From the IMG/VR virus record IMGVR_UViG_3300009285_001861: a DNA stretch of 64,000 nucleotides, one strand, 5' to 3'. Within the stretch, counting starts at the first letter, position 1. Each line of letters opens with the position of its first letter. Of the stretch, positions 1-64,000 are shown piece by piece. The position numbers and the translations under genes are program-made. The DNA is from an uncultured virus (IMG/VR IMGVR_UViG_3300009285_001861) (taxonomy: Duplodnaviria > Heunggongvirae > Uroviricota > Caudoviricetes). The notes beneath the pieces were generated by a model. The model ran no database searches and was not told where the DNA came from. It saw only the letters and a list, made by a program, of their open reading frames with translations.

Positions 1-62
1 CCAAAGGGGTATCCCTCCTCCCAGACTTCAAGAAAGCCCAGGAAGCCTTCGAGAAGAAGGAT

Positions 63-1079
63 ATGGACCCTATGGCGAAGTTTGGGAAGACCGTTCTGAG
101 CCTGATCTTCCCAACTGATAGGACCACTGGGGATTTTGGGGCGCCAGTACCTGCGGATTGGTACTTGGCCCTTGGAACCGCCAAGCGCAATGCAATCAAT
201 GCCCTCCAGAAGGATGTCCGTGAATTCTTGGACATGCGTCATGGGATCCTCAATTCGGACATGTTCCAATCCGTTTGGATCAGAAGGTTCGAGACCTGGG
301 CCAAACCCCTACGCACCTTGGAAATTGCCAGTGCAGCAACGGATGAAGACCGGATCATCAAACGGGGACCTTTCGAGATCGTCCCGATGCCAGGAGTCCC
401 AGTCTCAAAAATTGAGGGGGCCCTCAAAGCTCTCGATGAGGCAACTGGAAAAATCCAGAGGGTCTTCCCTGAGGTTCTGTATGGTAAGGTACACCTTTCC
501 ACACACCTGAATAGCAAATCAGCGGCTTGGTATACCCCCTCTGGAGATCAGTTCTATGTAAGTGTGAACGCCCAATCTAGGTTTGGGGATTTCCACACAA
601 TAGCTCATGAACTGGGGCACCGGTACCAACACCGGTTCCTCAGCGCAGAGCTGACCCGAGAGTTTTTTGACCTGTCCACCCGCACGGTCTACGAGGAAGT
701 GCTGTTCGACAAGGACTTACGCAATCGGATGGCTGATGAGGTAGTGTCGCTCACCAAGGCCCGCGGACTAGGTAAGCCCATGGTCCCCATGTCCCCAGAA
801 CTGGTCATGTGGTTGAAGTCCCCTGACGGTCCCCGAGAGGCCCGGCAACTCACCACTGAGTTCCTCTCCGGGAAGATCGATGAGAAGGAACTCCACGAAG
901 GCATTGCTGGCAAGAAGGACGTGACCCTCATGACTGGCAAGGTCCTACGGGAACCCATTGCCGTCACACCCTATGGAGCCACCAAATGGACCGAAAACTT
1001 CGCCGAAGCCTTCGCCCATCTGGTCTTAGGAATGCCCCTGCCAAACGAGATTGTTGAATTCATGGCCAAGTTGAAGTAG
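63..1079 (+). CDS. Zincin-like metallopeptidase-domain protein (may extend 5' of the window)
   Basis: HELGH zinc motif plus downstream ENFAEAF motif; 338 aa ORF. Confidence 0.55.
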   Translation: MDPMAKFGKTVLSLIFPTDRTTGDFGAPVPADWYLALGTAKRNAINALQKDVREFLDMRHGILNSDMFQSVWIRRFETWAKPLRTLEIASAATDEDRIIKRGPFEIVPMPGVPVSKIEGALKALDEATGKIQRVFPEVLYGKVHLSTHLNSKSAAWYTPSGDQFYVSVNAQSRFGDFHTIAHELGHRYQHRFLSAELTREFFDLSTRTVYEEVLFDKDLRNRMADEVVSLTKARGLGKPMVPMSPELVMWLKSPDGPREARQLTTEFLSGKIDEKELHEGIAGKKDVTLMTGKVLREPIAVTPYGATKWTENFAEAFAHLVLGMPLPNEIVEFMAKLK

Positions 1080-1168
1080 CCGTTTGATGAGCTGGTGAAT
1101 CCGCTAGTTAGCCAATTGATAGCCCTTCGGTAGAGGCTGCCCATTGACCAAGCCCCACCGGAGGCAAA

Positions 1169-1816
1169 ATGTCAAGAACATGGACCGACACTCAGCTAAT
1201 TCAGGCCGTAACCACGAAGTTTTCCATGTCAGAGGTGCTGAGGGAATTGGGGCTTTACCCCAATAGCAGTAATGCGAAGACTATCCAAACGCATATGGGG
1301 CGCTTAGGGTTAAAGTCCGAGCATTGGGCGGTACACTTCAAGAAATGGTCAGAGGAACAACTCACACGGGCCGTGGCTACCCAATTTACCATGGCCATGG
1401 TCTTAAGGGAATTGGGGTTGTCCCCTGTTGGGGGGAACTACAAGACCATTCGGCAACATATTCTCCGGTTGGGTTTGAGTACCACGCACTGGACAGGACA
1501 GGGACACTTGAAGGGGAAAACCCACTCGTGGTCAGTTAAGATGCCATTGTCAGAGTTATTGGTTGAGAATAGCACCTATGGGACCAACCACCTTAGTAAA
1601 CGTCTTGTCAAAGAGGGAGTACTAAGATATGAATGCTCTGACCCGGACTGCCTTTTGACCACATGGAAGGGGAAGCCAATTTCCTTGCACCTAGACCACA
1701 AGAATGGGGTCCCCACGGACCATCGCCTGGAAAACCTGAGGTTACTGTGCCCCAACTGCCACTCACAGACTCCCACGTACTGTGGAAAAAATATAGGTGG
1801 CCCTACCGGGACTTGA
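1169..1816 (+). CDS. Free-standing HNH homing endonuclease
   Basis: LHLDHKNG...NLRLLCPNCHSQT HNH motif; two N-terminal repeats; 3' end overlaps tRNA-Leu antisense. Confidence 0.9.
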   Translation: MSRTWTDTQLIQAVTTKFSMSEVLRELGLYPNSSNAKTIQTHMGRLGLKSEHWAVHFKKWSEEQLTRAVATQFTMAMVLRELGLSPVGGNYKTIRQHILRLGLSTTHWTGQGHLKGKTHSWSVKMPLSELLVENSTYGTNHLSKRLVKEGVLRYECSDPDCLLTTWKGKPISLHLDHKNGVPTDHRLENLRLLCPNCHSQTPTYCGKNIGGPTGT

Positions 1817-1880
1817 ACCCGGATGCCTCGCGGCCTCCCGTTTTAAGTGGGAGAATGTCTGCCAATTCCATCACAGGGCC
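1798..1880 (-). tRNA. tRNA-Leu(TAA)
   Basis: Cloverleaf with long variable arm; loop CTTAAAA; A31-C39 mismatch. Confidence 0.9.
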
Positions 1881-1884
1881 GTAG

Positions 1885-1966
1885 TGGGTTATAACGGACT
1901 TGAACCGATACCCCTTGCGGGACACCATTTTGAATGGTGCGTGGCTGCCAATTTCACCAATAACCC
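1885..1966 (-). tRNA. tRNA-Leu(CAA)
   Basis: CACCA-TTCAAAA-TGGTG anticodon arm; long variable arm. Confidence 0.9.
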
Positions 1967-2008
1967 AGGAAATCATTGTTGTTTTAGTCTTCACCTACTT
2001 CCAGCTGT

Positions 2009-2093
2009 TGGTGCGAGAAAGGGGACTTGAACCCCTACACCTTGCGGTACCGGATCCTAAGTCCGGCGCGTCTGCCAATTCCGCCATCCTCGC
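2009..2093 (-). tRNA. tRNA-Leu(TAG)
   Basis: CCGGA-CTTAGGA-TCCGG; encoded CCA. Confidence 0.95.
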
Positions 2094-2112
2094 GAAAACA
2101 TTAAAGAAACAG

Positions 2113-2194
2113 TGCATGAGACAGGGATCGAACCTGCACGTCTTTCGACATAGGACTCTCATTCCTACGTGGCTACCAGTTACACCACTCATGC
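2113..2194 (-). tRNA. tRNA-Leu(GAG)
   Basis: TAGGA-ATGAGAG-TCCTA; long variable arm. Confidence 0.88.
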
Positions 2195-2198
2195 AGAG

Positions 2199-2286
2199 TG
2201 GCCGGGAAGGGCATCGAACCCTCACGGGAAGTTACTCCCACTGGCTTCTGAGACCAGCATGTCTTCCAAAATTCCATCACCCGGCC
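2199..2286 (-). tRNA. tRNA-Leu(CAG)
   Basis: CTGGT-CTCAGAA-GCCAG; long variable arm. Confidence 0.9.
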
Positions 2287-2318
2287 AAGCTACCTACTTG
2301 CTGCCGGGGACCTCAGAC

Positions 2319-2408
2319 CTACGCACGAGTGCATAAATCCACCCCGGCACAGCTAAGCAATAGCTCTAGCTTCAGGCTCGGAATGGAGTTGGTTGCACGA
2401 TCGAACAT
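2319..2408 (-). CDS. Putative Leu-sensing leader peptide MFDRATNSIPSLKLELLLSCAGVDLCTRA
   Basis: 29-codon ORF between promoter and Leu tRNAs; Leu codons CTG, CTA, CTA, TTG, CTT, TTA. Confidence 0.75.
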   Translation of the reverse strand: MFDRATNSIPSLKLELLLSCAGVDLCTRA

Positions 2409-2420
2409 GGTGTCCTGTGT

Positions 2421-2449
2421 AGTCTAAAGACGAATTACCGAGGTGTCAA
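2421..2449 (-). promoter_or_regulatory. sigma70-type promoter of Leu tRNA operon
   Basis: TTGACA-N17-TAGACT. Confidence 0.8.
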
Positions 2450-2461
2450 GGGGTGGCTGTA

Positions 2462-3138
2462 CTATTCGATCTCCAGGGCCACCATGAAGTCAGCCAGGGC
2501 CTTCTCAAAGGCTCCCCGGGTGTACGTCTTCTGGGAGTCTGTTCCCCGGCGTCGGGCCTGCTCCATGGCCACGGCTGTTTCGAGCACCACATCTCGGAGG
2601 CCAAGGTTGAACTGGTGCCTTGCGAAGGCCCGCTCCTGTTCGATTAGGGACTGGTCCTTGATCTCCCAAGGACGAGTAATCTCATTCAATGAGCGAAGCC
2701 AGTGACGGGCCGGATCATCGGGCCCTTGTACCTTGCCTGAAGAGAACTTTCGGGACTCTCGGACCCCCACCAAATCGATAGGGATGTCCCGCTTCACATT
2801 CTCGGGCAGCTTGTTTTTGAGTTCCCTCATCCTATCCTCTTGAATTCACGCCAGTGGGCGAGGTCTTCCTTACAGAAAACGTGAACCCCTGAATGCTCAG
2901 CCATCAACCACAGGTACCCATCGTCTTCAGGATCAGTAATCAAAAAGGCGCAGGCGAGAACGAACCTAGAACCGTCCTGGTGTTCGACTGTCGCCCAATG
3001 GTTGAATCGTTTGTCAGTGGCCAACAGCACAGAATTATACACCAATGCCCGTGCATAGGACTTCCTCATTTCCACGCTCATTCCCATCATGGCTAGCAGC
3101 CCAATTTGGGATTTGGATAGACTCCTGGGATTACTCAT
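2462..3138 (-). other. Two hypothetical phage genes (2462-2830, 2827-3138)
   Basis: Tiled ORFs with overlapping start/stop. Confidence 0.6.
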
Positions 3139-3727
3139 CGGGCTGAATCTCCTTCAGGTACTTCTCACAGGCGTCAATGTCCTTTTGCATCTCTTGGGCA
3201 CACGAAGTGTCGCGACTGAGGTTTTTCTGAGCCTTCTCCAGGGAGGTCAGGTCTGCCTGATCCCCTGTGATAACAGCAGAAATCGTGGAAGACCAGAAGG
3301 CGTCTGAGATAGTCTTCTTGTTCTTCTCAATACTCACCAAGGTCTCGGCCAGATCCACCTTGCACTCCTCGATATACTTGGTGAGGCTCTTGGCATAACA
3401 GCCTTTGCACCAGCACGTCCACCAACCCCGAGGGGATTCCAGGATCTCGCCTGGAGCGCCACATTCATCACAGGTACGGGCAGCGACCTCTTCCGCTACC
3501 CGAATGCGCTCCTTGACGCTTGCGGAGGACACGCCAATATACACCCTGAGACCGCCGAATTTTTCCTTCAGCTGGTGTAGGTCCCGGTCCCATCCCAGAG
3601 CAATCATGTCAGCGAACAGCTGATCCACAAGGGGAACCCAGCCATCTCCCACGTAGGCCCTACAACGTGGGTTGGGGATGTTGTACTTCTGGAGGAGGGC
3701 CTCTACCTTGTCGTCCTTGTCATTCAT
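3131..3727 (-). CDS. Conserved phage hypothetical protein (QxKEKFGGLR motif, CxxC)
   Basis: QLKEKFGGLRVY...TCDECGAPG motif familiar from large phages. Confidence 0.65.
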   Translation of the reverse strand: MNDKDDKVEALLQKYNIPNPRCRAYVGDGWVPLVDQLFADMIALGWDRDLHQLKEKFGGLRVYIGVSSASVKERIRVAEEVAARTCDECGAPGEILESPRGWWTCWCKGCYAKSLTKYIEECKVDLAETLVSIEKNKKTISDAFWSSTISAVITGDQADLTSLEKAQKNLSRDTSCAQEMQKDIDACEKYLKEIQPDE

Positions 3728-3733
3728 TCATCG

Positions 3734-4204
3734 CTAACCCTTCAGGGTAGGGGTGAGTATACCCATCACATCGATGACCATGAGTATCATATTGGCCACA
3801 TCGATCCCCTCCCAGGCAATCGCCGCCGGGGAATTACGGAGGGCAACCTCTCCTAGGGTGTTGGGGTTTTCAAAAGCCAGCCGGAACTCTTCCATCTCCT
3901 CTTGGACTCTCTTGAAGAGTTCTACAGGGCTGCATTCCTTCCATCCATCCTTGTGGTCGTTAGCTCGAAGCTTCCGTTCCATCAATTGGGCAAACACCTG
4001 AACTTCAGGTCGTAGGGATCTCCATTGGGATGCATCATGGCCCAATCCCTCTACCGTCTCACCAACCCCACGGAGCAAATTGGCTGCCTCAGTGACCCTA
4101 TTGGCCGTTGTGCTGAGGGGGATTTTGGGGAGGGCAGGAACGGTCTTGTAGACGGCCCAATTCGGGTCACTTTTGGATTTCATGGCCTGATTACTCAATT
4201 TCAA
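3734..4204 (-). CDS. MazG-like nucleotide pyrophosphohydrolase-domain protein
   Basis: EEMEEF...EGIDVAN acidic helical motif. Confidence 0.5.
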   Translation of the reverse strand: MKLSNQAMKSKSDPNWAVYKTVPALPKIPLSTTANRVTEAANLLRGVGETVEGLGHDASQWRSLRPEVQVFAQLMERKLRANDHKDGWKECSPVELFKRVQEEMEEFRLAFENPNTLGEVALRNSPAAIAWEGIDVANMILMVIDVMGILTPTLKG

Positions 4205-4803
4205 GCCCCGCGGCCCGGAACATCGCTAGGCCATCGACAGGCGGAACGCCAGCTTCAAACTGACGCTTCATTTGGGTAACTGCCTTCAACAGTTCCTCAA
4301 TGCTCATGGTGAGCACAGCTTTTCCTAGTTCGGTGACTTCGTCCTGTGGGTGATGACCCACTTGGCCGACTTGAGCCATACCGTTCTTGTGCCGGTATTC
4401 CCATTTTCGGCCATCCACCGCTATCACGAGATGGAGCTGCTGGATTTGGAAGGAATGGGGCTCTTCAATTGGCGGGGTCTTGGCTGTCATTCCCCTTTTA
4501 CCCCAAGCTAGGGATTTTCGAGGGGAACAATCTGGAGATACTCATCCAGGACTTCCCAGTTCCGCTCGTCATTGTTAGGGGGTGGAGCCACGCTAGGCTG
4601 GTCAGGATGCTTCGGGTCCAGGCAATCGTAGCAAAGTCGGGTGCTTCCAACGGTTGGTGAGATCCCACAACCTGTGCAGTAGTCGAAAATGTCTAGAGTT
4701 GGCGCCATGTTCGTGTACCCCCTGATATTGGGTGTACCATCGGGCGAATACCGCCAAGTGTGGCAACCTGGGACACACTGTATCTTTTCTCCTGGAAACG
4801 GGT

Positions 4804-5421
4804 CTACAGGAGTTCTGCCAAGACGGCCGGATCCGTGTAGAGGGACTTCACCCGAGCTATCCAGGCTTGGCTCTTGAGCTTGAACATGTGAGGAGGATAG
4901 CCCTTTTTGAGGGGGGCCCCCTTACAGACAACTCCCTCGAATGTCATTCCAGGTAGGGTTCCGTCCCAGACCGCTTGGGTGAGGTCCTCGGTGACATTCC
5001 CCATGTAGAGCAGCGGAGCTGTTGGAACATGCCCCTCGAAAGTCTTCACAAATTCCTTGGGCCCCATGAAGCCTCTTCGATGGATCGACACGTCAATTAG
5101 GTCTACCCGGTGCCCCGCTTCCTGGTAGTCGTGGACTCCGGCAAACGAAGAGGGGCCCCAGAACTCGAAGAAACAGGTGGCTTCTCGTTCTCGGAGGGAT
5201 TGGAAGAGGGCTGCAAAAGCTGCCTCTTGGGCCTGAATCAGTGGAAGGGCAAGTTTCCCAATAGGATCCGATAGATCCGTGAGACGGGTCCGGGTGCCGA
5301 ATTTCCAGAATCCTTTCTTGGCCGAAAAATCTGCACGCAAATTGCTGCCATCAAGTTTGTCGAAGACGTAGAAGGGGACTCCATGGATGTGGTCCTTGGA
5401 GATCGACGGATATTGTTTCAT
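4804..5421 (-). CDS. ATP-dependent RNA ligase-family nucleotidyltransferase
   Basis: Motif I KLDGSN, FFEFWG, motif IV EGVVCK, motif V FKLK. Confidence 0.75.
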   Translation of the reverse strand: MKQYPSISKDHIHGVPFYVFDKLDGSNLRADFSAKKGFWKFGTRTRLTDLSDPIGKLALPLIQAQEAAFAALFQSLREREATCFFEFWGPSSFAGVHDYQEAGHRVDLIDVSIHRRGFMGPKEFVKTFEGHVPTAPLLYMGNVTEDLTQAVWDGTLPGMTFEGVVCKGAPLKKGYPPHMFKLKSQAWIARVKSLYTDPAVLAELL

Positions 5422-5454
5422 GGCAGCAACCTTACACCTTTGGGTCGATTTTGC

Positions 5455-5481
5455 TAAAGATCCCCTCGCTCATACCGATAG
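5455..5481 (+). promoter_or_regulatory. sigma28 (FliA/WhiG)-like promoter
   Basis: TAAA-N15-ACCGATAG upstream of plus-strand operon 5504-7093. Confidence 0.55.
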
Positions 5482-5503
5482 GGTGTGTAGGAGATCCCTA
5501 GCC

Positions 5504-5701
5504 ATGAACATGACGGAAGAAGAGTACGAGGCGGAATCTGGCAACTACGCCGGGTATTGCCAAGCCTGTGATGACATCACGGCGGATGGGGTGGAGCCCG
5601 ATGCCCAGGGCTACAAGTGCCCCAAGTGTGGGCAGATGCAGGTGATGGGGCTGGAGAATGCCCTGCTGGCAGGCCACATCAATCTGGGAGACGAATCATG
5701 A
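5504..5701 (+). CDS. Small zinc-ribbon protein
   Basis: CQAC...CPKC; AGGAG RBS. Confidence 0.7.
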   Translation: MNMTEEEYEAESGNYAGYCQACDDITADGVEPDAQGYKCPKCGQMQVMGLENALLAGHINLGDES

Positions 5702-6342
5702 AGCCCATCGTTTTCATTACATTTCTTCTCATGGCCTGTGGGCTTCCGGAACTCCGGATCGCGGATTCCGGGACCCCGGAGGATGCCGGTACAGAAACGG
5801 GCCGTGAGGACGCCCAGCTTCCGGGAGACACTCAAGATGCTGCCTCGGAGGTTGCTTCCGAGGATGTGGTAACTCCGGATGTTGTATCCGATGCCCCCCA
5901 GGGAGAGGATGTGACTCCCGATGTGGTGGCCCCTCCGGATGTAGCTCCCCTATGCGGGGTCGAGGGTGGTGCCTGCTGTCATACCAGCCCGGTCTGCGGC
6001 CCGGCCCTCACCTGTGTAAGCGATGGGGCGGGTGGTGCCACCTGCCGTCGAAACACGACCTGCGGGGCAGGGGGTATCAACTATGGCTACCGTGTGGATA
6101 GTGGTACTGCCCAGCCTTGTTGTCCAGGCAACGTCTGCCTTGCGGGGTCCATCTGTATGAACCGCGACCTTTACGGGACCGTGTGCTCTCCTGGGTCATG
6201 TGCCGGAGCATGTTACCTGTGCGGGGGTCTCCAGCAACCTTGCTGTATGGACAACCTGGGTGCCCGGACGTGTGCCCCTGGTTTTACCTGCCATCTGAGC
6301 ACAAACCCGGCTGTTGAGGAGACTGGTTTCTGTCGTCCCTGA
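5698..6342 (+). CDS. Cys-rich putative lipoprotein
   Basis: Signal peptide with lipobox LMAC, acidic DAG/DVVTP linker, repeated CGxxGxxCC modules. Confidence 0.7.
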   Translation: MKPIVFITFLLMACGLPELRIADSGTPEDAGTETGREDAQLPGDTQDAASEVASEDVVTPDVVSDAPQGEDVTPDVVAPPDVAPLCGVEGGACCHTSPVCGPALTCVSDGAGGATCRRNTTCGAGGINYGYRVDSGTAQPCCPGNVCLAGSICMNRDLYGTVCSPGSCAGACYLCGGLQQPCCMDNLGARTCAPGFTCHLSTNPAVEETGFCRP

Positions 6343-6355
6343 AAGGAGCCTCGCC

Positions 6356-7093
6356 ATGCAAGTTGAAATCTCGGCCTACCAGAGCAAGATCCTCAATCAG
6401 GTCATTAGTTCCTTCAGGGGCAGGGGCAGCAAGCCCCCATTTCTGGATTCTCTGGCTTTAGACAGCTTGGGGAGGCTGGACGACACGTTGATGGGACGGG
6501 TCGAACGGCTCTACAGCTCCTCCTCCCAGGAGGTTGGATTCCTGGCGTCGGGGGGGAAGCTCTTCCACCATGAGCACTCACAGTGGTGGTCTGATTGTCA
6601 GCTGGTTACAGCCACCAATGCGGCAATTTTCCTGGGACTACCCACGCTCAGCCCGCACTTGGACTGCAAGGCCTACAAGGCGTGGGTCAGGTACACGGGC
6701 ACCTTGAAGGATGGCACCATCAATGAAGACCGAATTGCCCAGATGCACAGGCATCTTCGCATTCGAGCCGTGCGGGTTCCCTGTACCCTTCCCCGAATCA
6801 AGCAGGAGTTGGCGCGTGGATACCCGGTTGAACTCAGTCTCCAGTGGGAGGACGCTTACGACACTTCTCACAGCGTCCTGGTCGTGGATGTGAAGGGGAA
6901 CAAGATCCAGGCCACGAATTCATGTCACGGTGCCGATGGGTGGGAGGCATGGAGTGCTGTGTTTGCGCGAGCTAAGACCTACGGGACCAATTGCTGCCAT
7001 GATGGCAAGCCTCTCGCCAGAAGCTTTCGACCCATCGGAAAATGCAACAAGGTTAGTGCCCGGTGGCGGGACCGAACTGGATCGGTCGAATGA
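6356..7093 (+). CDS. Putative papain-fold (C39-like) peptidase
   Basis: Q..SDCQLV..NA (Cys) and HSVLVVD (His); AAGGAG RBS. Confidence 0.45.
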   Translation: MQVEISAYQSKILNQVISSFRGRGSKPPFLDSLALDSLGRLDDTLMGRVERLYSSSSQEVGFLASGGKLFHHEHSQWWSDCQLVTATNAAIFLGLPTLSPHLDCKAYKAWVRYTGTLKDGTINEDRIAQMHRHLRIRAVRVPCTLPRIKQELARGYPVELSLQWEDAYDTSHSVLVVDVKGNKIQATNSCHGADGWEAWSAVFARAKTYGTNCCHDGKPLARSFRPIGKCNKVSARWRDRTGSVE

Positions 7094-7116
7094 CCTCTAC
7101 GGTCTCGATTGTCATT

Positions 7117-7518
7117 TCAATCCCCCACTTGAGGATCCTGCCATTGGCCCAACTCATCCTTGATCGTAGATAGCCACTTCGCTGAGATACGGGCATAGGT
7201 TCCAGTCAAGAGTTCCTCAGGGGTGACCCAGACAGCCTCCCCCTCAGGACCGGACTCCAGATCCCCCTCGTGGATGCGGGCCAAGTACACGTAGCACTGG
7301 TATCCATGTCCATCATCCTCCTCAACGTGCAGGCACCGAACCAAGTAGGGGTGCACTCCCACCTCCTCGATGCACTCCCGGATTGCGGTCTCCTCCGGCT
7401 TCTCTCCGGGCTCTGATTTTCCCCCTGGCAGCTCAATGGCCCCGTTGTGCTTCCTGGACCGGATTGCTGCGATCTTCCCGTAACGGATGAGGACCACACA
7501 AGCACTTGTAGGGAGCAT
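7117..7518 (-). CDS. NUDIX hydrolase
   Basis: Nudix box GGKSEPGEKPEETAIRECIEEVG. Confidence 0.92.
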   Translation of the reverse strand: MLPTSACVVLIRYGKIAAIRSRKHNGAIELPGGKSEPGEKPEETAIRECIEEVGVHPYLVRCLHVEEDDGHGYQCYVYLARIHEGDLESGPEGEAVWVTPEELLTGTYARISAKWLSTIKDELGQWQDPQVGD

Positions 7519-9000
7519 CAAAGCACCTTCTTTTTGAAGTCCCAACCCATCCCATCGAAGGTCAGTTCAATCTCTCGGGACCACTGGGCACACCGCCGGT
7601 CATTGTAACTCCTGTAGGTCCCATCGGGTAGCATGGCCCCAAGATCCACCGGGAAGGGGTCAATTGGGGACAGGTTGGCGTCGAAGAAGTTGCGGGCACA
7701 CCCATTAACTTCGCTGATGTCCCCTGCCAGTTTGTCCGCCACTCCACGTGCCCATCTGACAAACAGGTCTCTCTCAATGTCACAGTGCATTTTCCGGTAT
7801 GCCTCACGGGAGGTCTCATCCGCAGTCGCATATGCCCCCTGTAGGTCGGGGCCCACTTCGGTGTAGTCGATGACTGCCTTGGGATCATCGAGGATGTCCG
7901 ATATCCCCAGGGTGTGGATTTGGATCTTGAACCCGGTTCGCACATATTTGCCACCCACAACATCGTAGTAGGGGGCTTTGGCCGGGTCCCGAATCAGAAC
8001 TTGAAGGGAGCCGTCGTAGTAAGCTGGGTCCTTGGAAACAAAAAAGATGTCTTGGTTCCCACAACAGCACTCTTCCTCCCCCGAGGGGTCCTGTTCCTGA
8101 AGTTGACGAACCAGTTCCTTGGTTTTCATCAGCACGGTTCCTTCGCAGTTGTGGGTAGTTCTCGCATCTTGTCAACTCGCTCTGTCAGTACCCGGCGCAT
8201 CTCGCGCCCCTCAGCCAACAGAACCCGCACCGTTTCAGGGGTGAGCGGGGGGGAGTTTTCATCGAGGATGCCCTTGTCAATGAATACGATTTCCCCGGAC
8301 TCATCGGAAATGATCTCATGGGCATGGGGTTTTGCCTGACTGCACGGGGTCTCACAGATTGGGCAGAGGGACTCTGTGGGGGGCTTCACATCCACACCAT
8401 GGGAGCGGCCCCCGTTGGCAGTGTAGTAATCCACATCGAGCTCCTCAAGGGTCTCTGGAGTCGGCGGAAGCTCTGGCCAGGGTGCCAGGACGTCCTCCAT
8501 AGCTGCGACCCGTCCTGGTAGGTCCAGGGCTCGCTGTTGACGGGTGGCGTCCAGATGTAGGTCTCGTGTGGAATTTTCCTCCAAATAGGCCGCGTCCAGA
8601 TTCTCACGCAGCTGTAATTGGGCGTTGGTCTCTGCAACCTCTTGGGTTTGAACAGCCTCAAGTTCCGCAATCCTGGCAAGCAGGACCGTCACGTCCTCAA
8701 CATACCGTTGAGCCGTCACGTTGCACTTGAACAAGGGGCCCTGATACTTGGCTAGGGTTTCCAAGATCGTCGGCTCGGTGGTGCGCTTGCGGGTCATGGT
8801 CTCCTCCTTACTCCCGGGGGCACACCCGGCGGAGCCCACCCATGCCCCTGTTTGATTTCAACATACTTCTTGAGGGCCTCGGCGATGCGAGCTCGTTCGT
8901 GTTGAGTAGGGGGAATCATTGGTCGCAGCTCAAATGCTGCACGAACGACATCATCCATCTCGTCTTCTGTAAGGCCCCAAGCCTCCGCTGGCGTTCTCAT
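7518..9000 (-). other. Three hypothetical genes (7518-8135, ~8129-8797, ~8794-9000)
   Basis: Tiled coupled ORFs. Confidence 0.6.
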
Positions 9001-9743
9001 GGTCCCGGAGCCCACCCATGAATTGCTTCCGCAAGTGCTCGGGTACGTTCAGGGTCCAGGACCCCGAAGTCAGATTCAATACCGGTAGCCACCAAGTAGG
9101 CATCCACGTAGGGCAGATATTGGTGGACATTCTCGGGGGTGACGCCACTGGCCAGGGCCATCGGATGGTTCCCGATAGCCTCTCGGATTGCACGTACTTT
9201 GGATAGCTGGGCGGCAACCCCTGTCCCACGACCTGAGGTGGTCACCACATCCACGAAGCCCATTGCAGCTCTGGCCGTTTCAGCAAGGTCCGCAAGTTCA
9301 ACTTCCGTCTGTGTCTTGAAGGCAGTTCCTCCAAAGTACAGGCCCCCCCAGTTGTGGCGATTCCTGGTCTCAAGGAAGGTACTCCCTGCGGCATACCGTT
9401 CATCCGCAGTTCGATGGTCTACCCCTGCATCATCGGACCAGACTCCATCAATCCCATACAGGGCTGCTAGCCCCACGGCCTCCTCGGGGGTGTACGAAAG
9501 GGCATTGAGGCCCGTCCACATCCCTGGATAGCCTGCCAGGAGGGGGAGCCGTGGCAACAGGTCTCCCATAATGGCCTTAACGGTCATCCCCTGGTTGATC
9601 AGGATGACACCATCCGCCCCTGCCTCAATGGCCACTTCCACGGACGACAATGCCTCTTGGAGGGTAGGCGTGTGAATGACCGGTAGGAAGACCCGGGGGC
9701 GCTTGAAGACCCTCAGGATGGCGTTAGGCTTAAGGGCCTTCAT
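8997..9743 (-). CDS. BtpA/SgcQ-family TIM-barrel protein
   Basis: LPVIH, GADGVILIN, TSGRGTG, LASGVTPENV, LVATGI motifs. Confidence 0.8.
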   Translation of the reverse strand: MKALKPNAILRVFKRPRVFLPVIHTPTLQEALSSVEVAIEAGADGVILINQGMTVKAIMGDLLPRLPLLAGYPGMWTGLNALSYTPEEAVGLAALYGIDGVWSDDAGVDHRTADERYAAGSTFLETRNRHNWGGLYFGGTAFKTQTEVELADLAETARAAMGFVDVVTTSGRGTGVAAQLSKVRAIREAIGNHPMALASGVTPENVHQYLPYVDAYLVATGIESDFGVLDPERTRALAEAIHGWAPGP

Positions 9744-11309
9744 CCTATGACATCCAAACCAGCCGAATAATGGCCGTTTCCACCCCTCACGTCCACTAGC
9801 TTCAGGAATAGACCACCCAGGTCCTTCTGCAAAGATGCCATCAGGTTCTCGTAGGTGATGTTCCACTCATACCACATCAAGTACACAGGCTTCCCATGCT
9901 GGAAGATAACGGTCCCATTACCCTCATTCTCAGGACCCTCCCACCGAAGGTCCCGTGAGGTGATCCCCTTTTCGGACCACAGCTTGGCCCGAGCCTCTTT
10001 GTCTGTGGGGCCCCCATCAATTTCTGCCATCATGTCCCGGTAGGCTAGGTATCCACTAGGCATCACTTGCCCTCGATCTGGTCCGCTACCTTGGTGAACA
10101 TGGCAGCCAGCTCTCGAAGATCAGAGGCATGGACTCCACAATAGTCCCCACCCCTTCCCCCAATCACCATTTCAGTTGAGCCAAGCCCAAAAAACCCGCT
10201 CTCTATGTATATCTCGTGACCTATGGCCCCTTTACGGTCTCGGACCCCGATGGTGGTTCCACTGTTGCAGACGTGGATGTAGTAGGAGCCCAAAATCTTG
10301 TCCTTTTTGTTCATGGTCTTACGATACCTTGGGGTTCTTGAGTTGTTCTCGCTTCAGGTCCAAGAAACGGCGGATCGTAGACATAGTTTGTGGGGGCACC
10401 GTGGCGGCCACCCTAATCAGGGCTTCCTGATATGTGTCATCCTGTAAGCCTTCCATAGTGGCCAGGACATTGACCAGCAGGGCAGAGTAACCCGCACGGG
10501 TCTGATAGTCAGTCTCACTGCCCCTCGCGGACGTTGGGGCGGCCAACAGGAACTCAAGTCTCTCCCTGACCACACCTTGGAGGACCTTTTGACTGGCTGG
10601 GGTGAGCACATCATGGGTAGTCCTCCCCCCCAAGGTGTTCTGGATGCCCTGTAGGACACATTGCTGAATGGAGTAGACCCCACTTGCAATACCAGACTGA
10701 AGGACGGGCAGAAAATCAGTGAGGCGGTCTATTGGGTCTACAATAGAGGCTGCCCGGCGTACTGCTGACCAGATTAAAGTCTCCCGTCCTCGTAGGCGTT
10801 CCAGATCCTCACATACCCACAGGGCTTGACGCAATAGGCCCTGATAGAGTTGCATCCTGGCATAGGGGTCAAATACTTGAGTGGTCTCTGCAATGTACAG
10901 CAGGTGCCTTAACCAAGTATCTTCTGGCTCATCCTCGAAGTCCTTCGAGAGTTCCCGGATCACATATTGAAGGGCTTCCTGGTTCGCGGGATCCGCATCA
11001 AGAATTTCGTCCAGGGCATCGCATTTAGCCTCCGTAGAAGCCTTGGGCTTGTTCAAGACGCCTCCGTAGAAGCCTTGGGCTTGTTCAAGACGGTCCATGG
11101 CATCAGAGAAACTCCCGGTAGCCCTGCTTGTCCAGGACCTTGCAGAGCCGTTGGATCTTGATCTCTGCCCTCTTGTAGTCAGCTTGGACCGCCTTGAGAG
11201 CATCCGGGCTAAGGCTGGCGCCATAGTAGATAAGGGCAGCCTTCAAGTCATCCGTCTTCTTGGCCTGCTTGGAAAACTCAGGGTGGTTCGCGATGTTCTT
11301 GTACCGCAT
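9740..11309 (-). other. Four hypothetical genes (9740-10066, 10063-10314, 10319-11098, ~11103-11309)
   Basis: Tiled ORFs. Confidence 0.6.
11028..11091. repeat. Perfect 32-bp tandem duplication
   Basis: GCCTCCGTAGAAGCCTTGGGCTTGTTCAAGAC x2. Confidence 0.95.
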
Positions 11310-11391
11310 AGAGGACGTTACACCATGAGGGGGCAGCAGAAGGTGGAAAACGAGAACGGGCAGCGGAACCTTTTCGGATCCTGCCCCCAAA

Positions 11392-11465
11392 TGGAGTGAC
11401 TGGCTGGTTACGATCCAGCACTTCCGGGTTCACAGCCCAGCGGGCAACCACTACCCCACAGCCAC
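11392..11465 (-). tRNA. tRNA-His(GTG)
   Basis: CTGGG-CTGTGAA-CCCGG; encoded CCA; no encoded G-1. Confidence 0.85.
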
Positions 11466-11500
11466 AAACAAAGAGCCAGGGATTAACCGCCGGGTGCTCG

Positions 11501-11548
11501 TTACCGGCGGCAGGTCCTATGGGGTCGATGGGGGTTCGTGGTCTTCAT
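11501..11548 (-). CDS. Putative His-sensing internal leader MKTTNPHRPHRTCRR
   Basis: Short ORF directly 5' of tRNA-His; stop inside hairpin CCGCCGG/CCGGCGG. Confidence 0.55.
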   Translation of the reverse strand: MKTTNPHRPHRTCRR

Positions 11549-11568
11549 GGTCGTCTTTCAGAAACACT

Positions 11569-11642
11569 TGGAGAATCCTGTGGAAGTCGAATCCACTTAG
11601 AGAGCTTTGCAGGCTCCTCCCTGGCCGTTCGGGCAAGGATTC
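11569..11642 (-). tRNA. tRNA-Cys(GCA)
   Basis: GAGC-CTGCAAA-GCTC; U73; CCA. Confidence 0.88.
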
Positions 11643-11644
11643 AT

Positions 11645-11729
11645 TGGTGGAGTGTCCGGAAATCGAAGCCGGGCTGGCAGTGCCTCCCGGTTTACAGCCG
11701 GGACCCTTTCCACTCAGGTGCAACACTCC
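11645..11729 (-). tRNA. tRNA-Tyr(GTA)
   Basis: CCCGG-CTGTAAA-CCGGG; variable arm; CCA. Confidence 0.88.
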
Positions 11730-11763
11730 GTATATCGCGAAACTCGGCCGTCAGCCGACGCGA

Positions 11764-11796
11764 TCAATAACAGTGGTGATGCAGATGCTGGTTCAT
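11764..11796 (-). CDS. Putative His/Cys/Tyr-sensing leader peptide MNQHLHHHCY
   Basis: ATG AAC CAG CAT CTG CAT CAC CAC TGT TAT TGA upstream of Tyr-Cys-His tRNAs. Confidence 0.8.
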   Translation of the reverse strand: MNQHLHHHCY

Positions 11797-12103
11797 TTGA
11801 GGCTTGTACCTATACTACGCTTCTAGAGGACGATTAGCCAGGGAAATCGACAGGGGGCTAACGATTGGTCATGGGACCGCTGTAGGAGCACACTGCCCTA
11901 CCTGAGCCCCACCATGCTCTATGAGCTCACGTCGAGCCCAGCAACTTGTCTGGGTGGGCTCACATACCCGCACTTCGGCCCGTTGCAAGACTGTGACGAA
12001 ACACCATAAATGTCTGACCCTCGGTGGTGGCCTATGTGAGACATGATGGTTGTTGGGAAGAGAGGCAAGGAAGAGAAGGAAGCCTGTAAGGAACGTCATA
12101 CCA

Positions 12104-12730
12104 CTACTGTACCAAGAGGTCACACACATTGAAGGGAACCTCATAGTCTGCCATGTGGAAAGGCTTCCTGTTGGCAGGGGGTACGGGATCCAGGACATGC
12201 AGGATACCTCGGCGCCGATTTTGATTGGCATGCCAGACAAACCAAGCATAGTCACTGCTATCTCGATTCGTTCCTGCGAATTGGGGTCGGTCGGGTAGGA
12301 CATACATATCCGGGGCATTGTGGCCCATCAAGTGAAACCGTCCTTTGGTGCTCACGAATGACAGGCGCAGCAACATGACTACGATATTGGCAAGACCCAG
12401 AGATCGTTCAACGAATTGGGGAGCCTTGGAAAACGGTGGGTTCCCAATGACCACATCGAAGGTGCCAAGTTGGGTTTCCAAGAAGTCACCCATGTAGACA
12501 TTGGCCACTAGGGGGCGAAGGGTGGCCTCATGGGTCGGGTCGATCTCCACCGCGGACCAGTGCACATCACTTCGGTTGACAGCTCGAATGATGGCCCCTT
12601 GCCCGGCTGAAGGCTCTAGCCAATTCCCCGGTGGCAGGGAGAGGGCACCTGTTAGGGATTGGACACACCAGGGAGGTGTTGGATAGGTGTCTAGAGAGGT
12701 ACGGTCCCCACCCCTAACAGTCGCCGTCAT
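12104..12730 (-). CDS. Phage DNA amino-methyltransferase
   Basis: YPTP, LEPSAGQG (SAM binding), GNPPF catalytic motif. Confidence 0.88.
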   Translation of the reverse strand: MTATVRGGDRTSLDTYPTPPWCVQSLTGALSLPPGNWLEPSAGQGAIIRAVNRSDVHWSAVEIDPTHEATLRPLVANVYMGDFLETQLGTFDVVIGNPPFSKAPQFVERSLGLANIVVMLLRLSFVSTKGRFHLMGHNAPDMYVLPDRPQFAGTNRDSSDYAWFVWHANQNRRRGILHVLDPVPPANRKPFHMADYEVPFNVCDLLVQ

Positions 12731-12955
12731 CTATCCGTCCTATTGTCATAGTCCTCTAGGTGTTTTCTGGCAATGGGTAGGGTCTCGATGATTTCCCTCT
12801 CTCGGGACTCCTTGGAGGGCTGTTCCCAGGGGATGCCATTCGCTCGGAACATTCGTTCAAAGATGACGTGGTCCGCGTCCACCCACACTTCAGCCATCAT
12901 CCGAACCCGTAGGTCGAACCACTCCTCAGGGGTATAGCCGTTTGCTCCTGACATG

Positions 12956-13267
12956 TCACCAGCCCCGCCTCCGTTTGGATTCTCGGGACCTGATTGTCTC
13001 GCCGGGTTTGACCTTCTGGATGAACTTCCTGGCAGCCAAGAACTTCTCATTGGCCAGGAGTCCCTCAACGCTATCTAGGTTGAGAGCTTCGTTCCTCAGG
13101 TCCCGCTGGGGGAACAGGGCATGAATTTGTTTGTGGCACTCCTTACATATCAGCTCAATCAGGTCCTTGTCCTCACGACGTGTCTTGAGGTGGTGCCTCT
13201 CCAGGACCAGTTGAGGACCCACTCGGTCACAGAGGGGGCAGGGTGTTGTGGGTTGGGTTGAGTTCAT
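12956..13267 (-). CDS. Small HNH-like protein
   Basis: CPLC...HHL...CKECHKQIH. Confidence 0.7.
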   Translation of the reverse strand: MNSTQPTTPCPLCDRVGPQLVLERHHLKTRREDKDLIELICKECHKQIHALFPQRDLRNEALNLDSVEGLLANEKFLAARKFIQKVKPGETIRSRESKRRRGW

Positions 13268-13273
13268 TCTAGG

Positions 13274-13654
13274 TTACTCCCAATCCACATCTTCCACGTC
13301 TTCCTCATTGCTGAATCCAAAGGCCCCGAACTGTCGCTCCCGGGCCTTCCAAGACCAGTCTGGATCCCTTCCACGTCGTGCACTGATCACCATGCATGTC
13401 AAGCAGGCATATCCCTGCCATTCGGGCATACACCCGTAGTCCGCAACAATGAGCACTTTTGTGGTGGGCTTCCCACAGGTGCAAGTAACTTTGCCTTGAT
13501 CCTTACGCCAACAGGCAGACATCTCATCCTGGGTGGGGAATATCTTGGGCCGAGCAAAATCGCTGGTCCCGTCATACTCAAACCAGCCAACCAGCTCCCG
13601 TTCCGGATCTGGCTGGTCCGTATCCAAATAGACGCGTCCGCTTGAATGGCTCAT
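13274..13654 (-). CDS. Hypothetical protein
   Basis: Start moved to MSHSSG because the longer ORF overlaps tRNA-Ala. Confidence 0.55.
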   Translation of the reverse strand: MSHSSGRVYLDTDQPDPERELVGWFEYDGTSDFARPKIFPTQDEMSACWRKDQGKVTCTCGKPTTKVLIVADYGCMPEWQGYACLTCMVISARRGRDPDWSWKARERQFGAFGFSNEEDVEDVDWE

Positions 13655-13684
13655 GGTACCTATGGATTCTGGATCATTTGAGGG

Positions 13685-13757
13685 TGGAGCCAGCGAAATT
13701 CGAATTCGCAACTTCCAGCTTGCAAGGCTAGCACTCTGCCAATTGAGTTATGGCCCC
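13685..13757 (-). tRNA. tRNA-Ala(TGC)
   Basis: G3-U70 pair; loop CTTGCAA. Confidence 0.92.
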
Positions 13758-13780
13758 AAACGAAACGAGAAACGAAACAG

Positions 13781-13855
13781 TCGGGGAGACTGGATTCGAA
13801 CCAGCGACCCTCCGGTTCCAAGCCGGATACTCTAACCAGACTGAGCTACTCCCCG
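13781..13855 (-). tRNA. tRNA-Pro(TGG)
   Basis: CGGGGAG acceptor; loop CTTGGAA. Confidence 0.93.
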
Positions 13856-13905
13856 TGAGTCAAACCTGTTTTCAGTCGCATCCACTGGTTGAGGGTGCAA
13901 CGACG

Positions 13906-14001
13906 TTAGGCTGCGGGCGGGGCGGCTGGACCCACGCACGCCACCACGCAAGCGGCTGTCGCCGCTGGTGCTGTGTTGGTGCTGTGGGTCGAGAGGTTCA
14001 T
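13906..14001 (-). CDS. Putative Ala/Pro-sensing leader MNLSTHSTNTAPAATAACVVACVGPAAPPAA
   Basis: 10 Ala + 4 Pro in 31 codons, between promoter and Pro-Ala tRNAs. Confidence 0.78.
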   Translation of the reverse strand: MNLSTHSTNTAPAATAACVVACVGPAAPPAA

Positions 14002-14010
14002 GGTCCGTTC

Positions 14011-14038
14011 AGTATAGTGACAGGTTATAGGATGTCAA
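14011..14038 (-). promoter_or_regulatory. sigma70-type promoter of Pro-Ala operon
   Basis: TTGACA-N16-TATACT. Confidence 0.78.
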
Positions 14039-14845
14039 GTGGACTCCCCCCTACCTTACCCCCTCTGAGCCCCTCCGTGGAAGAAATCGTCCTTGTCGAA
14101 CGTTCTTTGACAGGGCGGGTGTCTGGGTCTGCCTGCCCCAACTCGATCCTCTCCACCCGAAGATCCCGGGGCTCCACGCCTTCCTGGAGTCCTACGGCCA
14201 ACCGAAGATCCGGGAGGTCCTGTACCGCCTCACCGTGGGTGTGGTAGTTAGCCGGGGTCCTTGTTCGCGGGTCCACGATGGGTGCCCAGATGTCCAGGCC
14301 TTTGCAGTTACAGACGGTGTGCCCACAACGGTGTTCCTGGTGGCCCATGAATCGCCGGATCTGGTACATTATCTTCCCCATCCAATTACACCTTGGCTAA
14401 GATCGTTGGCTAGTTCCAGCCTGGATTCAGGAGACCGGAACCTAGAAGCGTAACGGCGGGATTCCTTGACCGCACTCATGGTGGTCCACCACTCCTGGCC
14501 TGTTTCCACGCACCGGAAACCAAACCGACGGGCGAACACGTCTTCTAGAGGCTCAATTCGGCAACCATCGTGGTTGGTATCCTCATAGGCGGACACCTGT
14601 TCCAGGATCGTATCTAGCATGTCGCTCACATCGGAGTAGGTAGGGTTCCCGGAGCCCGGCTGCCTGTCCTGAACGGACTCGATGACGGGCTCATAGATAC
14701 CGGCCCGGATTTCCAAAGTACGGATGTTGCCATCTCGGCTGAGGGTGAGTTTGGCTGGACCCCCTTCCCGTCCCCTCCCAGGCTCCACATTGGTGATGGC
14801 CCATCCCACCGTAAGGGATGCTAGTGTCTCATGGAAGGTCTTCAT
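14025..14845 (-). other. Two hypothetical genes (14025-14381, 14369-14845)
   Basis: Tiled ORFs. Confidence 0.55.
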
Positions 14846-15002
14846 TAGTTTTCCTTACACGGATGCCGGAATGTCCTACATGCCTCAGCATTGAGAGACT
14901 CGGATACCTTGGCCGGGGTAACCCCTACTACAACGCCCGCAATGGAGTTCACGTTGTAGAAGGGTCCATGCTCTACTTCTACCTGCCGCCACACGACCTT
15001 TT

Positions 15003-15527
15003 TCATCCGAGTCTCCTCAATGCTCCACAGATGACCCTACCCCTGCGTTCAACCAGTTGGAACACCTGTTCGACTTCGGGCATGTAGGAGGCAGTTTTGC
15101 GGTTCTCTTGCCAGCCATCCCGGGTAGGTTTGCCAACTCCAGACATGTCCCCACAATGGACCCAGATGTAAACGGCCCCTCCAGGCTTCACGGCATTGGC
15201 TGCTCGACGCAAAACATCCAGTCGCTCTTCCAGAGTGGGTATGACGTTCAGGACATTGGCGATAGTGGCGGTATCGGCCCCCGCTGTTCTTCCGTGGCTA
15301 TCATCAAGGATTGCCCGAAGGACAGCCCTGTTGTGATCTTCACTTCGATTGCCGGGGTCCCAGACGTAGTTGGTGACCCCGTGTTCGGCCAGATACTCGG
15401 TGGCAATGTCGTACTTGCCCCCGCCGATATCGGCATTCACGTCACCGGGCTTCCAGACACCATGCTCCATAAGGTAGCGGTGCAGCTGGGGGCGGATTGG
15501 GCGGGTAGTCCTAGCAGAGTATGTCAT
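15003..15527 (-). CDS. Class I SAM-dependent methyltransferase
   Basis: DIGGGKYD, DP, ANVLNVI motifs; start MTYSAR overlaps upstream stop. Confidence 0.8.
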   Translation of the reverse strand: MTYSARTTRPIRPQLHRYLMEHGVWKPGDVNADIGGGKYDIATEYLAEHGVTNYVWDPGNRSEDHNRAVLRAILDDSHGRTAGADTATIANVLNVIPTLEERLDVLRRAANAVKPGGAVYIWVHCGDMSGVGKPTRDGWQENRKTASYMPEVEQVFQLVERRGRVICGALRRLG

Positions 15528-16121
15528 TTTCGTAGGTCCCTGTAATGCTCGGTAGCCCAATGAAAAGGGGCCCCTTCCAGGGCATACCTCATCATGTCTG
15601 ACATCTCTTCCTGGCGCTTGAACGCGCACCAATGACATGAGCCAGAAGACATGCCAATCAGGTTCTCTACGATGACCCACAGTGCAGGTTTCCCATCAAT
15701 CGTTGGGTGCTCCTTGTGGCCTGCCTCACAGTAGGACAGCCCATCCTTGTTGAGCGCCAGTATATCGCAGGACCCCACGATGATGTCCCCATACCCAGCC
15801 TCACGGCACCTATGCCTCAATTCGTTTGAGAGTATGGTGAACGCTAGGGATTGGCTCACGATACGATCCTTGGTTCACCGATAGGAACTGTTTCATCCGT
15901 GAAGATACGAGCACCCAGGAACAGAAACTCATCTAGGGTGATGCGTGACGTGAAACTCCAGATGTGTGGGTCCCCATAGAGGCGGAACCAATCTGTTGGG
16001 TTAACAAAAATCGTCATCCCTCCCCGGGGGTAGAAATGATCGATTATCTGGGCTAATTTGTGCGCGGTCAGAGGTTCGGCTAGGGGTCCTGGATCCCCGA
16101 GCTGCCTGTAGTTGGGTTCAA

Positions 16122-16694
16122 TCATGCTATGACCCCCGTAGGACAGGGACTGATGATCTGGTTTCCAAACACCTTGACTCCGGCATCTGCAAGTCGACGC
16201 CCCCATGCCCATTCATAGCCAATTCGTTTGGTATCGCAGAACAGCCCCAGGTCCTCAATAGTTCGGGTTATGGCCGCAAACTCCTCATAGCGGGGGTGAT
16301 CCTTGGCGAGGAAGAGTTCCTTACGGTGAAGGATTGGCTTGTTGGTGTACTTGGAGTAGTCTCGCTCTTTGACCGTTCCTGCCTTCAGGTCCACCGTGTA
16401 GGCATGGTTGATGGCCGGGAAGGCATCCTCGAAAAACGTAGGGTAGCACAGCAAAGAGACCACAGGCTTCCGCTGTGAAAATTTCACGATGTCAATGACC
16501 CTCTCCTGGGAGGCCGGGAGTTGGCGGTCAACAAACCCCATTGCTTGGTCCACAATGTCCCCAAGAGGTCTCCCCTCTTGGGCTGGCCACAAGGCTGAGT
16601 TGTGTAAGTACACGGACTCCCCTACCCGCTTGCCAATGGGGATGGCTTTGATGGTGGCCTTCCACACAGAGTCAGAGGGGACCCGCCTAGTCAT
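16122..16694 (-). CDS. Protein resembling the non-catalytic repeat domain of DNA phosphorothioation-associated putative methyltransferases
   Basis: GKRVGESVYLH, VSLLCYPTFFEDAFP, DYS...PILHRKELF motifs (recognised from memory). Confidence 0.6.
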   Translation of the reverse strand: MTRRVPSDSVWKATIKAIPIGKRVGESVYLHNSALWPAQEGRPLGDIVDQAMGFVDRQLPASQERVIDIVKFSQRKPVVSLLCYPTFFEDAFPAINHAYTVDLKAGTVKERDYSKYTNKPILHRKELFLAKDHPRYEEFAAITRTIEDLGLFCDTKRIGYEWAWGRRLADAGVKVFGNQIISPCPTGVIA

Positions 16695-19693
16695 GGTCGC
16701 TCTCTTTGGGCTGTTCGTAGCCTACCGCCAGCAGTAACTGGTTGGTGGACTCAATGCAGGCGTCACAGGTGCTGGACACCACATCCAGGGCGGCATCCTT
16801 GGACTCGTGGGTGGAAGCTTCTTCCCATGCTCTAATGGCCTCATGGTGTACCTTGGTGTCATCTCGATACCGGAGGACACGCAACTCAATGAGTCTGAGG
16901 CGCATGTTCTCGTCCTGAAGCCTCTCGTTCTCTTGGGCAACATCCTTCAGGTTCTCGTAGTTCAGTTCGAGGACGTGAGCATCAAAAGCCCAGGGGTGGC
17001 GGTCACACTTCCGGGGGTGGGCACCACTGCCACAATGACAGGGGACATCCTTGGCTCCAATGGAGCTCATGTATGCCTGTAATCCAAGGAGCTTGTTCAG
17101 GCTCTCCATTGAGGGGGACGCCTTCAACCCCCGTTGGTATGCCTCATGGAGGGCATCTTTGATGTCTTCCTCGTAGTGCTCTGGTTTCTCAACCAAGATG
17201 TCTCGGGCTTCCTGGAGGGCCCAGTCTTCTCGGTTGGCATATATGTATCGGTCAGTCATCGTAGAACCAGGGCCCCCAGTCCTCTTCGGGCTGTGGTTCG
17301 GGTTGCTTCGTGGTCATGGTTTCCTCGCCTTAATCCGGTCCGCAATTGCATGGGCGGCGACTTCTTTGGCTAGGTTGATTAGGGCAGCTTCCATTGTCGA
17401 GTGGGTTTTGTTCTCACTACAGGCTAGGGCATACTCTGTTGCAATCTCGGCACAGGCCTCTCGTTCCCTGAGACCTTGTGAGCGTATGGCAATGGCGAGA
17501 TTACTGGCCCGTTCTTTCGGGTCGCCGATGTCGGCAATGGCGTTTGCCACCTCGTCGATTAGATCACTCATTGGAGTCTTCCCAAACCTGCTCATAGGGG
17601 GCGAGGGCCTGTTTGCATTTCTGACAGGTAACTTCGCGGTTGTGGCTCAGGGTATAGCCATCCCGACGGTCTGGGTTCATTTCCGAGTGCTTACCACAGG
17701 CAGTGATATAGTGCCCAGTAATGTGATTGGCGGATACTACCGCATGGCTCTTATAGGTATGTCTCCGGCGGCTCCATTGAGTGTTGGTAATCCCACCGAT
17801 GCTGATGGTCAGAAGATGTTTGCATGAGATGGGGCACCATGGGGTTCTGCTGGGATCCGAGTCCACAAATTGGTACTGTGGTTTCTTGGTTCCCTTTGAC
17901 TTGGGGGCACCACTCACCTCAAGGTCCTCACCGGATAGTTCCTTACGAATATCCTCTGCCCCAATCCTACGATCCGCGGTATGGGTGGCTTTTTTGATCC
18001 CATGCCTCTCATGCTGTTTTTCCCGCTGGGACATACAGGAGCCCCAAGAGCTGCCTTTTCTGGCACTGGGTAGGGAGTTGGCCATACTCCCGGTCTTTTT
18101 TCGACGGGCTGCTGTGTCCGTAGCAAACTTGGCACTCATCGTCCCCCCAGCCTATCCCAGAGTCCATCTATGGCCCTCTGGAGTAGGCCCCGTTCCCTAG
18201 TGGCCTCTGCCAGTTGGGTAACCGCCACATCCCGTTCCTTCTCGGCTTTGATGGCAGCCTTCGTGAGAAATTCGGAGTTGGCAACCAGTCTTTTGATGGC
18301 TTCCATGGGAGGGTCTCCATGCTCCAAGAGCTCGGCAACTATTGCCTCACACTCTACCGGGGTGAGGGTGGCGGGGACATTATGGCGGGATAGGACGACC
18401 CGAGGCCTCGCTCGCTCCCATTCGAGAACTGCTATTGCGGCATTGCGGTAATTGCGCGCCATAGAAGGATCCTCTTGGACAAGATCCTCCCACTCAGCGT
18501 CAATTTCTGCTATGCTGTCATGCGCCCCCGTCTGGCACCAATAGCCCCTATAGGCCATCTTCGATGCCTCCATGATCTCTGGGGTACACTTCTGGGCGAG
18601 CTGGGCCCGTTCACGGAGGATGAGTTGGGCAACCCGTGGGGTAGTCTCCCAGCAATGGAACACCTCATTGCGATCTACGTGTAAACAGTCACCTGAGATA
18701 TAGTCATTGATTCGACGTATCCATGACTCCCGGGTCCCCCAAGCAGCTCCAATATTGGCCAGCCAATCGGCAAGGCTCTCAATGGTATCCTCCTGTGGTG
18801 GCTGAGAAACGTAGTTGTGCTTCCCGCCGGGCTCCCCGTCATCCATTCCCCCACTCATTTGATTCCGTCCATTTGATTGGGTAGCTCTTCCATTGGGATG
18901 CCTAGAGATCGGGCCAGGACCACAAATGCACATCCCCATTCGTGGTTTCCCTCTGTGTCAAGGCAGAAGGTACACTGGTAGCTGCCTCCGTCCTGTGAGA
19001 ACTCAAAAGGTGATTCCTTGCAGAGGGCACGCGCAGCCTTCTCGATTCCCTGGAGCCTCTCGGTCTCATCGAAGGACAAGGCACGAGCGGCCTGTTCGAT
19101 TTGCTGTAACCGGTCCAGTTCATTGAGGGCGGCACATATGGTCCTGCCATTGGCGTCCATCTGTTCCATGCTGGGGATTCCACTTGAACGGCTGCCTCCG
19201 TTTTCATCCCCGTAGAGTTCCGCAACAAGTACCGACCCAATGTAGATGGAGGGCGGTTTACCGCGCTCCTCCCCATCGGTGCGGCCATCATCATACGCCG
19301 CCTTCCCTGGGGTTCTGGCATCATTGAGGGCACTCAATTCCTCAAGGGTCATTCAGGGTCCTGCGCGAATGCCTGCCACCAAGCCCAGTGACCTGACACA
19401 ACTCTTAGCAGACACCAAGTGGTGGCTACAAACGAAGTGTATAGGATCACCGAAGTCCACCAGGGGGCGCTACCTGTGGTAATCCCAGCCGCAGCAATCA
19501 GGACAATACTCGTGAGTCCAAGGAGGATGCTCAGGAATATATGAGCCGCGTCCCGTTGGTCTTCTGTCCAGGGCTTGGGGAGCTTTGCCTTCTTGGCCTC
19601 AAGGGCGGTCAGGGCCGCTTGGAGCCTTTGGTTTTCGGCCTCAAGGTTTGGTTTTCGGTAGGGGTAGCCTACAGCTTGTTGTTGAAGCATCAT
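16687..19693 (-). other. Array of ~6 hypothetical genes (16687-17259, 17314-17595, ~17564-18033, ~18136-18858, 18855-19352, 19349-19693 membrane protein)
   Basis: Tiled, mostly coupled ORFs. Confidence 0.55.
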
Positions 19694-19717
19694 ATTTTGT
19701 CCTCATCCACACTCGAT

Positions 19718-21243
19718 TGGAAGAAATCGACCTGGAGTATCCGCTAACGACCTTATGGGTGGTACTATAAGGTATACCCTATGAAGTCGAGGCTTACATT
19801 ACCGGATCCGGAAACCAACTTGGGGAAGTTGGCTCAGTTGGACTTACTCCACAGGGAGTACATCAAGTACCTACAATCGTGTATTGAGAAGATGGTCTCC
19901 GACCGGATTATCAGCCTCGCCCCATCAGCTCGACGGACATACTTCGCTAAATCGGAGTCCCTCTCGTCACAAATCGTCAAGAATGCTCAAATGCAGGCTC
20001 AAGCGATGATGCTTACTTGGGCTTCTGGGGTCTACGGTCGAGTCCTCAAAGGAAAGATCTCCTCGGAGAGAGTCACTGAAAAGAACCCTGATGGCATTTA
20101 CAGTGAATTGGAGGCTATTCAGCTCTACACGATTGGGAAGTACCATCTGACCCACGGAGGGAAATTCGGGAAGGGGTCCATCAGCCAAGAATTGGTTGAC
20201 CTATATTGGTCGTGGATGTGGGATCCCGAGTTGGTGGGAAATCCTCCAACGATCAGTGAACGGTTTCCCATGCAACTCTCGGAGATGACTTGCTCTATCG
20301 AGGAATCCAAGTCCTTACACTTCAAGGGTTGGTGGCTCCGTTTCTCCACCCTCACTCGATACAAAACCGTCGTAATACCACTCAAGGCATCTCCGTTCCT
20401 TCGTAGTCCCAAGGATGTCCAGTTGACGGTCATGGCCCAAAAAACGCCAGTTGGGAGTTGGGTCTTCCAGTTCTCCGAGAAGTCTGAGGACCCTATCTTC
20501 GATGGTTCGGCCGGTAAGTTGGGGGTTGACGTTGGACTGAATGTCTTAGCGGCCACTTCAAGTGGAACCCTTTATGGTCAACGGTTTAAGACCAAGTTCA
20601 ATAGGCTCCACAAACGAGTTCAGTCTATTCGAGCTAACAGGAAACGACAGGGCTTCTTGGAGGACTCCAGGCGTCTTTGGGCCTTGGAGCGAAGGCTCTC
20701 TGGCCAGATCAAGACGGCCACTAATACAATAGCCAATCAGCTAGTTAAGAGCCACCCGAGCACGACCTTCGTGGTTGAGGACTTGGACCTATCGGAAACC
20801 AAAGGGTCGAAGAGGTTTGCCTACCGAGCCCTCCAATTAAGCCTCGAATGCAAAGCAGTCACCGAGAAGGTGAACCCGGCTTACACGAGTCAGGAATGCC
20901 CCTCGTGTCACTATGTCTCCCGGAGTAACCGCAAGGGAGTCAAGTTTGTCTGCCAGAGTTGTGGCAGGAAGAGTCATGCGGATTTCATTGGAGGATCCAA
21001 TCTGCTCGGACGTTCCGAGGACAAACAGATTGGGTTGAAAACCCCAGTGAAATCGGTGAAAGCGATCTTGGAGGAAAGGCACCGCTTGCGGTTCAGATCA
21101 CCAAGATCCCTGTTAGTTGGAGCTCAAACCGATGAGCCCGGAGCTTACTGTGGGGGTATTGATCGAAAGGTCATCACCCGCATAGCTCCAAAACAATCGA
21201 TACCCGTTCGTCCCTCACGGGATGGATGCATATAGATTGTCAA
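19718..21243 (+). mobile_element. Non-autonomous IS200/IS605-like element (TnpB only)
   Basis: Opposite orientation to neighbours; right end TCAA; excision restores the flanking ORF. Confidence 0.55.
19781..21235 (+). CDS. tnpB: TnpB RNA-guided endonuclease
   Basis: RuvC-I GVDVGL, RuvC-II VVEDL, PAYTSQECPSC...CQSCG zinc finger, RuvC-III HAD. Confidence 0.9.
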   Translation: MKSRLTLPDPETNLGKLAQLDLLHREYIKYLQSCIEKMVSDRIISLAPSARRTYFAKSESLSSQIVKNAQMQAQAMMLTWASGVYGRVLKGKISSERVTEKNPDGIYSELEAIQLYTIGKYHLTHGGKFGKGSISQELVDLYWSWMWDPELVGNPPTISERFPMQLSEMTCSIEESKSLHFKGWWLRFSTLTRYKTVVIPLKASPFLRSPKDVQLTVMAQKTPVGSWVFQFSEKSEDPIFDGSAGKLGVDVGLNVLAATSSGTLYGQRFKTKFNRLHKRVQSIRANRKRQGFLEDSRRLWALERRLSGQIKTATNTIANQLVKSHPSTTFVVEDLDLSETKGSKRFAYRALQLSLECKAVTEKVNPAYTSQECPSCHYVSRSNRKGVKFVCQSCGRKSHADFIGGSNLLGRSEDKQIGLKTPVKSVKAILEERHRLRFRSPRSLLVGAQTDEPGAYCGGIDRKVITRIAPKQSIPVRPSRDGCI

Positions 21244-22468
21244 CGGTCCTGTTCCTCACTGCATTGGACAGAGCAATACAGATACCGTCTCAAGACGGGT
21301 TTGCAGCAATAGCCACAGAGATAGTCTTCATTGTGGTCCCACTCCTCAACGAACAGGGGCCGGATGATATCGTAGAACCGGGACAACAACCTATATCGGA
21401 GAGAGGAGTCAGGGTGGTTGGGCATCCTGGGGTCATGTTTGGGCCAGGGTCGGGATCGGAACGCGAAGCTGAGATGGCCAATCATGGTTCTCACGTGAAC
21501 TCCCAACCTTCAATACGGTCCTTGGATTTGGGTCTTGACAATTCCAGGATCTTGGTCAAGGAGGCATCTGAAAGCCTGTAGGCCCCTTCCTTCCAGTGAC
21601 CCAAGCACCCATACAGCAACCTCCCACGGTTATCCCACACAGCATAGCAGCACTCGTAGATGGTCACTGCAATGTAGCCATCTGTGTAGATCAGGGCATG
21701 GGTCTCTTCCCCCATGGGGTTGACATCAAGGTTCTGTGTGGGAGCCACGTCCACCGGGAACTTGTAGTCCGGGTGGTCCGCATGCTCATCTTCCAAGAGG
21801 AGGTTCCCTCTAATGCAACGAACGGGTAGCCCATTGGGGGAGATGACAATCCCACCTTGGGCAATAGCCTTGGCGACAATTACCTCCCAAGTATCATACA
21901 TGTTACTTCTCAGAGACCAGCTGTTCAATGACCCAATTGACGACCCATCCCACTAGCCCAATCAGGACGGACAATCCCCAAACCTGGAGGAATGTGTAGG
22001 GGCCATGAAACGAATGGGGCATTAGCGTGGTCAGGATCATCCAACAGATTAGGGCTGTAAGGGCGGACACCCCTACAATATAAGCCAATATGAGGAGGAT
22101 CATTACGAGACCTGCGAAGATATCAGCCATGGTGCCTAGTCCTCTCGCTTCGACAGAGCCGCACAGGCCACATAGCCCGGAACCCCGTCCACAAATACCA
22201 CCCAATCCTGGTCAGGATAGGGCTGGAAGGGAGTGTCCCTGACCGTCACCTCGCTGGTTACAGGTCCGCCAATCATGGCGTGGTAGTTGGCTAAAGCCCC
22301 GAGTTTGATCCAAGGGGCAGGCTTCTTGACCTTGTGCTTCTTCATGTCCTCTTTACTCTCACGGGCAGGTTTGGGTCCCGCCATTAGGTAGTCCACCAAT
22401 ATCGAGTAGCCGTTGGGGTCGTACAGTTCCAGGGTGAATCCCGGAAGCAACTTCTTGGCAGACTTCAT
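21240..22468 (-). other. Four small hypothetical genes (21240-21506, 21491-21928, ~21903-22130, 22136-22468)
   Basis: Tiled ORFs. Confidence 0.55.
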
Positions 22469-22951
22469 CTAGATGTCCAAAGGAAGTACAAGCGTCTTCG
22501 CCAGATTGCTGTTGGTGAAGCGTTTGTCTGCGGTGACCTCATTCCCAAGCCATGTCGGGATCTCAAAGGTCTCTTGTTCGTGGGTGAGTTCGATCTCGGC
22601 CAGCCACAGGCCAACGTGTGCCCCCGTGAACTGGTCGATCTCCCAGGTATGCTGGCCCACTTGGACTTTGCGACGGACTTTCGTGAGAGACGTGGGGCAC
22701 AGCTTCAGCAGCTCCTCAGCATCTCGGGGTGGGATCTCATACTCGAATTCACTTCGTGTCATAAGCCCAGGCCCCTTGATGGTGATCCATGCCTTGGCGT
22801 GGTCCGTTCCCCCATCGGCAAGTCTTACCCGCACTGCGGGTTTCGATGACAAGTACCCCTGGGCAAAACAGGACCCGCCCGTTTTGGCTTCCGGTGGGAG
22901 CCTGTCAATGTGAACCAGGAACTTGCGCTCAATCTCTTGGGGGATAGTCAC
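22469..22951 (-). CDS. CYTH-domain (triphosphate tunnel) protein
   Basis: EIERKFLV, VRVR, ITIKG, EFEY, KVR, WEID, LAEIEL motifs. Confidence 0.92.
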   Translation of the reverse strand: MTIPQEIERKFLVHIDRLPPEAKTGGSCFAQGYLSSKPAVRVRLADGGTDHAKAWITIKGPGLMTRSEFEYEIPPRDAEELLKLCPTSLTKVRRKVQVGQHTWEIDQFTGAHVGLWLAEIELTHEQETFEIPTWLGNEVTADKRFTNSNLAKTLVLPLDI

Positions 22952-23898
22952 TTGGGGTCTCTATTCTTGTGGCAAACCATGTGCAGAAGTCCCTGGTCCT
23001 CCAAGATACGGAGTTCTTGCTCCTCCCATGTAGGACCGGATTCAACGTACCACTTGAAGGGCTGTGGCTCCTTGGGCCACACCTTTGATTTCTGTGGGGC
23101 CTGGAAGGAGTCATGTAGGAGTAGCATCTTGACAGGATATTGTTTGAGTGTTTCTTGGATGTCCTCAAGCACCTTCTGAAGATGGGCAGGGTCCACCAAT
23201 GGGACCTTCACTGGTTCCTCACGTGCTGTATGGTCCAGGAAGCATATGATTTTGCCCGTGGGGTGTTTCACTTGGACCACCACTTCGCCAGATAGCGAAC
23301 CCCTCTACGCCAAAGGGTGACCTTACCGTACTCCTCTTGGCAGTACCTCTCCAACCGGGCTATCTCCCGTTTGGAGAGAGCCCGGTTGAACACCATGACT
23401 TCGTGGATCTTAATGTCTTGGTGGGTGCTCACCTGGATACCCACTTGGTCAATGTGATGGTTACTAGGCGCCAATAGAATGCTAGTGTATCATGGATACG
23501 AGAACTGAGACTGCGTTTCATTTGAGTCCGCGTTCCCTTGTAGCCAATTCCGTTGACACCGCCAACTTGTATGGGATGACCCGGTCGCAATCCCACCGGT
23601 CTTTCGTCACTGTCGCGGATCCATCAGGATGGACCATCTCCAAGTACCCGGCCGTGTGAAGCACCTGTACTGGAAAATAACGGTCATTCGGAGTTTTTAG
23701 GGGGGTATCTCGATAGATGGCGAGCTCGTAACAACCCGCCCGTTCAATCAGATACACACGAAGATGGTCCCCCCACTCCTCACGAAATGTGTCCCGTAGC
23801 TTCTCAAGGTATCCCTTGAGTTTGTCTGGCCGGTCTGCGTTCTGACCAATGGCCGAGCATAGCAGGCCTATCGTTTGGGCCCAGTTAGCACTCATAGC

Positions 23899-25056
23899 TC
23901 AATGACCATCCTTGGCATCCTTGCGTTCAAGGTAGGCGTCCGAGATGTACTTGAGGATCTTGCGGCCCTGGAAGCCAGATGCCAGCTGCTGGCCCTGATA
24001 GAAGTCCACTCTGGTCTCCGGTTCAGAGGTCACAACCACACCTTCCCGGACATGCTTAGCCCCAGGAAGGGTAGAGGCGCCGTCCCGCAATGCCTGGACA
24101 GATTCCTTGTTGAAGGGACCCCGGTATAGGACCGGGACTGTCTGAAGACCCAGGACCTCGGCCACCTTCTCAATGACCTCCCGTCCCTGGTACCGCCCAT
24201 CAACTAGAACGTCGATGATCCGGACCTGCTGCACATTGGCTTCACAGCCATAGGTCAGATCCTGAATGCCACTTCCAAAAAGCTCGGCGAAGATGATGTA
24301 GTGCTCCGTCATCGGCCATGAGCCATTATCGTTCTGGACTAAAGCACGAACCTTGTCCTCAGGAAGGAACTTGGCAGCCGCCAATGAATAGGCATTGGTT
24401 CCCTTGGGGTCCCTGGCCGTGTTGTGGGTTCCCACCATGTAGGTTGGCGTAGCCACCCCATCGGTGACCATGCCATCAACTACCAGGGCCACCCTGAAGT
24501 TGGTTCCATGAATCTTCTCGGTCACACGCACCGGATCCCCTTCCGCAAACACGTCGGGGAAGTTCTTGGCATTCTCGATGTGGGTGTAGGACTGGAATGC
24601 CCCGGGACACCGGATCATGTCTCCAGACATGTTCGAGGGGATCGGTGGCTCATACCGCTCAATCCCAAGAGCCTCTGTCCAGGTCCCCCAATGTCCCCCA
24701 AGAGGGGCAATCTCCACCCCTGTTTCGCCTGGAAGCATACCGGGCAGGGACTCGGGAACCGGGATCAGAAGACCCTGGCTCAACGCACCCCGGAGGCGGA
24801 TTGTCTTGAGCTTGTGTGCAGGGCGACCATTAGAAAGCTTCTTGGTGGCTTTGTCCTTGAGGAAATCAAAGCTGGGAAGCGACACGTCAAGCAGCGCGTC
24901 AATGGCGATGTAGATGCCCTCTCGGACATCCCCCCACTGTTCCGTCTGGGTCACGCACTGCCAATCCATCCCATCAATTGTGGCGATGGACAGCTTGTCC
25001 GCGTTCGGGTGCTTATTGAGGGTGAATTTGACTTGTCGTGCTAGTTCTGTGGCCAT
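23899..25056 (-). CDS. RNA ligase, DRB0094/Rnl5-type
   Basis: HPNADKL, IRLRGALSQGL N-terminal domain; TEKIHGTN motif I; REGVVV motif IV. Confidence 0.9.
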   Translation of the reverse strand: MATELARQVKFTLNKHPNADKLSIATIDGMDWQCVTQTEQWGDVREGIYIAIDALLDVSLPSFDFLKDKATKKLSNGRPAHKLKTIRLRGALSQGLLIPVPESLPGMLPGETGVEIAPLGGHWGTWTEALGIERYEPPIPSNMSGDMIRCPGAFQSYTHIENAKNFPDVFAEGDPVRVTEKIHGTNFRVALVVDGMVTDGVATPTYMVGTHNTARDPKGTNAYSLAAAKFLPEDKVRALVQNDNGSWPMTEHYIIFAELFGSGIQDLTYGCEANVQQVRIIDVLVDGRYQGREVIEKVAEVLGLQTVPVLYRGPFNKESVQALRDGASTLPGAKHVREGVVVTSEPETRVDFYQGQQLASGFQGRKILKYISDAYLERKDAKDGH

Positions 25057-25073
25057 GATGGGTTACCTTACTC

Positions 25074-25598
25074 TCAGACTGGGGCAGGTTCGGGGGAATA
25101 CAACAGCTCTTCGATCTTCCGGTCAAACCCCTCCCACTTCGGAATCCACACATCAAATCCCCGCTTGATCTGCTTGGCCTTGGCATACGGAAGCAAGAAG
25201 GGGGCATCCTTGTGGTAGTCAATATGCCGGATCTCAATGAAGCCCTTCTTGGCCAAGTTGTTGTGGATCCGCTTCTCCATAGGATGGACTGTTTGGTCCA
25301 GGCGGAAAGGAACAGCCTGCTGGCTGACGGTCCACTCCTGAGCATCCTCGATGGTAGGTTGCGCAATCCCTCTCCAACTCCGTACATGGATCATGGAATC
25401 AATAAGGTGGTGCCGATGCCACCCCACCATCGTGTATAGCAATAGGGCCTGAGGGTGGGTGAGGTTGAACTTAGCCCGGAGTTTGAAGAGGTCATAGCGA
25501 ATCTCCACCTCTTCCCAGGGAGGGTCGAAAGGCGGGAGCTTCTCGTAGGGCAATTGACGCGGTGGATACTTGGCGACGTACTCTTCCCAAAGGGTCAT
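25074..25598 (-). CDS. Hypothetical protein
   Basis: 174-aa ORF in operon. Confidence 0.6.
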   Translation of the reverse strand: MTLWEEYVAKYPPRQLPYEKLPPFDPPWEEVEIRYDLFKLRAKFNLTHPQALLLYTMVGWHRHHLIDSMIHVRSWRGIAQPTIEDAQEWTVSQQAVPFRLDQTVHPMEKRIHNNLAKKGFIEIRHIDYHKDAPFLLPYAKAKQIKRGFDVWIPKWEGFDRKIEELLYSPEPAPV

Positions 25599-25753
25599 GG
25601 TTGGTGTTACTCTTACAGGAGACCCTCCCGTGCCCGCACGATTTTTTTCACGGCTGCCCCGGATATCCCAAACTCCCTACCCACAGCTTCGTAGTTGTAT
25701 AGTTCGAGGTACCGCAACCGTACCGCGTCATGGTTTGATATTGAACCCACATT

Positions 25754-25827
25754 TGGTTCGTGGCGCGGGTATCGATCCCGCCTCTCTAGGGTCAAAGCCT
25801 AGCGTCTTGCCAATGGACCAGCCACGA
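25754..25827 (-). tRNA. tRNA-Gln(TTG)
   Basis: CTAGG-CTTTGAC-CCTAG; CCA. Confidence 0.87.
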
Positions 25828-25831
25828 ATAG

Positions 25832-25902
25832 TTCGCGGGCGTGGAGTCGGACCACGATACGAGGCTTCAGAGACCTCTGCTCGGCCGTTGAGCTACCCGC
25901 GA
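25832..25902 (-). tRNA. tRNA-Gln(CTG)
   Basis: GAGGT-CTCTGAA-GCCTC. Confidence 0.87.
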
Positions 25903-25929
25903 AAAACTAACAGTCAGAACCGGTTAAGG

Positions 25930-26349
25930 TCACTGCTGCTGTTGCTGGGGTTGCTGGCGGGGTTGTAGGGTGACGATCCCTAGCGTAGCGGATTTGGAGT
26001 TCGCACGGTGCCCTGCACCCAACCCCGTAAGGGAGGCATCGGTGCTGCACCAAAGTGGACCAAGGGAATTCATTGAGTGCGCCGGACCTGGATCGAACAG
26101 GTATGTCTCCCTCTTCAGGGGAGTGCATGGACCACCACTGCCACCGACGCGAACGCCAAGGCGCCGCCCGGTAAACTTGTCTGTGGATCCAGTGCTCATA
26201 GTGCGCGAGGCCGGGTACGATCCGGCGACTTCTCGATTATCGGTCGAGTATTCTTCCACTGAATTACCCGCGCATGCTGCGTCAGCTGCCATCGTCGAAG
26301 CGATGGCGCCGGTAATGCACGGGCTAGCAATGTGGAGGGAGGGGTTCAT
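25930..26349 (-). CDS. Leader/read-through ORF spanning tRNA-Ile and tRNA-Phe, ending QPRQQPQQQQQ before Gln tRNAs (internal ATGs at 26199, 26073)
   Basis: 139 open codons starting just after the promoter; Ile x3, Phe, Gln x8 each placed before the cognate tRNA. Confidence 0.7.
   Translation of the reverse strand: MNPSLHIASPCITGAIASTMAADAACAGNSVEEYSTDNREVAGSYPASRTMSTGSTDKFTGRRLGVRVGGSGGPCTPLKRETYLFDPGPAHSMNSLGPLWCSTDASLTGLGAGHRANSKSATLGIVTLQPRQQPQQQQQ
26078..26150 (-). tRNA. tRNA-Phe(GAA)
   Basis: CTCCC-CTGAAGA-GGGAG. Confidence 0.85.
26202..26273 (-). tRNA. tRNA-Ile(GAT)
   Basis: CTCGA-CCGATAA-TCGAG (C33). Confidence 0.85.
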
Positions 26350-26367
26350 GTCAGGTCACTTAGCGGA

Positions 26368-26396
26368 TGTATAGGGACTCTACCGTGGGTTGTCAA
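26368..26396 (-). promoter_or_regulatory. sigma70-type promoter of Ile-Phe-Gln operon
   Basis: TTGACA-N17-TATACA. Confidence 0.72.
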
Positions 26397-26902
26397 GGCT
26401 TGGATTCGGAATCGACAGGAATGGACGCTATGGGATGTTTTTGCAGGATCATCAGGACGGCGGTTTCACCTTCGGCAACCCACACCCAATCGTATTGGTC
26501 GCCATTGAGGGAGCCGTTGATGGCTTCCCGAGCTTGGTCCCAAGACTGATCCAGGATGACCCGGCTCTTCTCTTCACGGCTCTTCCAGGAGGAGGTTTTC
26601 CTCTTGACAAACCTGGAAAGGATAATGTAGGCCGTTCCGTAGGCTACCGCGAACACGATCAATGTGTAGGCGGCGATCCAATTGGGAGAGCCCGTTCCAA
26701 GGATGGTGGTGAGCCAGTTCATGGCGTTCCCTCGCTCGTCAGGGAGTGCCCGGATGTCATGTACCGGTAGGCCCAGCGGAGTCTTTGGACCAGGGGTAGG
26801 CCCCCTTGCTTGCTTGTTAGCTGGAAGTGTCGGTACCCGGCCACCAACATTTTCCAGGCTGAGATTCTTGATGCCATGGTTAGCTTACTCTCCAAACAGT
26901 AG

Positions 26903-26981
26903 TAGGTGGACGGGAATTGAACCCGCACGACCGGGTGGCTTTCAACCTCGCCCCGGCGCTCTATCCAACGAGCATCCACCT
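26903..26981 (-). ncRNA. tRNA-like element lacking a canonical anticodon loop
   Basis: D arm GCTC/GAGC, T arm GCGGG-TTCAATT-CCCGT, 6-bp acceptor; 16-nt insert in anticodon arm. Confidence 0.65.
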
Positions 26982-27495
26982 TGCCACCCCATTGTCACCC
27001 TGGGGGCCGGGCTCGCAAACCGTGTGGGACTCCGTCAATGGGTCAACTCGCAAACCCATTTGACTTAGACCCTTCGGCCTGACACTAAGACTTCGATTCC
27101 TCCCTGGCCTTGTCCGCTAGGTACCTCATTACCGCCCAATCCATGGTGTAGATGGGGTCCCCTTGGGCAGGGCGTTTGTCACAGTCCTCAGGAGGAAGAC
27201 CTGCCTGCATGGCCTCAATGAAGGCCCAGTTCTCATCGGTGTTGGGCATCTTGAAGTCATTGCAGCCATGGTTGCTGAATTGGTCCGCTGCCACATCCAG
27301 CATCTGGCCAACGAGTTCAAGTTCCTTCTTGGTCATGCTACAAGTTACCCCTGGCTCTGACCTTGGGGGAGGAAAAAGCGGGTCACAGGATCCTCCTGCA
27401 TCTCAGGGGGGAAGGGCTCCCACAGGCCCACCCGTGGCTTCGGTCCCCTGCATACTACTTGTACGACACCCGCAAGGTACAGTACCCAGAAAATT

Positions 27496-27570
<75 letters not shown>

Positions 27571-27574
27571 CTAG

Positions 27575-27645
27575 AGCCCGCGAAGGGAGTCGAACCCTCT
27601 CAGGCCTGCTTACGATGCAGGTGCCTTCCCCAAGGCGACACGGGC
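27575..27645 (-). tRNA. tRNA-Thr(CGT)
   Basis: CCTGC-ATCGTAA-GCAGG. Confidence 0.87.
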
Positions 27646-27650
27646 AGGGA

Positions 27651-27723
27651 AGCTGAGGATCCGACTTGAACGGACAACCCCCGCATTACAAGTGCGGTGC
27701 TCTACCAGTTGAGCTACCCCAGC
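27651..27723 (-). tRNA. tRNA-Thr(TGT)
   Basis: CCGCA-CTTGTAA-TGCGG. Confidence 0.92.
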
Positions 27724-27750
27724 AAACTACGATCAGTACAAGGCGCGTGA

Positions 27751-27807
27751 TTAACCCTTTCGGGTCAATCCGGCGGTACGTGTTCGCGTCGTGGTGAAGA
27801 ATCTCAT
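27751..27807 (-). CDS. Putative Thr-sensing leader MRFFTTTRTRTAGLTRKG
   Basis: 6 Thr codons (ACC, ACG, ACG, ACA, ACC, ACC); stop in hairpin GATTGACCC-GAAA-GGGTTAATC. Confidence 0.8.
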   Translation of the reverse strand: MRFFTTTRTRTAGLTRKG

Positions 27808-27828
27808 CGTGGTTACTCTAGAGCGGGC

Positions 27829-27857
27829 AGTATAGGGATTCCAACGGGACCTGTCAA
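27829..27857 (-). promoter_or_regulatory. sigma70-type promoter of Thr operon
   Basis: TTGACA-N17-TATACT. Confidence 0.82.
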
Positions 27858-28299
27858 GTCAGTCAAGTTACCAGGATACAAGATAGGCGGGCCAGTTGTG
27901 AACTTGGGAAGGGGTGCCGCATTTCAAACAGAACTTGCCAAACCATGGCCTCTCTGGATTCAAGTTTAGGCATTTGACCTGATCCAACGAGAGTGGTTCC
28001 AGGCGTTGACTGCGTGTACTGAAGGTATGACCTAGCAGCCAGCACCAAGTTCGTGTGCGTTTTGAGCTAGTAGGTGGGGAGGGGTGGCGATAGGGCATGG
28101 TCTCAGCCGCTTCGGCTGAAGCTCGGGATTTCCTGGCCCGCACGTAGAGCCGCAAGGGCGACCTGCATTTCCTGCTCATCATATGGATTGAACCAGCCTG
28201 TTCGGGCCATATCCTCAAGCTCTGTTTGCCAGAGCGTTCGGGTAGGAGCATCCAAGTTCTCCTCCTCGTCAAGGGCAGCCTGGATTGGTTTCCTGTCTG

Positions 28300-28724
28300 T
28301 TACCATCCGGAGGAACTCGTTCTTGTGCCATCTGGGGTTATGACTTCCAGGTCCACACTCGTGGAGTAGTAGCCATTGGAGGTTCCGTACCAGCGTACGG
28401 TGACGGTACCTTTGGATGTTCCGAAGCGGTAGAATGTCCACTGGTAGCTAGCCGGAGCATCTGTCAAATGGTTCTGACATTTGCATGGGAGCTCTTCGTC
28501 TGAGGAAACCTCTTCGGCCAAGACAAAAGGGGACCCAAGAGAAGATCTTGAACATCACCAATGATGTCCTCAATACCGACTGATTCACAACATCTCTGAC
28601 TGTGGTAGAACCGGAAGGTTGTGCCATCGGTGGACGTGAATAGCATCCCACCATCCAGGCTCTCCCCATCCAGAATGGAGACCATTGTGTGACCAATCAT
28701 TGCGGACAGGATATTGACTTCCAT
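28300..28724 (-). pseudogene. Frameshifted conserved phage gene (YHxQxCCESV...WTFY...RWYGxSNGYYS family)
   Basis: N-half and C-half motifs in different frames; shift near 28535. Confidence 0.65.
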
Positions 28725-28729
28725 TGGCT

Positions 28730-31700
28730 TCACTTCGCTGGCTTGAATCCGGAACACTCACAAGGATCCCCATTAGGGGCAGTAAGAGCATCACAATGCA
28801 GATGACTGAGGAGCCTGTGCCCACAGGTACAAAGGACCATGTTGTCCGGGGGAGTCAAACGGCGAAGGGCCTCCATGACTACATCATCACCCCCACATCG
28901 GCGGTCCTCGTACCTTGATTGACTGTAATGGTCATCGGCACACGCCCTGTCCTTTTTGCGTCGCAATCGGTCTGGCTTTTCTGGGTCGTCCTCCATTGTG
29001 TTACATGCCCACACGGTTGGGCCCCCACCGGAGCTAGCGATGCTGAGTTCCCCACCGCATACCCGACATGGGGGGATGACGGTTGGGGCATACCTCTCTG
29101 TGAGGATTAGGACAAGTTCGTCCAGGGTCCAGTCTGTGACTTCCTTCCCATACAGGGCAGCTCGGGCCTCCCGTTTGCTTTTCGCAGTTGTGGTCATCCG
29201 AATGTTCCTGGTTGGCTATCATTCTCAGACCAGGGGGACTTCCCTGCCCGGATGGCCACCCACTCTTCCTCGGTAGGCTTCCGGAAGGCTCCTTTGGGGT
29301 CAGGCTCAATATCGCAGTCGGTATCGTCGCCCGCACTGCGAATTGGTATGATCACGTAGTAGCCCTCCCAGATTGAAATTCCATGCGGGGCATCGTCGAG
29401 ACAGATCTCGTGGAGCATGCAACCAAAGCTATCAATCATGTACTCCAGGTCCCTACCCGTATACCAGATCACAATTCCATTATAGGTAGAATCCTTGGCG
29501 ATGACTGCCTTGGAATGGCCCTCTAGCTCATTCAAGAGGACTTCTGGGAGTGGGGTCCATGTCCATCCATGGGGTGGGGTCCACCCTTCCTGTATTGCCC
29601 GCTCAATCTCGTCCCGGCTACCAATGGCATTGGCATTGAGATACGTGTTCTTGGTTATGGCCGATTCCATGTCCTGGAAGAGGATCCGGACTTCCCCCAC
29701 CCCGGTATCATCCGATACCAAGACAAGATAGCCTTCCTGGGGGCGCCATGCCCAAATGGGGCCACAGAATACGCGCCCATCCCTCATTCGCACTGTTGTG
29801 TCATGCATGGCTGGGCCCCTTTAGGAGAGCCAGGAATTCATTCCAGTGTTCGTCCTCTTCGCGCTTCCTTTTCTGGGTGTAGCTCTCTCGTTCCCGCCTG
29901 TCCTCCTCCTGGAATTTCTTCTTGAGGGTCGTGATCAGTTCCTTGGGGCCATTGTCGGGAAGCGACTTCACAATTGTGTAGAAGAACAGTACCTCATTGA
30001 GGGCCATGGTGTGGCGATGGGGTTCCGTGGGGACCTCTGGCATTTTGAACTCATGGAGGAGAACCCCATAGGAGTGATGCCCAAAATCAGCCCCGGCTAC
30101 CATGAGAGGCTGCCCGTCCTGTGCAGGTGTAGCCCGGCTCTCGACAAGTCCCTTAACGGGGTGGTGCTGGAGGGTGCTTTCAAACATCCTTTTTCGTTCC
30201 TGGTAGAAGGCTTCCTTATCGGGAACATCTATCTGTATCATGTCCCGGCAGTTTTTGCACCCATAGTGGTACTCAGTGTCTGACTCCCCATTGGGGTCAA
30301 GGGGCTCGAATCCCGGACAGGGCTTCAATGGTGGGGGCAGTTTTCGTCTGGAACTAAACCGGGCTGTGGAGACGATGTGCTGCCAGAAGTCCTCCCGGGC
30401 TTCCTGTTCCTCAATGGCGATGGCGCGGGCCTGAATCTCCGGTGAAGGCCCCCACACGTCAATCTCCCAATAGCCTTTTATTTCGGCAGCCTCATGCTTG
30501 GAGAGTACAGCCTTCATGGCCGCCAGAATACCTTCAGGACGCTTGGCCATTAGCAGCTGGTGCCCCTCATCCTGCTCATACCACTGGAGCATCCGCCAAC
30601 GGCCACCGTGTGGGAAGAAGACTTTCATTGGGTGTCCTAGTAGGAGTTGTAGAACCGGATGATTTTTACACCGGCCGGGAGCTTGGCCATATCAACCTCA
30701 TAGCCAGCCCGACCCTCATCATTCCATTCCTTGAGGCAGTCTTTTCCCAGAACAACCTCTACGCCAGCATCATCTGGTGCTTCCCCGTTGAAGAAGCGAT
30801 CCACTTCGAGGGGTGGTGCTACCCCTGCTACCTTGCACGCATACCACACGTTCTTCATCTTCTTCCAGGTCTCGTCGGCGGGCTTGAACCCTACCACATG
30901 TGTGGACATTCCCATGGCTACAGGGCCGCCCATCCACGCTGATGACGACGCTTACCCAGGCTGCGTCGAACGATCTCCATGCCGATCTGGGCATCGCGAC
31001 CGGCCACCAGCTTGGCTTCGGGCGAGACCACCACAACGGGTGTCACCACAACCACTGGGGGGGCCACCGGGGTGGGAGCTGCCTCCGCGTCGGTCACCAT
31101 GGGTGCTGCCACCATCGTGGTCTGCACGGGTGCCTGGGGGGCCTTCCCACGCTTGGACGCGGGGGTCTTCTTCTCGGGGGCCGTCATTTCCACAACCACA
31201 TGCTTCGTATTCTTGGGGGTAGCCATTTTCAATCTCCTGCTTTCTCTTGGTGGTTGTTACCCCACCGGGTCATATTAGGAAGGCATATTCTTGGGAAACT
31301 TCTCGATGGACCCATCAGGATGACGAACCTCAAGGTCCCCAACCGACCGCAGCTCTTGAAATTCATCCCCCAAGGTCAAGGGGACGTTTCTTGGAAGTTG
31401 GGGCCGGATAGCCCCGAGGATTCCTGTGAGGGCCCGTTTTGAGTCTGCATCGAAGTTCTTGCTGGCATAGTTCGATGCCCAGATGGTCAGGCAGCGCAAC
31501 TCATGAAGGTTGATCTTGAGAGTGAAGTCATCCTCAATGGCCATGGGAACCCCAGTAGTGCCACAAGAAGGACAACAATCCCTAGGGAGATCATCGAACT
31601 CGGCCCGACAGGAAGTGCAACGAATGGCGGCAGACGGCATCTACCGGACCTTGGCCTTCTTACACACGTTGTCCAGGGCGCTCCGGTATCCTAGTGCAAA

Positions 31701-32856
31701 CTCAAGCATTCTCGTGTAGTCCTGCTGGGTCAGCCAGGGAGCACTCCCATCGGTAGACAACTGGACCCCTTCCGACTTAGTCACAAATAGCCGGATGCCC
31801 ATCCCTCCCCCCAAGTAGAACCTGGGGAAGACCGAGTAGGAGGGGAACCTGTCCTGAAAAGACCGGATGAACCCTCCAATTTTGGCCACAGGAATGGTCA
31901 CATCAATAGAGGCCACGTCCAAAGTGGTATGCCAAGTATTGGCCTTGTCATAGGGATCAGTCATGAACTTGGGTTTCCGTGAGCAGGTCCATTGCCGCGT
32001 CGATGTGCTCAATTAAGGTCTCACTCGACGTGCTGTGGTGCCAGTACCCACCAAGCATTCGCTGTACCTCAATCAGTGTTGCTTTGCGGGCTACCAGCTC
32101 ATCCTTGAGGGCTTTGATGGTGGCGCGATCTGCGTTGATGGCCTCCAATAGAATGCTCAAGGAGTTAGCAATGGGGTCCCCACAACCGATTTCCCGCATG
32201 CGCTCCACAGTGGAGTTGTGTTCTTTGGCATGCCTCTTGTGCGCCTCTTCATTGAAAAACTCAATGACCTTTGGCAACTCTGCAATTGTGGCTTCTCGGA
32301 TCTGCTCGCGGGTGTAGGGCTTAGGTTTGCTCATGGGTTCTCTGCCATTTCCAATGCCTTCGTGATGAGTTCAGACTTCACGGACTCCATGCCATCGCAC
32401 AGCTGCCAGGGGTTTTCGGTGCCACCCCCATCAAGCCACCGCATTGCCCCACAGTCAGCACACCACTGCACCCCAGAAGTGGACGAGAGCAACTGGGACC
32501 GACGCTGGATGGGGTGTTTGCAGAGGAGCATGGCCCGCAATGATTCTGTGAGGCTCATGGGGCTACTTCCTCTTCTTAGGGGCTGGGAGGCTCTTCTCGA
32601 CGAACTGCTGGAGTGCCAGATAGGACAGGTCACCGAGTTCGCGGGCCTTCTCAATCTTCGCCCAATGGGCCTCTCGATCTTTGAACTTGGGCAAATCCGT
32701 GTACCGCTTATTCCACTCCAGGATAAGTCGGTCTGACATTTCACGTGCCCGCCAAAGATCATACGAAAGCCTGTGAATCGTCTCAAAAGGCGTTTCTCTG
32801 GCTCCGGTAACGGGATTGTGTTGAAGAGTGGCTTTAGGATGCCCGGTTACGGCCAT
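28730..32856 (-). other. Array of ~10 hypothetical genes (28730-29197, 29194-29808, 29801-30628, ~30637-30909, 30918-31232, 31275-31640, ~31641-31964, 31957-32334, ~32331-32558, 32563-32856)
   Basis: Tiled ORFs, many coupled. Confidence 0.55.
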
Positions 32857-32860
32857 GGAA

Positions 32861-33733
32861 CTACTTCCACCACGTGTCGGTTGGGGTCACGGGAGCCGCT
32901 CGCTTGTGGCGAGTTGCCAGGAACCGGGCCTCAATGATACGGGCTGCCTCCTCCCCTACGTGGGCACCGGGGCAACCATTGCTAATGGGATACCCCTCCA
33001 GGTAGTTGTCGATCTCATCGTAGGAGATGCCCAGCTCGGTCTCGTCAGCCTGTGCGGGGTTGCCGTCCAGGAGGTCCGCTGTGGGGACCTTCAGGTAGAT
33101 GGCCGGGTCTGCCCCAAGTTCCTTGAGGAGTCGGGCACCCTGCCTCTTGGTGAGGCCAGCAAGGGGAAGGATGTCTGCCCCACCGTCACCGAACTTAGTG
33201 AAGAACCCAGTTACGGACTCAGCCGCATGGTCCGTACCAATGACCAGCAGGTTCTTCTGCCCCCCAATAGCATATTGGGCCACCATTCGCATTCGGGCCT
33301 TGATGTTGCCCTTGTGATAGTCGGTCAGGTCTTCCCCCATGGACTTCTGGAAGGTTAGCGTGGCAGAATCCACTGCATCTTTGATGTTGTAGGTGACGGT
33401 CACATCGGGCCGGATGAACTGGAGTGCCCGCTGGGCATCTACTTCATCCTTCTGGGTCCCGTGGGGGAGCCGGACAGCGACGAAAAATGCCTCATAGTCT
33501 TTCGTGGGCCCCTGATAGGCTGGGTGGTCAATGAGGAGGTTGACCGCCATCTGGGCAAGCCTGCCAGCCAGGGACGAGTCCTGGCCTCCGCTGATACCGA
33601 GAACGTACCCCCTGGCCTTCGAGGCCACCAAGTAGTCCCTCAAGAACTGGACTCGCTCCTTGATTTCGGTTGCTGGGTCAATTGTGGGCTTGACCCCGAG
33701 TTCTTGGATGATCCGTGCTTGCATTGTTGTCAT
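32861..33733 (-). CDS. nadE: Ammonia-dependent NAD+ synthetase
   Basis: [44 protein letters not shown] motifs. Confidence 0.95.
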
Positions 33734-34110
33734 GGCGGTACTTACTCCTCTACCTGGAGGATCCGCTGGAACACTGCTTCGATTTCCGCCCGCCCCTCAG
33801 CGTTGGAAATGGGGCCCTTGAACTCGTTCATGAAGTTCCAGACGGCTTCGTGGACCTCCCGCATCGTCATTGGCGGCTGCCACGTAGCCTTGTTGGCCTG
33901 TAGCTCCTCCAAGCAGTCTCGACAGATGTAGAGCTGGTAATGGGTGCCATCTACCTTCAATCTCAACAGGCTGTCGCACAAGATATTGTCGCAACCATCA
34001 CGCTCGCACGCCATAACGCCCATTGTAAGGTCTCCTGGGGAAGTTACTCTCGTGGTAGCCTAAAGGGTGCAGAGCCGTGTTGGCTATTCTGGCTATGCTA
34101 CCCACAGGGT

Positions 34111-34731
34111 ATGAAACTCTGTCAAAAATGTGGTTCCAGAATCCCAGCCCATATCGTGATTGAGGGTAAGAAAAGGAACCTCAAGAACAGGCTGTACTGC
34201 TTTGAATGCTCACCCTTCAAGGCTCACAATACCAAAGTGTTGGCTCCTAGCCCACACTCTCCTACCCCCACCCCCACGGATAAGCGGCGGCATACATCTG
34301 ACCACCAACCAATCCAGCAACTTACCTGTGAACGATGTGCCAGAGTCTACCTCCACAATGTCAAGCATAGATCCGGGCATACTCTCCGTTACTGTAACAG
34401 TTGTATGGTCAACACACGTCGGTTTGAGCGCAAACTCAAGTGTATTGAGTATATGGGAGGTGAGTGCCAGAAGTGTGGGTACTCAAAATGTTCACGAGCC
34501 TTCCATTTCCACCACCTCGACCCCTCTTTGAAGTCCTGGCAAATTAGCGGGGGCCATTGTAGAAAATGGGAGCGAGTCAAAGAGGAGCTTGATAAGTGTG
34601 TTCTCCTATGTTCCAATTGCCACATGGAGCTTGAGGAGGAACTGGAGGTACTCAAGCGAGGCCCACGTACAACAGTTCTCAATGCCCTAAAAAAAGCGAT
34701 CTCTGAAAAAAGTGGGCACACTGGAACTTGA
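34111..34731 (+). CDS. Free-standing HNH homing endonuclease
   Basis: GGECQKCGY...FHHLDP...ELDKCVLLCSNCHME; 3' end overlaps tRNA-Ile antisense. Confidence 0.9.
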   Translation: MKLCQKCGSRIPAHIVIEGKKRNLKNRLYCFECSPFKAHNTKVLAPSPHSPTPTPTDKRRHTSDHQPIQQLTCERCARVYLHNVKHRSGHTLRYCNSCMVNTRRFERKLKCIEYMGGECQKCGYSKCSRAFHFHHLDPSLKSWQISGGHCRKWERVKEELDKCVLLCSNCHMELEEELEVLKRGPRTTVLNALKKAISEKSGHTGT

Positions 34732-34998
34732 ATCCAGGACCTTCCGCTTATCTTCCTACTCCCAATTTCGTGGGCCGGGGCTCCCCGTTGTAGGCTGGAC
34801 TATATCTTCACCATCTCAGGTGCCTGGGTATCTAGTCTCTACGGCGCTCTCCCTTTTCGGAAGTTCCCTCGGTATTGTCTCCAGCATGACCCGCTGAGAG
34901 TTCCACCGATATCCCCAGATCCACCTACAGGATTCACGTTCCCCTGTAGGGCTCATACACTAAGGCGGATGCTCTGACCAAAACTGAGCTATGTGCCC
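34713..34998 (-). tRNA. tRNA-Ile(TAT) interrupted by a group I intron
   Basis: Exons 34962-34998 and 34713-34751 join to TCCGC-CTTATAA-GCGGA. Confidence 0.82.
34752..34961 (-). ncRNA. Group I self-splicing intron (210 nt, no ORF)
   Basis: Core elements CCGTAGAGACTA and GAAGATATAGTCC; terminal G; P1 CUU^A/UGAG with U-G at the 5' splice site. Confidence 0.88.
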
Positions 34999-35017
34999 GA
35001 ATTAAGCTAAGAAATCG

Positions 35018-35096
35018 CGCTCCGGGTGGGGCTCGAACCCACATATAGAGACCTCTTAGAAGGAGGTTGCCTGACTTCCAATTAGGCTACCGGAGC
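35018..35096 (-). tRNA. tRNA-Arg(TCT)
   Basis: ACCTC-CTTCTAA-GAGGT. Confidence 0.88.
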
Positions 35097-35103
35097 AAAG
35101 TAC

Positions 35104-35517
35104 TCAGACAGATATTCGTCTGAGCCTAGTGCCGGTAGCGGTAACCGAAACCGCGGTGTGCTCCTTATGAGAGAGCAACCCGCCCTGTGTACCGGCATTC
35201 AGCAATGCATCGGTGCACATTCGATTTGAGGTACGAGTAGAGAGGTTCGAACTCCCGACGCGCGGGGCGTAGGCCCGCCGCTCTTCCGCTGAGCTATACT
35301 CGCGTACAAAACCTTGCTGCCCACCGCACGGGTGAGCGGGTCGCACGACGAGACCAGCAGTTGAGGTGTAGTGATTCATGGTGCATGCAGAGAGAATCGA
35401 ACTCTCATTTCGCAGATTAAGAGTCTGGCGACCTGCCGTTGGCCCATGCATGCGTGTTTGCTCCCGAGGTTTTCCCTCGGGGCAACGCTTGAGCATGGAT
35501 GTGGTCAGGTGGTTCAT
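35104..35517 (-). CDS. Leader/read-through ORF spanning tRNA-Lys, Val and CAT, ending AGG CTC AGA CGA ATA before Arg(TCT)/Ile(TAT)
   Basis: 137 open codons from the promoter-proximal ATG; cognate codons in each spacer; internal ATG at 35379. Confidence 0.72.
   Translation of the reverse strand: MNHLTTSMLKRCPEGKPREQTRMHGPTAGRQTLNLRNESSILSACTMNHYTSTAGLVVRPAHPCGGQQGFVREYSSAEERRAYAPRVGSSNLSTRTSNRMCTDALLNAGTQGGLLSHKEHTAVSVTATGTRLRRISV
35130..35196 (-). tRNA. Short tRNA with CAT anticodon (Met or Ile2), reduced D arm
   Basis: 7-bp acceptor, GCTCT-CTCATAA-GGAGC, T arm GCGGT/ACCGC; 67 nt. Confidence 0.65.
35232..35303 (-). tRNA. tRNA-Val(TAC)
   Basis: GCGGG-CCTACGC-CCCGC (C33); A73. Confidence 0.8.
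35379..35453 (-). tRNA. tRNA-Lys(CTT)
   Basis: CAGA-CTCTTAA-TCTG; CCA. Confidence 0.87.
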
Positions 35518-35531
35518 GGGGGTGATCGCAG

Positions 35532-35560
35532 AGTATGGTACGGAATCTATAGGCTGTCAA
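35532..35560 (-). promoter_or_regulatory. sigma70-type promoter of Lys-Val-CAT-Arg-Ile operon
   Basis: TTGACA-N17-CATACT. Confidence 0.75.
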
Positions 35561-35630
35561 TTGCCTGCTTGGTTGTTGTCTCTATCTTACGCTCGTGGGG
35601 GCTGGGTTGGGGAGGAAATCGACCAGGGAC

Positions 35631-38600
35631 CTACTGAAACTGGTGGGCCAACCAACCGAGGAGCAGGCTTAGAGTAGATGTAAAAGCTCCCAGCACAAGG
35701 ATTTCAATCACCCTCTCGGTGGAACCTCGCTCTCGCTGCTCTTTGGTGGTATTGGGCGTTGGATGCATCATCCCAGCAAGGAGGAGTATCCCATAGGCTA
35801 CGGGCATGCTGAGTGGTCTCACCCCAAATTGAGGCACCGCAAACCACCCCCACAGGACGGTCATGACCCAACTGTTCCACAGGGCCAGAGGAACCCCAAT
35901 CACCAACCCTAGGAGGGGTGCCATGCAACCAGATTCCTTGTCGTCAGAACTCATTGATATCTCCTAAATTGGCGCTCTTCACTCTGTCTTTGACCGCTTC
36001 CCGGAGACCAAACCTGTTACCTCCAAGTAGTCCGAGTAACAGTAATCACACATAGCCTTACCATTTATGATGTTTTCATTCCCAGGGGTGCCACCTCGCA
36101 GGCCATGACAGACCTCGCAGGCGTCCTGCCTCATCTCCTGGGACTTTTTCACTCGCTTCGCTGTTAGAGCCGCTTCCAACTGTCCCAGGACCTTGTGTTC
36201 CATATCCTGGAGGAGGACCCCAGCTAGGTAGAGGGCATCATGATCTGGACTTGGCAGGGAATTGACCATCTTCCAGAACTTCTTGGACTTGGGTCCTGAG
36301 TAGTGTTTGTGAATCAACACTGGCTTCTTCTTCTTCTTGGTCATGGTTCTTGTCCTGTTAGCCCAGGTGAGGGGTCAACTGGCTTCGTTGGTTTCGATGG
36401 CTCCCAATCTGGGGCGACCCACACATAGCCCGTCTTACGGCCGAAGTTGTGGGTGTCTACGCCTTCTTCAGGGAAAAGGTCGCGCTGGAGGAGGAAGCTG
36501 TCTCGCTTGGTGGGCCAGGACCCGTTTTCAACCTGAAACCCGAGAGCACATACCTCCTTGATGGTCTTACCAATCAGGTCTTCAATCTTCATCCCCCGAT
36601 CTTCACATTGCTCAGCTAGGGTCATCATCCCCGTAGCCCCGCGAAGGACTAGAATGGCACGAACCCGTCGCTCGATTTCAGCGAACGTCTCCTCGGGAGT
36701 TGATGTGGTGGTAATAGAGTCTGTGATTGCCCAGTCACTTCCGTCAGCTCGGTAGGTCCAATGGTGCGAATGCCGGACGGCTTCCACGGAAGGTCCCCCC
36801 TGTGGAAAGAAGGCAACCCAGCAGGTGTCAAGGTCGTGCCAATTCAGTGCCATCTCAATCCCCTAGTTGCTGTGGTGCTTGCTCTTGGCCTTGCTGGTCG
36901 GGGCCTTGTTCCGCGCTTCGCGGCGAAGATGCCAGGACTTGTGCATTTGCGTCCATCCGGCGACATCCATGAACTCATAGTCATAGCGTTCCCCGACTGG
37001 CCGGTACCACCAGCCCCCAGCATCGGTAGCTAGGTCTCCAAGGAGCTTCATGGCATCTACGAAGTCGGAGTCACAGTCACAATCGGGTCCGTGGTCTTCC
37101 TTGTCGGTAGCAATTTCCCACAGGTCGAACTCCGTAAACCCCTCCTCATCCTCACTCAGGATGAGGACAGCGGTGATGATTTCGTGCTTGAGGAGGCGCT
37201 TGGCGTAATCCTGGATCTTCTCTTCGTTGGTCATCTGGTTCCTTTTTGGGCCTCTCGCTCATGGTCCGTCCCGAGTTGAAGTTGGTGCCTCAACTCAATG
37301 AATCGCTTGATGGCCAAGGTGGGGTTGTCAAAGATCTCTTCAGAGTCTTTCACGAGATGGTCCCCAGTGGCGAACCGCCCATCCTCCAGAGATCGGAGGT
37401 AGAGGCATCCCGTCCCACACATCCCAATATCATACCCAATGTCCAGCTCAAGTACCCGAGCAAGGGCGGTGACTTCATCTTCATGAGTGACCGGTTTACT
37501 TGGCATGGATCACCGAGACCGGCATGGCATTGGACCATACCCACATGCTTCGCAGTTCACATTGTGGCCCATATCTGCCTGCTGGTTACCGCAATCAGGA
37601 CATGTAGCCCAGAACTCATTGTTCTCGAAGGTCACCCCATCCGGGAGATCCTCGTCACAATCTCGTCCCTGCACGTTGACTACCCGTACCTTGTGCCTTG
37701 TCATACGGGCTCCAGCTTCTGGGCGATATCAATGTTGCGCGTAGCCATGGCTACTTTACCCTTCTCTTTAGGACTTCTATGGCGCTTTCGATGCCATCTA
37801 CGCGACCGTGCAGGAACCTCAGGGCATCCTCTCGATAGTTGTCCCTGACAGCATCATCCGCTGCATGAACTGCATTGGCCAGGAGTTCCTCCAACTCGGT
37901 GATCCCTCCCCGGGAGTCCCACCGGGTCGCTACCTCATTGAGGAAGGATGAGATCCTCCCTCGTGCATAGAAAGGATCAAGGGCAGTGCCTCTGAGGCGC
38001 TCTGCAAGGTCTGGCCGGTGAGCGACCAAAACATTGAAGTACACTTGCCCGGGGCGTTGCTCTGGATGTGCCTCAGCATAGGCCATTGCGGTGGCAATGT
38101 ATTCATCGTAGGTCATTGGTTGTCATTGCTGCAAGGGGTCAAGTTGCTTGGAAATGTTGCTGAGAAGTTGGATCATGGCACTGAGGTTGGTGGCCCCGTA
38201 TCCTATGGCGAGGAGCTTGTGGCTCTCCCACGACAAAGGAATCTCCAGAAAAGCATAGCTGCCCTGACCGGAAGGTAATACCCTCAGCGTGGCATTCCTG
38301 TCCAGCTTGCGTCCCAGCCGGACAATCAACTGCTTGGTTAGGTCAATGCTTCGTGCCATGATGCCCCTCAGCCCGTATGGTCCATGCCGTTTGCGATGAG
38401 AATGCTTGCAGCCTTTTTGCTGATCTTGATGAGCTCCTGTGAGCTATCCGCATGCATAACATTCAGGAAGGGGCCCTTGGGCCATCCCGCACCCATGGCA
38501 ACCTGGATACATTGGGGACGCTTGGTCTTGGTTGGGATTTTGGTCATGGCTTGGTTACACTCTTCTTGGTGAGTTTGGCAGAACCCTCCCTGAACCCATA

Positions 38601-40225
38601 CGCCTTCTCTCCTGAAACAACTCGGCGGATCCAGGAGGCTGCCACCTTCACAGGTACCACGAAGTCTTCCTTCGGGCGATTCTTGGCAGCTTTGGTGGCT
38701 TCCGTCAAAGTGTACCGACCGGCCAGATCAAAGTTGGTCGTGTACCCAGCGCTATTGGGACGCCACCATCGGACTAGCTCATAGGGCTCTGCCTCATGGG
38801 GTCCCTGGTTCATGATGAGATACTCATCAGGGTCGGCGAGGATATGGGCCAATTCCGCATGAAGCTCCATGATTGCTTCATTGAGGGCTGGGATGTCCCC
38901 CAAGTCTTTGGCCTTGGTAGCCTTGACCTCGTATTGACGCAGTACCTTTGTGACAGCTGATTCAGGGGCCTTGGTCATCATCTGTTGCATCACCGCAATG
39001 ACCGGTTGGGTATCCTTTTTTCGTTCCGTCATGTTGGCGGCTTTCGCGTTGAGGCAGGAGATGGTGACTCTTCCTCTTCTGGGGCCAAGATGGCTGGGTA
39101 AGCAGTCTTGTGATCCTCGGCCAGCTTCTCTAATTTGGGTACCAGGACCTTGAGGATTTCCTTCCCAAGGGACTGTAGGGCGATGGCCTCTTCGTGCTTC
39201 CCCTGGCGGAACAGGTCTACGGCCTTCGCGTCAAGATAGGAGGCAGTTACCTGGACCCCTTGGGCCTGCCCGTCCAGCCAATTCTGGGTGCACAGGTTGT
39301 CGTAGGAGTAACGGTGGACAAACTTCTCATCCCTCAATATCATATCACGGCTCATGGGTTGGTTCCCTCGTAACCCACCCGTCCCGTGAGGTCGGGGGAC
39401 CGATATGGTACTCCAGGTACTTGGCGCTTGAACAGACAGGCTCTGTAGCCCTCCTTGACCATCTCCCACCCTTCTGCGCCAAGCTTGTTCAACCACTCCA
39501 CTGCCAGTGGGTCCGTGATATCACATGTGTAGGTGCTGGTCATGGTCTTCGCCTTACCGAAAAGGACATCCTCCTGGTAGGTCGTTGTACCCAAGGGCTT
39601 TTTTTCTGCCTTGTATTGCCACTGGATCATCTCAAATTACCCCTTTGCTGCCAACCAGGGCTTTGGTAATGCTGCCAGCCAGGGCCCTGACCCTCGCCAT
39701 GCCCTCGTCATATTCCTGCTCGGCCCGCCTCGCTTCCTCGTCGGATTCCGAATGGGGAGGCTGTTGCAACCCACCTAGAAGCATGATAGCTTCGTTCAAT
39801 TGAGCCCGAAGGCGTTGTGCACTCTGTGCAGACTCCGCCCCGTTCCCCATGAAAAGAATCCGATCGAACAGGGGGCCGCTCGGGGGGAGTGGTGCAGGCT
39901 CCGCCTCACGATCACCGGCTGGACAAGGGCACCGGCCCGAGCCCCGGCCCGAGCCCCTACCAGTGTCCCGTATGCCAGTGCCCCGGCACTCAGGACATTT
40001 GGTTTGGCGCATGCTCGGGGGCACTTCGCCATCGACACCATAAGTAGCGTTCTCTATCGCGCGTTCGCGTATGTATTCAAGCGGGTGCTTCCCTACACCA
40101 GCCCATGCCCCCTGGTGTCGCTCGATGATGTACGTAAGTTGCTTGATCTTGACCGTCGCCGCCTCCAATGCTGCAAGGTCATCGGCCACGTCACGGACAA
40201 ATAGCGCGCGTTCTGTGCGGTTCAT
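35631..40225 (-). other. Array of ~13 small hypothetical genes (includes membrane protein 35631-35954 and zinc-ribbon 37510-37704)
   Basis: Tiled minus-strand ORFs. Confidence 0.55.
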
Positions 40226-40340
40226 GGGGCATCACCAATTGTATTGTGCATCTCGTTGGACATGTCCAAGTTACTCCTCGGAGCTAGGAATCGGGCTGAA
40301 AAAAGGAACTCTAGATTCTCGATATGTTTCGCTAACTTAG

Positions 40341-40426
40341 AGGATGCGGCTCGATTCGAACGAGCGGGAGATTTTACCTCCGGTGGGGTTCAAATCCACT
40401 GCCTTAGACCACTCGGCCACGCATCC
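40341..40426 (-). tRNA. tRNA-Ser(TGA)
   Basis: Long variable arm; GTGGA-TTTGAAC-CCCAC (A31-C39). Confidence 0.85.
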
Positions 40427-40430
40427 CTAG

Positions 40431-40519
40431 CAGTCGAGAGAGGATTCGAACCTCCGGTGCCCCTTTCGAGGCACACCGGTTTTCCAAACCGGCCGCATAA
40501 ACCACTCGCGCACCCGACT
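40431..40519 (-). tRNA. tRNA-Ser(GGA)
   Basis: CCGGT-TTGGAAA-ACCGG; long variable arm. Confidence 0.9.
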
Positions 40520-40523
40520 AGAC

Positions 40524-41243
40524 TTACTTTGATGTCACTTTCTCATACACTGACGTGAACTTCCTCCCGTGTTTTGAAATTGCGTAGTCCAGATACTCTT
40601 GGATGGATCCCTTGTCGATGACTTTTAGGGGTACGGGGCACTGATCGATCTTGGCTCTCTCCTTCTTGGTCCAAATACCTTTGATCTCAACTAGACTACC
40701 CCCCACAATGAAGTCCGGGTAGTACTTATGTGTCCTACCTTCGTACTCATACTCGTAGCTAACCCTATTCCGTTCGATTGGGACACCATGGTCAATACAG
40801 TGGATGACGAACGCCAGCTCCCAACTACTATCACACCAATATCCCTTATACCAGCCATTCAGACCATGCCCACTCCCCTGCTTGTACCCGGAAGTCCGTA
40901 TCTTATCGAACCTCTCCCGATATTCCTGCTTCGTCTCATCAGATTGGGAAGCCCACCACTTTTTATGGTCTTGTTGGGAGGCACGTTTGGCCAGTATTGC
41001 TTTCTTTTCCGCAGCTCCGACTGCCCCGTACATTTCCTCGTATGTTTTGCCGGTTTGCCAGGGGGTAAACCCTGGGTAGAACCCTCTTCTCCCCCCCTTG
41101 TGGGTTGGCTTACCTTTTTTCTTGGTCGAGTCCCTCTCTCGTTTCCCCGGACAACTGTTTGGGCTTGGGGAACAACACCACTTCCCAGAAGACTTGAATT
41201 GAATACTGGCCTCTTGATCACATCCGAATTCACACTTTGGCAT
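40524..41243 (-). CDS. Putative homing endonuclease (PD-(D/E)xK/TnsA-like domain) inserted in the Ser tRNA cluster
   Basis: DSSWEL...YYPDF...VEIKG motif; N-terminal Cys-rich and basic DNA-binding segment. Confidence 0.75.
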   Translation of the reverse strand: MPKCEFGCDQEASIQFKSSGKWCCSPSPNSCPGKRERDSTKKKGKPTHKGGRRGFYPGFTPWQTGKTYEEMYGAVGAAEKKAILAKRASQQDHKKWWASQSDETKQEYRERFDKIRTSGYKQGSGHGLNGWYKGYWCDSSWELAFVIHCIDHGVPIERNRVSYEYEYEGRTHKYYPDFIVGGSLVEIKGIWTKKERAKIDQCPVPLKVIDKGSIQEYLDYAISKHGRKFTSVYEKVTSK

Positions 41244-41296
41244 ACATTGCGTATGCTATAGGCAAACTAGGTTGGTGCTATTGACCAGTCTCTAGA

Positions 41297-41381
41297 AGGC
41301 TAAGACAAGATTCGAACTTGCGGCACCCGAAGGTGCGGCGGCTTTCGAAGCCACTGGGTTAAGCCTCTCCCCCACTTAGCC
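41297..41381 (-). tRNA. tRNA-Ser(CGA)
   Basis: GTGGC-TTCGAAA-GCCGC; long variable arm. Confidence 0.87.
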
Positions 41382-41406
41382 GGTCTCTCTATCTTGCAAG
41401 CGATCC

Positions 41407-41574
41407 TTAGGATCGCGAGACTGAGAGACTACTACTCCACCACGTAGACGTGTGTCCTACGCAGCGGGTCGAGTGGGATTCAAACCCACGGACGCTTTTC
41501 AGCGCCTCCACGTTAGCAGTGTGGTGCCTTAGGTCTCTCGGCCACCGACCCAGAGTTGTTTCGAGAAGAGTCAC
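41407..41574 (-). CDS. Putative Ser-sensing leader ORF reading through tRNA-Ser(GCT), ending TSTWWSSSLSVSRS
   Basis: TCT, AGT x3, TCA, TCG, TCC in spacer; stop TAA in loop of GCGATCC/GGATCGC hairpin; GTG start uncertain. Confidence 0.55.
   Translation of the reverse strand: MTLLETTLGRWPRDLRHHTANVEALKSVRGFESHSTRCVGHTSTWWSSSLSVSRS
41465..41551 (-). tRNA. tRNA-Ser(GCT)
   Basis: CCACA-CTGCTAA-CGTGG (A31-C39); long variable arm. Confidence 0.87.
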
Positions 41575-41991
41575 GGTGTATATTACCCTGTTAGGAGTCC
41601 TGTTGATAGACAAATCAGCGGGGTTGGAAGTTTTCCTCCAGGGCCACGCGATCCTGCATCATTTTGGTCGTGTACTCCCGCAACTCTGGGGGAGGGGGGG
41701 TGGTGACTGTCCAGGCCCAGACCGGACCGATCTTCCCGTACAGACCCCCGTCGCATCGGCTCAGGTAATCCTGGATGCGTACTTCCATGTCGGGGGATTC
41801 CCGAGGTTCCTGGGAGAATGCCTGGACCAGGGTCAGAGCCTGGACCCACACCCCGTACTCCCAGGACCACTGCAACTCCTCCATCTTGGCATGTTTGTAT
41901 TTGGAGCGGCTGCCCCGAAGCTTCACCATGATTTCCGCGGCTTCCGCGGGGTAGTCCCTGAGAACTCGGGCCAAATCAAAATCCAGGAGTT

Positions 41992-42513
41992 TCATTTGCG
42001 TGCCTTCACGGCAAGTTTCCGGAGGGCCGTGTAGATGTTGGGCTGAAGAATCGAGTGTGGGGCTGATTTTCCAGTCTTCCATCGGGTAACGGTGGGCCGA
42101 CTGACCCCAACCAGCTTGGCAAAATCAGCATCCGTGGTCTGGGTGATTTTCAGACCCAGTTGGACCGCAGTTTGGAAGTCGAACCTTGGCAGGTCATATA
42201 TGGCCACATATATTGCCAGGGTGGGCTTGAGGCTAAGTGCAAACGTGACCACCATTGCCTCGATGTATTCCTCCAGCTCAATCCGTTCACGGAGGAACCC
42301 CAGCACCATCAATGCAGCTGGGGGCACCACCACACCACGTTTCCACCGTCTGACATTAGGGAGGCTAGCGTCGAAAACCTTGGCGGCATCCTCATCCTTA
42401 AGGCAAAGGAAATCGCAGCCCCGTGTGAAAAGGTCTGTAAACTCCTCCACGGTTGGGTTATGGAGAGCCCCCAGTAGCAGGTTTCTCTCCCTCAAATGGT
42501 TGTCCAGACTCAT
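41992..42513 (-). CDS. Tandem XRE-type HTH protein
   Basis: Two repeats: AAKVFDASLPNVRRWKRG and FAKLVGVSRPTVTRWKTGKSAP. Confidence 0.75.
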   Translation of the reverse strand: MSLDNHLRERNLLLGALHNPTVEEFTDLFTRGCDFLCLKDEDAAKVFDASLPNVRRWKRGVVVPPAALMVLGFLRERIELEEYIEAMVVTFALSLKPTLAIYVAIYDLPRFDFQTAVQLGLKITQTTDADFAKLVGVSRPTVTRWKTGKSAPHSILQPNIYTALRKLAVKARK

Positions 42514-43120
42514 ATCCCGATTCACAAGAACACCTGTGTTTCTGGTTCCGGGGGGTCCGGCGGAATGGGCGGGAGACCCGCGATTTCTCGCATTCGGCCG
42601 AGGATCTGGTTGTCCAAGTAGCGGAGTCTTTCCTCCACAAGGGCATCCATGAGGATGTCGAGCACCCCAGGTATGTACCACTGAAACATGTATCCTGGGT
42701 CCGCACTCCAGGTGTAGGCAGTCGCCGTTGTGTAGTCGAAGTTGGCTGGGATAGCAACATACACTGCCTTGTCAGGAATCCTCGCGTCAACATCGAACCC
42801 AAACTCGTAGGCCCTCATCTGGCCCACGGTCCAGCCTTCAGGGTGGGGCCACCCGTACCACGCTGCCTGGAGTCCAATACTCCACGTCATTGCTTATTAT
42901 CCACAGGAGGCATGATTTCCCAATCGTCGCACTCAAGCTCTTTGAGGCTGAATGAGGTGGGGCACCTGACGGTCCCGTTGTACCCCAACCGACCAGCTCG
43001 GAAGAACCAGCCATCTGCGTCGTAACCAATATTGTCATCTTCAACATAATGCCTGCTGGGACGATAAATGGTTTTGCCCGCACGAAGGGCTGGAATGAGA
43101 TCGTTGATTTTTGCCATTGA

Positions 43121-43864
43121 CTACCTCTCGATCTCCAACAGAAATGGGGTTGGGTCCAGGAGGACCTTCGGACGCGCCTCTCCCTTACCCCACCACACGG
43201 CAGTTTTGGTCTCGGGTCCGTACAGTTCCAGGTGCAGCATCGTTGTGGGGAGTCCCTTGTCTTCCTTGAGCACCCGGGTTACCCAACCGATGATGTCTCC
43301 CGCCCGAACCCTTACTTCTTCCGGGAAGCCTCCCTTGCCACGTCGGTCGTAGAGATGACACATGTACTGGTTGGGCTTCACCTCACCGTAGAGGACCACT
43401 CCGGAGGCTCCCTTGACGAGAACCGCCTGGGTGTCCTGCCACCAGGGGGAATCGGCTTCCGGGCCTGTGAAGGGCTCTATGGCCACAACCATCCCATCCT
43501 CCACCGCATGTACCTCCTGGCCATCTTGGCAGTACAGGTCCACACCTGTGTGGGTGTCATACTTACGGGGGGCCCCAAAGGCACCAGGATGGTCCCCCAC
43601 AGGGATGTCTTGGAGGGGTGTGCCAGGAAGAGGCCAACACCAGTTCATTTGGGGTGACTCTGCAACCATTTTCCAAGGTGGTTGAACAACCAATATCCGA
43701 AATGGGACGTATCCCTCTGGAACCCAGCCTCGATTCCCTTTTGGACAAGTCGATACCCATCGTCTGGATGGATCTTCAGGAATCTCATCGTCCGAGACCC
43801 CCTCCAAAGGATCCGGACTCGGAGTGTCTGTCCAAACGAAGAAGGGGTCATCGGAAAAAGACAC
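43121..43864 (-). CDS. M23-family metallopeptidase
   Basis: HTGVDL and LHLEL motifs; GTG start after promoter/RBS. Confidence 0.85.
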   Translation of the reverse strand: MSFSDDPFFVWTDTPSPDPLEGVSDDEIPEDPSRRWVSTCPKGNRGWVPEGYVPFRILVVQPPWKMVAESPQMNWCWPLPGTPLQDIPVGDHPGAFGAPRKYDTHTGVDLYCQDGQEVHAVEDGMVVAIEPFTGPEADSPWWQDTQAVLVKGASGVVLYGEVKPNQYMCHLYDRRGKGGFPEEVRVRAGDIIGWVTRVLKEDKGLPTTMLHLELYGPETKTAVWWGKGEARPKVLLDPTPFLLEIER

Positions 43865-43877
43865 TGTCCTCAATACC

Positions 43878-43904
43878 CTATCGGTACGGGAAGGCAACCT
43901 TTTA
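43878..43904 (-). promoter_or_regulatory. sigma28-like promoter
   Basis: TAAA-N15-ACCGATAG-GGTATTGAGG. Confidence 0.6.
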
Positions 43905-44420
43905 GAGAAATCGGTCCCTGGTCAAGAGGAAATCGAACAGCATCTGTTCAACCTCGCAGAATTGCTTGCCATGTGGGGAGCCCCCAAGCCACTCCTCATG
44001 GTGGATGTGGTGGGCAGTTTCGTGGATGATGGTGACGACAGGGGCTTCCTGGGGGGCGTAGATGACCCGTCCTTGATACAGGCCCCCGCACCAGCTTCTA
44101 TCCAGGCGGCGAACTTCCTTGATGATTTTGGTACCTACGGCCCGGCAGAGCATTGCAGAGAAGTCCGCGGATTCCTGAAATGAGTGCAGCCGCCAATCCT
44201 TACCGAGCTTCCGCCATTTCTTGGTAAACACCACTTCCAGTGCCCTACAGGCAGCATACTCCTGCTCAACGGCCTCTTGGGCAGCCGTGATCGCCATGTG
44301 CCCTGGGGGAAGCTCCCGACGAGCAACCTGTGCCCATTCCAGGGGTGACTGAGCTGGTGTTCGGGTGGTGGCCAACATATTACAGGTCGCTTGGTCCAAT
44401 GCTGGTTGTCGCCAGCCCAC
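43902..44420 (-). CDS. SprT-like zinc metalloprotease-domain protein
   Basis: IIHETAHH...HGKQF. Confidence 0.6.
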   Translation of the reverse strand: MGWRQPALDQATCNMLATTRTPAQSPLEWAQVARRELPPGHMAITAAQEAVEQEYAACRALEVVFTKKWRKLGKDWRLHSFQESADFSAMLCRAVGTKIIKEVRRLDRSWCGGLYQGRVIYAPQEAPVVTIIHETAHHIHHEEWLGGSPHGKQFCEVEQMLFDFLLTRDRFL

Positions 44421-44778
44421 AACTACACACGGCTTCTTGTATGCACAACTTGGTGACCGGGGGATCCCAGATGTCTCGCTTCGGGTAGCCGTTGATCTTC
44501 TGCATCCATCCCCGGTAGGTCATCACCAGTCTGCGGATGACCTCCATGGTGTTGCCCAAGGATCCCGGGTCACAGGCGAGAACCTCAACAACCTCGTAGT
44601 CGTCGCTCACGCTACCGGCGAAGAATCCGGCACTTCCGTTCGTTGTGACGAAGTTCGGGCACACGACCCCGTAGTCCTCCCAGAACATCACCGTGTAGAT
44701 CCGATCGAACCCCTTTTCCCGGAACCGGAAGACTTCGATCTCTCTGTCATGCTTCATGTCTATCCATCCTCAATACCC

Positions 44779-44805
44779 CTATCGGCACGAGAGGGCTACT
44801 TTTTA
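44779..44805 (-). promoter_or_regulatory. sigma28-like promoter
   Basis: TAAA-N15-GCCGATAG before ORF 44380-44757. Confidence 0.65.
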
Positions 44806-45285
44806 CGTCTTCACACCCAGCAACCAGAGGTCCGCGGTCTCCTTGGTTCGGAACATAGCCCACACCCGGCCCGCGTCCACGCACCACCATCCGTCGAGAG
44901 CATGCCGACTGTCTCGTGGGTTAGGGATGTATGACCTACGAAGGGACGAACACTCCTGAAGCCGGTAGGGGGGAGTTAGGTCATCCCCCAGCTCATGGTT
45001 GAAGAACTTTTGGGCGACCGGCTGGAACTTGGGTTGCCCCACGTACCATGCCTCATAGTCCTGGCTGGTCAGCTTGACCGGGGCCGGGAGAGCAGGACCC
45101 GTCCGCATCTCCTTGAGGGCTGCGGGGAGGGCTCCGAACTCGAACTCCGCCGACCCCATGTAGTCGAACCGAAACACCCCATCAATGAGGCCCCGTGCGG
45201 GGGACCGTTCCCCCACAGGACGAAGCTCTACCCGCTGGACCAGATGCAATCGGCTGATGTCTTCCATGCTCATCGTCCTTTTCAA
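44803..45285 (-). CDS. Conserved phage hypothetical protein
   Basis: FDYMGSAEFEFGALP motif. Confidence 0.65.
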   Translation of the reverse strand: MKRTMSMEDISRLHLVQRVELRPVGERSPARGLIDGVFRFDYMGSAEFEFGALPAALKEMRTGPALPAPVKLTSQDYEAWYVGQPKFQPVAQKFFNHELGDDLTPPYRLQECSSLRRSYIPNPRDSRHALDGWWCVDAGRVWAMFRTKETADLWLLGVKT

Positions 45286-45917
45286 GAAATCGTCAATAAA
45301 TCGGTAACGTCTACCACACCACTGGCCGGGTGGGAACCGACAAACACCACAGGCTCGATGGGTTTTCCACCGAGCAGGAACCCCGAAATGTTGAGTGGCT
45401 GCACCACATTGGGGATCCCACTGGACCGAACGCGATCCCTCAGCTGCATGAGAAGCTGTCCCAAGATGTTGACCCCGTTGAGGGCTTCCATTCCGCTGAC
45501 AGGTTTTGCTCCCCAGAAGGCATCCTTCAATGAAAACTCCACGATGTCCATGTTACCTGTGGACTCCAGCAAACCCACGAAAGTGCTGGGGTTCTGCACA
45601 AGCTTCACACACAAACACCACATCATGAAAGGCACCCGTACATCATCCCAATCCGACCGGGACTGGCCCTCGTTGATGTGAGCCTTGGCACACCACTTGG
45701 CAGACATGGGGCTCTTGTGGTCGATGATTTCCTGTTGGACTTCGGGCAGATGGGGGAACCGCAGGGCCTGATAGAGAGCCTCTGTGGTCCGAATGCTGAT
45801 CCCATTCACGACCAAGGGATACCCGCCCGCCATGTTGGACAGACCCCCGAAGGCCTCTTTGGTCTTACGGAAGACAGCACACTGGGAGGGGATGTAGGTG
45901 GTGGGTTCCAGGTTCAT
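45282..45917 (-). CDS. NADAR-family protein
   Basis: FGGLSNM, TTEALYQA, SPMSAK, DWDDVR, IVEFS..DAFWG, GVNILGQLLMQLR. Confidence 0.9.
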   Translation of the reverse strand: MNLEPTTYIPSQCAVFRKTKEAFGGLSNMAGGYPLVVNGISIRTTEALYQALRFPHLPEVQQEIIDHKSPMSAKWCAKAHINEGQSRSDWDDVRVPFMMWCLCVKLVQNPSTFVGLLESTGNMDIVEFSLKDAFWGAKPVSGMEALNGVNILGQLLMQLRDRVRSSGIPNVVQPLNISGFLLGGKPIEPVVFVGSHPASGVVDVTDLLTIS

Positions 45918-45933
45918 GATCTGTCCTCAATAC

Positions 45934-46017
45934 CTATCGGCACGGTGGAACCAATTTTTAGGGGAATCGGTCCCCGGGGCATTTTTCACTAAAAGTTACC
46001 CCCCTCCGTGCCGATAG
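45934..46017. promoter_or_regulatory. Divergent pair of sigma28-like promoters (45934-45960 minus; 45990-46017 plus)
   Basis: TAAA-N15-GCCGATAG and TAAA-N16-GCCGATAG back to back at a strand switch. Confidence 0.7.
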
Positions 46018-46629
46018 AGGGTAAGGAATACGACATGAGATCCGCCTTGATCGGCCAAGCTTACTACATCTTCGTTGCCGCCCGACTGGCCCGACGACAG
46101 CTGCCAGGGTACTACCTCACTGAAGAGGAGGCGGAGAGTGTGCGCAGCCGTACCCCCAACGCCTACATTAGCAGTATTCATGTGGTCAGCTACGACAATG
46201 GGAGGACCTTCCACCGGATCACCGTTGCGGGGGAGTCCGAGCAGGCCCTGGTAATCAACCGGGAAACGGCCCCCGTTGTGACTCCCACCTACATCACGCA
46301 GGATGGAATCTGGTAATGGATTGTGGGCTAGACCAATCGATCGATGAGGACCGGTGGGTAAAAGAGAACCCAGTGTATTGTCCTGTCCCATGGTGCAACG
46401 CCCACAAAATGAGGCGTTTTCGTTGTGGGGATGCTGAAGGGGACTTCGTGGGCATCCATGTGGCCAGAATGGCCTATGTGGGACGCTTCACTGCCATTGA
46501 GAAGCGGCGGGCAAAGGATTTCCGGGAAGGTGGGGTAACCAATCCCGAGTTGAGTGCTGGGATGGTTCGCATGCTCCAGGACTGGGTCGATGTCGGGTTA
46601 CTTCCCGGTCGCAAAGGTAGGAGGAAGGT

Positions 46630-47043
46630 ATGAAGATCACCGTTGTGGCCCCCAATGAGCCCGACAGACTTGGACCCTCGGTCCCACCTTTTCGATACCA
46701 TCTGGACGCTGTTGTGGCCTACATGTTGGCACATGGGCGCCCAAGAATCCGTCTGGTCCAATTCTCTGAGACGGTGTATTGGGCTGTTGAGGGCAGCCAT
46801 CGGCTTGCCGCTGCCCAGGAACTTGGGCTAATCCCCGAGTTTGTGGTGATGACCGGAAAATTCCTTACTTCTCAAGAATACGGGAATGACTATAACGCTT
46901 GGGGGGAAGACCACTTAGTGACCCCCAAGGAGTTTATCTTCAATGTAGGCCGTCCCAGTGGCAGGTCCTACGAATTCGATGCCTCTGTTCTTGTTGCCAG
47001 ATCCCCAAAGACCTGTAGTGGAGCCGAAGCCCCATGCCAGTGA
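46630..47043 (+). CDS. ParB/sulfiredoxin-like domain protein
   Basis: AVEGSHRLAAAQELG. Confidence 0.55.
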   Translation: MKITVVAPNEPDRLGPSVPPFRYHLDAVVAYMLAHGRPRIRLVQFSETVYWAVEGSHRLAAAQELGLIPEFVVMTGKFLTSQEYGNDYNAWGEDHLVTPKEFIFNVGRPSGRSYEFDASVLVARSPKTCSGAEAPCQ

Positions 47044-47750
47044 AGTGCTACGTCCCTAGCTGTTCCTCACCGGCAGGCCCCGGGATGGGCCCTTGGGTGC
47101 CCTTCTGTGCCAAGCACTGGTTCGCCTGCCCCTGGGAAGTCCGGGAGCCCCTGTTCCGCTTCTACCGGGCACCACCTGCCAGCAAAGAGGATGATTGGGA
47201 GAACCCCTTGCAGGATTCTTGGGTGGGTGCAGTAATGACTGCCCTTGTTGAGCTTGGCGTCAAGATACGGATCCTTCTATTGGACATCGATGGGGTCCTA
47301 AATTCCCACGGACATTGGGCCCGCCGTAGCCCAGAGCTACGGGCCATTGAAGAAGCCAGCGTGATCCGGGGCGGTACCGACCCAGCCTGTATGGCGCATC
47401 TCAATGAGATCGTGTCCAGGACCAGTTGCTTGGTTGTTCTCAGCAGCACAATCCGAAGGTTCGAGACCTTGGAAGACCTCCAGAGTCACTTCAACCAATA
47501 TGGGTTCGTGGGGACGTTATTGGACCGCACCCCCTACATCAACGAGAGCCGGTGTAGGGGGCGGGAAATTGACATGTGGTTGAAGGCCCATCCCGAGGTG
47601 GCATCTTTTGCCATCTTGGACGATGAGGGGGACATGGATCCCCACCTGGACAAGTGGGTCAAGACCAGCATGCACAAGGAGGGACTGGAACGGGGGCATA
47701 TCGAGAGGGTATGTACCCTACTTGGAGTTCCCGCCGTTCCCGTCAAGTAG
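47034..47750 (+). CDS. HAD-domain protein (Swiss Army Knife RNA-repair type)
   Basis: LDIDGVLN, VLSST, RGREI..WL, FAILDD. Confidence 0.85.
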   Translation: MPVKCYVPSCSSPAGPGMGPWVPFCAKHWFACPWEVREPLFRFYRAPPASKEDDWENPLQDSWVGAVMTALVELGVKIRILLLDIDGVLNSHGHWARRSPELRAIEEASVIRGGTDPACMAHLNEIVSRTSCLVVLSSTIRRFETLEDLQSHFNQYGFVGTLLDRTPYINESRCRGREIDMWLKAHPEVASFAILDDEGDMDPHLDKWVKTSMHKEGLERGHIERVCTLLGVPAVPVK

Positions 47751-48108
47751 GCCTTAACGCAGGTGGGCGTGGGATGGGATATGAGGGGCGTTCAATAACC
47801 CGACAAGGAGCCACGGTCCTTATGGGGGGACCATTCTCATGTCGCTCAATCTGCTGGCGACCACACCGCAAGCAATAGCTCACGGCCAGGGACTTGATTG
47901 GGATGAGCATGACAGTAACTGTGTCCTCGATGCCAGGGCTATCTTCATTCAGGTGTATCTGAGGCTCGCGCTGTTCCCTCTCCACCGGAGCCACCGTACA
48001 CAACTGACCTGATTCAACCTTAGGACGCATTGAGTTCCCGTGTGGCCGGAACTTAACCGTCAGCCCAGCCTTGAGGTCCGCAATGTATAGCGTTGCCCAT
48101 CCCATGGC

Positions 48109-48918
48109 CTATACCCGTACATGGCGATCATTTCGCCTCCCCACACGTCTAGATTTGATTCCCGGTCTTACCTGGGAGGAGGGGGCCAGTCGCGTCACAT
48201 ATCGAAGCTGATTCTTGTTCTCGGAGACAAACTGAAACGCATCTGCATAGTGCTCCATTTCCTCGTCTTGTCGGAGTTCCTCGATGGCCCGACGAATCCT
48301 GTGTCTAACGAAACCCTGGGAGACGTTCAGCCCATGGATGGCATTCAACTGCCGGGCTACCTCTGTCTGGCAGGTTGTCTCATACAATAGAGCCAGAATC
48401 CACCCGTCTATTGGGTCCTTGAAAAATCCCCCGAGCTTTTCCTTGTCCTTCAGAGAAAGTTTGGGGACCTGTATGGCGTACTCAAGTCGTTCAAGTGCCC
48501 TAAAGAGTCGGTAATGGATTGAGGGTTGGGAGATGCCGAAGTATTCGGCCATGGCCGCTTGCTTGACCGGCTGGAAGAAGTACATGTCAATCATCTCCGC
48601 CTCATCCTGAGGAATGAGCTTCAGAGCTTTCTTGACCTTCTGCCACAGTTCCCGGTCCCCCGTATTGGCCGGTAGGTAACCGGCTTGGGACATGAGGGCT
48701 CGAATGATGGGGTTTCCAGGGATCCCGAGGAACTCCCCCCAATCCTCCCATTGTCCCTTGTATGCCTCCTCTGGTTTGATTGGCATATCCTTTAGGGCAC
48801 CGGAACGGACAAGACCCTGATAGGTGTTTCGATGGGATAGCTTGACGGATAGGACAATCCGTTTGGCCTTAGAGTAAGAGATGAACTTCTTTTTTGGCAC
48901 AGGGGATGTTACCCTCAT
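48109..48918 (-). CDS. DNA-binding regulator with two sigma70 region-4-like HTHs and an N-terminal integrase-repeat-like unit
   Basis: QAAMAEYFGISQPSIHYRLFRALERL; second VSQGFVRHR; PIKPEEAYKGQWEDWGEFLG. Confidence 0.65.
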   Translation of the reverse strand: MRVTSPVPKKKFISYSKAKRIVLSVKLSHRNTYQGLVRSGALKDMPIKPEEAYKGQWEDWGEFLGIPGNPIIRALMSQAGYLPANTGDRELWQKVKKALKLIPQDEAEMIDMYFFQPVKQAAMAEYFGISQPSIHYRLFRALERLEYAIQVPKLSLKDKEKLGGFFKDPIDGWILALLYETTCQTEVARQLNAIHGLNVSQGFVRHRIRRAIEELRQDEEMEHYADAFQFVSENKNQLRYVTRLAPSSQVRPGIKSRRVGRRNDRHVRV

Positions 48919-48921
48919 TTG

Positions 48922-48992
48922 AGCGGCGTGCGAAACTCGAATTCGCTTCTCCGGGTTGGAAGCCCGGGGCCCAGCCTATAGACCAACGCCGC
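48922..48992 (-). tRNA. tRNA-Gly(TCC)
   Basis: CCGGG-CTTCCAA-CCCGG; U73. Confidence 0.88.
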
Positions 48993-49004
48993 AAGAAAAC
49001 AGAG

Positions 49005-49076
49005 AGCGGGAGAGGGAGCTCGAATCCCCGACCTGTGCGATGGCGACGCACCGCTCTACCACTGAGCTACTCCCGC
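49005..49076 (-). tRNA. tRNA-Gly(GCC)
   Basis: GTGCG-TCGCCAT-CGCAC (C33); U73. Confidence 0.88.
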
Positions 49077-49138
49077 ATATTGGTACGCGCGCTCCGCGCT
49101 GCGGTACCTTCGGGATGTTGTCGTTCTGTGGTTTTCAT
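49067..49138 (-). CDS. Putative internal leader MKTTERQHPEGTAARSARTNMRE before Gly tRNAs
   Basis: Single GGT codon in a hairpin arm pairing with the tRNA 5' end; stop inside the tRNA. Confidence 0.45.
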   Translation of the reverse strand: MKTTERQHPEGTAARSARTNMRE

Positions 49139-49156
49139 CGTTTCGTCTTTCGTTTG

Positions 49157-49231
49157 CGTGTACGACAGGGATCGAACCTGTGACCTTGGGCTTCGGAGGC
49201 CCCTGCTCTAATCCAACTGAGCTACGCACAC
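49157..49231 (-). tRNA. tRNA-Arg(CCG)
   Basis: GGGC-CTCCGAA-GCCC. Confidence 0.9.
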
Positions 49232-49233
49232 AT

Positions 49234-49309
49234 TGGCGCGTCTGAGAGGACTTGAACCTCTAACACCTGCATTCGTAGTGCAGTGCTCTATCCATTGAGC
49301 TACAGACGC
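49234..49309 (-). tRNA. tRNA-Arg(ACG)
   Basis: CTGCA-CTACGAA-TGCAG; CCA. Confidence 0.93.
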
Positions 49310-49341
49310 ATGTACAGCTGCGTTTGGGCCAACTACCTGTC

Positions 49342-49417
49342 TGGCATCCCTGGCTAGACTCGAACTAGCGTCCTGTCCTTAGGAGGAACCCGCTCTGTCC
49401 AGTTGAGCTACAGGGAC
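49342..49417 (-). tRNA. tRNA-Arg(CCT)
   Basis: Loop CTCCTAA; CCA. Confidence 0.88.
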
Positions 49418-49423
49418 GGACAA

Positions 49424-49534
49424 TCAGGTGGTTGGCCTAATACGCCGTCGTCGCTGCACACGCCCGCAACCTCGCGCCAGCGTTCCGCCGTCACGTCCGT
49501 GGGTTGTCGTCTTGGTGTACATCGAGAAGCTCAT
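49424..49534 (-). CDS. Putative Arg/Gly-sensing leader MSFSMYTKTTTHGRDGGTLARGCGRVQRRRRIRPTT
   Basis: 8 Arg (CGT, CGA, CGG, AGG) + 5 Gly codons in 36. Confidence 0.78.
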   Translation of the reverse strand: MSFSMYTKTTTHGRDGGTLARGCGRVQRRRRIRPTT

Positions 49535-49553
49535 GGTGAGTAGTTGAGAGTAT

Positions 49554-49582
49554 AGCTTAGCTATTGCGTTCAGTGGTGTCAA
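49554..49582 (-). promoter_or_regulatory. sigma70-type promoter of Arg-Gly operon
   Basis: TTGACA-N17-TAAGCT. Confidence 0.72.
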
Positions 49583-50795
49583 GGGTCGGTAGGTTGATTT
49601 GTCTTCCGAGACCGATACTTCTCTCGGAGCATAACGAGGCGAACGGCCCCCTCTGCGGTATCCGCACAGTCCTCTACACCGGTCTGGATGTGACGGGCCC
49701 AGAAATCATTGCAGCACCCGGGGTCACACTTCGATACCTCGAATCCTGGGTGGTCATCCATGACCCGCTGCATCTCAATCTCTTCCAAAGTGGCTTGGTC
49801 TTGAGCGGCTGCGGCGTCGGCAATCACCTTCTCTAGCCGCTGGACTTCCAGGGTTAGGCGGGTGATCTCAGCACGAGCATCCTGAAGTCGTTGTGCGGAA
49901 CTACTCACATCGTATTGCACTCGTTCTGCGGCCAGCTCATTCCCAAGTACTGCACGTTGTCGAGCCTCTGCATCTCGTTCCGACGTGCGGGTTTGGACCT
50001 CTTCGGTCAGACGAGCAACTTCAGCCTCAGCTTTCTTGGCACGGGCCACCATCCGTTCAAGCTGACAATGCTCGCACATGATTCGAGCCCCACATTGATC
50101 ACAGGGGCTACAACAGGCGTGGTCATGCATGATGATGCCACCGCTGGGACCACCATGGCAAATACAATGACAGATGGTTGCTTCGGGGTGGCTACATTTG
50201 GGCAGGATAAGGTCCATTGCCACAACCCCCTATACGAACATCGCTAGTGAGTCGTTCCCACTATCGAACCTCACCCCACAGCGAACCAGCGTCAGCACGT
50301 CGGCCTCGGTGGCCACTGCCCCCAGGGCATCAATGTCCACCGCGAGCCAGATTTCGTCATGCTCCGCACAAGGAATCATGTCTTTTGTTCCTGGCACGAG
50401 CTGGTCGAGCAATAGGAACGCACACAGGTCTGGGCGAGTGCTGAGCTTGTTTTCAACATGCTCGAACTTGAACAACTCGTAGTTGTAGTCCTCGTCGCTC
50501 AGACGCCGGAACTCGTTTCGGATGTCCACTACGCACTTACCTGGGCCTGAACTGCCACTCGACGATACACGGGGGTGTTGGCGAGAATGTCATCCTTGCA
50601 GACAACATAGATACGGTCTGGCGGGTTGCCCACAATCTCTGAGGGGATCTCCTCAGTGCGGATCGCCTTGAAGCGGACGATCCCCTCCGAAGTGATCTGA
50701 TAGCCCTGTCCGTTGTGGTCGGACACTTCCCAGATGGTCTGCTGGGTGTCCTGGTCAAAAGAAGCGCGGAGGAGCTGAAGGTCGTTCTGGTTCAT
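49579..50795 (-). other. Three hypothetical genes (49579-50223 coiled coil, 50230-50529, 50529-50795)
   Basis: Tiled ORFs. Confidence 0.6.
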
Positions 50796-50834
50796 TTTGG
50801 GTCGATTCCATTCAATGGGGTTTGAGAGAACATA

Positions 50835-50915
50835 CTGAGGAGGGCAGGAAGCCTATTTTTTCCAATCCCTCTTGCGAGGGAGTTATTGTAGAAGGAAGGC
50901 TTCCTATGGCCTCAG
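50835..50915 (-). ncRNA. Structured RNA repeat, copy 3
   Basis: CTGAGG-CCAT-AGGAAGCCT-TCCTTCTA...AGGCTTCCT-GCCCTCC-TCAG. Confidence 0.7.
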
Positions 50916-50929
50916 CGAGAATTGGTGGG

Positions 50930-51130
50930 CTAGGCAGCCGTGGGAGCTTCAGGAGCAGCTGCCGGTGCGGCCACTGCGACCTTGAGGTTTGCATACCCCT
51001 GGTACTGACTCGTCAGGGCCTGTGTGGCCTGTGCCTTGGTGGTCTCATCCGTGGATTCAGTTGCGATCTGCTTGAGGGTTGCTTCCAGGTGCTGGATGCG
51101 ACGGGCCTGATTTACCTTCGATGCACTCAT
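50930..51130 (-). CDS. Small hypothetical protein between RNA repeats
   Basis: 66-aa ORF MSASKV... Confidence 0.55.
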   Translation of the reverse strand: MSASKVNQARRIQHLEATLKQIATESTDETTKAQATQALTSQYQGYANLKVAVAAPAAAPEAPTAA

Positions 51131-51183
51131 TGTCTTGGTACCTTGGGTTAGATGGTCAATTGGTTGCTGGTTACGGGAAAACG

Positions 51184-51258
51184 TCCGGGATGGCGAGGAG
51201 GCTAATTTTGCAATTCTCCCTTGCGGGAGATTAGAAGGAAGCCACCTCATGGCCCGGA
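51184..51258 (-). ncRNA. Structured RNA repeat, copy 2
   Basis: TCCGGG-CCAT-GAGGTGGCT-TCCTTCTA...AGCCTCCTC-GCCATCC-CGGA. Confidence 0.7.
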
Positions 51259-51268
51259 AACAAACATA

Positions 51269-51332
51269 GCGCGGAAGGCGTGGGGTCTAGTTCGTGAAAT
51301 GAGTTTAGAAGGAAGACCCTACATGGCCGCGC
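51269..51332 (-). ncRNA. Structured RNA repeat, copy 1
   Basis: GCGCGG-CCAT-GTAGGGTCT-TCCTTCTA...AGACCCCAC-GCCTTCC-GCGC. Confidence 0.7.
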
Positions 51333-51340
51333 CGATTATC

Positions 51341-53593
51341 TTACGCTGGAATCAACTCCAGGAGGTTGTCTATCGAATAGACCTTCGTGAAGACAGTATC
51401 CACTGTGGGCTTCTGCAACCCGATGTACACACTGTACACGTCTTTACTCTTGCTGGCGGGTCTCTGGCTGAGCAAATCGACCAGATACTGTACCGTGAGG
51501 TACTTTCGGTCTACCATTGCCTTGGCGAGGAGACCAGCACTGACCCGATTTTGTTCAACCCGATTGAAATTGGCCATCCCCTTCATGTACAGGTGAAGCC
51601 ACTTCCCGACCCATTCCCCGCGGTCATTGCGCATGAACACCAGCGGGAGAGCAATCTGTCCCTTGCCACGAAGGTCTGACTTCACGCGAACCGTGCTGGC
51701 CTCAAAAGGCTTCCCCTTCTGTTCCTTGGTGCGCTCCATGAAGCCAAAGAATGCCTCTTCTGCCTCATCATAGCTATTACCCGAGAACACATTGACCTGA
51801 GGGACAATGTATTGGCAGTCGGCCTTCTCAAGGTCCACGTCAATGAACTCTGAAGCTCCATTGGGGGCACTGGTAATGTCCCCGCTATGGGTCATAAACC
51901 CTCCGAACCCACCACGGAGGTCGGTCCAGGAGCACTGACTCAGGGCCTGGAAACTCTTGTCCAGGGTGAACACGCTCAGATCATAGTCCGTACGCTCGGT
52001 AGCTTCCTTCCAGTAGACAAAGAATCGCAGGAGCCCCCTGGGGACTGGCATCACTGAACCACGGGGCAGGATCCCAAACCCATCGGACTTGTTCTTCTCA
52101 GACAGCGGGAGCGCAATTCCGAGAGCTGCGGTCTCCACAAACAGGCTAGTGACATCCGGGAGACGACGTAGGATCTCCGCGTCAAAAATACGGTTGAATG
52201 CCTCCACGGTATCCTGGCTGAGGGGCTGGCGGTCCTCTGCCTCCACCCAGGCCTTGCCCTTGCTGTTGGTGAAGATACGAACGGTTCCTGCCACAATGCG
52301 GTTCTGGAGGTGTTCCCGCACAGACAGGATCACCCGACCGGAGACCTTCTCGATCACATCCCGGACCTTGAGCAGTAGGTATCCCGTAGGCATGCCTTCA
52401 TGCGGACCGGACTCCACGTCCGAAGCCACAACCAGCAATCGATCCAGGTTCCGGAACAGCATCCCGGGAGCCGTTGCCAAAAGGTCAATGGCCCCAAACA
52501 CATCCTTCTTGGATAGTGCCAGTTCCACTTTGCCAGCCAGCGAGGCAGCCTTCTTGTCTCCACGGGCCACCGCAAAAACATCCCTACCTGGGCCCTTGAA
52601 CTCGTGGGGGTGGACTCGTTCCCCAAGGCGCTTCCACACCTCGGCATGCTTGTTGACATCGGCAAGCTTCCACTCGGCATTCTGAACCACCTCATCGAGG
52701 GCACGCATCAGGTTACGCCGAATGGGGCGGCTCATTGACTTGAACTTCGTGGGCTTTTCCAGGGTCTCATCACCCCCAGAGATGATGCAGGCTAGACGGA
52801 GGACATCGATCACCGTGTCTACCAAGATGGACTGGTTGTTCTCAATGCGAGCCTTGTTGATGATGGCCCGGTTCTCACGAATTGGAATGCTAACCGGTTG
52901 CTCCTCGTATAGACAGAGCTGTGCCACATCCTTGAGCAAGGCCCTGTCACCGTCACTCAGGGGCACCTTGGAGCCAGCAAGCATGTGGTACAGGGTAACA
53001 GACTCCTCCAACAGGGACCCGCCCAAATGGAGCACTGTGAGCTTCCTGACCGAATCTGGGATGAATTCTTCCTGGTTTGCTACCATTTCCTCATAGGAAT
53101 GGAGGTACCTCCCGTAACCGGGGAGGCTCAAGAGATTGACATACTCTTGGTACCCAACAGGGAACTTGGCGGTATGCCCTGCAAACAATGCCTCATAGGA
53201 GCGGATGTCTTGGACGCCTAGACCCTTCTGGTTGAGTCTTGCGTCTACAAGGCAGGCCATCCAAAATTCCTTGGTGTCAGGAACGTTCTCGGGGAAGTTC
53301 TTGAAGTAGACGTTGTGTTTGACATGATCCCCAACCATCTCCTGAGCAATCGTGAGAAGCTGGGCAGACATCCCCACAACGTCTTCCGTCCGCTGGGACG
53401 CAAGGTACGTGAACAAATCTCCGGAAAGCTTGAAGCCAATGGAGATCAGGGCACAGTCGAGCTGGCGAGTGATGGCTGCCCCCACCAGTTGATTGGTCCC
53501 ACTTGTGAGGATGGCAAAAGCCGGAACCCGCTTGGTACGGGTGACAATTGTCTTGAATTGATCAACACCTGACGGTGACTTGGTGGTGGGCAT
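51341..53593 (-). CDS. 750-aa protein with helical N-terminal region and C-terminal TerD-like domain
   Basis: WKRLGERVHPHE, PGMLFRNLDRLL; C-terminal DYDLS...HSGDITSAPNGASEFIDVDL. Confidence 0.7.
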   Translation of the reverse strand: MPTTKSPSGVDQFKTIVTRTKRVPAFAILTSGTNQLVGAAITRQLDCALISIGFKLSGDLFTYLASQRTEDVVGMSAQLLTIAQEMVGDHVKHNVYFKNFPENVPDTKEFWMACLVDARLNQKGLGVQDIRSYEALFAGHTAKFPVGYQEYVNLLSLPGYGRYLHSYEEMVANQEEFIPDSVRKLTVLHLGGSLLEESVTLYHMLAGSKVPLSDGDRALLKDVAQLCLYEEQPVSIPIRENRAIINKARIENNQSILVDTVIDVLRLACIISGGDETLEKPTKFKSMSRPIRRNLMRALDEVVQNAEWKLADVNKHAEVWKRLGERVHPHEFKGPGRDVFAVARGDKKAASLAGKVELALSKKDVFGAIDLLATAPGMLFRNLDRLLVVASDVESGPHEGMPTGYLLLKVRDVIEKVSGRVILSVREHLQNRIVAGTVRIFTNSKGKAWVEAEDRQPLSQDTVEAFNRIFDAEILRRLPDVTSLFVETAALGIALPLSEKNKSDGFGILPRGSVMPVPRGLLRFFVYWKEATERTDYDLSVFTLDKSFQALSQCSWTDLRGGFGGFMTHSGDITSAPNGASEFIDVDLEKADCQYIVPQVNVFSGNSYDEAEEAFFGFMERTKEQKGKPFEASTVRVKSDLRGKGQIALPLVFMRNDRGEWVGKWLHLYMKGMANFNRVEQNRVSAGLLAKAMVDRKYLTVQYLVDLLSQRPASKSKDVYSVYIGLQKPTVDTVFTKVYSIDNLLELIPA

Positions 53594-53638
53594 GACCTGT
53601 TTACACTTTCGGTTGCATCTTGGATGGGAAATCGTACC

Positions 53639-54631
53639 CTAGTGAGTTGACTTCACGACCGACCGGATTGCTGCATAGTATTGGCCCAGCATGGTCTTGA
53701 ACTTACCTGAGGCATCCAACTTGGCCTGGATGGTGGCGAACATGTTGTCGTAGTTGAAGGCGTAGTCCCGATAGGCAGTCAGGAGGCGCTCCGGCTCCAT
53801 GGAGTCCTGATCCCTGCCATCCATCACATGAACCCCCATTCCCTCGGGGACCATCCCTGGAACCCCACCACTAAAGGCATACAGGACAGGGAGTCCACAG
53901 CTCAATGCCTGGGGGACCGTCTTGGGAGCAGCATCCCTGTAAGTCAGGTTGAGGAATCCATGGCACCTATTTAGCCACTCGGCTATGCTCTTGGGGTCTT
54001 CGAGATACCCAATAGGGCGCACATTCTTGGGTAGGTGCCCGAGAACTGTGGGGCAGGTTCCAATGAGCAGGATGTCCACTTCTGGAACCAGTCTGGCAAA
54101 CCCGAGAACCGAGCCCAGTCGCTTCTCGGAACGTGCCCAATTCGAGGCACAAGCGGCGAAAGTGAAGCGTCGCTCAAAACGCCTACTCTCCGTATTCTGG
54201 TAGTTGAAGACCTTGGGGTCCACCCAATGGTGGATGACCTGATGGGACTTCAGGGTCCCAATATGGTTATCTGCGCAGCCATTCAAGTTGCAGCGGCAAC
54301 TAAAAGTCTCCATGCTGTAGTCGGAGATGAAGATGACCTCATCAGACTGTTTGGCAGCTTCCACATAGGGGACATTGCGCTCCCGCAACCCGTCCTGCCA
54401 GAACATCCCGTCCATCCGTTTCACACGGGGGGCGTTTAGCTCAAGGGCATGCTTTGGGTAGATGTCATTGGTGAAGATGACCTGAGCCCTCTTGGGGTCC
54501 TCCACCCACATGCAATCGTAGGCATCGGCGTTTTCCCTCAGGTACCGGACCACGTCATTCTCGATGGGGCCCCCGTTGCCACGGTGCTCGGGACGCTCGG
54601 ACGAGTTGGAACAATCGTAGATGGTCAACAT
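53639..54631 (-). CDS. GT-B glycosyltransferase (family 4-like)
   Basis: VIFISDYS, EKR, DAAPKTVPQALSCGLPVL..SGGVP. Confidence 0.8.
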   Translation of the reverse strand: MLTIYDCSNSSERPEHRGNGGPIENDVVRYLRENADAYDCMWVEDPKRAQVIFTNDIYPKHALELNAPRVKRMDGMFWQDGLRERNVPYVEAAKQSDEVIFISDYSMETFSCRCNLNGCADNHIGTLKSHQVIHHWVDPKVFNYQNTESRRFERRFTFAACASNWARSEKRLGSVLGFARLVPEVDILLIGTCPTVLGHLPKNVRPIGYLEDPKSIAEWLNRCHGFLNLTYRDAAPKTVPQALSCGLPVLYAFSGGVPGMVPEGMGVHVMDGRDQDSMEPERLLTAYRDYAFNYDNMFATIQAKLDASGKFKTMLGQYYAAIRSVVKSTH

Positions 54632-54634
54632 TGG

Positions 54635-55615
54635 TCAAACTCCAATTACGGGCAGACGAATCCGCTTGGTGGGTGCCTCAGAGGCAGGGGTTTCCTCATA
54701 GTCGGGAGCCATAAGTTCCCTGAACTTGTTGAGAAAATCAATGCACACATCTAGGCAGTTGCGACTACAGATGGGGTCCGCATGAATGTCATGGCCCTTC
54801 AGCCAATTGATGCGTTCCTCCCGCATCTGTGGGCTCACCCGGCCGATGGGTTCCCCCTGCTCTCGCATGTAGATGACACACGGGAAGTGGAAGGGGCCCG
54901 CAACCACACAATCGTCCCAAGCAAGGTGGCAGCGGTTCGCATCCCCTGCTTGGAGGCCACGGACATTCCGACCCGCCTTGAGGTTGTTGACCCGATACTT
55001 GAGAATCGGGTGTGCGTCCAGGATCTCTTCAGGGATACCCAACACACCCTCCAGGGTTTCATTAAACTGGGCGGCCGAGATGATTCGGATGTCCGCCACC
55101 CCAAGGTTGTGGGCAAACAGAACCGTATCCTTCAGCTGGGCGAGGTTGTCCTGGTTCAGGACCACCCCCACGGTCACGTAGGTCTTGGAGGACAGGTACC
55201 GAATGCTCTCCACGATCCGGTCGAATTTTCCCTTGACCCCAGCCATCTTGTCGGCATCTTCAGCGCAACAAGCGTCCAGGGATACCGAGAAGTCATTGGC
55301 CCCTGCCGCCAGGAGCTTGTCGTACAGGGACTGCGGTGCTGACCCGTTCGTGGAGATGGCAATACGTTCCACCCCACGGGCCTTGCAGTAGGCGACCAGT
55401 TCTACCAGCCCCTTGTAGACGGTTGGCTCACCACCCGAGAACCGGACGTTCTTGAGCCCATGGGGCTCCCCTGCCTTGGACTCGATCTGGTCGTAGTTGA
55501 AGGATGCCTTGCGGTCACCGTCCACAAATGACGCATACACGCCATGTTCGGTGGCCAGGGTGGCAAGAGAATGGGCAAGCAGGTATTCTTGAACGAGCAA
55601 CTTGGAGGGGTTCAT
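54635..55615 (-). CDS. Radical SAM-fold protein lacking CxxxCxxC; apparent chimeric N-terminus
   Basis: FSGGEPT, ISTNG, SVSLD and C-terminal Cys cluster present; cluster-binding triad absent. Confidence 0.7.
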   Translation of the reverse strand: MNPSKLLVQEYLLAHSLATLATEHGVYASFVDGDRKASFNYDQIESKAGEPHGLKNVRFSGGEPTVYKGLVELVAYCKARGVERIAISTNGSAPQSLYDKLLAAGANDFSVSLDACCAEDADKMAGVKGKFDRIVESIRYLSSKTYVTVGVVLNQDNLAQLKDTVLFAHNLGVADIRIISAAQFNETLEGVLGIPEEILDAHPILKYRVNNLKAGRNVRGLQAGDANRCHLAWDDCVVAGPFHFPCVIYMREQGEPIGRVSPQMREERINWLKGHDIHADPICSRNCLDVCIDFLNKFRELMAPDYEETPASEAPTKRIRLPVIGV

Positions 55616-56445
55616 GGTCTTGTTACGCCTTGGGGGAAGGAAGTGAGAATGGCATGTTCTCCTCGTTGTCGTTCTGCTTTGCAATGGCTGCACGCAGTTC
55701 GGGCTCGAAGTGGTCCCCCCGCCATGAATTCACCCCGAAGGCCACCCCTTCCGTGTCCAGGTGATCTACGGCCAGCACCGCACAGCATCCCTGCTCGTCG
55801 AAGACCGTGGCGATGAACTCCCGTCCCTCAACATCCTTCCCGCCCAGGAAGCGCACGGCGTAGAAGGGGGCACCACCAACCCCGTTGCGATGTCTTACGA
55901 TCTCGTGAACCTTGGCTACAACATTCTTCATGGTTTCCTCACAACGCTTTCGTGACCAGTCCGGCGTGATACATTGTCATGGCTGCATCGAGTGCCTTCC
56001 CAGCTGCCTCGTGAGCCGTCATGAGGGAACGGAACCGCTCCCGCCTCACATCACTGATCACCATGCCTTCGACGGCATCCTCGGCAATCACGAACGCACA
56101 CGCCGCAAGCGCCTCACGCGCATCCCGCCACGTCTTCTTGACCATTTCATACTCGATTTCAGTCATGGGATTCACCTTCCAGCTTGTTCGGATTCAGCGA
56201 GCTTCTCACATCTCCCAGGCATGGCCAGGACCCTCGGCCCAACCGCGATCCTCCAGCGGACAGGGGCCACCCCCAGGAAAGCCATGGCCAGGGGCATCAC
56301 ACATCGAGCAACAGCGCGGCTCTTCGTAGCGTGCCTCCAGGGCATCCATGACACGATCCACCTCGGGATCCATGCAGCGACCGTCCTGGTGGCCGTAGTC
56401 AACCGCTTCTTGAGAGTGAACCATGGGGAACCTGCCTTCAATACC

Positions 56446-56472
56446 CTATCGGCACGAGAACCCAACTTTTTA
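56446..56472 (-). promoter_or_regulatory. sigma28-like promoter
   Basis: TAAA-N15-GCCGATAG before ORF 56206-56424. Confidence 0.65.
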
Positions 56473-57521
56473 GGGAAATCGGTCAAGGGCCCCTACCTAG
56501 CCCCCAGTCTATCGAGCCGGGCATGCTCCTGTGACATCGCTTCCCGAAGGGCGTCTGCATATTTATCAAACCTAGCATGCTCAATAAAAGCGGTGACAGG
56601 CCTCAGGGACCCAACAGCCCCCTTCCAGCACACAAGCCACGGGCAACGATTGTCTGCATATCGCTTGCCAGTGTCGGTTCCGTCGAAGGTGATCGAAAAG
56701 TCCCCAAAAGCCACACGGCCCCCGTTGCCTATGACCATACTTGCGGGGGGTGCTTTTTCCCATACTTCTGGCTGGCAGCAAGGGGCTGCGTACGTGCAGA
56801 GGAGCTTGCGTTTGCGACTCATGTGGTACCAGCCGAACCCACACCTGTAGGCTCATCCATCATCGTGAGCGTTGTCCCGCCACTACAGGAAACGACGCAC
56901 CAGATCCTCCCCTGGGGGGCAGGTTCATGTAGTGCTCTCGCCACGTTGGGGTTGACCTCCGCAAGGAACCGGGCGCATTCCTGGCGGCTCATGGTCAAGA
57001 TGAGGGTGGGCCGCTTGCCCCCACGTTCAATTTGGGCAAGGTCCTGGGGGGCTGATGGCATCTGCTGGGCAGCAACCGCCGCTAAAGCTTGGCCAATCAG
57101 ATCGTTTGCATCTACGATCAGGACCACGGAATCCGCAGAGGGCTTCGCTCGAAGCCACCCTAATAACCTCGCCAATTCCTTGTTGTACTTGAACAGGTGA
57201 AACCGATCCCGCAAGGAGGAGTCTACACCACCCTGCCGCCGTCGTTCCTTCCGGTTCATGCCCGCACCTGATGGCTTGGCACGACATACGAGGTACCATC
57301 CCATTCGCTGTATTCCTCAGCGGCTGCAATCACTCGCACACATTTGTTGATCGCCCATGCGATGCTCCCCACAGTTTCCTGGTCGCTGCCCTCCCCGAGG
57401 GCCGTGCGGCAGATGTGCACCTGTTCGAGGTCGCCAGCCGTAGTTGCTTCGGTCAAGAGTTGGCGGATTTGGCCGGATGTGACGGTCGCGGTCGTTGTGG
57501 TCATGTCGTATCCTCTACCCC

Positions 57522-57548
57522 CTATCGGCACGGCAAGGCTACTTTTTA
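57522..57548 (-). promoter_or_regulatory. sigma28-like promoter
   Basis: TAAA-N15-GCCGATAG before ORF 57256-57504. Confidence 0.65.
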
Positions 57549-58240
57549 GTGAAAACGGCAGCCTCCACGAACCCACACCCCTCACACTCAACCACAGATG
57601 CCCCGTCGAACCGCGGGCTGTTCTGGTAGGGCATCCTGGCCCGGCTGTCACACTCGGGGCATCGCAGGCACCCGTACTGGTTAGCCTCCAGGTTGTCCAT
57701 GTCCACCACCCCCGAGTCCCGGGTGACTTGGGGGGTGACTTGAGGGGTCGCTGCCTCAATGGCACGGACAATTCCCCGACGAAGTCTGCATCCCTGACAT
57801 GAGGGGTCGTCACCCCCCAGGTGGTAGTCGTAGTGGCGGTGGAGGCCACACTCAACCAGGGTGTTGGCGATGTCGAATGGGTTGTTGTTAGCCATGACTT
57901 TGAACTTCGTGGGAGAACTTGGCATCCCCCGGTAGGATTGGTCGAAGTCTGGCCTCCGTTTCCCAGATATCCCTACAGAAGAACAAGCAGGTCGTGTAGT
58001 CCTGGTCCTCGTGGACCACAGGCACCCGACAAAGACGTGTTGGTGCTGTCATGTGCTGGGTTACTCTCTTGAGGAGTGCAAGTTCGCTTCCTTCCAGGTC
58101 CCCCTGTGGCCCAATTCTAGCCATTCGAGGTATGCCTTGGCCTCATTTTCTCTCAACAGATCTGGAAAATAAGCAATGAAGGCTGCCCCATGGGGAGGTT
58201 CATGATGGGATGACCACGATTCCACTGACTGCAAAAGACA

Positions 58241-58311
58241 CGTCCCTGGCCAGAATTGAACTGGCATCCGAAGAGTGAGGATCTTCGATCCGACCATTAG
58301 AAGACAGGGAC
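58241..58311 (-). tRNA. tRNA-Glu(CTC)
   Basis: GAAGA-TCCTCAC-TCTTC (C33). Confidence 0.85.
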
Positions 58312-58315
58312 CTAG

Positions 58316-58388
58316 CACCCCCAACGGAATTCGAATCCGTGTTACCACCGTGACAGGATGGCGTCCTAGACCACTGAACGATAGGGGT
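58316..58388 (-). tRNA. tRNA-Asp(GTC)
   Basis: CCATC-CTGTCAC-GGTGG; G73. Confidence 0.9.
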
Positions 58389-58403
58389 ATATCACCTTAA
58401 AGG

Positions 58404-58483
58404 TGGTGCCTGTGGGGGGATTTGAACCCCAAAACCTTTGCAGAGTGAAAATCTGCTGTCCTAACCAACTAGACGACACAGGC
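58404..58483 (-). tRNA. tRNA-Glu(TTC)
   Basis: GCAGA-TTTTCAC-TCTGC; CCA. Confidence 0.9.
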
Positions 58484-58514
58484 AGGCAACGAGACGGAAA
58501 CCGATATACGCACC

Positions 58515-58571
58515 TTATGTGCGTTCGGAATCCGATTCGCGCTCTCGCTCTGATGTCGTGTAGGAGTTCAT
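58515..58571 (-). CDS. Putative Glu/Asp-sensing leader MNSYTTSERERESDSERT
   Basis: GAG, GAG, GAA, GAT, GAA; stop at apex of ACGCAC/GTGCGT hairpin. Confidence 0.78.
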   Translation of the reverse strand: MNSYTTSERERESDSERT

Positions 58572-58589
58572 GGTCGTAGTCTAGGCGAC

Positions 58590-58617
58590 AGTATAGGGAG
58601 GAAAACGAAGCTGTCAA
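58590..58617 (-). promoter_or_regulatory. sigma70-type promoter of Glu-Asp-Glu operon
   Basis: TTGACA-N16-TATACT. Confidence 0.78.
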
Positions 58618-59352
58618 GGGGCTGTCAGGGGCCACAACACTGGGCTGTGGCGCAAGGCAATGTAATGCCAGTTCTCAAGCCAACTCCGGTGGATAGGGAT
58701 CCTCGACCGGGTCCAGCCATCCATCACGTACACCCAAGGTTGCCAAGAATGCCTGCCCTTGGGGAACACCGCCAACATCATCCCGTTCTTGGCACAGTGG
58801 GAGTCTTCCAGGGAATCTTTGACGACCTGTCTGGCCCTCTTGGATGTCCTGACTCGCTTGAAGGTCGGAGATGAGTCCCCGCCGGGATCGAACATGATGA
58901 GGTACATGCTAGGGCTCGATATTGACGGAGGCGTCTAGATGGGTTGGGGAGGGGATTGTGGGTCTCCGCTGATTGCATGTGGCTAGTCCCATCGCAAGGG
59001 GCAACACAATTCCTCCAATGAAGGCCACCCAAATACCAACTTTGGTTAGTCTCTTCACACGCTGCCCCAAGGCATCGTTGCTCCGAATGGCCTCTTTGAG
59101 AGTTCCTGATAGGTCCAGGAGGCACGCCTGAGTGTCCTGTAGGACCTGTTTCGTTTCTGTTGCGATTTGTACCTGTGCAGCCAACTTCCCAACCTCTCCA
59201 GTCGATAGATTGCCTGCTGCTTGTTTTAGGATCTCCTCAGGGGAAAGCAGCTTGCCCGATGTGGGGTTGGTGAACTGATCAATAATAGAACGTCCCATTT
59301 GGAATCCGGGGTGTGGGTCGGACCACTAGCTTGGCTATTAACCCGACAGGGT

Positions 59353-60438
59353 ATGTTCCCACTATACACCCCTGAAGCGTTCCAGGCAGCAAAATCTTTC
59401 ACCTTACTACCCCTGAAGTGTCAACAGTGCCCCACCACCATCTATCGGACCAAGAAGGCTCTTAAGTACGCAATCCTGAAAGGCAAGGAGAAATTCTTTT
59501 GCCCCAAGTGCCTTCCCCAATCCCAGGTGTCATCCATCGAGGTAGCCTGCCTGACTTGCGGGGTCAAGTTCTTGAAGCGGGCATCCCAATGTAAGAAAAC
59601 CCCCAATCACTTTTGTAGTCGGTCCTGTGCAGTGAAGACCAACAATGTCAAGACCCCCAAGAGGAAGGTTGAGGGCTCCTGTCGAACCTGTCAGAAGCCT
59701 ACACATACCAAAGACCGGTATTGCTCGGATTCCTGTAAGGAGGTGGCCCGTCAAATCTGGGAGGCGGAACGGGAGCTAGAGTGGCAGAAGCCCCCCGTCA
59801 AGGTCAAGGGACCCCGTAAGCCTAGGGCGAGTAGTGGATACAAGAAGATTGGAAGGTCCCCAGCACAAAAGCGGGAGGACGGGAAGGCAGGGGTTGTGGC
59901 CTGGAGGCAACGCACCAAGCTCAAAGCCATTGAGTACAAGGGAGGATGCTGCCAAACATGCGGGTACCGGAAATGTGTATGGGCTCTCTCTTTCCACCAT
60001 GTGGACCCCTCACAGAAGGACTTTGGCATTGGTGGTCGGAATCTTAAGTCCTGGGCCCGTATTCAGGTGGAGTTGGACAAGTGTGTCCTAATTTGTAGTA
60101 ACTGTCATGCAGAAGTCCATGATGCCCTGGACAGCACCCCTGATGCTAAGGCCCATTGGAGGAAACGCCTCAAGATTAAGGCCATTGAGTACAAAGGAGG
60201 TCATTGTTGCCTTTGCGGGTACCACAACTGCAACAGGGCATTGAGTTTTCACCATTTGGACCCGTCCCAAAAGGACTTCAACATCTCCAGGGTTAGTAGA
60301 ACCTGGGAAAGCATACAACCGGAGTTGGATAAGTGTGTCCTACTCTGCATGAACTGCCATGGGGAAGTTCATGCTGGCACTGCTATTTTAGACTCGATGG
60401 TAGACCGTACTGGAATCGAACCAGTTTCTACGGGTTAA
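59353..60438 (+). CDS. Free-standing homing endonuclease with two tandem HNH domains
   Basis: Two copies of KAIEYKGG.C..CGY...LSFHH.DPSQKDF...ELDKCVL.C.NCH.EVH; N-terminal FCSRSC/YCSDSC zinc fingers. Confidence 0.9.
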   Translation: MFPLYTPEAFQAAKSFTLLPLKCQQCPTTIYRTKKALKYAILKGKEKFFCPKCLPQSQVSSIEVACLTCGVKFLKRASQCKKTPNHFCSRSCAVKTNNVKTPKRKVEGSCRTCQKPTHTKDRYCSDSCKEVARQIWEAERELEWQKPPVKVKGPRKPRASSGYKKIGRSPAQKREDGKAGVVAWRQRTKLKAIEYKGGCCQTCGYRKCVWALSFHHVDPSQKDFGIGGRNLKSWARIQVELDKCVLICSNCHAEVHDALDSTPDAKAHWRKRLKIKAIEYKGGHCCLCGYHNCNRALSFHHLDPSQKDFNISRVSRTWESIQPELDKCVLLCMNCHGEVHAGTAILDSMVDRTGIEPVSTG

Positions 60439-60472
60439 AAGCCACGCTGCCCAACCAATAGGCCAACGGTCC
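60398..60472 (-). tRNA. tRNA-Lys(TTT)
   Basis: Loop CTTTTAA; bulged anticodon stem; CCA. Confidence 0.82.
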
Positions 60473-60523
60473 TCAATTGGAGGCGTCGGCGGGTTTGAGT
60501 CGAAGTGAGAAGGAAAACGTCAT
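60473..60523 (-). CDS. Putative internal leader MTFSFSLRLKPADASN before tRNA-Lys(TTT)
   Basis: GAGGT RBS; AAA codon within CTCAA/TTGAG stem; stop abuts tRNA +1. Confidence 0.5.
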   Translation of the reverse strand: MTFSFSLRLKPADASN

Positions 60524-60534
60524 TTGGACCTCAG

Positions 60535-60608
60535 CTCCGTGGGCAGGGATCGCACCTGCTCAATAGGCAGTTTAACAAACTGCTGCCGTCCTATTTGGCT
60601 ACCACGGA
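60535..60608 (-). tRNA. tRNA-Asn(GTT)
   Basis: GCAGT-TTGTTAA-ACTGC; G73; atypical T loop TGCGATC. Confidence 0.85.
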
Positions 60609-60633
60609 AAACACGAATGCACGGCTGCCAACG

Positions 60634-60684
60634 CTAGGCGTTGGCGTTCCGATTCAGTGTTCCAGGTTTCAAGAGGGCGTACAT
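60634..60684 (-). CDS. Putative Asn/Lys-sensing leader MYALLKPGTLNRNANA
   Basis: AAA, AAT, AAC, AAC; stop at apex of GCCAACGC/GCGTTGGC hairpin. Confidence 0.72.
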   Translation of the reverse strand: MYALLKPGTLNRNANA

Positions 60685-60917
60685 TGGCTTGGTCTCTGTG
60701 GGAGTCTATAGGGGATCTAGTGGGCTGCGATTAGGCTCCCCAGGTTGGTCAAGCTTACGCCTTCGTTGCCGCTCTGCGATCCGGTTCGTCATTCTTGCAG
60801 ACGAAAGCTCACGCAGCGGAGCAAGGAATTACCAAACTGGGGAACGATTAGAAGGTTGACTCGGAGATGCAGGATTACGTAGGGAGGTACATGAACGACA
60901 ACAACCCGAGCCAACCT

Positions 60918-60996
60918 TGGTAACGGGAGCAGGATTTGAACCTGCGATCTCCAGCGTATGAAGCTGGCGGGTTGAACCAGACTACCCCATCCCGCA
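60918..60996 (-). tRNA. tRNA-Met(CAT), initiator-like
   Basis: U1xU72 mismatch, purine11-pyrimidine24, CCAGC-TTCATAC-GCTGG; lacks the three G-C pairs. Confidence 0.82.
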
Positions 60997-61137
60997 ATAA
61001 GTCCGGGGATTGTGGCCCTGGTTGGACCCGCAACCCCGGTCCCAACGATGACTGCCCATCGTTGGACCCCTGCCCGACCTGTAGCCTCCTGTGAAGCTAC
61101 CTTGAGTAATCAGTTCAAGTGCCGGACCGATCAATTC

Positions 61138-61165
61138 ATCTTACGCACCAGGAGAGACTTGTCGA
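61138..61165 (-). promoter_or_regulatory. Possible sigma70-type promoter of fMet-Asn-Lys operon
   Basis: TCGACA-N16-TAAGAT. Confidence 0.5.
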
Positions 61166-61421
61166 GAAGAAATCTACTGGGGGTGCGATTTGCCCTACTT
61201 GCCCTACTTCTTGTACCAAGCGAAGAACCCTGCCCCTACCCCGAAGAACAGAATGAGAGTCAGGAAGGCGTAAAGGCCATGGTAGTCACAGTCTGTGACC
61301 CCGCTTCCGTTGCCCACGGGGTGGCACACCATGGGCATGTATGCCGCACCACAGAGCCCTGCCACGCAGACCAGCAGGCACAGGCAGAAGATGGCAAACA
61401 AAAACTTCAGCATGGTTGTTC

Positions 61422-61940
61422 TTACACCCCAAGCCCGATTTGGGCCAAGCTTTTTTCTCCACAAATCCCACAGGGGCGACGGGCAAGTTTCCCGTTGACG
61501 AGACCCACGGCCATGTGGGTGCCCCCACATTCCAGGCACCCATGGTGTCTCCAGGTCAGGTGCATTTTGTCCTGTACCATGGGATCCGTGAAAAGATGTT
61601 CCGATGCCTCATCGTGAACCTCGGCACTCAAGAATCCAAAATCCAGCACTGCTCGCCTCAATAAATCACGCCCAATATGTTGGCGACGGTATCTTGGGTC
61701 CACGAACACGTGGCAGCACATGTATTGGGCCTTGAAGTCCCCCTCCTCCGGTGGCTCGAAGGCAAGCAGCCAACCAAGGATCTCGTCCCTGTTCCAATCC
61801 CAGCAAATAAGGGCGTACCCAACCTTGGCTTGGGTGAGCCACTGTCGCATCAAGCTCCCACCGGGATTGGTCAGCGCCTCCAGCCTCTCAAGGAGCGAGG
61901 CTGATTCCCGCACCTTGCGGAGTGTGTGGACTTCGATCAT
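61422..61940 (-). CDS. GNAT-family acetyltransferase
   Basis: HVFVDPRYRRQHIGRDLL acetyl-CoA motif. Confidence 0.8.
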   Translation of the reverse strand: MIEVHTLRKVRESASLLERLEALTNPGGSLMRQWLTQAKVGYALICWDWNRDEILGWLLAFEPPEEGDFKAQYMCCHVFVDPRYRRQHIGRDLLRRAVLDFGFLSAEVHDEASEHLFTDPMVQDKMHLTWRHHGCLECGGTHMAVGLVNGKLARRPCGICGEKSLAQIGLGV

Positions 61941-62757
61941 CGGGCCTTCTTCAGCCGCTCAATCAGGGCATCAGCCCGAAGTCGCAGTGTCACAGGCAGC
62001 CACTTCACGTGTTCCCACTTCATCCAACTGGAAGAGGTGTTAATGTCCTCCTGAAGCATTTTGGCAGCGGAAGCATATCCTGTCCCATGCTTATCGATTT
62101 CCGTCCCAAGGGACTCTACGGTGTCAGTTTCCCAGGAAGCCCGCGTTTCCGCTGTGACTTCCGTTGTAACTTCCAGGGTGCCCTCGACTGGGACGCACTC
62201 CTCATCGAAGCCGTCGAAGCTGAAGTCTTCGTGGTACAGGATGGCCTCCGCCGCACCACAGATACTCCCCTCGAAGCCCCCGGTCTCCTTGATGACAACG
62301 GAGTTCGGATGCTCCGTCGTGTCAAAGTGGACCTCAAACGCCCCATCTGATTCGTCAAACTGGACCTTGAGGACATCACCTGGACTGAGCACAATTGTTG
62401 GCATGTTCAATATTCTCCTGTGTACCTTGGTTACGCTTACTTGACCCTCATTGCCTTCTCGATCAACACGTCACCGTAGCCTGCTACGGCCAGGGCATCC
62501 GACTCATCCCAGGGCAGCTCATAGTACACGGCTTTGCACTGTTTGCAACCGCGACGCATCCTAGCCCGGTGTGGTACAATGCCCCACAAGCGTTTCCACC
62601 AAGACGGTTCGTAAGCCGGTTCATAGGTATCAGACGGCCCCTGTGGAACCATCTTCCCCATGCTCAACATCATCGTCGGATCAGCGGTGTAGGTGCCACA
62701 CTTCCGGCACGGCATCGAGGGTGACCTGTACGGGGGCAGTGGCTCTTTTGTGTTCAT
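61937..62757 (-). other. Two hypothetical genes (61937-62410, 62437-62757)
   Basis: Tiled ORFs. Confidence 0.55.
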
Positions 62758-63746
62758 CGAGTTGGACCTTTCATAAGTAACTCGTCCATCTGGATCAAGA
62801 CCTGCCCATCCTTGAGCCCTTCCACCCAGCCAGTAGGGATAGCCTCCAGGCCCAGATAGGTGCCCAACAGGGCGCCTGTGATGGCTGCCCGGGTGTCCGT
62901 GTCCCCCCCACCCCTCACGGCCATCCTAACCCCCTCAGCGAAGTCATCTTCGTGGGCCATGGCGCAGTAGACCGCTGAAACCACTGTCTGGGCAGCGTTA
63001 CCCCGTCGACCCAGAAGGCCGATGGCTTCTGGGGTGGGGGTGTTGAGGTCGAAGAGATCAAAAGCCATTCGGAGTAGCTTGGTGACATTGGTTGAATCGG
63101 GGCCCCCGAAACTCCGGCTATCTAGGATGGCCAGTACCTCTTGAAGTGTTCCCGCCACAGTCCACCTGTGGGATGAAAGCCCAGCTACCAGCATGGCGAT
63201 CACCGAACTTGCTGTGATTGCTTCGATGTGGTCATGGGTGATCGTGGCGTCCAATCGGGCCACATGGTGCATCACCAGCGGGTTTTCGTTACGGTAGAAG
63301 AGCCCAAGGGGGGCTACCCGCATGGCAGTGCCATTGCCCACAGCGTTGGGGTTGTCGAAGGTCTTGCCTGACCGGTCCCAAGGGACACCATCCCGCACTG
63401 CCCGGAGGGCATCGCGTGTGGATCCTCCCATCCCACATGGTTCCCCTTGGGCCCATATGAGGTAGCCATTTGCGGCATCCACTGGGTCATACTTGCCACA
63501 AGCCATGAGGGATTTGGCCAGTGCCATGGCCATCCCGGTGTCATCTGTCCAGCACCCTGCTGGGAGACTGGGCATGGGGACCTTACCATCGAGGGTGTGT
63601 GTTAGCCGGTCCGGCCAGGACCCAGCCACATAGTTGCCGTCCCAGGTGGCGAGACGGGGGTCCACTCTGTCGCTGAAGTGCTCGAAGGGCATCCCCAAAG
63701 CATCCCCTACCGCGAGTCCGACCATTGTTGCTGGTGCTGATTTCAT
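62754..63746 (-). CDS. ADP-ribosylglycohydrolase (DraG/ARH family)
   Basis: GLAVGDALG, WTDDT, GNGTAMR, ITH, GGDTDT. Confidence 0.93.
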   Translation of the reverse strand: MKSAPATMVGLAVGDALGMPFEHFSDRVDPRLATWDGNYVAGSWPDRLTHTLDGKVPMPSLPAGCWTDDTGMAMALAKSLMACGKYDPVDAANGYLIWAQGEPCGMGGSTRDALRAVRDGVPWDRSGKTFDNPNAVGNGTAMRVAPLGLFYRNENPLVMHHVARLDATITHDHIEAITASSVIAMLVAGLSSHRWTVAGTLQEVLAILDSRSFGGPDSTNVTKLLRMAFDLFDLNTPTPEAIGLLGRRGNAAQTVVSAVYCAMAHEDDFAEGVRMAVRGGGDTDTRAAITGALLGTYLGLEAIPTGWVEGLKDGQVLIQMDELLMKGPTR

Positions 63747-64000
63747 GTTGCCAAGTCCCTCCCCATTCCCCAGAAAATACCAGCGTCCACTGGGAGTCTT
63801 CCGCTGGCACTCAATCGTTCCCACATCCTGGCAACCATTGCCCGTCCTCGCGTCTTCCCTACCCCACGTCCCCGTTCCAGCACAACCCACCATTGGGCAA
63901 GTGGCATGGCGCCCTTCTTCTTGTTGCAGGAGTGGCACAGGACCATGAAATTCGAGGGGTCATTAGGCCCGCTTTGGCAGCTGGGCACAATGTGGTCAAT
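63743..64000 (-). CDS. HNH endonuclease, partial (runs off window)
   Basis: IDHIVP...NFMVLCHSCNKKKG. Confidence 0.8.
   Translation of the reverse strand: MDHIVPSCQSGPNDPSNFMVLCHSCNKKKGAMPLAQWWVVLERGRGVGKTRGRAMVARMWERLSASGRLPVDAGIFWGMGRDLAT

What the first reader, a model, noticed from the sequence alone, without database searches (positions are those of the whole stretch)
25754..26396. One open frame runs through tRNA-Ile and tRNA-Phe and ends in poly-Gln before two Gln tRNAs
The 139-codon ORF starts 18 nt after the -10 box. It has ATT/ATT/ATC before Ile(GAT), TTT before Phe, and 8 CAA/CAG before Gln(CTG/TTG). In-frame ATGs follow each tRNA 3' end (26199, 26073), so each processed fragment could re-initiate. 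Inference: the pre-tRNA doubles as mRNA; an elongating ribosome unfolds tRNAs unless it stalls just upstream.
Basis: partly seen in the sequence, partly recalled or inferred. Interest (0 to 1): 0.82.

Follow-up and report, generated by a model that had tools for sequence, protein, structure and literature searches.

The report
Ribosome-read chain of phage tRNA genes
A giant uncultured phage keeps one stop-free reading frame running through several tRNA genes, with a codon for each tRNA placed just before it, so ribosomes probably read the precursor RNA and let a tRNA be released only when its own codon is read slowly.

Summary
The 139-codon frame (26349-25930, minus) crosses three tRNAs: Ile, Phe and a missed, odd tRNA-Trp(CCA) with TGG before it. 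It stops after a Gln run, ahead of two tRNA-Gln. It is one of 18 codon-matched leader units in this window; a second chain crosses Lys-Val-CAT before Arg. A complete, only distantly related 191 kb phage (G021) keeps the orthologous Ile-Phe-Trp-Gln frame open, with aligned sensor codons shifted by 9, 12 and 6 nt. Other phages keep frames of 277 and 185 codons through 6 and 4 tRNAs. In one pair, indels are multiples of three and substitutions ignore codon position, so the frame is selected, not the peptide. A blind test finds the cognate codon 6 nt before a hairpin in 12 of 22 units (3.2 expected). Best model (0.55): a paused ribosome masks the strand that blocks tRNA folding, allowing processing; a running ribosome passes through. 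Terminal stop-type modules may attenuate transcription. There are no expression data. I found no paper on this; this scan noted codon-matched phage tRNA leaders before on other DNA, and one single-tRNA read-through.

The parts
26368..26396 (-). sigma70-type promoter TTGACA-17-TATACA; -35 overlaps the stop codon of the upstream 109-aa ORF
   Evidence: sequence; same layout before Leu, Pro, Thr, Lys, Glu leaders; not listed by the scanner
25930..26349 (-). 139-codon read-through frame over tRNA-Ile, -Phe, -Trp; no Pfam match; no Shine-Dalgarno seen
   Evidence: 5 and 4 stops in the other two frames
26302..26331 (-). Ile codons ATT (26331), ATT (26316, the conserved one, 40 nt before tRNA-Ile), ATC (26304)
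   Evidence: ATT ACC kept in G010, G018, G021
26288..26307 (-). 7-bp GC-rich inner hairpin starting 6 nt after the conserved ATT
   Evidence: stem kept with changed pairs in G010, G018, G021
26201..26273 (-). tRNA-Ile(GAU)
26173..26199 (-). Phe module: in-frame ATG (26199) just after tRNA-Ile, TTT (26175) 22 nt before tRNA-Phe; downstream strand pairs with the tRNA 5' strand in the fold
   Evidence: both kept in G021
26077..26150 (-). tRNA-Phe(GAA)
26050..26073 (-). Trp module: in-frame ATG (26073), TGG (26052) 23 nt before tRNA-Trp
   Evidence: TGG at 23 nt in G021, which has no ATG before it in this spacer
25955..26026 (-). degenerate tRNA-Trp(CCA): 7-bp acceptor stem, shrunken D arm, encoded CCA end
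   Evidence: (relaxed ARAGORN); same odd tRNA in G021
25930..25965 (-). Gln run (8 CAA/CAG in 11 codons) and TGA; no ATG of its own
   Evidence: four Gln codons then TGA in the same place in G010, G014, G018; three Gln codons in G021
25903..25943 (-). hairpin whose 5' arm is the Gln codons, followed by AGUUUU(U); possible weak terminator
   Evidence: not called by the terminator scan
25831..25902 (-). tRNA-Gln(CUG)
25754..25827 (-). tRNA-Gln(UUG)
35104..35517 (-). second read-through chain, 137 codons: AAG before Lys(CUU), GTC GTG before Val, ATG before a degenerate CAU tRNA, AGG/AGA/CGA before Arg(UCU)
   Evidence: 119-codon counterpart in G021
41407..41574 (-). frame through tRNA-Ser(GCU) into a Ser-rich tract before Ser(CGA); GTG start uncertain
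   Evidence: ATG-started counterpart in G021
27751..27807 (-). sister leader before Thr x3 (ACC, ACG, ACA codons)
2319..2408 (-). sister leader before Leu x5 (CTG, CTA, TTG, CTT codons)
11764..11796 (-). sister leader MNQHLHHHCY before Tyr, Cys, His; a second His leader at 11501-11548
13906..14001 (-). sister leader rich in Ala and Pro before tRNA-Pro and -Ala
49424..49534 (-). sister leader rich in Arg and Gly before Arg x3 and Gly x2; Gly leader at 49067-49138
58515..58571 (-). sister leader rich in Glu and Asp before Glu, Asp, Glu
60473..60684 (-). sister leaders before tRNA-Asn (60634-60684) and tRNA-Lys(UUU) (60473-60523)

Best explanation
The tRNA precursor is also a regulatory mRNA that gates tRNA maturation codon by codon. 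Shown from sequence: one frame carries a codon for each tRNA at a fixed place before it (about 40 nt with an inner hairpin starting 6 nt after the codon, or 21-23 nt with a strand that pairs to the tRNA 5' end). Inferred: with no ribosome there, the codon and the next bases pair with the linker or 5' strand of the tRNA, so RNase P cannot act. If the cognate aminoacyl-tRNA is plentiful, the ribosome runs on, melts the tRNA and reaches the next sensor. If it is scarce, the ribosome dwells, hides that strand, the tRNA folds and is cut out. The stop-free frame delivers ribosomes to later sensors; in-frame ATGs re-supply them after an upstream cut. The last module (Gln), where the frame stops inside a hairpin and one leader serves two tRNAs, probably acts on transcription. 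Odds by step: cognate-codon sensing about 0.92; selected read-through of tRNA bodies about 0.85; processing as the output about 0.55.
For: Codon match: 114 cognate codons in 31 hand-defined leader units against 33.8+-7.1 with permuted labels, 0 of 100000; 36 and 30 in the two shifted frames. Blind rule (cognate triplet 6 nt before a hairpin, no frame assumed): window 12 of 22 against 3.2 (0 of 20000), G010+G018+G011 13 of 30 against 5.3, background arrays 29 of 138 against 25.3; G021 8 of 18 against 3.4, or 7 of 17 without the module used to find it. Codon ends 39-40 nt before the tRNA in 8 of 20 and 10 of 29 units. Orthologous cluster in G021 open, aligned sensor motifs shifted by 9, 12, -6 nt; G021 has only a 23% portal match and no match to the other head-region protein tried. 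Frames of 277 and 234 codons: 5 and 10 of 20000 shuffles stop-free; 0 of 502 277-codon stretches in background arrays. G010 against G018: net indels 54, 6 and 3 nt inside frames, mostly 1-2 nt outside; substitutions 24/20/24 by codon position. Fold penalty for the processable state: naked 4.7, stalled 2.2, shuffled upstream 3.4 kcal/mol (35 units, naked above shuffled in 23, p=0.0045); G021 7.1, 3.3, 4.0 (15 units, 11, p=0.004). The hairpin starts 12 nt after the first P-site base by my count, the edge of the mRNA channel, where two stem-loops hinder A-site tRNA binding (PMC7282821, passages). Logic: termination cannot be the off state at Ile, Phe or Trp without also silencing every later sensor.
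Against: No RNA, Ribo-seq or host data. Whole-leader tests were not significant: own against swapped or shuffled leaders p=0.16-0.42. In the window the Trp (1.8 naked, 2.3 stalled), Gln (2.2, 1.8) and Thr (0.2, 0.4) modules show almost no switch, and Phe keeps 4.7 when stalled. Units were drawn by hand after seeing the data, and the 35 units include related genomes. A cruder blind test gave only z 2.2, 2.6 and 1.6, with background up to 1.5. The background shows a slight excess at 39-40 nt (22 of 131 against 15.3). In G021 the offset signal spreads over 3-8 nt. G010 tRNA-Cys has no in-frame Cys codon in its spacer; window Ser(GCU), Ser(GGA/UGA) and Met have no clear sensor. Surviving 68 random substitutions without a stop has p=0.14. 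Pausing by stem-loops needs a specific length and structure (PMC8861025, abstract), untested for these 7-bp stems. Folding ignores modifications and kinetics.
Confidence: 0.55

Rival explanations
1. Every module is a transcription attenuator (intrinsic without a U-tract, or Rho-dependent); the read-through frame only keeps ribosome and polymerase coupled.
For: In stop-type leaders the stop lies in or at the inner hairpin and one leader carries codons for all tRNAs of a block. Several end in U-rich tails; the G011 Gln/Tyr leader is a long hairpin plus five U.
Against: No terminator called on the minus strand of 25500-28100. Linkers before Ile, Phe and Trp are not U-rich. Termination at the first module would hide all later sensors.
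Confidence: 0.2
2. The paused ribosome controls RNA decay or acts as a folding chaperone rather than gating RNase P; the sign could even be reversed.
For: Long imperfect stems could be nuclease targets (inference). Several modules show little predicted block of the acceptor stem.
Against: Leader-to-tRNA pairing is kept through sequence change for Ile, Phe and Lys in G021 and ends at or inside the tRNA 5' end.
Confidence: 0.17
3. The 139-aa product is a functional protein overlapping tRNA genes.
For: The frame is open in relatives.
Against: Substitutions even across codon positions (24/20/24; 60/44/59, on a gapped alignment); lengths 130-277 aa with different tRNA content; no Pfam match; only a weak local match between the window and G010 products.
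Confidence: 0.03
4. Chance: a GC-rich stretch without stops; separate leaders happen to fall in frame.
For: tRNA frames are open 47% of the time; 3 of 291 background stretches of 139 codons are stop-free.
Against: Two such chains in this window, both kept in G021; 234- and 277-codon frames; sensor codons without their own start; frame-keeping indels.
Confidence: 0.03

Closest known systems
Leader-peptide transcription attenuators (trpL, hisL, thrL, ilvL, pheM-pheST); features recalled, not from a call
   Same: Short upstream frame with cognate codons; codons sit in one arm of a hairpin; multivalent leaders for multi-tRNA blocks.
   Different: Targets are tRNA genes; single codons at a fixed distance serve as sensors; the frame does not stop before the target but runs through 3-6 tRNAs; no terminator and antiterminator pair seen at Ile, Phe or Trp.
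Translational attenuation (ermC, cat) and translation-dependent mRNA processing (daa operon); recalled
   Same: A stalled ribosome masks one strand and frees a downstream site.
   Different: The trigger here would be cognate tRNA supply and the freed site a tRNA 5' end, not a ribosome-binding site.
Stem-loops that pause the ribosome (dnaX, HIV frameshift stems; PMC7282821, passages seen)
   Same: Hairpin placed 11-12 nt after the first P-site base, at the channel entry.
   Different: No slippery site or frameshift seen here; stems are shorter; the effect is untested.
T-box riboswitch; tmRNA
   Same: tRNA-charging sensor; RNA with both tRNA and mRNA roles.
   Different: No Rfam T-box match in 25000-28000; no tmRNA called in the genome.

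Membership tests
Classical leader-peptide transcription attenuator | Upstream short frame with codons for the sensed amino acid | tested here: met
Classical leader-peptide transcription attenuator | Leader frame ends before the regulated gene | tested here: not met
   frame crosses tRNA-Ile, -Phe, -Trp; met only for the Gln module
Classical leader-peptide transcription attenuator | Intrinsic terminator with U-tract, exclusive with an antiterminator | tested here: not met
   none called on the minus strand; linkers before Ile, Phe, Trp not U-rich; Gln module ambiguous
Classical leader-peptide transcription attenuator | Regulates amino-acid synthesis or synthetase genes | tested here: not met
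   downstream genes are tRNAs
Classical leader-peptide transcription attenuator | Output changes with ribosome stalling | not testable with these tools
   needs expression or reporter data
Ribosome-pausing stem-loop (dnaX/HIV type) | Stem starts 11-12 nt after the first P-site base | tested here: met
   offset 6 nt after the A-site codon
Ribosome-pausing stem-loop (dnaX/HIV type) | Stem length and loop able to inhibit A-site binding | not testable with these tools
   requirement stated in the abstract of PMC8861025
T-box riboswitch | Stem I specifier loop and T-box antiterminator | tested here: not met
   no match up to E=1 in 25000-28000
tmRNA | tRNA-like ends enclosing a tag frame | tested here: not met
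   ARAGORN with tmRNA search reported none in G000

The most novel reading that the evidence does not exclude
A polycistronic pre-tRNA is obligately scanned by ribosomes, and each tRNA is excised only when the ribosome pauses on that tRNA's own codon: a codon-by-codon feedback loop acting on tRNA processing, portable between phage families with the tRNA array, and able to refill exactly the tRNA species that a host anticodon nuclease or heavy phage translation has drained.
Probability: 0.5. Interest if true: 0.93.

Novelty: categorically new. Interest (0 to 1): 0.86.

Why it matters
Why phages carry tRNAs, and when they make them, is an open question. This array implies demand-driven supply for nearly every amino acid and gives precise, cheap tests: single codons at fixed distances. 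Translation through tRNA bodies as a control, with processing as the likely output, is not something my paper searches found (open-licence full texts only, supplements not seen). The sensing half is borrowed from attenuation. The novelty call rests on the read-through chain (well supported) and the processing output (inferred, about even odds); if the output proves to be termination, this drops to a new variant of attenuation. The module grammar could also serve as a small sensor of tRNA charging.

Tried and rejected
Relatives: blastn against deposited phages found only the record itself and short tRNA-Ile matches. The adjacent RNA ligase found no confirmed locus in viral contigs. A promoter-plus-start pattern gave tRNAs in 7 of 120 loci, and none of the 4 inspected (L068, L126, L134, L136) showed a clear leader. 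Ile and Val leader patterns hit only G010. The bacterial and archaeal genome scan gave 1 cognate of 31 tRNA hits, chance level, for that one hairpin type only. The Asn pattern gave 3 tRNA hits of 45: G018, G014, G021; it contained the codon, so it is not blind for that module. Head-gene relatives G003-G006 and G016 have tRNA arrays without the system, apart from a Lys(UUU) leader in G003-G005 and perhaps G016; G001 and G002 hold one tRNA each in the contig. Sequencing runs: no RNA holder listed. Anti-tRNA pairing by whole leaders: not significant. Peptide function, T-box and tmRNA rejected as above. Host not determined. Papers: PMC7282821 and PMC7162821 seen as search passages (the latter has 0 occurrences of 'leader' in its main text); PMC8861025 abstract and outline; all others as search listings only.

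Full report
Setting. The window lies in a 485,040-base single-contig virus record, G000, 55% G+C, identical over the tested 751 bases to LR745208.1, an uncultured phage. It holds 34 ARAGORN tRNA genes, all on the minus strand, in small blocks. The host is unknown.

Observation. The frame's only TGG sits 23 nt before it. The order is ATT-Ile, ATG-TTT-Phe, ATG-TGG-Trp, Gln run-stop-Gln-Gln. Taken alone the open frame is weak evidence: 255 of 20000 shuffles and 3 of 291 background stretches.

A genome-wide system. Most other tRNA blocks have a short upstream frame in the matching amino acids, for example His/Cys/Tyr before Tyr-Cys-His, Glu/Asp before Glu-Asp-Glu, Ala/Pro before Pro-Ala, Arg/Gly before Arg-Gly. 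The match extends to isoacceptors: AAG before Lys(CUU) and AAA before Lys(UUU); ACC, ACG and ACA before three Thr; four of five Leu types. A second chain of 137 codons crosses Lys, Val and a degenerate CAU tRNA and stops before Arg. Over 17 window and 14 G010 units drawn by hand there are 114 cognate codons in 576, against 33.8+-7.1 with permuted labels; 30 of 31 units have at least one. An Asn unit was added later, making 18 in the window. Misses: Ser(GCU), Ser(GGA/UGA), Met, and two tRNAs outside the window.

Fixed geometry. A GC-rich hairpin tends to start 6 nt after the cognate codon. Tested blind on all tRNAs with at least 30 nt upstream and no frame assumed, this holds in 12 of 22 window units (3.2 expected, 0 of 20000), 13 of 30 units of G010, G018 and G011 (5.3), and 29 of 138 background units (25.3). 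Offsets 7, 8 and 10 also score, partly because inner stem positions count. The long module is codon, 6 nt, a stem-loop of about 20 nt, a 13-14 nt linker, then the tRNA (39-40 nt; 8 of 20 and 10 of 29 units, background 22 of 131 against 15.3). The short module (Phe, Trp, Lys(UUU); 21-27 nt) pairs directly with the tRNA 5' strand or D arm. With the codon in the A site the hairpin begins at the edge of the mRNA channel, which holds 11 nt after the first P-site base; dnaX and HIV stems placed 11-12 nt downstream hinder A-site tRNA binding (PMC7282821). This could explain how one codon is enough, but such pausing needs a specific stem length and structure (PMC8861025 abstract).

Conservation of the read-through. 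G010, a head-gene relative (portal 73%), has a 277-codon frame through Ile, Gly, Gly, Cys, Asn and Trp that ends in four Gln codons before two tRNA-Gln. G018 has a 185-codon version and a separate Trp-to-Gln frame; G014 repeats the G018 Asn-Trp-Gln part and counts as the same lineage. Between G010 and G018 net indels inside the frames are 54, 6 and 3 nt, those outside are mostly 1-2 nt, and substitutions fall 24/20/24 on codon positions. G011 reads through tRNA-Asn into Gln and Tyr codons before tRNA-Gln and -Tyr. G021, a complete 191 kb phage with only a 23% portal match, has the orthologous Ile-Phe-Trp-Gln-Gln cluster, including the odd tRNA-Trp, at roughly 60% DNA identity. Its frame is open for 234 codons from the Thr leader through Thr x3, Ile, Phe and Trp. 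The aligned sensor motifs are shifted by 9, 12 and -6 nt; three multiples of three would be 1 in 27 by chance. G021 also keeps the Lys-Val-CAU-Arg and Ser-Ser chains. Sensor codons with no start of their own (Gln in the window, G010, G018 and G021; Trp in G021; both Gly and Lys(CUU) in G010; Gln/Tyr in G011) can be read only by a ribosome that has crossed the tRNA upstream. These are about three independent lineages, not six. Five other head-gene relatives lack the system, so it is patchy; movement with the tRNA array is an inference, not tested on a tree.

Mechanism. I computed the cost of reaching a state with the acceptor stem formed and 5 leader bases free. Against whole swapped or shuffled leaders there was no significant effect. 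With the test focused on the region a paused ribosome would hide, the cost was 4.7 kcal/mol naked, 2.2 masked and 3.4 with that region shuffled (35 units, p=0.0045), and 7.1, 3.3 and 4.0 in G021, analysed afterwards with the same protocol (15 units, p=0.004). For this locus the Ile module fits well (8.0, 3.8; 0 of 20 shuffles as high), Phe partly (7.7, 4.7), Trp and Gln poorly; the G021 counterparts give 6.9/2.4, 17.8/8.1, 8.9/3.6 and 5.0/1.4. Two classes follow. In read-through modules transcription must continue, so the off state has to be post-transcriptional; blocked 5' processing is the simplest reading (RNase P needing a folded acceptor stem and a free leader is established knowledge, recalled). 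In stop-type modules one leader serves several tRNAs and the stop lies in or at the hairpin, which fits termination better, although the scan called no terminator here. Re-initiation at 26199 and 26073 is plausible, since the promoter-proximal leaders also have very short 5' ends with no Shine-Dalgarno visible, but it is untested. A role against tRNA-cleaving defences is inference; an RNA ligase gene lies next to the cluster, and RtcB and further ligases elsewhere.

Comparison. It works like ribosome-mediated attenuation but fails three defining features of that family (see membership tests). Eight literature searches found no description; subscription papers and supplements were out of reach. 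This scan's own notes list codon-matched leaders before phage tRNAs in several other genomes and one frame through a single tRNA-Pro. These are unchecked AI notes on other DNA, seen after my reading was formed, and are not counted as support.

Verdict. A real, selected and conserved feature; sensing is very likely, read-through likely, the processing output about even. Interest 0.86.

Noticed in passing
window 26905-26980 (-): tRNA-like element with acceptor and T arms but an extended, bulged anticodon arm; weak Rfam tRNA-Sec match (25.3 bits, cut-off 47); no clear leader.
   Followed up: partly
window 35127-35196 (-): Degenerate CAU-anticodon tRNA inside the second chain, called only at relaxed threshold; counterpart in G021.
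   Followed up: partly
window 60398-60608 (-): tRNA-Asn (60534-60608) missed at default threshold, and a tRNA-Lys(UUU) with a bulged anticodon stem called '???'; both have leaders.
   Followed up: yes
G000:C1:222464-222540 (-), outside the window: tRNA with UUA anticodon, called tRNA-Stop by ARAGORN: a possible ochre suppressor.
   Followed up: no
window 60918-61070 (-): The tRNA-Met has an upstream ATG (61059) inside a 9-bp hairpin arm, with a frame running into the tRNA; possibly an initiation sensor.
   Followed up: no
window 23899-25056 (-); L009, L015, L019: RNA-repair set: RNA ligase next to the cluster, a second RNA ligase, RtcB, a 2'-5' ligase-like domain and RlaP.
   Followed up: no
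window 25613-25795 (-): Small helix-turn-helix-like remnant (weak Sigma70_r4 match) right after tRNA-Gln(UUG), similar to the C-terminus of a longer ORF in the G010 array.
   Followed up: partly
L180, L181, L182, L350 (G003-G005, G016): Relatives without the full system keep an AAA codon about 17-24 nt before tRNA-Lys(UUU), mostly in a short ATG frame; may be the ancestral module.
   Followed up: partly
L180, L181, L182 spacers: A recurring short motif (GGGA-C/G-TACA) in several spacers of the G003-G005 tRNA arrays; unexplained.
   Followed up: no
L349 (G018), between tRNA-Cys and tRNA-Asn: Old Asn module with a broken tRNA 5' remnant, followed by a new tRNA-Asn whose leader has an unrelated hairpin but the same codon-6 nt-stem layout.
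   Followed up: partly
L016:6748-7788: Volactin-family (actin-like) gene, PF25216; one distant match among deposited phages.
   Followed up: no

Follow-up and report, generated by a model that had tools for sequence, protein, structure and literature searches.

Most tRNA groups of this giant phage follow short open frames written in the codons of their own tRNAs, an arrangement that looks like a ribosome-based gauge for producing a tRNA whose supply has run low. One group, an operon of five tRNA genes that includes an open frame of 137 codons, probably belongs to this phage-wide system, in which codon-matched, translated test tracks would be sensed by ribosomes and would exert an attenuation-like control over tRNA output. 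Only with the tRNA groups all pooled does the match between codons and tRNAs lie far past chance; in the five-tRNA operon alone it is modest. Throughout, the window is the whole stretch of DNA that was analysed (64,000 nucleotides), and its features are collected in Table 1.

Leader frames ahead of the tRNA groups

The enrichment of each tRNA group's own amino acid in its upstream frame, summed over 21 upstream units of the window, reached 43.85 relative to a permuted mean of 24.38 (sd 3.66), a score attained by none of 20,000 permuted amino-acid sets; the antisense strand scored 25.63, at the null. In six of these units the group's own amino acid ranked first of 20. Likewise, the eight units of a diverged relative (G001/L005) scored 19.37 versus 7.57 (sd 2.62; 0 of 20,000 permutations), with 5.5 on the antisense strand. 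As a control, the 12 units of Mycobacterium phage Bongo (NC_041970.1) scored 15.72 versus 13.14, a value attained in 2191 of 20,000 permutations. A count of exact cognate codons in any frame within 75 nt, a presence/absence test that is blind to codon runs, frames and cluster-level leaders, showed no enrichment, with 20/78 versus 599/2574 (23.3%) for the codons of other tRNAs, and 21/78 on the antisense strand. The signal is weak or absent in the Gly, Ser(gct), Ser(gga/tga), Phe, Met and Leu(caa/taa) units, and the suppressor(tta) and Arg(cct) tRNAs that lie beyond the window have no leader.

The correspondence extends to individual codons. For example, the leader of the five tRNA-Leu genes carries one codon per anticodon, and the Arg leader contains CGT, CGA, CGG and AGG but lacks AGA, which occurs only ahead of tRNA-Arg(tct). 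Three spacers have no ATG of their own, and in all three the cognate codons sit in the open frame that continues out of the upstream tRNA gene. The Thr leaders of the window and its relative have diverged yet are still biased towards Thr (MRFFTTTRTRT versus MKTTTTSTTT), and the same is true of the Gln leaders, which end in QQPQQQQQ and KQQRQQA, respectively, each followed by a stop. The Gln track of the window closes 27 nt 5' of two tRNA-Gln genes (score 8.39, rank 1). Finally, one leader foretold its tRNA: it ends in LNRNANA and a stop, and it was read when tRNA-Asn(gtt) was absent from the initial ARAGORN calls; the gene was then called by ARAGORN at a lowered threshold only.

The leaders also share a common architecture. 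Between positions 1 and 60000 of the window, all three sigma-70-like sites scoring 11/12 sit 9-21 nt 5' of leader ATGs, as do two of the sites scoring 10/12. The ATG-started leader ORFs, of 10-47 codons, are placed between sigma-70-like -10 elements and the tRNA groups and have the start context ACCATGAA in common. The leader ORFs have very short 5' leaders, and no Shine-Dalgarno sequence precedes their ATGs; Shine-Dalgarno use is weak in the phage's own genes, being seen in 76 of 172 long ORFs. In minimum-free-energy folds, ten of 11 leaders are more stable than shuffles. The 5' arm of the leader hairpin covers regulatory or stop codons and its 3' arm ends 0-4 nt short of the tRNA. An "anti-tRNA" pairing between leader and tRNA was rejected as a general mechanism because only the Glu (1/100) and Lys (5/100) leaders exceed shuffles, the summed gain being -43.3 versus -38.5 (sd 8.9) for shuffled leaders.

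Table 1. Leader units, promoters, hairpins and tRNA genes of the window (rank: position of the unit's own amino acid among 20)
Feature	Position	Strand	Details
Leu leader ORF	2319..2408	(-)	CTG, CTA, CTA, TTG, CTT, TTA; before five tRNA-Leu genes; rank 1
Promoter of Leu leader	2421-2449		
Leader ORF MKTTNPHRPHRTCRR, stop	11501..11548	(-)	before tRNA-His
Leader ORF MNQHLHHHCY, stop	11764..11796	(-)	before tRNA-Tyr, tRNA-Cys and a more distant tRNA-His
Leader ORF ending GPAAPPAA, stop	13906..14001	(-)	before tRNA-Pro(tgg), tRNA-Ala(tgc); rank 1; fold z -2.22
Promoter of Pro/Ala leader	14011-14038		end 9 nt 5' of ATG
139-codon frame	25930..26349	(-)	Ile track, tRNA-Ile(gat), Phe track, tRNA-Phe, Gln track
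Leader ORF MRFFTTTRTRTAGLTRKG, stop	27751..27807	(-)	ACC, ACG, ACA; before tRNA-Thr(tgt, cgt, ggt); rank 1; fold z -2.98
Promoter of Thr leader	27829-27857		
tRNA-Ile(UAU), final gene of five-tRNA operon	34712..34998	(-)	ARAGORN -i, introns allowed; perfect cloverleaf
tRNA-Arg(UCU)	35017..35096	(-)	ARAGORN; Rfam 49.8 bits
9-bp hairpin with AGA, CGA, ATA and TGA stop	35102..35125	(-)	directly 5' of tRNA-Arg
137-codon open frame, ATG to TGA	35104..35517	(-)	through tRNA-Lys, tRNA-Val and CAT tRNA
Atypical CAU tRNA or tRNA-like element	35129..35197	(-)	ARAGORN at -ps80/85 only
tRNA-Val(UAC)	35230..35303	(-)	ARAGORN; Rfam 54.8 bits
Lys-to-Val spacer, Val test track	35304..35378	(-)	GTC GTG ... GTA; hairpin 35319-35337
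tRNA-Lys(CUU), CCA encoded	35379..35453	(-)	ARAGORN; Rfam 57.2 bits
Hairpin before tRNA-Lys	35459..35484	(-)	right 3' of Lys codon AAG; AAA inside loop
Sigma-70-like promoter of five-tRNA operon	35532..35560	(-)	TTGACA, 17 nt, CATACT; 10/12 matches
Ser-rich frame SSSLSVSRS, stop, without own ATG	41382..41463	(-)	before tRNA-Ser(cga); score 4.49, rank 1; z -2.62
Leader ORF ending RVQRRRRIRPTT, stop	49424..49534	(-)	CGA CGA CGG CGT..AGG; before tRNA-Arg(cct, acg, ccg); rank 2
Leader ORF MNSYTTSERERESDSERT, stop	58515..58571	(-)	before tRNA-Glu(ttc), Asp(gtc), Glu(ctc); rank 1; fold z -2.50
Promoter of Glu/Asp leader	58590-58617		
Leader ORF ending LNRNANA, stop	60634..60684	(-)	before tRNA-Asn(gtt) 60534-60608

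The five-tRNA operon and its relatives

The 137 open codons described in the original prediction are present, from an ATG to a TGA 7 nt short of tRNA-Arg(UCU), and the codons that it had named are in frame: AAG (codon 10) and AAA (codon 16) before tRNA-Lys; GTC, GTG and GTA (codons 57, 58 and 71) before tRNA-Val; an ATG (codon 100) before the CAT element; and AGG CTC AGA CGA ATA TCT GTC TGA (codons 131-138) before tRNA-Arg. The overlap of the tRNA-Lys CCA with the next ATG is likewise real (in-frame ATG at 35377-35379), and the in-frame ATGs at 35517, 35379 and 35220 are the starts of successive spacer "test tracks." The CATACT -10 element ends 14 nt 5' of the ATG at 35517, the same promoter layout that the promoter scan found before other leader units.

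Three of the predicted parts stood in weaker form. When tRNA calls were tested for an ARAGORN cloverleaf together with a match to Rfam RF00005, the Lys, Val and Arg(tct) genes passed both. The predicted CAT tRNA folds far beyond shuffles (z -3.58) and is retained in the relative proteins P0001 and P0007, but it was called by ARAGORN at a lowered threshold only and found no Rfam match even at E<=10; its D stem is 3 bp (a short D arm), and T-loop position 58 is read as G. A hairpin had been claimed for each spacer, and two of the five beat shuffles: that before tRNA-Lys (z -2.78, matched by 1 of 200 shuffles) and that between the CAT element and tRNA-Arg (-12.9 kcal/mol, z -4.80, with 0 of 200 shuffles as good). 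The other three did not, the Lys-to-Val spacer having z 0.03, the Val-to-CAT spacer z -0.47 and the Arg-to-Ile spacer being unfolded in the shuffle test.

The final gene, tRNA-Ile(UAU), was found by ARAGORN, but it lies beyond the coordinates first given for the operon and is interrupted between U34 and A35 (gcctt/intron/ataag) by a putative group I intron of 210 nt (34752-34961); T runs at 34689-34711 come after the gene. The full RF00028 model matches this intron with 23.3 bits, short of the gathering score of 50 (E 0.0022 in the local search, 1.8e-4 for the genome), and the match passes the rule of at least 20 bits that was paired with split-tRNA calls in bioRxiv 10.1101/2020.01.27.920355, where the class name IC3-type is cited for tRNA introns. 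The splice sites fit group I, with U preceding the 5' site and G as the last intron base (CUU/a...g/AUAA), and the position in the loop is that of the classical tRNA-Leu(UAA) intron (bioRxiv 10.1101/2020.01.27.920355). Extra pieces at 34796-34876, met in the contigs of four DNA runs, derive from the intron cores of other organisms.

The operon does not hold the rank of strongest case that had been assigned to it. Its own amino acid ranks 7th for Lys, 8th for Val and 2nd for both the CAT and the Arg plus Ile tracks, compared with first in six other units, and the Gln, Ser, Pro/Ala, Thr, Arg, Glu/Asp and Leu leaders are all stronger.

Conservation of the frame among relatives, originally proposed as a check, was found. 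In the window, the through-frames span three tRNAs (the five-tRNA operon) and two (the Ile-Phe-Gln operon); in relatives, frames of 290, 349 and 310 codons are among those kept open through two to seven tRNAs. The homologous operon of L005 has a frame of 290 codons open through six tRNAs (P 0.004 by frame randomisation and 0.015 under the other null), and six predicted proteins of relatives, of 349, 310, 176, 165, 149 and 138 aa, also run through tRNAs. One of these relatives, P0004, has maintained the Ile-Phe-Gln frame. The six were taken from a predicted-protein database in which only open frames can appear, and broken frames are therefore unfindable among them.

Conservation is greatest in the Lys-to-Val spacer, where 21 of 21 residues are identical in P0001 and V60 V61 R62 P63 A64 H65 P66 C67 G68 are invariant among relatives. 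Invariant positions comprise K10, V57 V58 and R131 R133 in alignment A1, and K10, V60 V61, a Thr run and the ACC-ATG junction (T49 M50) in alignment A3. The hairpin before tRNA-Lys is kept in L005 with one pair altered on both sides, from A-U to C-G. In addition, the tracks of the L005 operon are stronger, with VDVVV, with KRRRR ahead of Arg(cct), with ATA ahead of Ile(tat) and with TTTTSTTT ahead of Thr(tgt). Viral contigs searched with 107-aa, 170-aa, NadE and 137-aa queries returned the phage itself only; of two DNA pattern searches, one gave no match and the other G001 alone; blastn against phages gave self and short tRNA matches only, and a metagenome scan gave two identical copies only. 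Contigs from four DNA runs are identical over the operon, so there is no natural variation to exploit.

Candidate mechanism and competing readings

The idea of a translated frame that senses its own codons is supported in part, by the statistics of the window, by replication in a relative and by a blind prediction. It is inferred that the leader frames are translated, that ribosomes stall on them, and that stalling increases rather than decreases tRNA output, with termination, folding or RNase P access as the putative controlled step. In the favored scheme, a ribosome would initiate near the 5' end of the transcript, or at an ATG overlapping the CCA of the preceding tRNA, and would then encounter the cognate codons. 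Should the charged tRNA be scarce, the ribosome would lag, so that neither ribosomes nor the leader hairpin would occupy the RNA just 3', and the next tRNA would be transcribed, folded and excised; with ample supply, the ribosome would continue, less of that tRNA would mature, and the next track would be read. In multi-amino-acid operons, such tracks would be fused in one frame that is open through the tRNA genes, so that a single ribosome could test the tRNAs in succession.

A stronger form of this scheme, put forward only tentatively, has ribosomes translating through the tRNA genes themselves, with maturation as a race between translation and folding. A stall on cognate codons would let the next tRNA emerge bare, fold and be excised, while quick decoding would carry the ribosome over the tRNA sequence ahead of its folding. 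Excision at the conserved ACC-AUG junction would leave the next track on an almost leaderless message, and each tRNA of a mixed operon would be dosed separately and in order.

It is unlikely, though worth serious thought, that each unit instead works by classical attenuation, with a hairpin that halts RNA polymerase just before the tRNA and a through-frame that is a by-product of stop-poor tRNAs, of short spacers and of leader ATGs that owe their common phase to descent. In groups devoted to a single amino acid, the leader stop lies 6-50 nt 5' of the first tRNA, which makes read-through unnecessary there, and the placement of the hairpins, over regulatory or stop codons and finishing at the tRNA, is what such a device would show. 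At least five T occur in the last 8 nt before six of the 25 tRNAs with a spacer of at least 18 nt (T fraction 0.21), Asn, Val, Gln and His among them, and the two through-frames of the window are not individually improbable (0.23 and 0.46). However, a scan for consensus terminators found none between any leader and its tRNA, and the frame through six tRNAs in L005, the 349- and 310-residue relatives and the cognate codons in the through-tRNA frame of the three ATG-less spacers all speak against a by-product. All five tRNAs within the through-frames of the window have two open frames, versus a mean of 1.06 elsewhere, which makes a chance frame easier; these extra open frames were left unused as evidence, being readable either as a result of selection or as the cause of a chance frame.

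A chance ORF on an ordinary tRNA operon was the initial main reading because the window holds 92 ORFs of at least 137 aa, a number that also makes the length of the frame alone unremarkable. It was dropped after the survey of all upstream regions, with the permutation tests, the Asn prediction and the relatives. A narrower version, in which the leaders of other groups may be real and only the five-tRNA operon is ordinary, its frame and five matches coincidental and its conserved spacers processing hairpins, is decidedly improbable. Consistent with this version, 28 ORFs of at least 60 aa in the window enclose a complete tRNA, and many are antisense, including ones of 175, 134, 132 and 124 aa; the 137-codon frame survives in 23% of the versions made by frame randomisation and in 9% of those made by spacer shuffling. 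Its GC content by codon position is flat (0.569/0.569/0.584 versus 0.58/0.459/0.611 in genes), and its codon-usage score, 0.05, falls between off-frame ORFs and genes and under most genes. The Lys and Val leaders rank low, and AGA and ATA lie inside the strongest hairpin, where they may have been kept for structure. The presence of all three anticodons in the ORF frame has a chance of about 1 in 9, did not recur in L005 and was dropped. Against coincidence, shuffling the spacers 20,000 times brought all five cognate codons into place only 2 times when the exact rule was applied (0.00095 under the looser rule of the original prediction), figures that stand before correction for the choice of this operon. 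The stronger tracks of the homologous L005 operon, the invariance of the regulatory residues among relatives and a promoter-ATG layout common to the clear leaders point the same way.

Two further readings carry still less weight. That the codon runs work as untranslated RNA, through T-box-like anticodon pairing or as processing or recombination signals, is very unlikely: it would suit the missing Shine-Dalgarno sequences, the very short 5' leaders and the conserved hairpins with their compensating change, but the codon runs lie in frame with an ATG of shared context and are closed by stop codons, their enrichment is frame- and strand-specific, and the Rfam matches include no T-box or other riboswitch family. 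That the open frame encodes a genuine protein of 137 residues, its gene overlapping tRNA genes, is scarcely credible; similar predicted proteins do exist in public collections, but the product matches no Pfam or PHROG family and its frame has no codon-position periodicity, and conservation tracks the tRNA segments and hairpins, with P0001 carrying an unrelated segment in place of the first tRNA segment.

Known systems and significance

Ribosome-mediated leader-peptide attenuation, the principle of which is set out in PMC1183508, offers the nearest parallel. In both, a promoter is followed by a short ORF whose runs of regulatory codons overlap hairpins, and then by the regulated genes. The leader-peptide attenuators of amino-acid operons include trpL, hisL, leuL, thrL, pheL and ilvL, and the Glu+Asp, Pro+Ala and Tyr+Cys+His leaders of the phage resemble the multivalent thrL and ilvL. 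Unlike these attenuators, the phage leaders precede tRNA genes rather than biosynthetic enzymes, so that the product would feed back directly on the sensor; moreover, they have very short 5' leaders that lack a Shine-Dalgarno sequence, no consensus U-tract terminator was found, the mixed-operon frame traverses tRNA genes, and the carrier is a phage. As in T-box riboswitches, the supply of one tRNA species would be read via a codon to control genes for that amino acid, although a T-box places a single specifier codon within a conserved fold and the phage has codon runs in a start-to-stop frame. Searched in full with Rfam at gathering score, the window yielded tRNAs only, and a search of 34400-35800 at E<=10 found no T-box.

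Leader ORFs such as mgtL and mgtP of Salmonella, tnaC and pyrL act via RNA folding or Rho instead of an intrinsic terminator, the speed of the ribosome on particular codons of a tiny ORF altering downstream RNA structure or the fate of the polymerase. The phage leaders would share with this type an action that needs no classical 3:4 terminator, but mgtL, mgtP, tnaC and pyrL control protein genes, whereas the phage leaders precede tRNA genes, and we know of no leader ORF of this type that runs through its own target. The tRNA array of Bongo is similar in having many same-strand, closely spaced tRNA genes with an HNH endonuclease gene near, but it differs from the present phage in showing no codon-tRNA association and no leader ORFs with a common start context. 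The literature search found no description of leader ORFs preceding tRNA genes, and an open frame maintained through tRNA genes would be, to our knowledge, the first known case.

The purpose and dosing of phage tRNA genes are debated, the main ideas being codon compensation and the evasion of defences that cleave tRNAs (PMC10264068). Because the units are small and have sigma-70-type promoters, they are directly testable in laboratory bacteria, where they could also act as codon-specific reporters of tRNA availability. If the proposed system is real, leader-peptide attenuation would extend from amino-acid operons to RNA genes. If, in addition, translation and tRNA folding do race one another, tRNAs lost to host shut-off or anticodon nucleases would be replaced on demand. 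A gauge of supply for each tRNA species would, if true, give the phage a direct homeostat of translation capacity during infection and a plausible sensor of host attack on tRNAs.

Leader frames upstream of the tRNA genes

Ahead of tRNA genes of the phage stands a recurring layout, in which a promoter leads into a short leader with cognate codons and a hairpin; it stands out statistically and is conserved. The window, which spans bases 27366-91365 of the 485,040-bp virus record and is identical in sequence to the unannotated GenBank entry LR745208.1 ('uncultured phage'), holds 34 tRNA genes called by ARAGORN, all on the minus strand and clustered largely by amino acid; 31 were confirmed by Rfam. 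When the upstream regions of all groups were read, most were found to contain a short frame that opens with ATG and is rich in codons for the amino acids that the downstream tRNAs carry. For example, MRFFTTTRTRTAGLTRKG precedes three tRNA-Thr and MNSYTTSERERESDSERT precedes Glu, Asp and Glu tRNAs, while leaders ending in RVQRRRRIRPTT, QPRQQPQQQQQ and GPAAPPAA precede three tRNA-Arg, two tRNA-Gln, and Pro and Ala tRNAs, respectively; MNQHLHHHCY precedes Tyr, Cys and (His) tRNAs, each of these leaders running to its stop codon. Another leader, with six Leu codons of five kinds, precedes five tRNA-Leu.

The leader ATGs share the start context ACCATGAA and have no Shine-Dalgarno sequence before them; the phage's own genes use one weakly. 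All three 11-of-12 sigma-70-like sites (window 1-60000) and two 10-of-12 sites lie 9-21 nt upstream of a leader ATG, the focal site among them. Compared with shuffled sequences, 10 of the 11 leaders have the better fold (z -0.77 to -2.98; Arg leader, +0.34), with regulatory or stop codons under the 5' arm of the hairpin and the 3' arm ending 0-4 nt upstream of the tRNA.

To score the codon-tRNA match, the enrichment of the amino acid belonging to each unit was added up over all units, with amino-acid sets permuted among units as the null. The 21 upstream units of the window scored 43.85 versus 24.38 +/- 3.66 (0/20,000 permutations reached the observed value), and the antisense strand scored 25.63. 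The eight units of L005, a locus in a diverged relative, gave 19.37 versus 7.57 +/- 2.62 (0/20,000; antisense 5.5). For the tRNA array of the control Mycobacterium phage Bongo (12 units), the score was 15.72 versus 13.14 +/- 2.04, a value reached by 2191 of 20,000 permutations. Finally, a blind prediction was borne out: a leader ending in LNRNANA pointed to Asn, and the tRNA that default ARAGORN had missed there was called as Asn by ARAGORN -ps85 and scored 48.6 bits with Rfam.

Several further features were observed (Table). The window differs from the studied phage genome (G000:C1:27366-91365) at 2 of 64,000 positions. The tta tRNA of this phage and the cta tRNA of the relative, judged by their anticodons, are possible suppressor tRNAs; a leader ORF is absent before the former and before the neighbouring tRNA-Arg(cct), both outside the window.

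Coordinates of features in the window, elsewhere in the phage genome and in its diverged relative G001
Feature	Position	Strand	Detail
Focal sigma-70-like site	35560-35532	-
137-aa ORF	35104..35517	-	ATG to TGA
tRNA-Lys(ctt)	35379-35453	-	ARAGORN, Rfam
tRNA-Val(tac)	35230-35303	-	ARAGORN, Rfam
CAT element	35129-35197	-
tRNA-Arg(tct)	35017-35096	-
tRNA-Ile(tat)	34712-34998	-	fifth tRNA of operon; 210-nt intron 34752-34961 between U34 and A35
HNH endonuclease gene	34111-34731	+	ORF from 33940; phrog_2255, E 1.5e-31
NAD synthase gene	32861-33733	-	PF02540, E 4.8e-64; ~1 kb downstream of focal operon
Ile-Phe-Gln frame	25930..26349		three ATGs in phase
tRNA-Asn(gtt)	60534-60608	-
tRNA with eight-base anticodon loop	60398-60472	-	ARAGORN (ttta): Lys, stop or four-base reader; upstream ORF of 16 codons, one AAA
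Spacer after tRNA-Pro	13778-13792	-	T-rich, short; tgtttcgtttct...; terminator-like score despite another tRNA downstream
Spacer Leu(gag)/Leu(tag)	2094-2111	-	T-rich, short; tgtttctttaatgttttc
tRNA, anticodon tta	G000:C1:222464-222540		beyond window; reads TAA
tRNA, anticodon cta	G001 L006:307-381		reads TAG
tRNA-Ile(tat), relative	L005:3434-3508		no intron
HNH homologue, relative	L005:3842-4414	as tRNAs	38% identity, E 1e-36; after tRNA-Ile(gat)

Open frames through tRNA operons

The original prediction described a 137-codon frame in the focal operon in which each tRNA is announced by its own codons. The ORF is present, encloses tRNA-Lys and tRNA-Val and stops 7 nt upstream of tRNA-Arg; every codon named occurs where stated and in phase, and the tRNA-Lys CCA shares bases with an ATG of this frame. 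The CAT tRNA is a weaker matter: ARAGORN needs a lowered threshold to call it and gives it a D stem of 3 bp, and Rfam has no match even at E<=10; it does fold well beyond shuffles (z -3.58). A hairpin had been claimed for each spacer, and two of the five exceed shuffles (before Lys, z -2.78; before Arg, z -4.80), the other three not. Nor is this operon the strongest case: among amino acids, Lys ranks seventh and Val eighth in their tracks, and the CAT and Arg+Ile tracks second.

A chance ORF over an ordinary tRNA operon was the first reading. The window holds 92 ORFs of at least 137 aa and 28 of at least 60 aa that enclose a complete tRNA, many in antisense orientation; the 137-codon ORF lacks codon-position GC periodicity, has a middling codon-usage score and matches no protein family. 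In a crude test, the exact cognate codon occurred in any frame within 75 nt in 20 of 78 cases, versus 23.3% for other tRNAs' codons, which is no enrichment. Counting against chance, all five exact codons fell into place in only 2 of 20,000 spacer shuffles. A search for RNA runs containing the locus returned none. The operon was identical in DNA contigs of four runs, and initial DNA, protein and metagenome searches, before the protein-guided hits, found no diverged relative. The chance reading was given up as the main one after the relatives and the window-wide leader tests.

A protein search with the 137-aa ORF returned two predicted proteins retaining the frame, both best conserved in the Lys-to-Val spacer rather than in the tRNA segments. 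An alignment-based scan then placed a DNA relative, L005, on a 137.5-kb viral contig; here Lys(ctt), Val(tac), Arg(cct), intron-less Ile(tat), Thr(tgt) and Ile(gat) all lie within a single 290-codon frame. The track ahead of Val is VDVVV; those ahead of Arg, Ile(tat), Thr and Ile(gat) are KRRRR, ATA, TTTTSTTT and ATT, respectively. CCATG stands at the ends of three tRNAs. The frame conservation that had been proposed as a check is thus seen in both DNA and predicted proteins. Further predicted proteins of 349, 310, 165 and 138 residues carry a single frame across two to about seven tRNA-like segments, with matching tracks between them and an invariant ACC-ATG junction, although broken frames are invisible among protein relatives because the source is a database of predicted proteins.

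A second such frame in the window runs through an Ile track, tRNA-Ile(gat), a Phe track, tRNA-Phe and a Gln track. Under frame randomisation and spacer shuffling, respectively, the open-frame probability was 0.23 and 0.088 for the focal operon, 0.46 and 0.070 for the Ile-Phe-Gln operon, and 0.004 and 0.015 for L005. In all three spacers without their own ATG, the cognate codons are in the frame arriving via the preceding tRNA. The tRNAs within these frames have two open frames each versus a mean of 1.06 elsewhere, which can be read either as selection or as the cause of a chance frame. The focal operon is a member of the leader system, owing its claim largely to its relatives, though other units are clearer.

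The tRNA-Ile(UAU) intron and the HNH gene

The intron of tRNA-Ile matches the group I model RF00028 over its full length at 23.3 bits, under the gathering score; a U precedes its 5' splice site and its last base is G. According to a 2014 review (PMC3984707), the phage introns known at that time were all located in protein genes, even though phages have many tRNA genes, and a 2026 paper (PMC13037316) mentions jumbo-phage tRNAs with intronic sequences, so this intron is at most another example of a kind already known. The HNH gene, on the strand opposite the tRNAs, ends 20 nt into the 3' exon of tRNA-Ile, and its homologue in L005 adjoins an intron-less tRNA array. It may be a free-standing homing endonuclease acting with the intron.

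Comparison with known devices and a proposed mechanism

We found no description of leader ORFs before tRNA genes in the open-access literature or bioRxiv, and by Rfam the phage units fall outside the T-box riboswitches. A consensus scan found no terminator between leader and tRNA for any leader, six of the 25 tRNAs that follow a spacer of at least 18 nt have at least five T in the last 8 nt, and leader-to-tRNA pairing was overall no better than shuffles. Among known devices, the leader-peptide attenuators that control amino-acid operons come closest, since they likewise have a short ORF with cognate codons; unlike there, the regulated genes here are tRNA genes. Ribosomes would translate the tracks and slow where the matching charged tRNA is scarce, and a slowed ribosome would raise the output of the tRNA immediately downstream. 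For single-amino-acid groups, attenuation via the hairpin is favoured, and for mixed operons one of two mechanisms: translation racing against the folding of the tRNA, or the tRNA-abutting hairpin blocking processing.

Follow-up and report, generated by a model that had tools for sequence, protein, structure and literature searches.

It has long been asked why phages carry tRNA genes, and the current answer, in the part of a report available to us, is that these genes counter tRNA-cutting defences such as PARIS (PMC12409363). At the locus studied here, a small operon of arginine and glycine tRNA genes is preceded by a short reading frame rich in arginine codons, parts of which are complementary to the flanks of the tRNAs that follow. 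Does this frame sense a shortage of arginyl-tRNA, and, if so, at which step does it act on the tRNAs? A codon-by-codon sensor of this kind would make the counter-defence idea testable, as each leader would name the shortage that its tRNA answers. A matching mini-gene accompanies most other tRNA genes of this phage. When one tRNA runs short, the ribosome is probably slowed on such a mini-gene and more of that tRNA is released, perhaps because it is unmasked for processing and not through a textbook stop of transcription.

The whole stretch of DNA that was analysed, 64,000 nucleotides long and called the window below, is C1:27366-91365 of a virus record of 485,040 bases (G000) from an uncultured jumbo phage, a 92%-complete genome in which the major capsid, portal and terminase genes were found. 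Its capsid protein shares 89-94% identity with many uncultured phages, 48% with that of the Tunturiibacter phage Tunturi_5 and 37% with that of Bacillus phage G. The public holders of the sequence are DNA runs, mostly from groundwater. The NAD synthase proved unusable as a guide to the host, its best hits (about 60%) being split over Bacillota and Actinomycetota. ARAGORN detects 34 tRNA genes in the window and relaxed scoring adds Trp and Asn genes; with a tRNA-like gene of anticodon CAT near 35196-35124, the total comes to 37, all of them on the minus strand and arranged by amino acid in small groups. The CAT gene (35124-35196, minus), which was missed by both ARAGORN and Rfam, has an odd T arm and would specify Met or Ile2; TilS was not found in the 92%-complete genome. 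Neither a CCA-adding enzyme nor RNase III nor an RNase P RNA was found in it, and these absences imply that tRNA processing is left to the host.

The Arg/Gly operon and its leader

A sequence-only reading of the locus had proposed an Arg/Gly leader followed by five tRNAs, and these are present where it placed them, all on the minus strand: tRNA-Arg(CCT) at 49342-49417 and tRNA-Arg(ACG) at 49234-49309, both with an encoded CCA, tRNA-Arg(CCG) at 49156-49231 and tRNA-Gly(GCC) at 49004-49076, both without one, the latter having a C at position 33, and tRNA-Gly(TCC) at 48921-48992. Upstream lies a sigma70-type promoter-like site, TTGACA-17-TAAGCT (49554-49582, minus), followed by a TATACT hexamer (49554-49549). 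The TTG at 49582, given as the start in the program's list of open reading frames, is in fact within the -35 box. The presumably translated leader frame runs from an ATG at 49534, with a second in-frame ATG at 49522, to a TGA at 49424 (49424-49534, minus) and encodes 36 amino acids, MSFSMYTKTTTHGRDGGTLARGCGRVQRRRRIRPTT. The 5' UTR would be about 8-13 nt long, and no Shine-Dalgarno-like site precedes the leader.

All the codons claimed for the leader (CGT/CGA, CGG, AGG and GGA/GGC/GGT/GGG) occur in it. The Arg codons, in the order CGT CGA CGT CGA CGA CGG CGT AGG, make up 8 of 35 codons against 1.9 expected (P = 5e-4). Seven of these 35 codons specify Thr (P = 0.017). The stretch CGT GTG CAG CGA CGA CGG CGT ATT AGG (49436-49462, minus) contains codons for all three Arg tRNAs of the operon. 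The proposal that the leader senses both amino acids thus holds for Arg; the Gly codons (GGA GGC GGA GGT GGG, in that order) are not enriched, with 5 of 35 against 3.0 expected (P = 0.18). tRNA-Gly(GCC) has its own internal mini-frame, MKTTERQHPEGTAARSARTNMRE (49067-49138, minus), which runs into the tRNA and stops at its positions +8..+10, and whose sole Gly codon, a GGT at 49108, opens a hairpin (49108-49082). AGA, whose tRNA is encoded elsewhere, is indeed absent from the Arg leader, which is uninformative, as eight Arg codons would lack AGA with a probability of 0.42; a better support for the same point is the AGA present in the leader of tRNA-Arg(TCT), 25 nt ahead of that tRNA.

A contig from run X9 (49068-50400) and contigs from run X7 (48000-49352 and 49484-50177) do not differ from the window by a single letter, and the feature is therefore not an assembly artefact; X9 shares its study with a possible source run. 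The operon is followed, 3 nt past tRNA-Gly(TCC), by a gene for a 269-aa protein with a sigma70 region 4 domain (48109-48918, minus), for which no relatives were recovered from viral contigs. There is no terminator between tRNA-Gly(TCC) and this gene, which may lie on the same transcript as the tRNAs.

Cognate leaders across the tRNA region

The Arg leader has counterparts throughout the window, although it should be borne in mind that these sister units were picked by eye before most tests. A promoter pattern, TTGACA/TANRCT, has 5 matches in the 64 kb, the site of the Arg leader among them, all 5 ahead of tRNA leaders, where 0.14 would be expected. A looser version has 10 matches in the genome, of which 7 precede tRNA leaders; in these the first ATG lies 9-21 nt past the -10 box. 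Since both patterns were drawn from these same leaders, the evidence lies in the placement of the matches and not in their count. When the seven promoter-led leaders were defined by rule as the first ATG after the -10 box, and only the first tRNA of the Ile and Lys operons was scored, the true assignment of leaders to tRNAs was the best of 5040. A second promoter-like motif, GTMGATT-N-GCGTARKAT, has three matches in the genome, each before a tRNA operon (Tyr/Cys/His, Lys/Val and Met; window positions 11812-11851, 35584-35623 and 61138-61177, minus), from which three sites the pattern was itself drawn.

The leaders, all on the minus strand, include a Leu leader (2319-2408), whose six Leu codons span all five anticodon classes of the Leu operon (P = 0.02); coverage of anticodon classes is unremarkable for the Arg, Gly, Thr and Ser leaders (0.76, 0.92, 0.52 and 0.22). 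A leader encoding MNQHLHHHCY (11764-11796) precedes the Tyr, Cys and His tRNAs and is followed by an internal His leader (11548-11501), an Ala/Pro-rich leader (13906-14001) has 14 such codons among 30 (P = 3e-5), and a Thr leader, MRFFTTTRTRTAGLTRKG (27751-27807), has P = 1e-3. In the Glu/Asp leader, MNSYTTSERERESDSERT (58515-58571), the stop codon falls in the apical loop of a rod that reaches position +7 of the tRNA. An Asn leader (60684-60634) and a Lys(TTT) leader (60523-60473) lie together in 60473-60684; the tRNA-Lys(TTT) at 60398-60472 has an anticodon loop of 8 bases.

Several frames are read through tRNA genes. One of 139 codons (25930-26349, minus) traverses tRNAs Ile, Phe and Trp, has in-frame ATGs right after tRNA-Ile and tRNA-Phe, and ends in QPRQQPQQQQQ before tRNA-Gln; the tRNA-Trp(CCA) that it crosses (25955-26026, minus) is weak, and its 3' part doubles as coding sequence for the start of the Gln run. 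Another of 137 codons (35104-35517, minus) traverses tRNAs Lys, Val and the CAT tRNA and ends with AGG CTC AGA CGA in a hairpin before tRNA-Arg(TCT). These two stop-free frames, each crossing three tRNA genes and ending in codons of the next tRNA, would be open by chance with probabilities of 0.02 and 0.014, and a third, GTG-led frame through tRNA-Ser(GCT) (41407-41574, minus), which ends in SSSLSVSRS, with a probability of 0.18. The Ser operon is also split, between Ser(CGA) and Ser(GGA), by an endonuclease-like gene (40524-41243, minus) with a weak match to Phage_endo_I.

Of the nine internal spacers of at least 30 nt at which the amino acid changes, seven were examined for cognate codons in the frame of the first ATG; these are 50-103 nt long, with the ATG 0-21 nt past the previous tRNA and no promoter match. 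Six of them contain such a codon (null probabilities 0.29, 0.07, 0.02, 0.26, 0.09 and 0.06), and the seventh, before the CAT tRNA, has only its ATG. The two left out of this count are the Trp-Gln spacer, which has no ATG, its Gln run lying in the read-through frame, and the 309-nt Met-Asn spacer, in which the Asn leader is not at the first ATG.

Most units fold into a rod that has the cognate codons in its 5' arm and extends with its 3' arm to position +1 of the tRNA or beyond, often with the stop codon near the apex. Across 19 units (one more was dropped as too short), leaders prefer the window from -22 to +10 of their own tRNA over those of others in a manner equalled by 0 of 100,000 permutations, with 10 of the 19 ranking first or second. 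Long-range pairs on positions -10..+7 average 10.2 in 15 units (6 of 21, with less than 60 nt upstream, being excluded) against 5.8 in 70 tRNAs of three related phages judged by eye to be leaderless (p = 2e-4), and the shuffled controls give 6.5 and 6.2, respectively. The view that a cognate-codon leader is translated and pairs with the flanks of tRNAs is supported much more strongly by the rest of the genome than by the Arg locus alone, and, on these sequence comparisons, the Arg frame is very probably the sensor of a genome-wide feedback system on tRNAs, whatever its output.

Leaders in related phages

Two relatives, G006 and G007, with capsid proteins 91% and 92% identical, have cognate leaders before their Glu/Asn, Trp/Cys, Gln, Lys, Tyr, His, Thr/Val and Pro/Arg/Leu tRNAs, and a Glu leader occurs in G016, which was found by pattern and not placed by its capsid. 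The Glu helices of G006 and G007 retain 19 of 19 pairs while the loop diverges; there is a single one-sided change, and none of the 19 pairs has a compensatory change between these two sequences, which show conservation and not covariation. The G016 record also has two tandem tRNAs with the amber anticodon CTA (L208, G016:C1:5497-5647). Three further relatives, G001, G003 and G005 (L160, L161 and L162; capsid 93%), have compact mixed tRNA arrays with no evident leaders, and, judged from sequence, leader control is patchy within the capsid clade.

Terminators with a U-tract occur in the leaders of 3 of 16 folded relatives' units: G006 Trp/Cys, G007 Gln and G015 Arg/Leu. In the folding model of the G006 Trp/Cys unit, a stall yields an alternative helix that breaks the terminator, which makes it likely that a stall switches the response on. 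The Trp leader of G007 and the Glu leaders of G006 and G007 form rods shaped like those of the window and without a U-tract, which favours the processing gate proposed below; the Trp rod pairs up to position -1 and opens on a stall. The tRNA-operon leader of the large phage G015 (L012) is Arg/Leu-rich, its terminator being of the classical U-tract type, and that of another large phage, G018 (L011), is Arg-rich and has a U-less rod.

No homolog of the Arg/Gly operon was recovered by tRNA-order patterns from viral contigs (5 loci; 30 loci, of which 16 were scanned and one had tRNAs; 1 locus) or from metagenome contigs (3 loci, one identical to the window). The stem pair used as a search pattern and the neighbouring protein used as a query each gave 0 matches, and a promoter-plus-start pattern gave 65 loci, 3 with downstream tRNAs and 1 of these with a matching leader. 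This lack of a homolog, like the missing Shine-Dalgarno-like site, would accord with an untranslated spacer with accidental codons and stems. Such an accident is nevertheless very improbable in view of the single best assignment among 5040, the matching leaders of G006, G007 and G016, and the promoters 9-21 nt before the ATGs.

Pairing between the leader and the tRNA flanks

Both long-range stems claimed for the locus are present where they were said to be. Stem 1, the best inverted repeat of 48800-49650, joins 49437-49425 to 49339-49327 in 12 of 13 pairs, with one C.A mismatch; its 5' arm (49418-49445, minus) holds the AGG and the stop codon, and its 3' arm (49320-49345, minus) comprises the 3' end and trailer of tRNA-Arg(CCT). 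The 5' arm also lengthens the acceptor stem of this tRNA through a C-1.G73 pair and pairs with part of its CCA. Stem 2 joins 49463-49453 to 49318-49308, which is positions -9..+2 of tRNA-Arg(ACG), in 11 of 11 pairs, two of them G.U; its 5' arm (49453-49471, minus) includes a G.U-rich extension to 49471, and its 3' arm (49298-49318, minus) an extension to +12. The pairing of -9..+2 has a probability of 0.72-0.98 in free RNA; invasion of the tRNA up to +12 is model-dependent (0.04 to 0.75).

The stems had been described as clamps on individual tRNAs. Pairing with the tRNA flanks is borne out, but the two are stacked parts of one structure rather than independent clamps: folding of 49480-49298 gives a single zipper (z = -3.5, 0 of 200 shuffles), in which the leader segment 49445-49418 lies on the 3' end and trailer of tRNA-Arg(CCT), stacked on its acceptor stem, and the segment 49471-49453 on -9..+12 of tRNA-Arg(ACG). 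We read this zipper as the same kind of rod as in the other units, aimed at tRNA-Arg(ACG) and carrying tRNA-Arg(CCT) in its apex. Three further candidates were discarded as chance, namely a third clamp on tRNA-Arg(CCG) (1703 of 2000 synonymous recodings as strong), a pairing of the leader with the 3' end of tRNA-Arg(ACG) (292 of 2000) and a clamp round tRNA-Gly(GCC) (1245 of 2000); neither tRNA-Arg(CCG) nor the Gly tRNAs have a significant clamp.

The duplex between the leader and the 32-nt spacer of the CCT and ACG tRNAs has an energy of -36.8 kcal/mol. Synonymous recodings are as strong in 20 of 2000 cases, shuffled spacers in 3 of 2000, shuffled leaders in 2 of 2000 and background windows in 50 of 7996. 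Stem 1 alone is equalled by 177 of 2000 recodings and 17 of 2000 shuffles, and stem 2 alone by 30 of 2000 and 13 of 2000, making stem 2 the stronger evidence. Extended to +12, stem 2 reaches -28.5, a value attained by 0 of 2000 leader shuffles and the top one among the 37 tRNA 5' ends of the window. These figures bear on the notion that the leader is a true sensor with merely incidental or structural stems, control being exerted by ribosome traffic, through RNA stability or unfolding, or with the sign reversed. The ease with which recodings reach stem 1, the uneven switching in the model described below and the three frames through tRNA genes would accord with it; the combined zipper (2-20 of 2000), the extended stem 2 with its own tRNA the best of 37, and the genome-wide excess of pairing run against it, and we regard it as improbable.

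A helix of this size could also be the substrate of a double-strand RNase of the RNase III type, the cut either destroying the masked tRNA ends, and thus switching them off, or starting their processing. The roughly 26 pairs of the zipper, stacked on the 7-pair acceptor stem, and the significance of the whole fold are compatible with such a cut. The helix is, however, interrupted by small internal loops every 3-7 pairs and has many G.U pairs, and, as no RNase III domain was found in the 92%-complete phage genome, the enzyme would have to be the host's; a cut of this type is unlikely, if marginally less so than incidental stems.

A proposed processing gate operated by ribosomes

The reading that we rank first, tentatively and at somewhat less than even confidence, is that stalling of the ribosome exposes the pre-tRNA to RNase P, so that the output lies at the level of processing. 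According to this proposal, the host RNA polymerase would produce one precursor comprising the leader, Arg(CCT), Arg(ACG), Arg(CCG), the internal leader, Gly(GCC) and Gly(TCC). With charged tRNA-Arg plentiful, ribosomes would translate and clear the leader, and its Arg-codon half would zip onto the trailer of Arg(CCT) and -9..+2 of Arg(ACG), thereby masking the single-stranded 5' leader needed by RNase P, and the precursor would be held or degraded. Were Arg codons read slowly because host tRNA is cut, depleted or uncharged, ribosomes would stall and queue on CGA CGA CGG CGT..AGG and cover the 5' arms, leaving the spacer free and allowing the tRNAs to mature; the new tRNA would then relieve the stall, closing a negative feedback loop. 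The same logic could apply to each tRNA genome-wide, with internal leaders and frames through tRNA genes gating every tRNA of a polycistronic precursor separately. Translation, stalling, the sign of the response and the identity of the gated enzyme are all things that we infer as parts of this proposal.

In our model, where each ribosome covers -16..+12, stem 2 alone is opened by a stall anywhere between TGC 49468 and CGA 49450 (half of it at GGT 49471), both stem cores by one between CGT 49444 and AGG 49438, and stem 1 alone once the ribosome is between ACC 49432 and the stop codon. The cost of presenting a tRNA, that is, with the acceptor formed and both -1..-7 and the 3' end free, is 4.6 kcal for tRNA-Arg(ACG) in free RNA and falls to 1.5-1.7 kcal with a queue of ribosomes up to the Arg run, whereas a queue that ends upstream gives 6.4-9.1 kcal. 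If only one ribosome is present and the 5' end is free, the cost is 5.6-6.2 kcal on the Arg run and 2.1 at the AGG; elsewhere than at the AGG the gain is lost because the start of the leader re-pairs with -7..-1 of Arg(ACG), an alternative pairing that frees nothing. The cost for tRNA-Arg(CCT) does not fall at any Arg codon (4.4-5.1 against 4.4 kcal free).

For 16 other units, treated at equilibrium with the whole tRNA, the average effect is small: the cost has a mean of 4.5 kcal in free RNA, 3.2 on stalling and 4.0 with shuffled leaders. Stalling lowers it in 12 of the 16, by 1.3 kcal on average, and the cost is higher than with shuffled leaders in just 10 of the 16. At the best codon, the choice of which flatters the result, about 7 of 17 units show a clear switch, and none is seen in the model for Leu, Pro/Ala, Phe, His, Trp, Gly(GCC) or Arg(CCT). 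Equilibrium folding thus backs the gate in part, that is, partly for Arg(ACG) and not for Arg(CCT). An effect of the leader on tRNA maturation would be plausible.

The main competitor would act on transcription. The rod might shut behind RNA polymerase when it is near +1..+12 of the tRNA, causing it to pause and be released, with the aid of a factor or of Rho, without any U-tract; Arg(CCT) would then be made constantly and everything downstream only on stalling. In keeping with such an arrangement, the rods are clearest in RNA that ends at +12..+14, the co-transcriptional state, and weaker once the 3' strand of the acceptor exists, and terminator units with an alternative fold on stalling occur in G006 Trp/Cys, of the same clade, and in G015. 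No intrinsic terminator, defined as a G+C hairpin with a U-tract, is present on the minus strand in 48000-50500, and none at either Arg unit. Across 21 units there are three weak terminator-like sites, with weak U-tracts, at His, Gln and Asn, and strong U-tract terminators number 12 in the genome against 12, 13 and 8 in shuffles; in a genome that seems not to rely on U-tracts, the missing one says little.

Termination is harder to reconcile with the structure of the Arg unit, since stem 1 cannot terminate ahead of Arg(CCT), both of its paired flanks belonging to a tRNA already transcribed; the loop would be a 76-nt tRNA, and no T-rich 8-mer with 5 T follows the zipper. Serial promoter-less internal units and frames through tRNA genes would fit termination badly as well: with serial terminators a downstream tRNA would depend on every upstream shortage, and with processing gates it would not. 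Termination without a U-tract is less probable than the processing gate and still a serious rival. It is the position of stem 1 on a finished tRNA, the mask formed by stem 2, the lack of a U-tract and the serial promoter-less units that place the processing gate first. In its most general form, this gate would be a natural ribosome-operated switch of tRNA maturation working tRNA by tRNA, in which each mini-message has cognate codons that can pair with the 5' end of its own pre-tRNA, and some messages are read through tRNA genes with a fresh start codon at each processed end; we advance this broader statement with still more reserve. If it is true, the phage would gauge which of the host's tRNAs is lacking, say after cutting by an anti-phage nuclease, and free only that one from a ready-made precursor, and control would be independent of transcription-translation coupling.

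Comparison with known systems

Leader-peptide attenuators such as trpL, hisL, thrL, ilvL and pheL, and pheM of pheST, have a short frame with many codons for the controlled amino acid. In the part of the source available to us, pheL is treated as a case of this kind (PMC3082878). The phage units resemble the trpL type in having a cognate-codon leader behind a promoter, codons that overlap a helix arm, multivalent leaders and the ribosome as putative sensor of charged tRNA. They differ in that the Arg unit controls tRNA genes instead of enzymes and has no U-tract terminator and no antiterminator that we could find, in that the leader pairs with the flank and 5' strand of the pre-tRNA itself, and in their internal leaders and frames through tRNA genes. 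As no terminator was found at it, the Arg unit is not classed as a leader-peptide attenuator.

Synthetic hairpins of 11-15 pairs that mask the 5' leader of a tRNA switch RNase P processing in E. coli, and their opening permits maturation, as described in the accessible portions of the reports (Ender et al.; PMC7897497, PMC8925977). The phage zipper is alike in laying a helix over the tRNA 5' leader in the off state; the synthetic constructs are designed and switched by theophylline, while the phage case is natural and its proposed switch is a stalled ribosome. That stem 2 masks the very stretch whose masking switches RNase P in the designed constructs favours the processing gate. If the output is indeed processing, the phage units would be nature's version of a switch that until now has existed only by design, and a compact part for demand-driven tRNA supply.

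A study of TrcR is reportedly tied to the trn operon of Anabaena PCC 7120. In this inducible operon, extra tRNA genes are turned on when translation is impaired, as far as the available text of the source goes (PMC8421152). It is one long array with a protein repressor and a global signal, whereas the phage has small operons sorted by amino acid with codon-specific RNA sensors. The counter-defence tRNAs described for PARIS suggest the likely purpose of the phage system, namely replacement of tRNAs destroyed in the host; demand-driven control by leader peptides is not described in the part of that report available to us. Theta ribozymes at the 3' ends of phage tRNAs (PMC10879173) provide a precedent for phage RNA elements acting in tRNA maturation, the accessible portion of that work describing them without leader-peptide control. 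The phage leaders may finally be set beside a system with a comparable readout. T-box riboswitches bind tRNA directly; they share with the phage leaders a codon-specific readout of tRNA charging and differ in binding the tRNA itself. No T-box match was obtained with Rfam, tRNA being the only Rfam family matched in the window.

A literature search, mostly of abstracts and with subscription literature largely not covered, returned no paper that describes tRNA genes controlled by leader peptides or a natural switch that governs access of RNase P. What the present analysis adds is the pairing onto the pre-tRNA itself, the internal leaders for single tRNAs and the frames read through tRNA genes; short frames that overlap tRNA genes, which are discarded in annotation, could thus be functional. 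Outside the window, the genome has a tRNA-like gene with anticodon TTA and a second tRNA-Arg(CCT) (G000:C1:222464-222540 and 224217-224291; L005), with no evident cognate leader. Among the tRNA operons of the window lie genes for an RNA ligase, an NAD synthase, a NADAR protein, a HAD RNA-repair protein and an ADP-ribosylglycohydrolase (23899-25056, 32861-33733, 45282-45917, 47034-47750 and 62754-63938, respectively), and the region is likely to be one of counter-defence.
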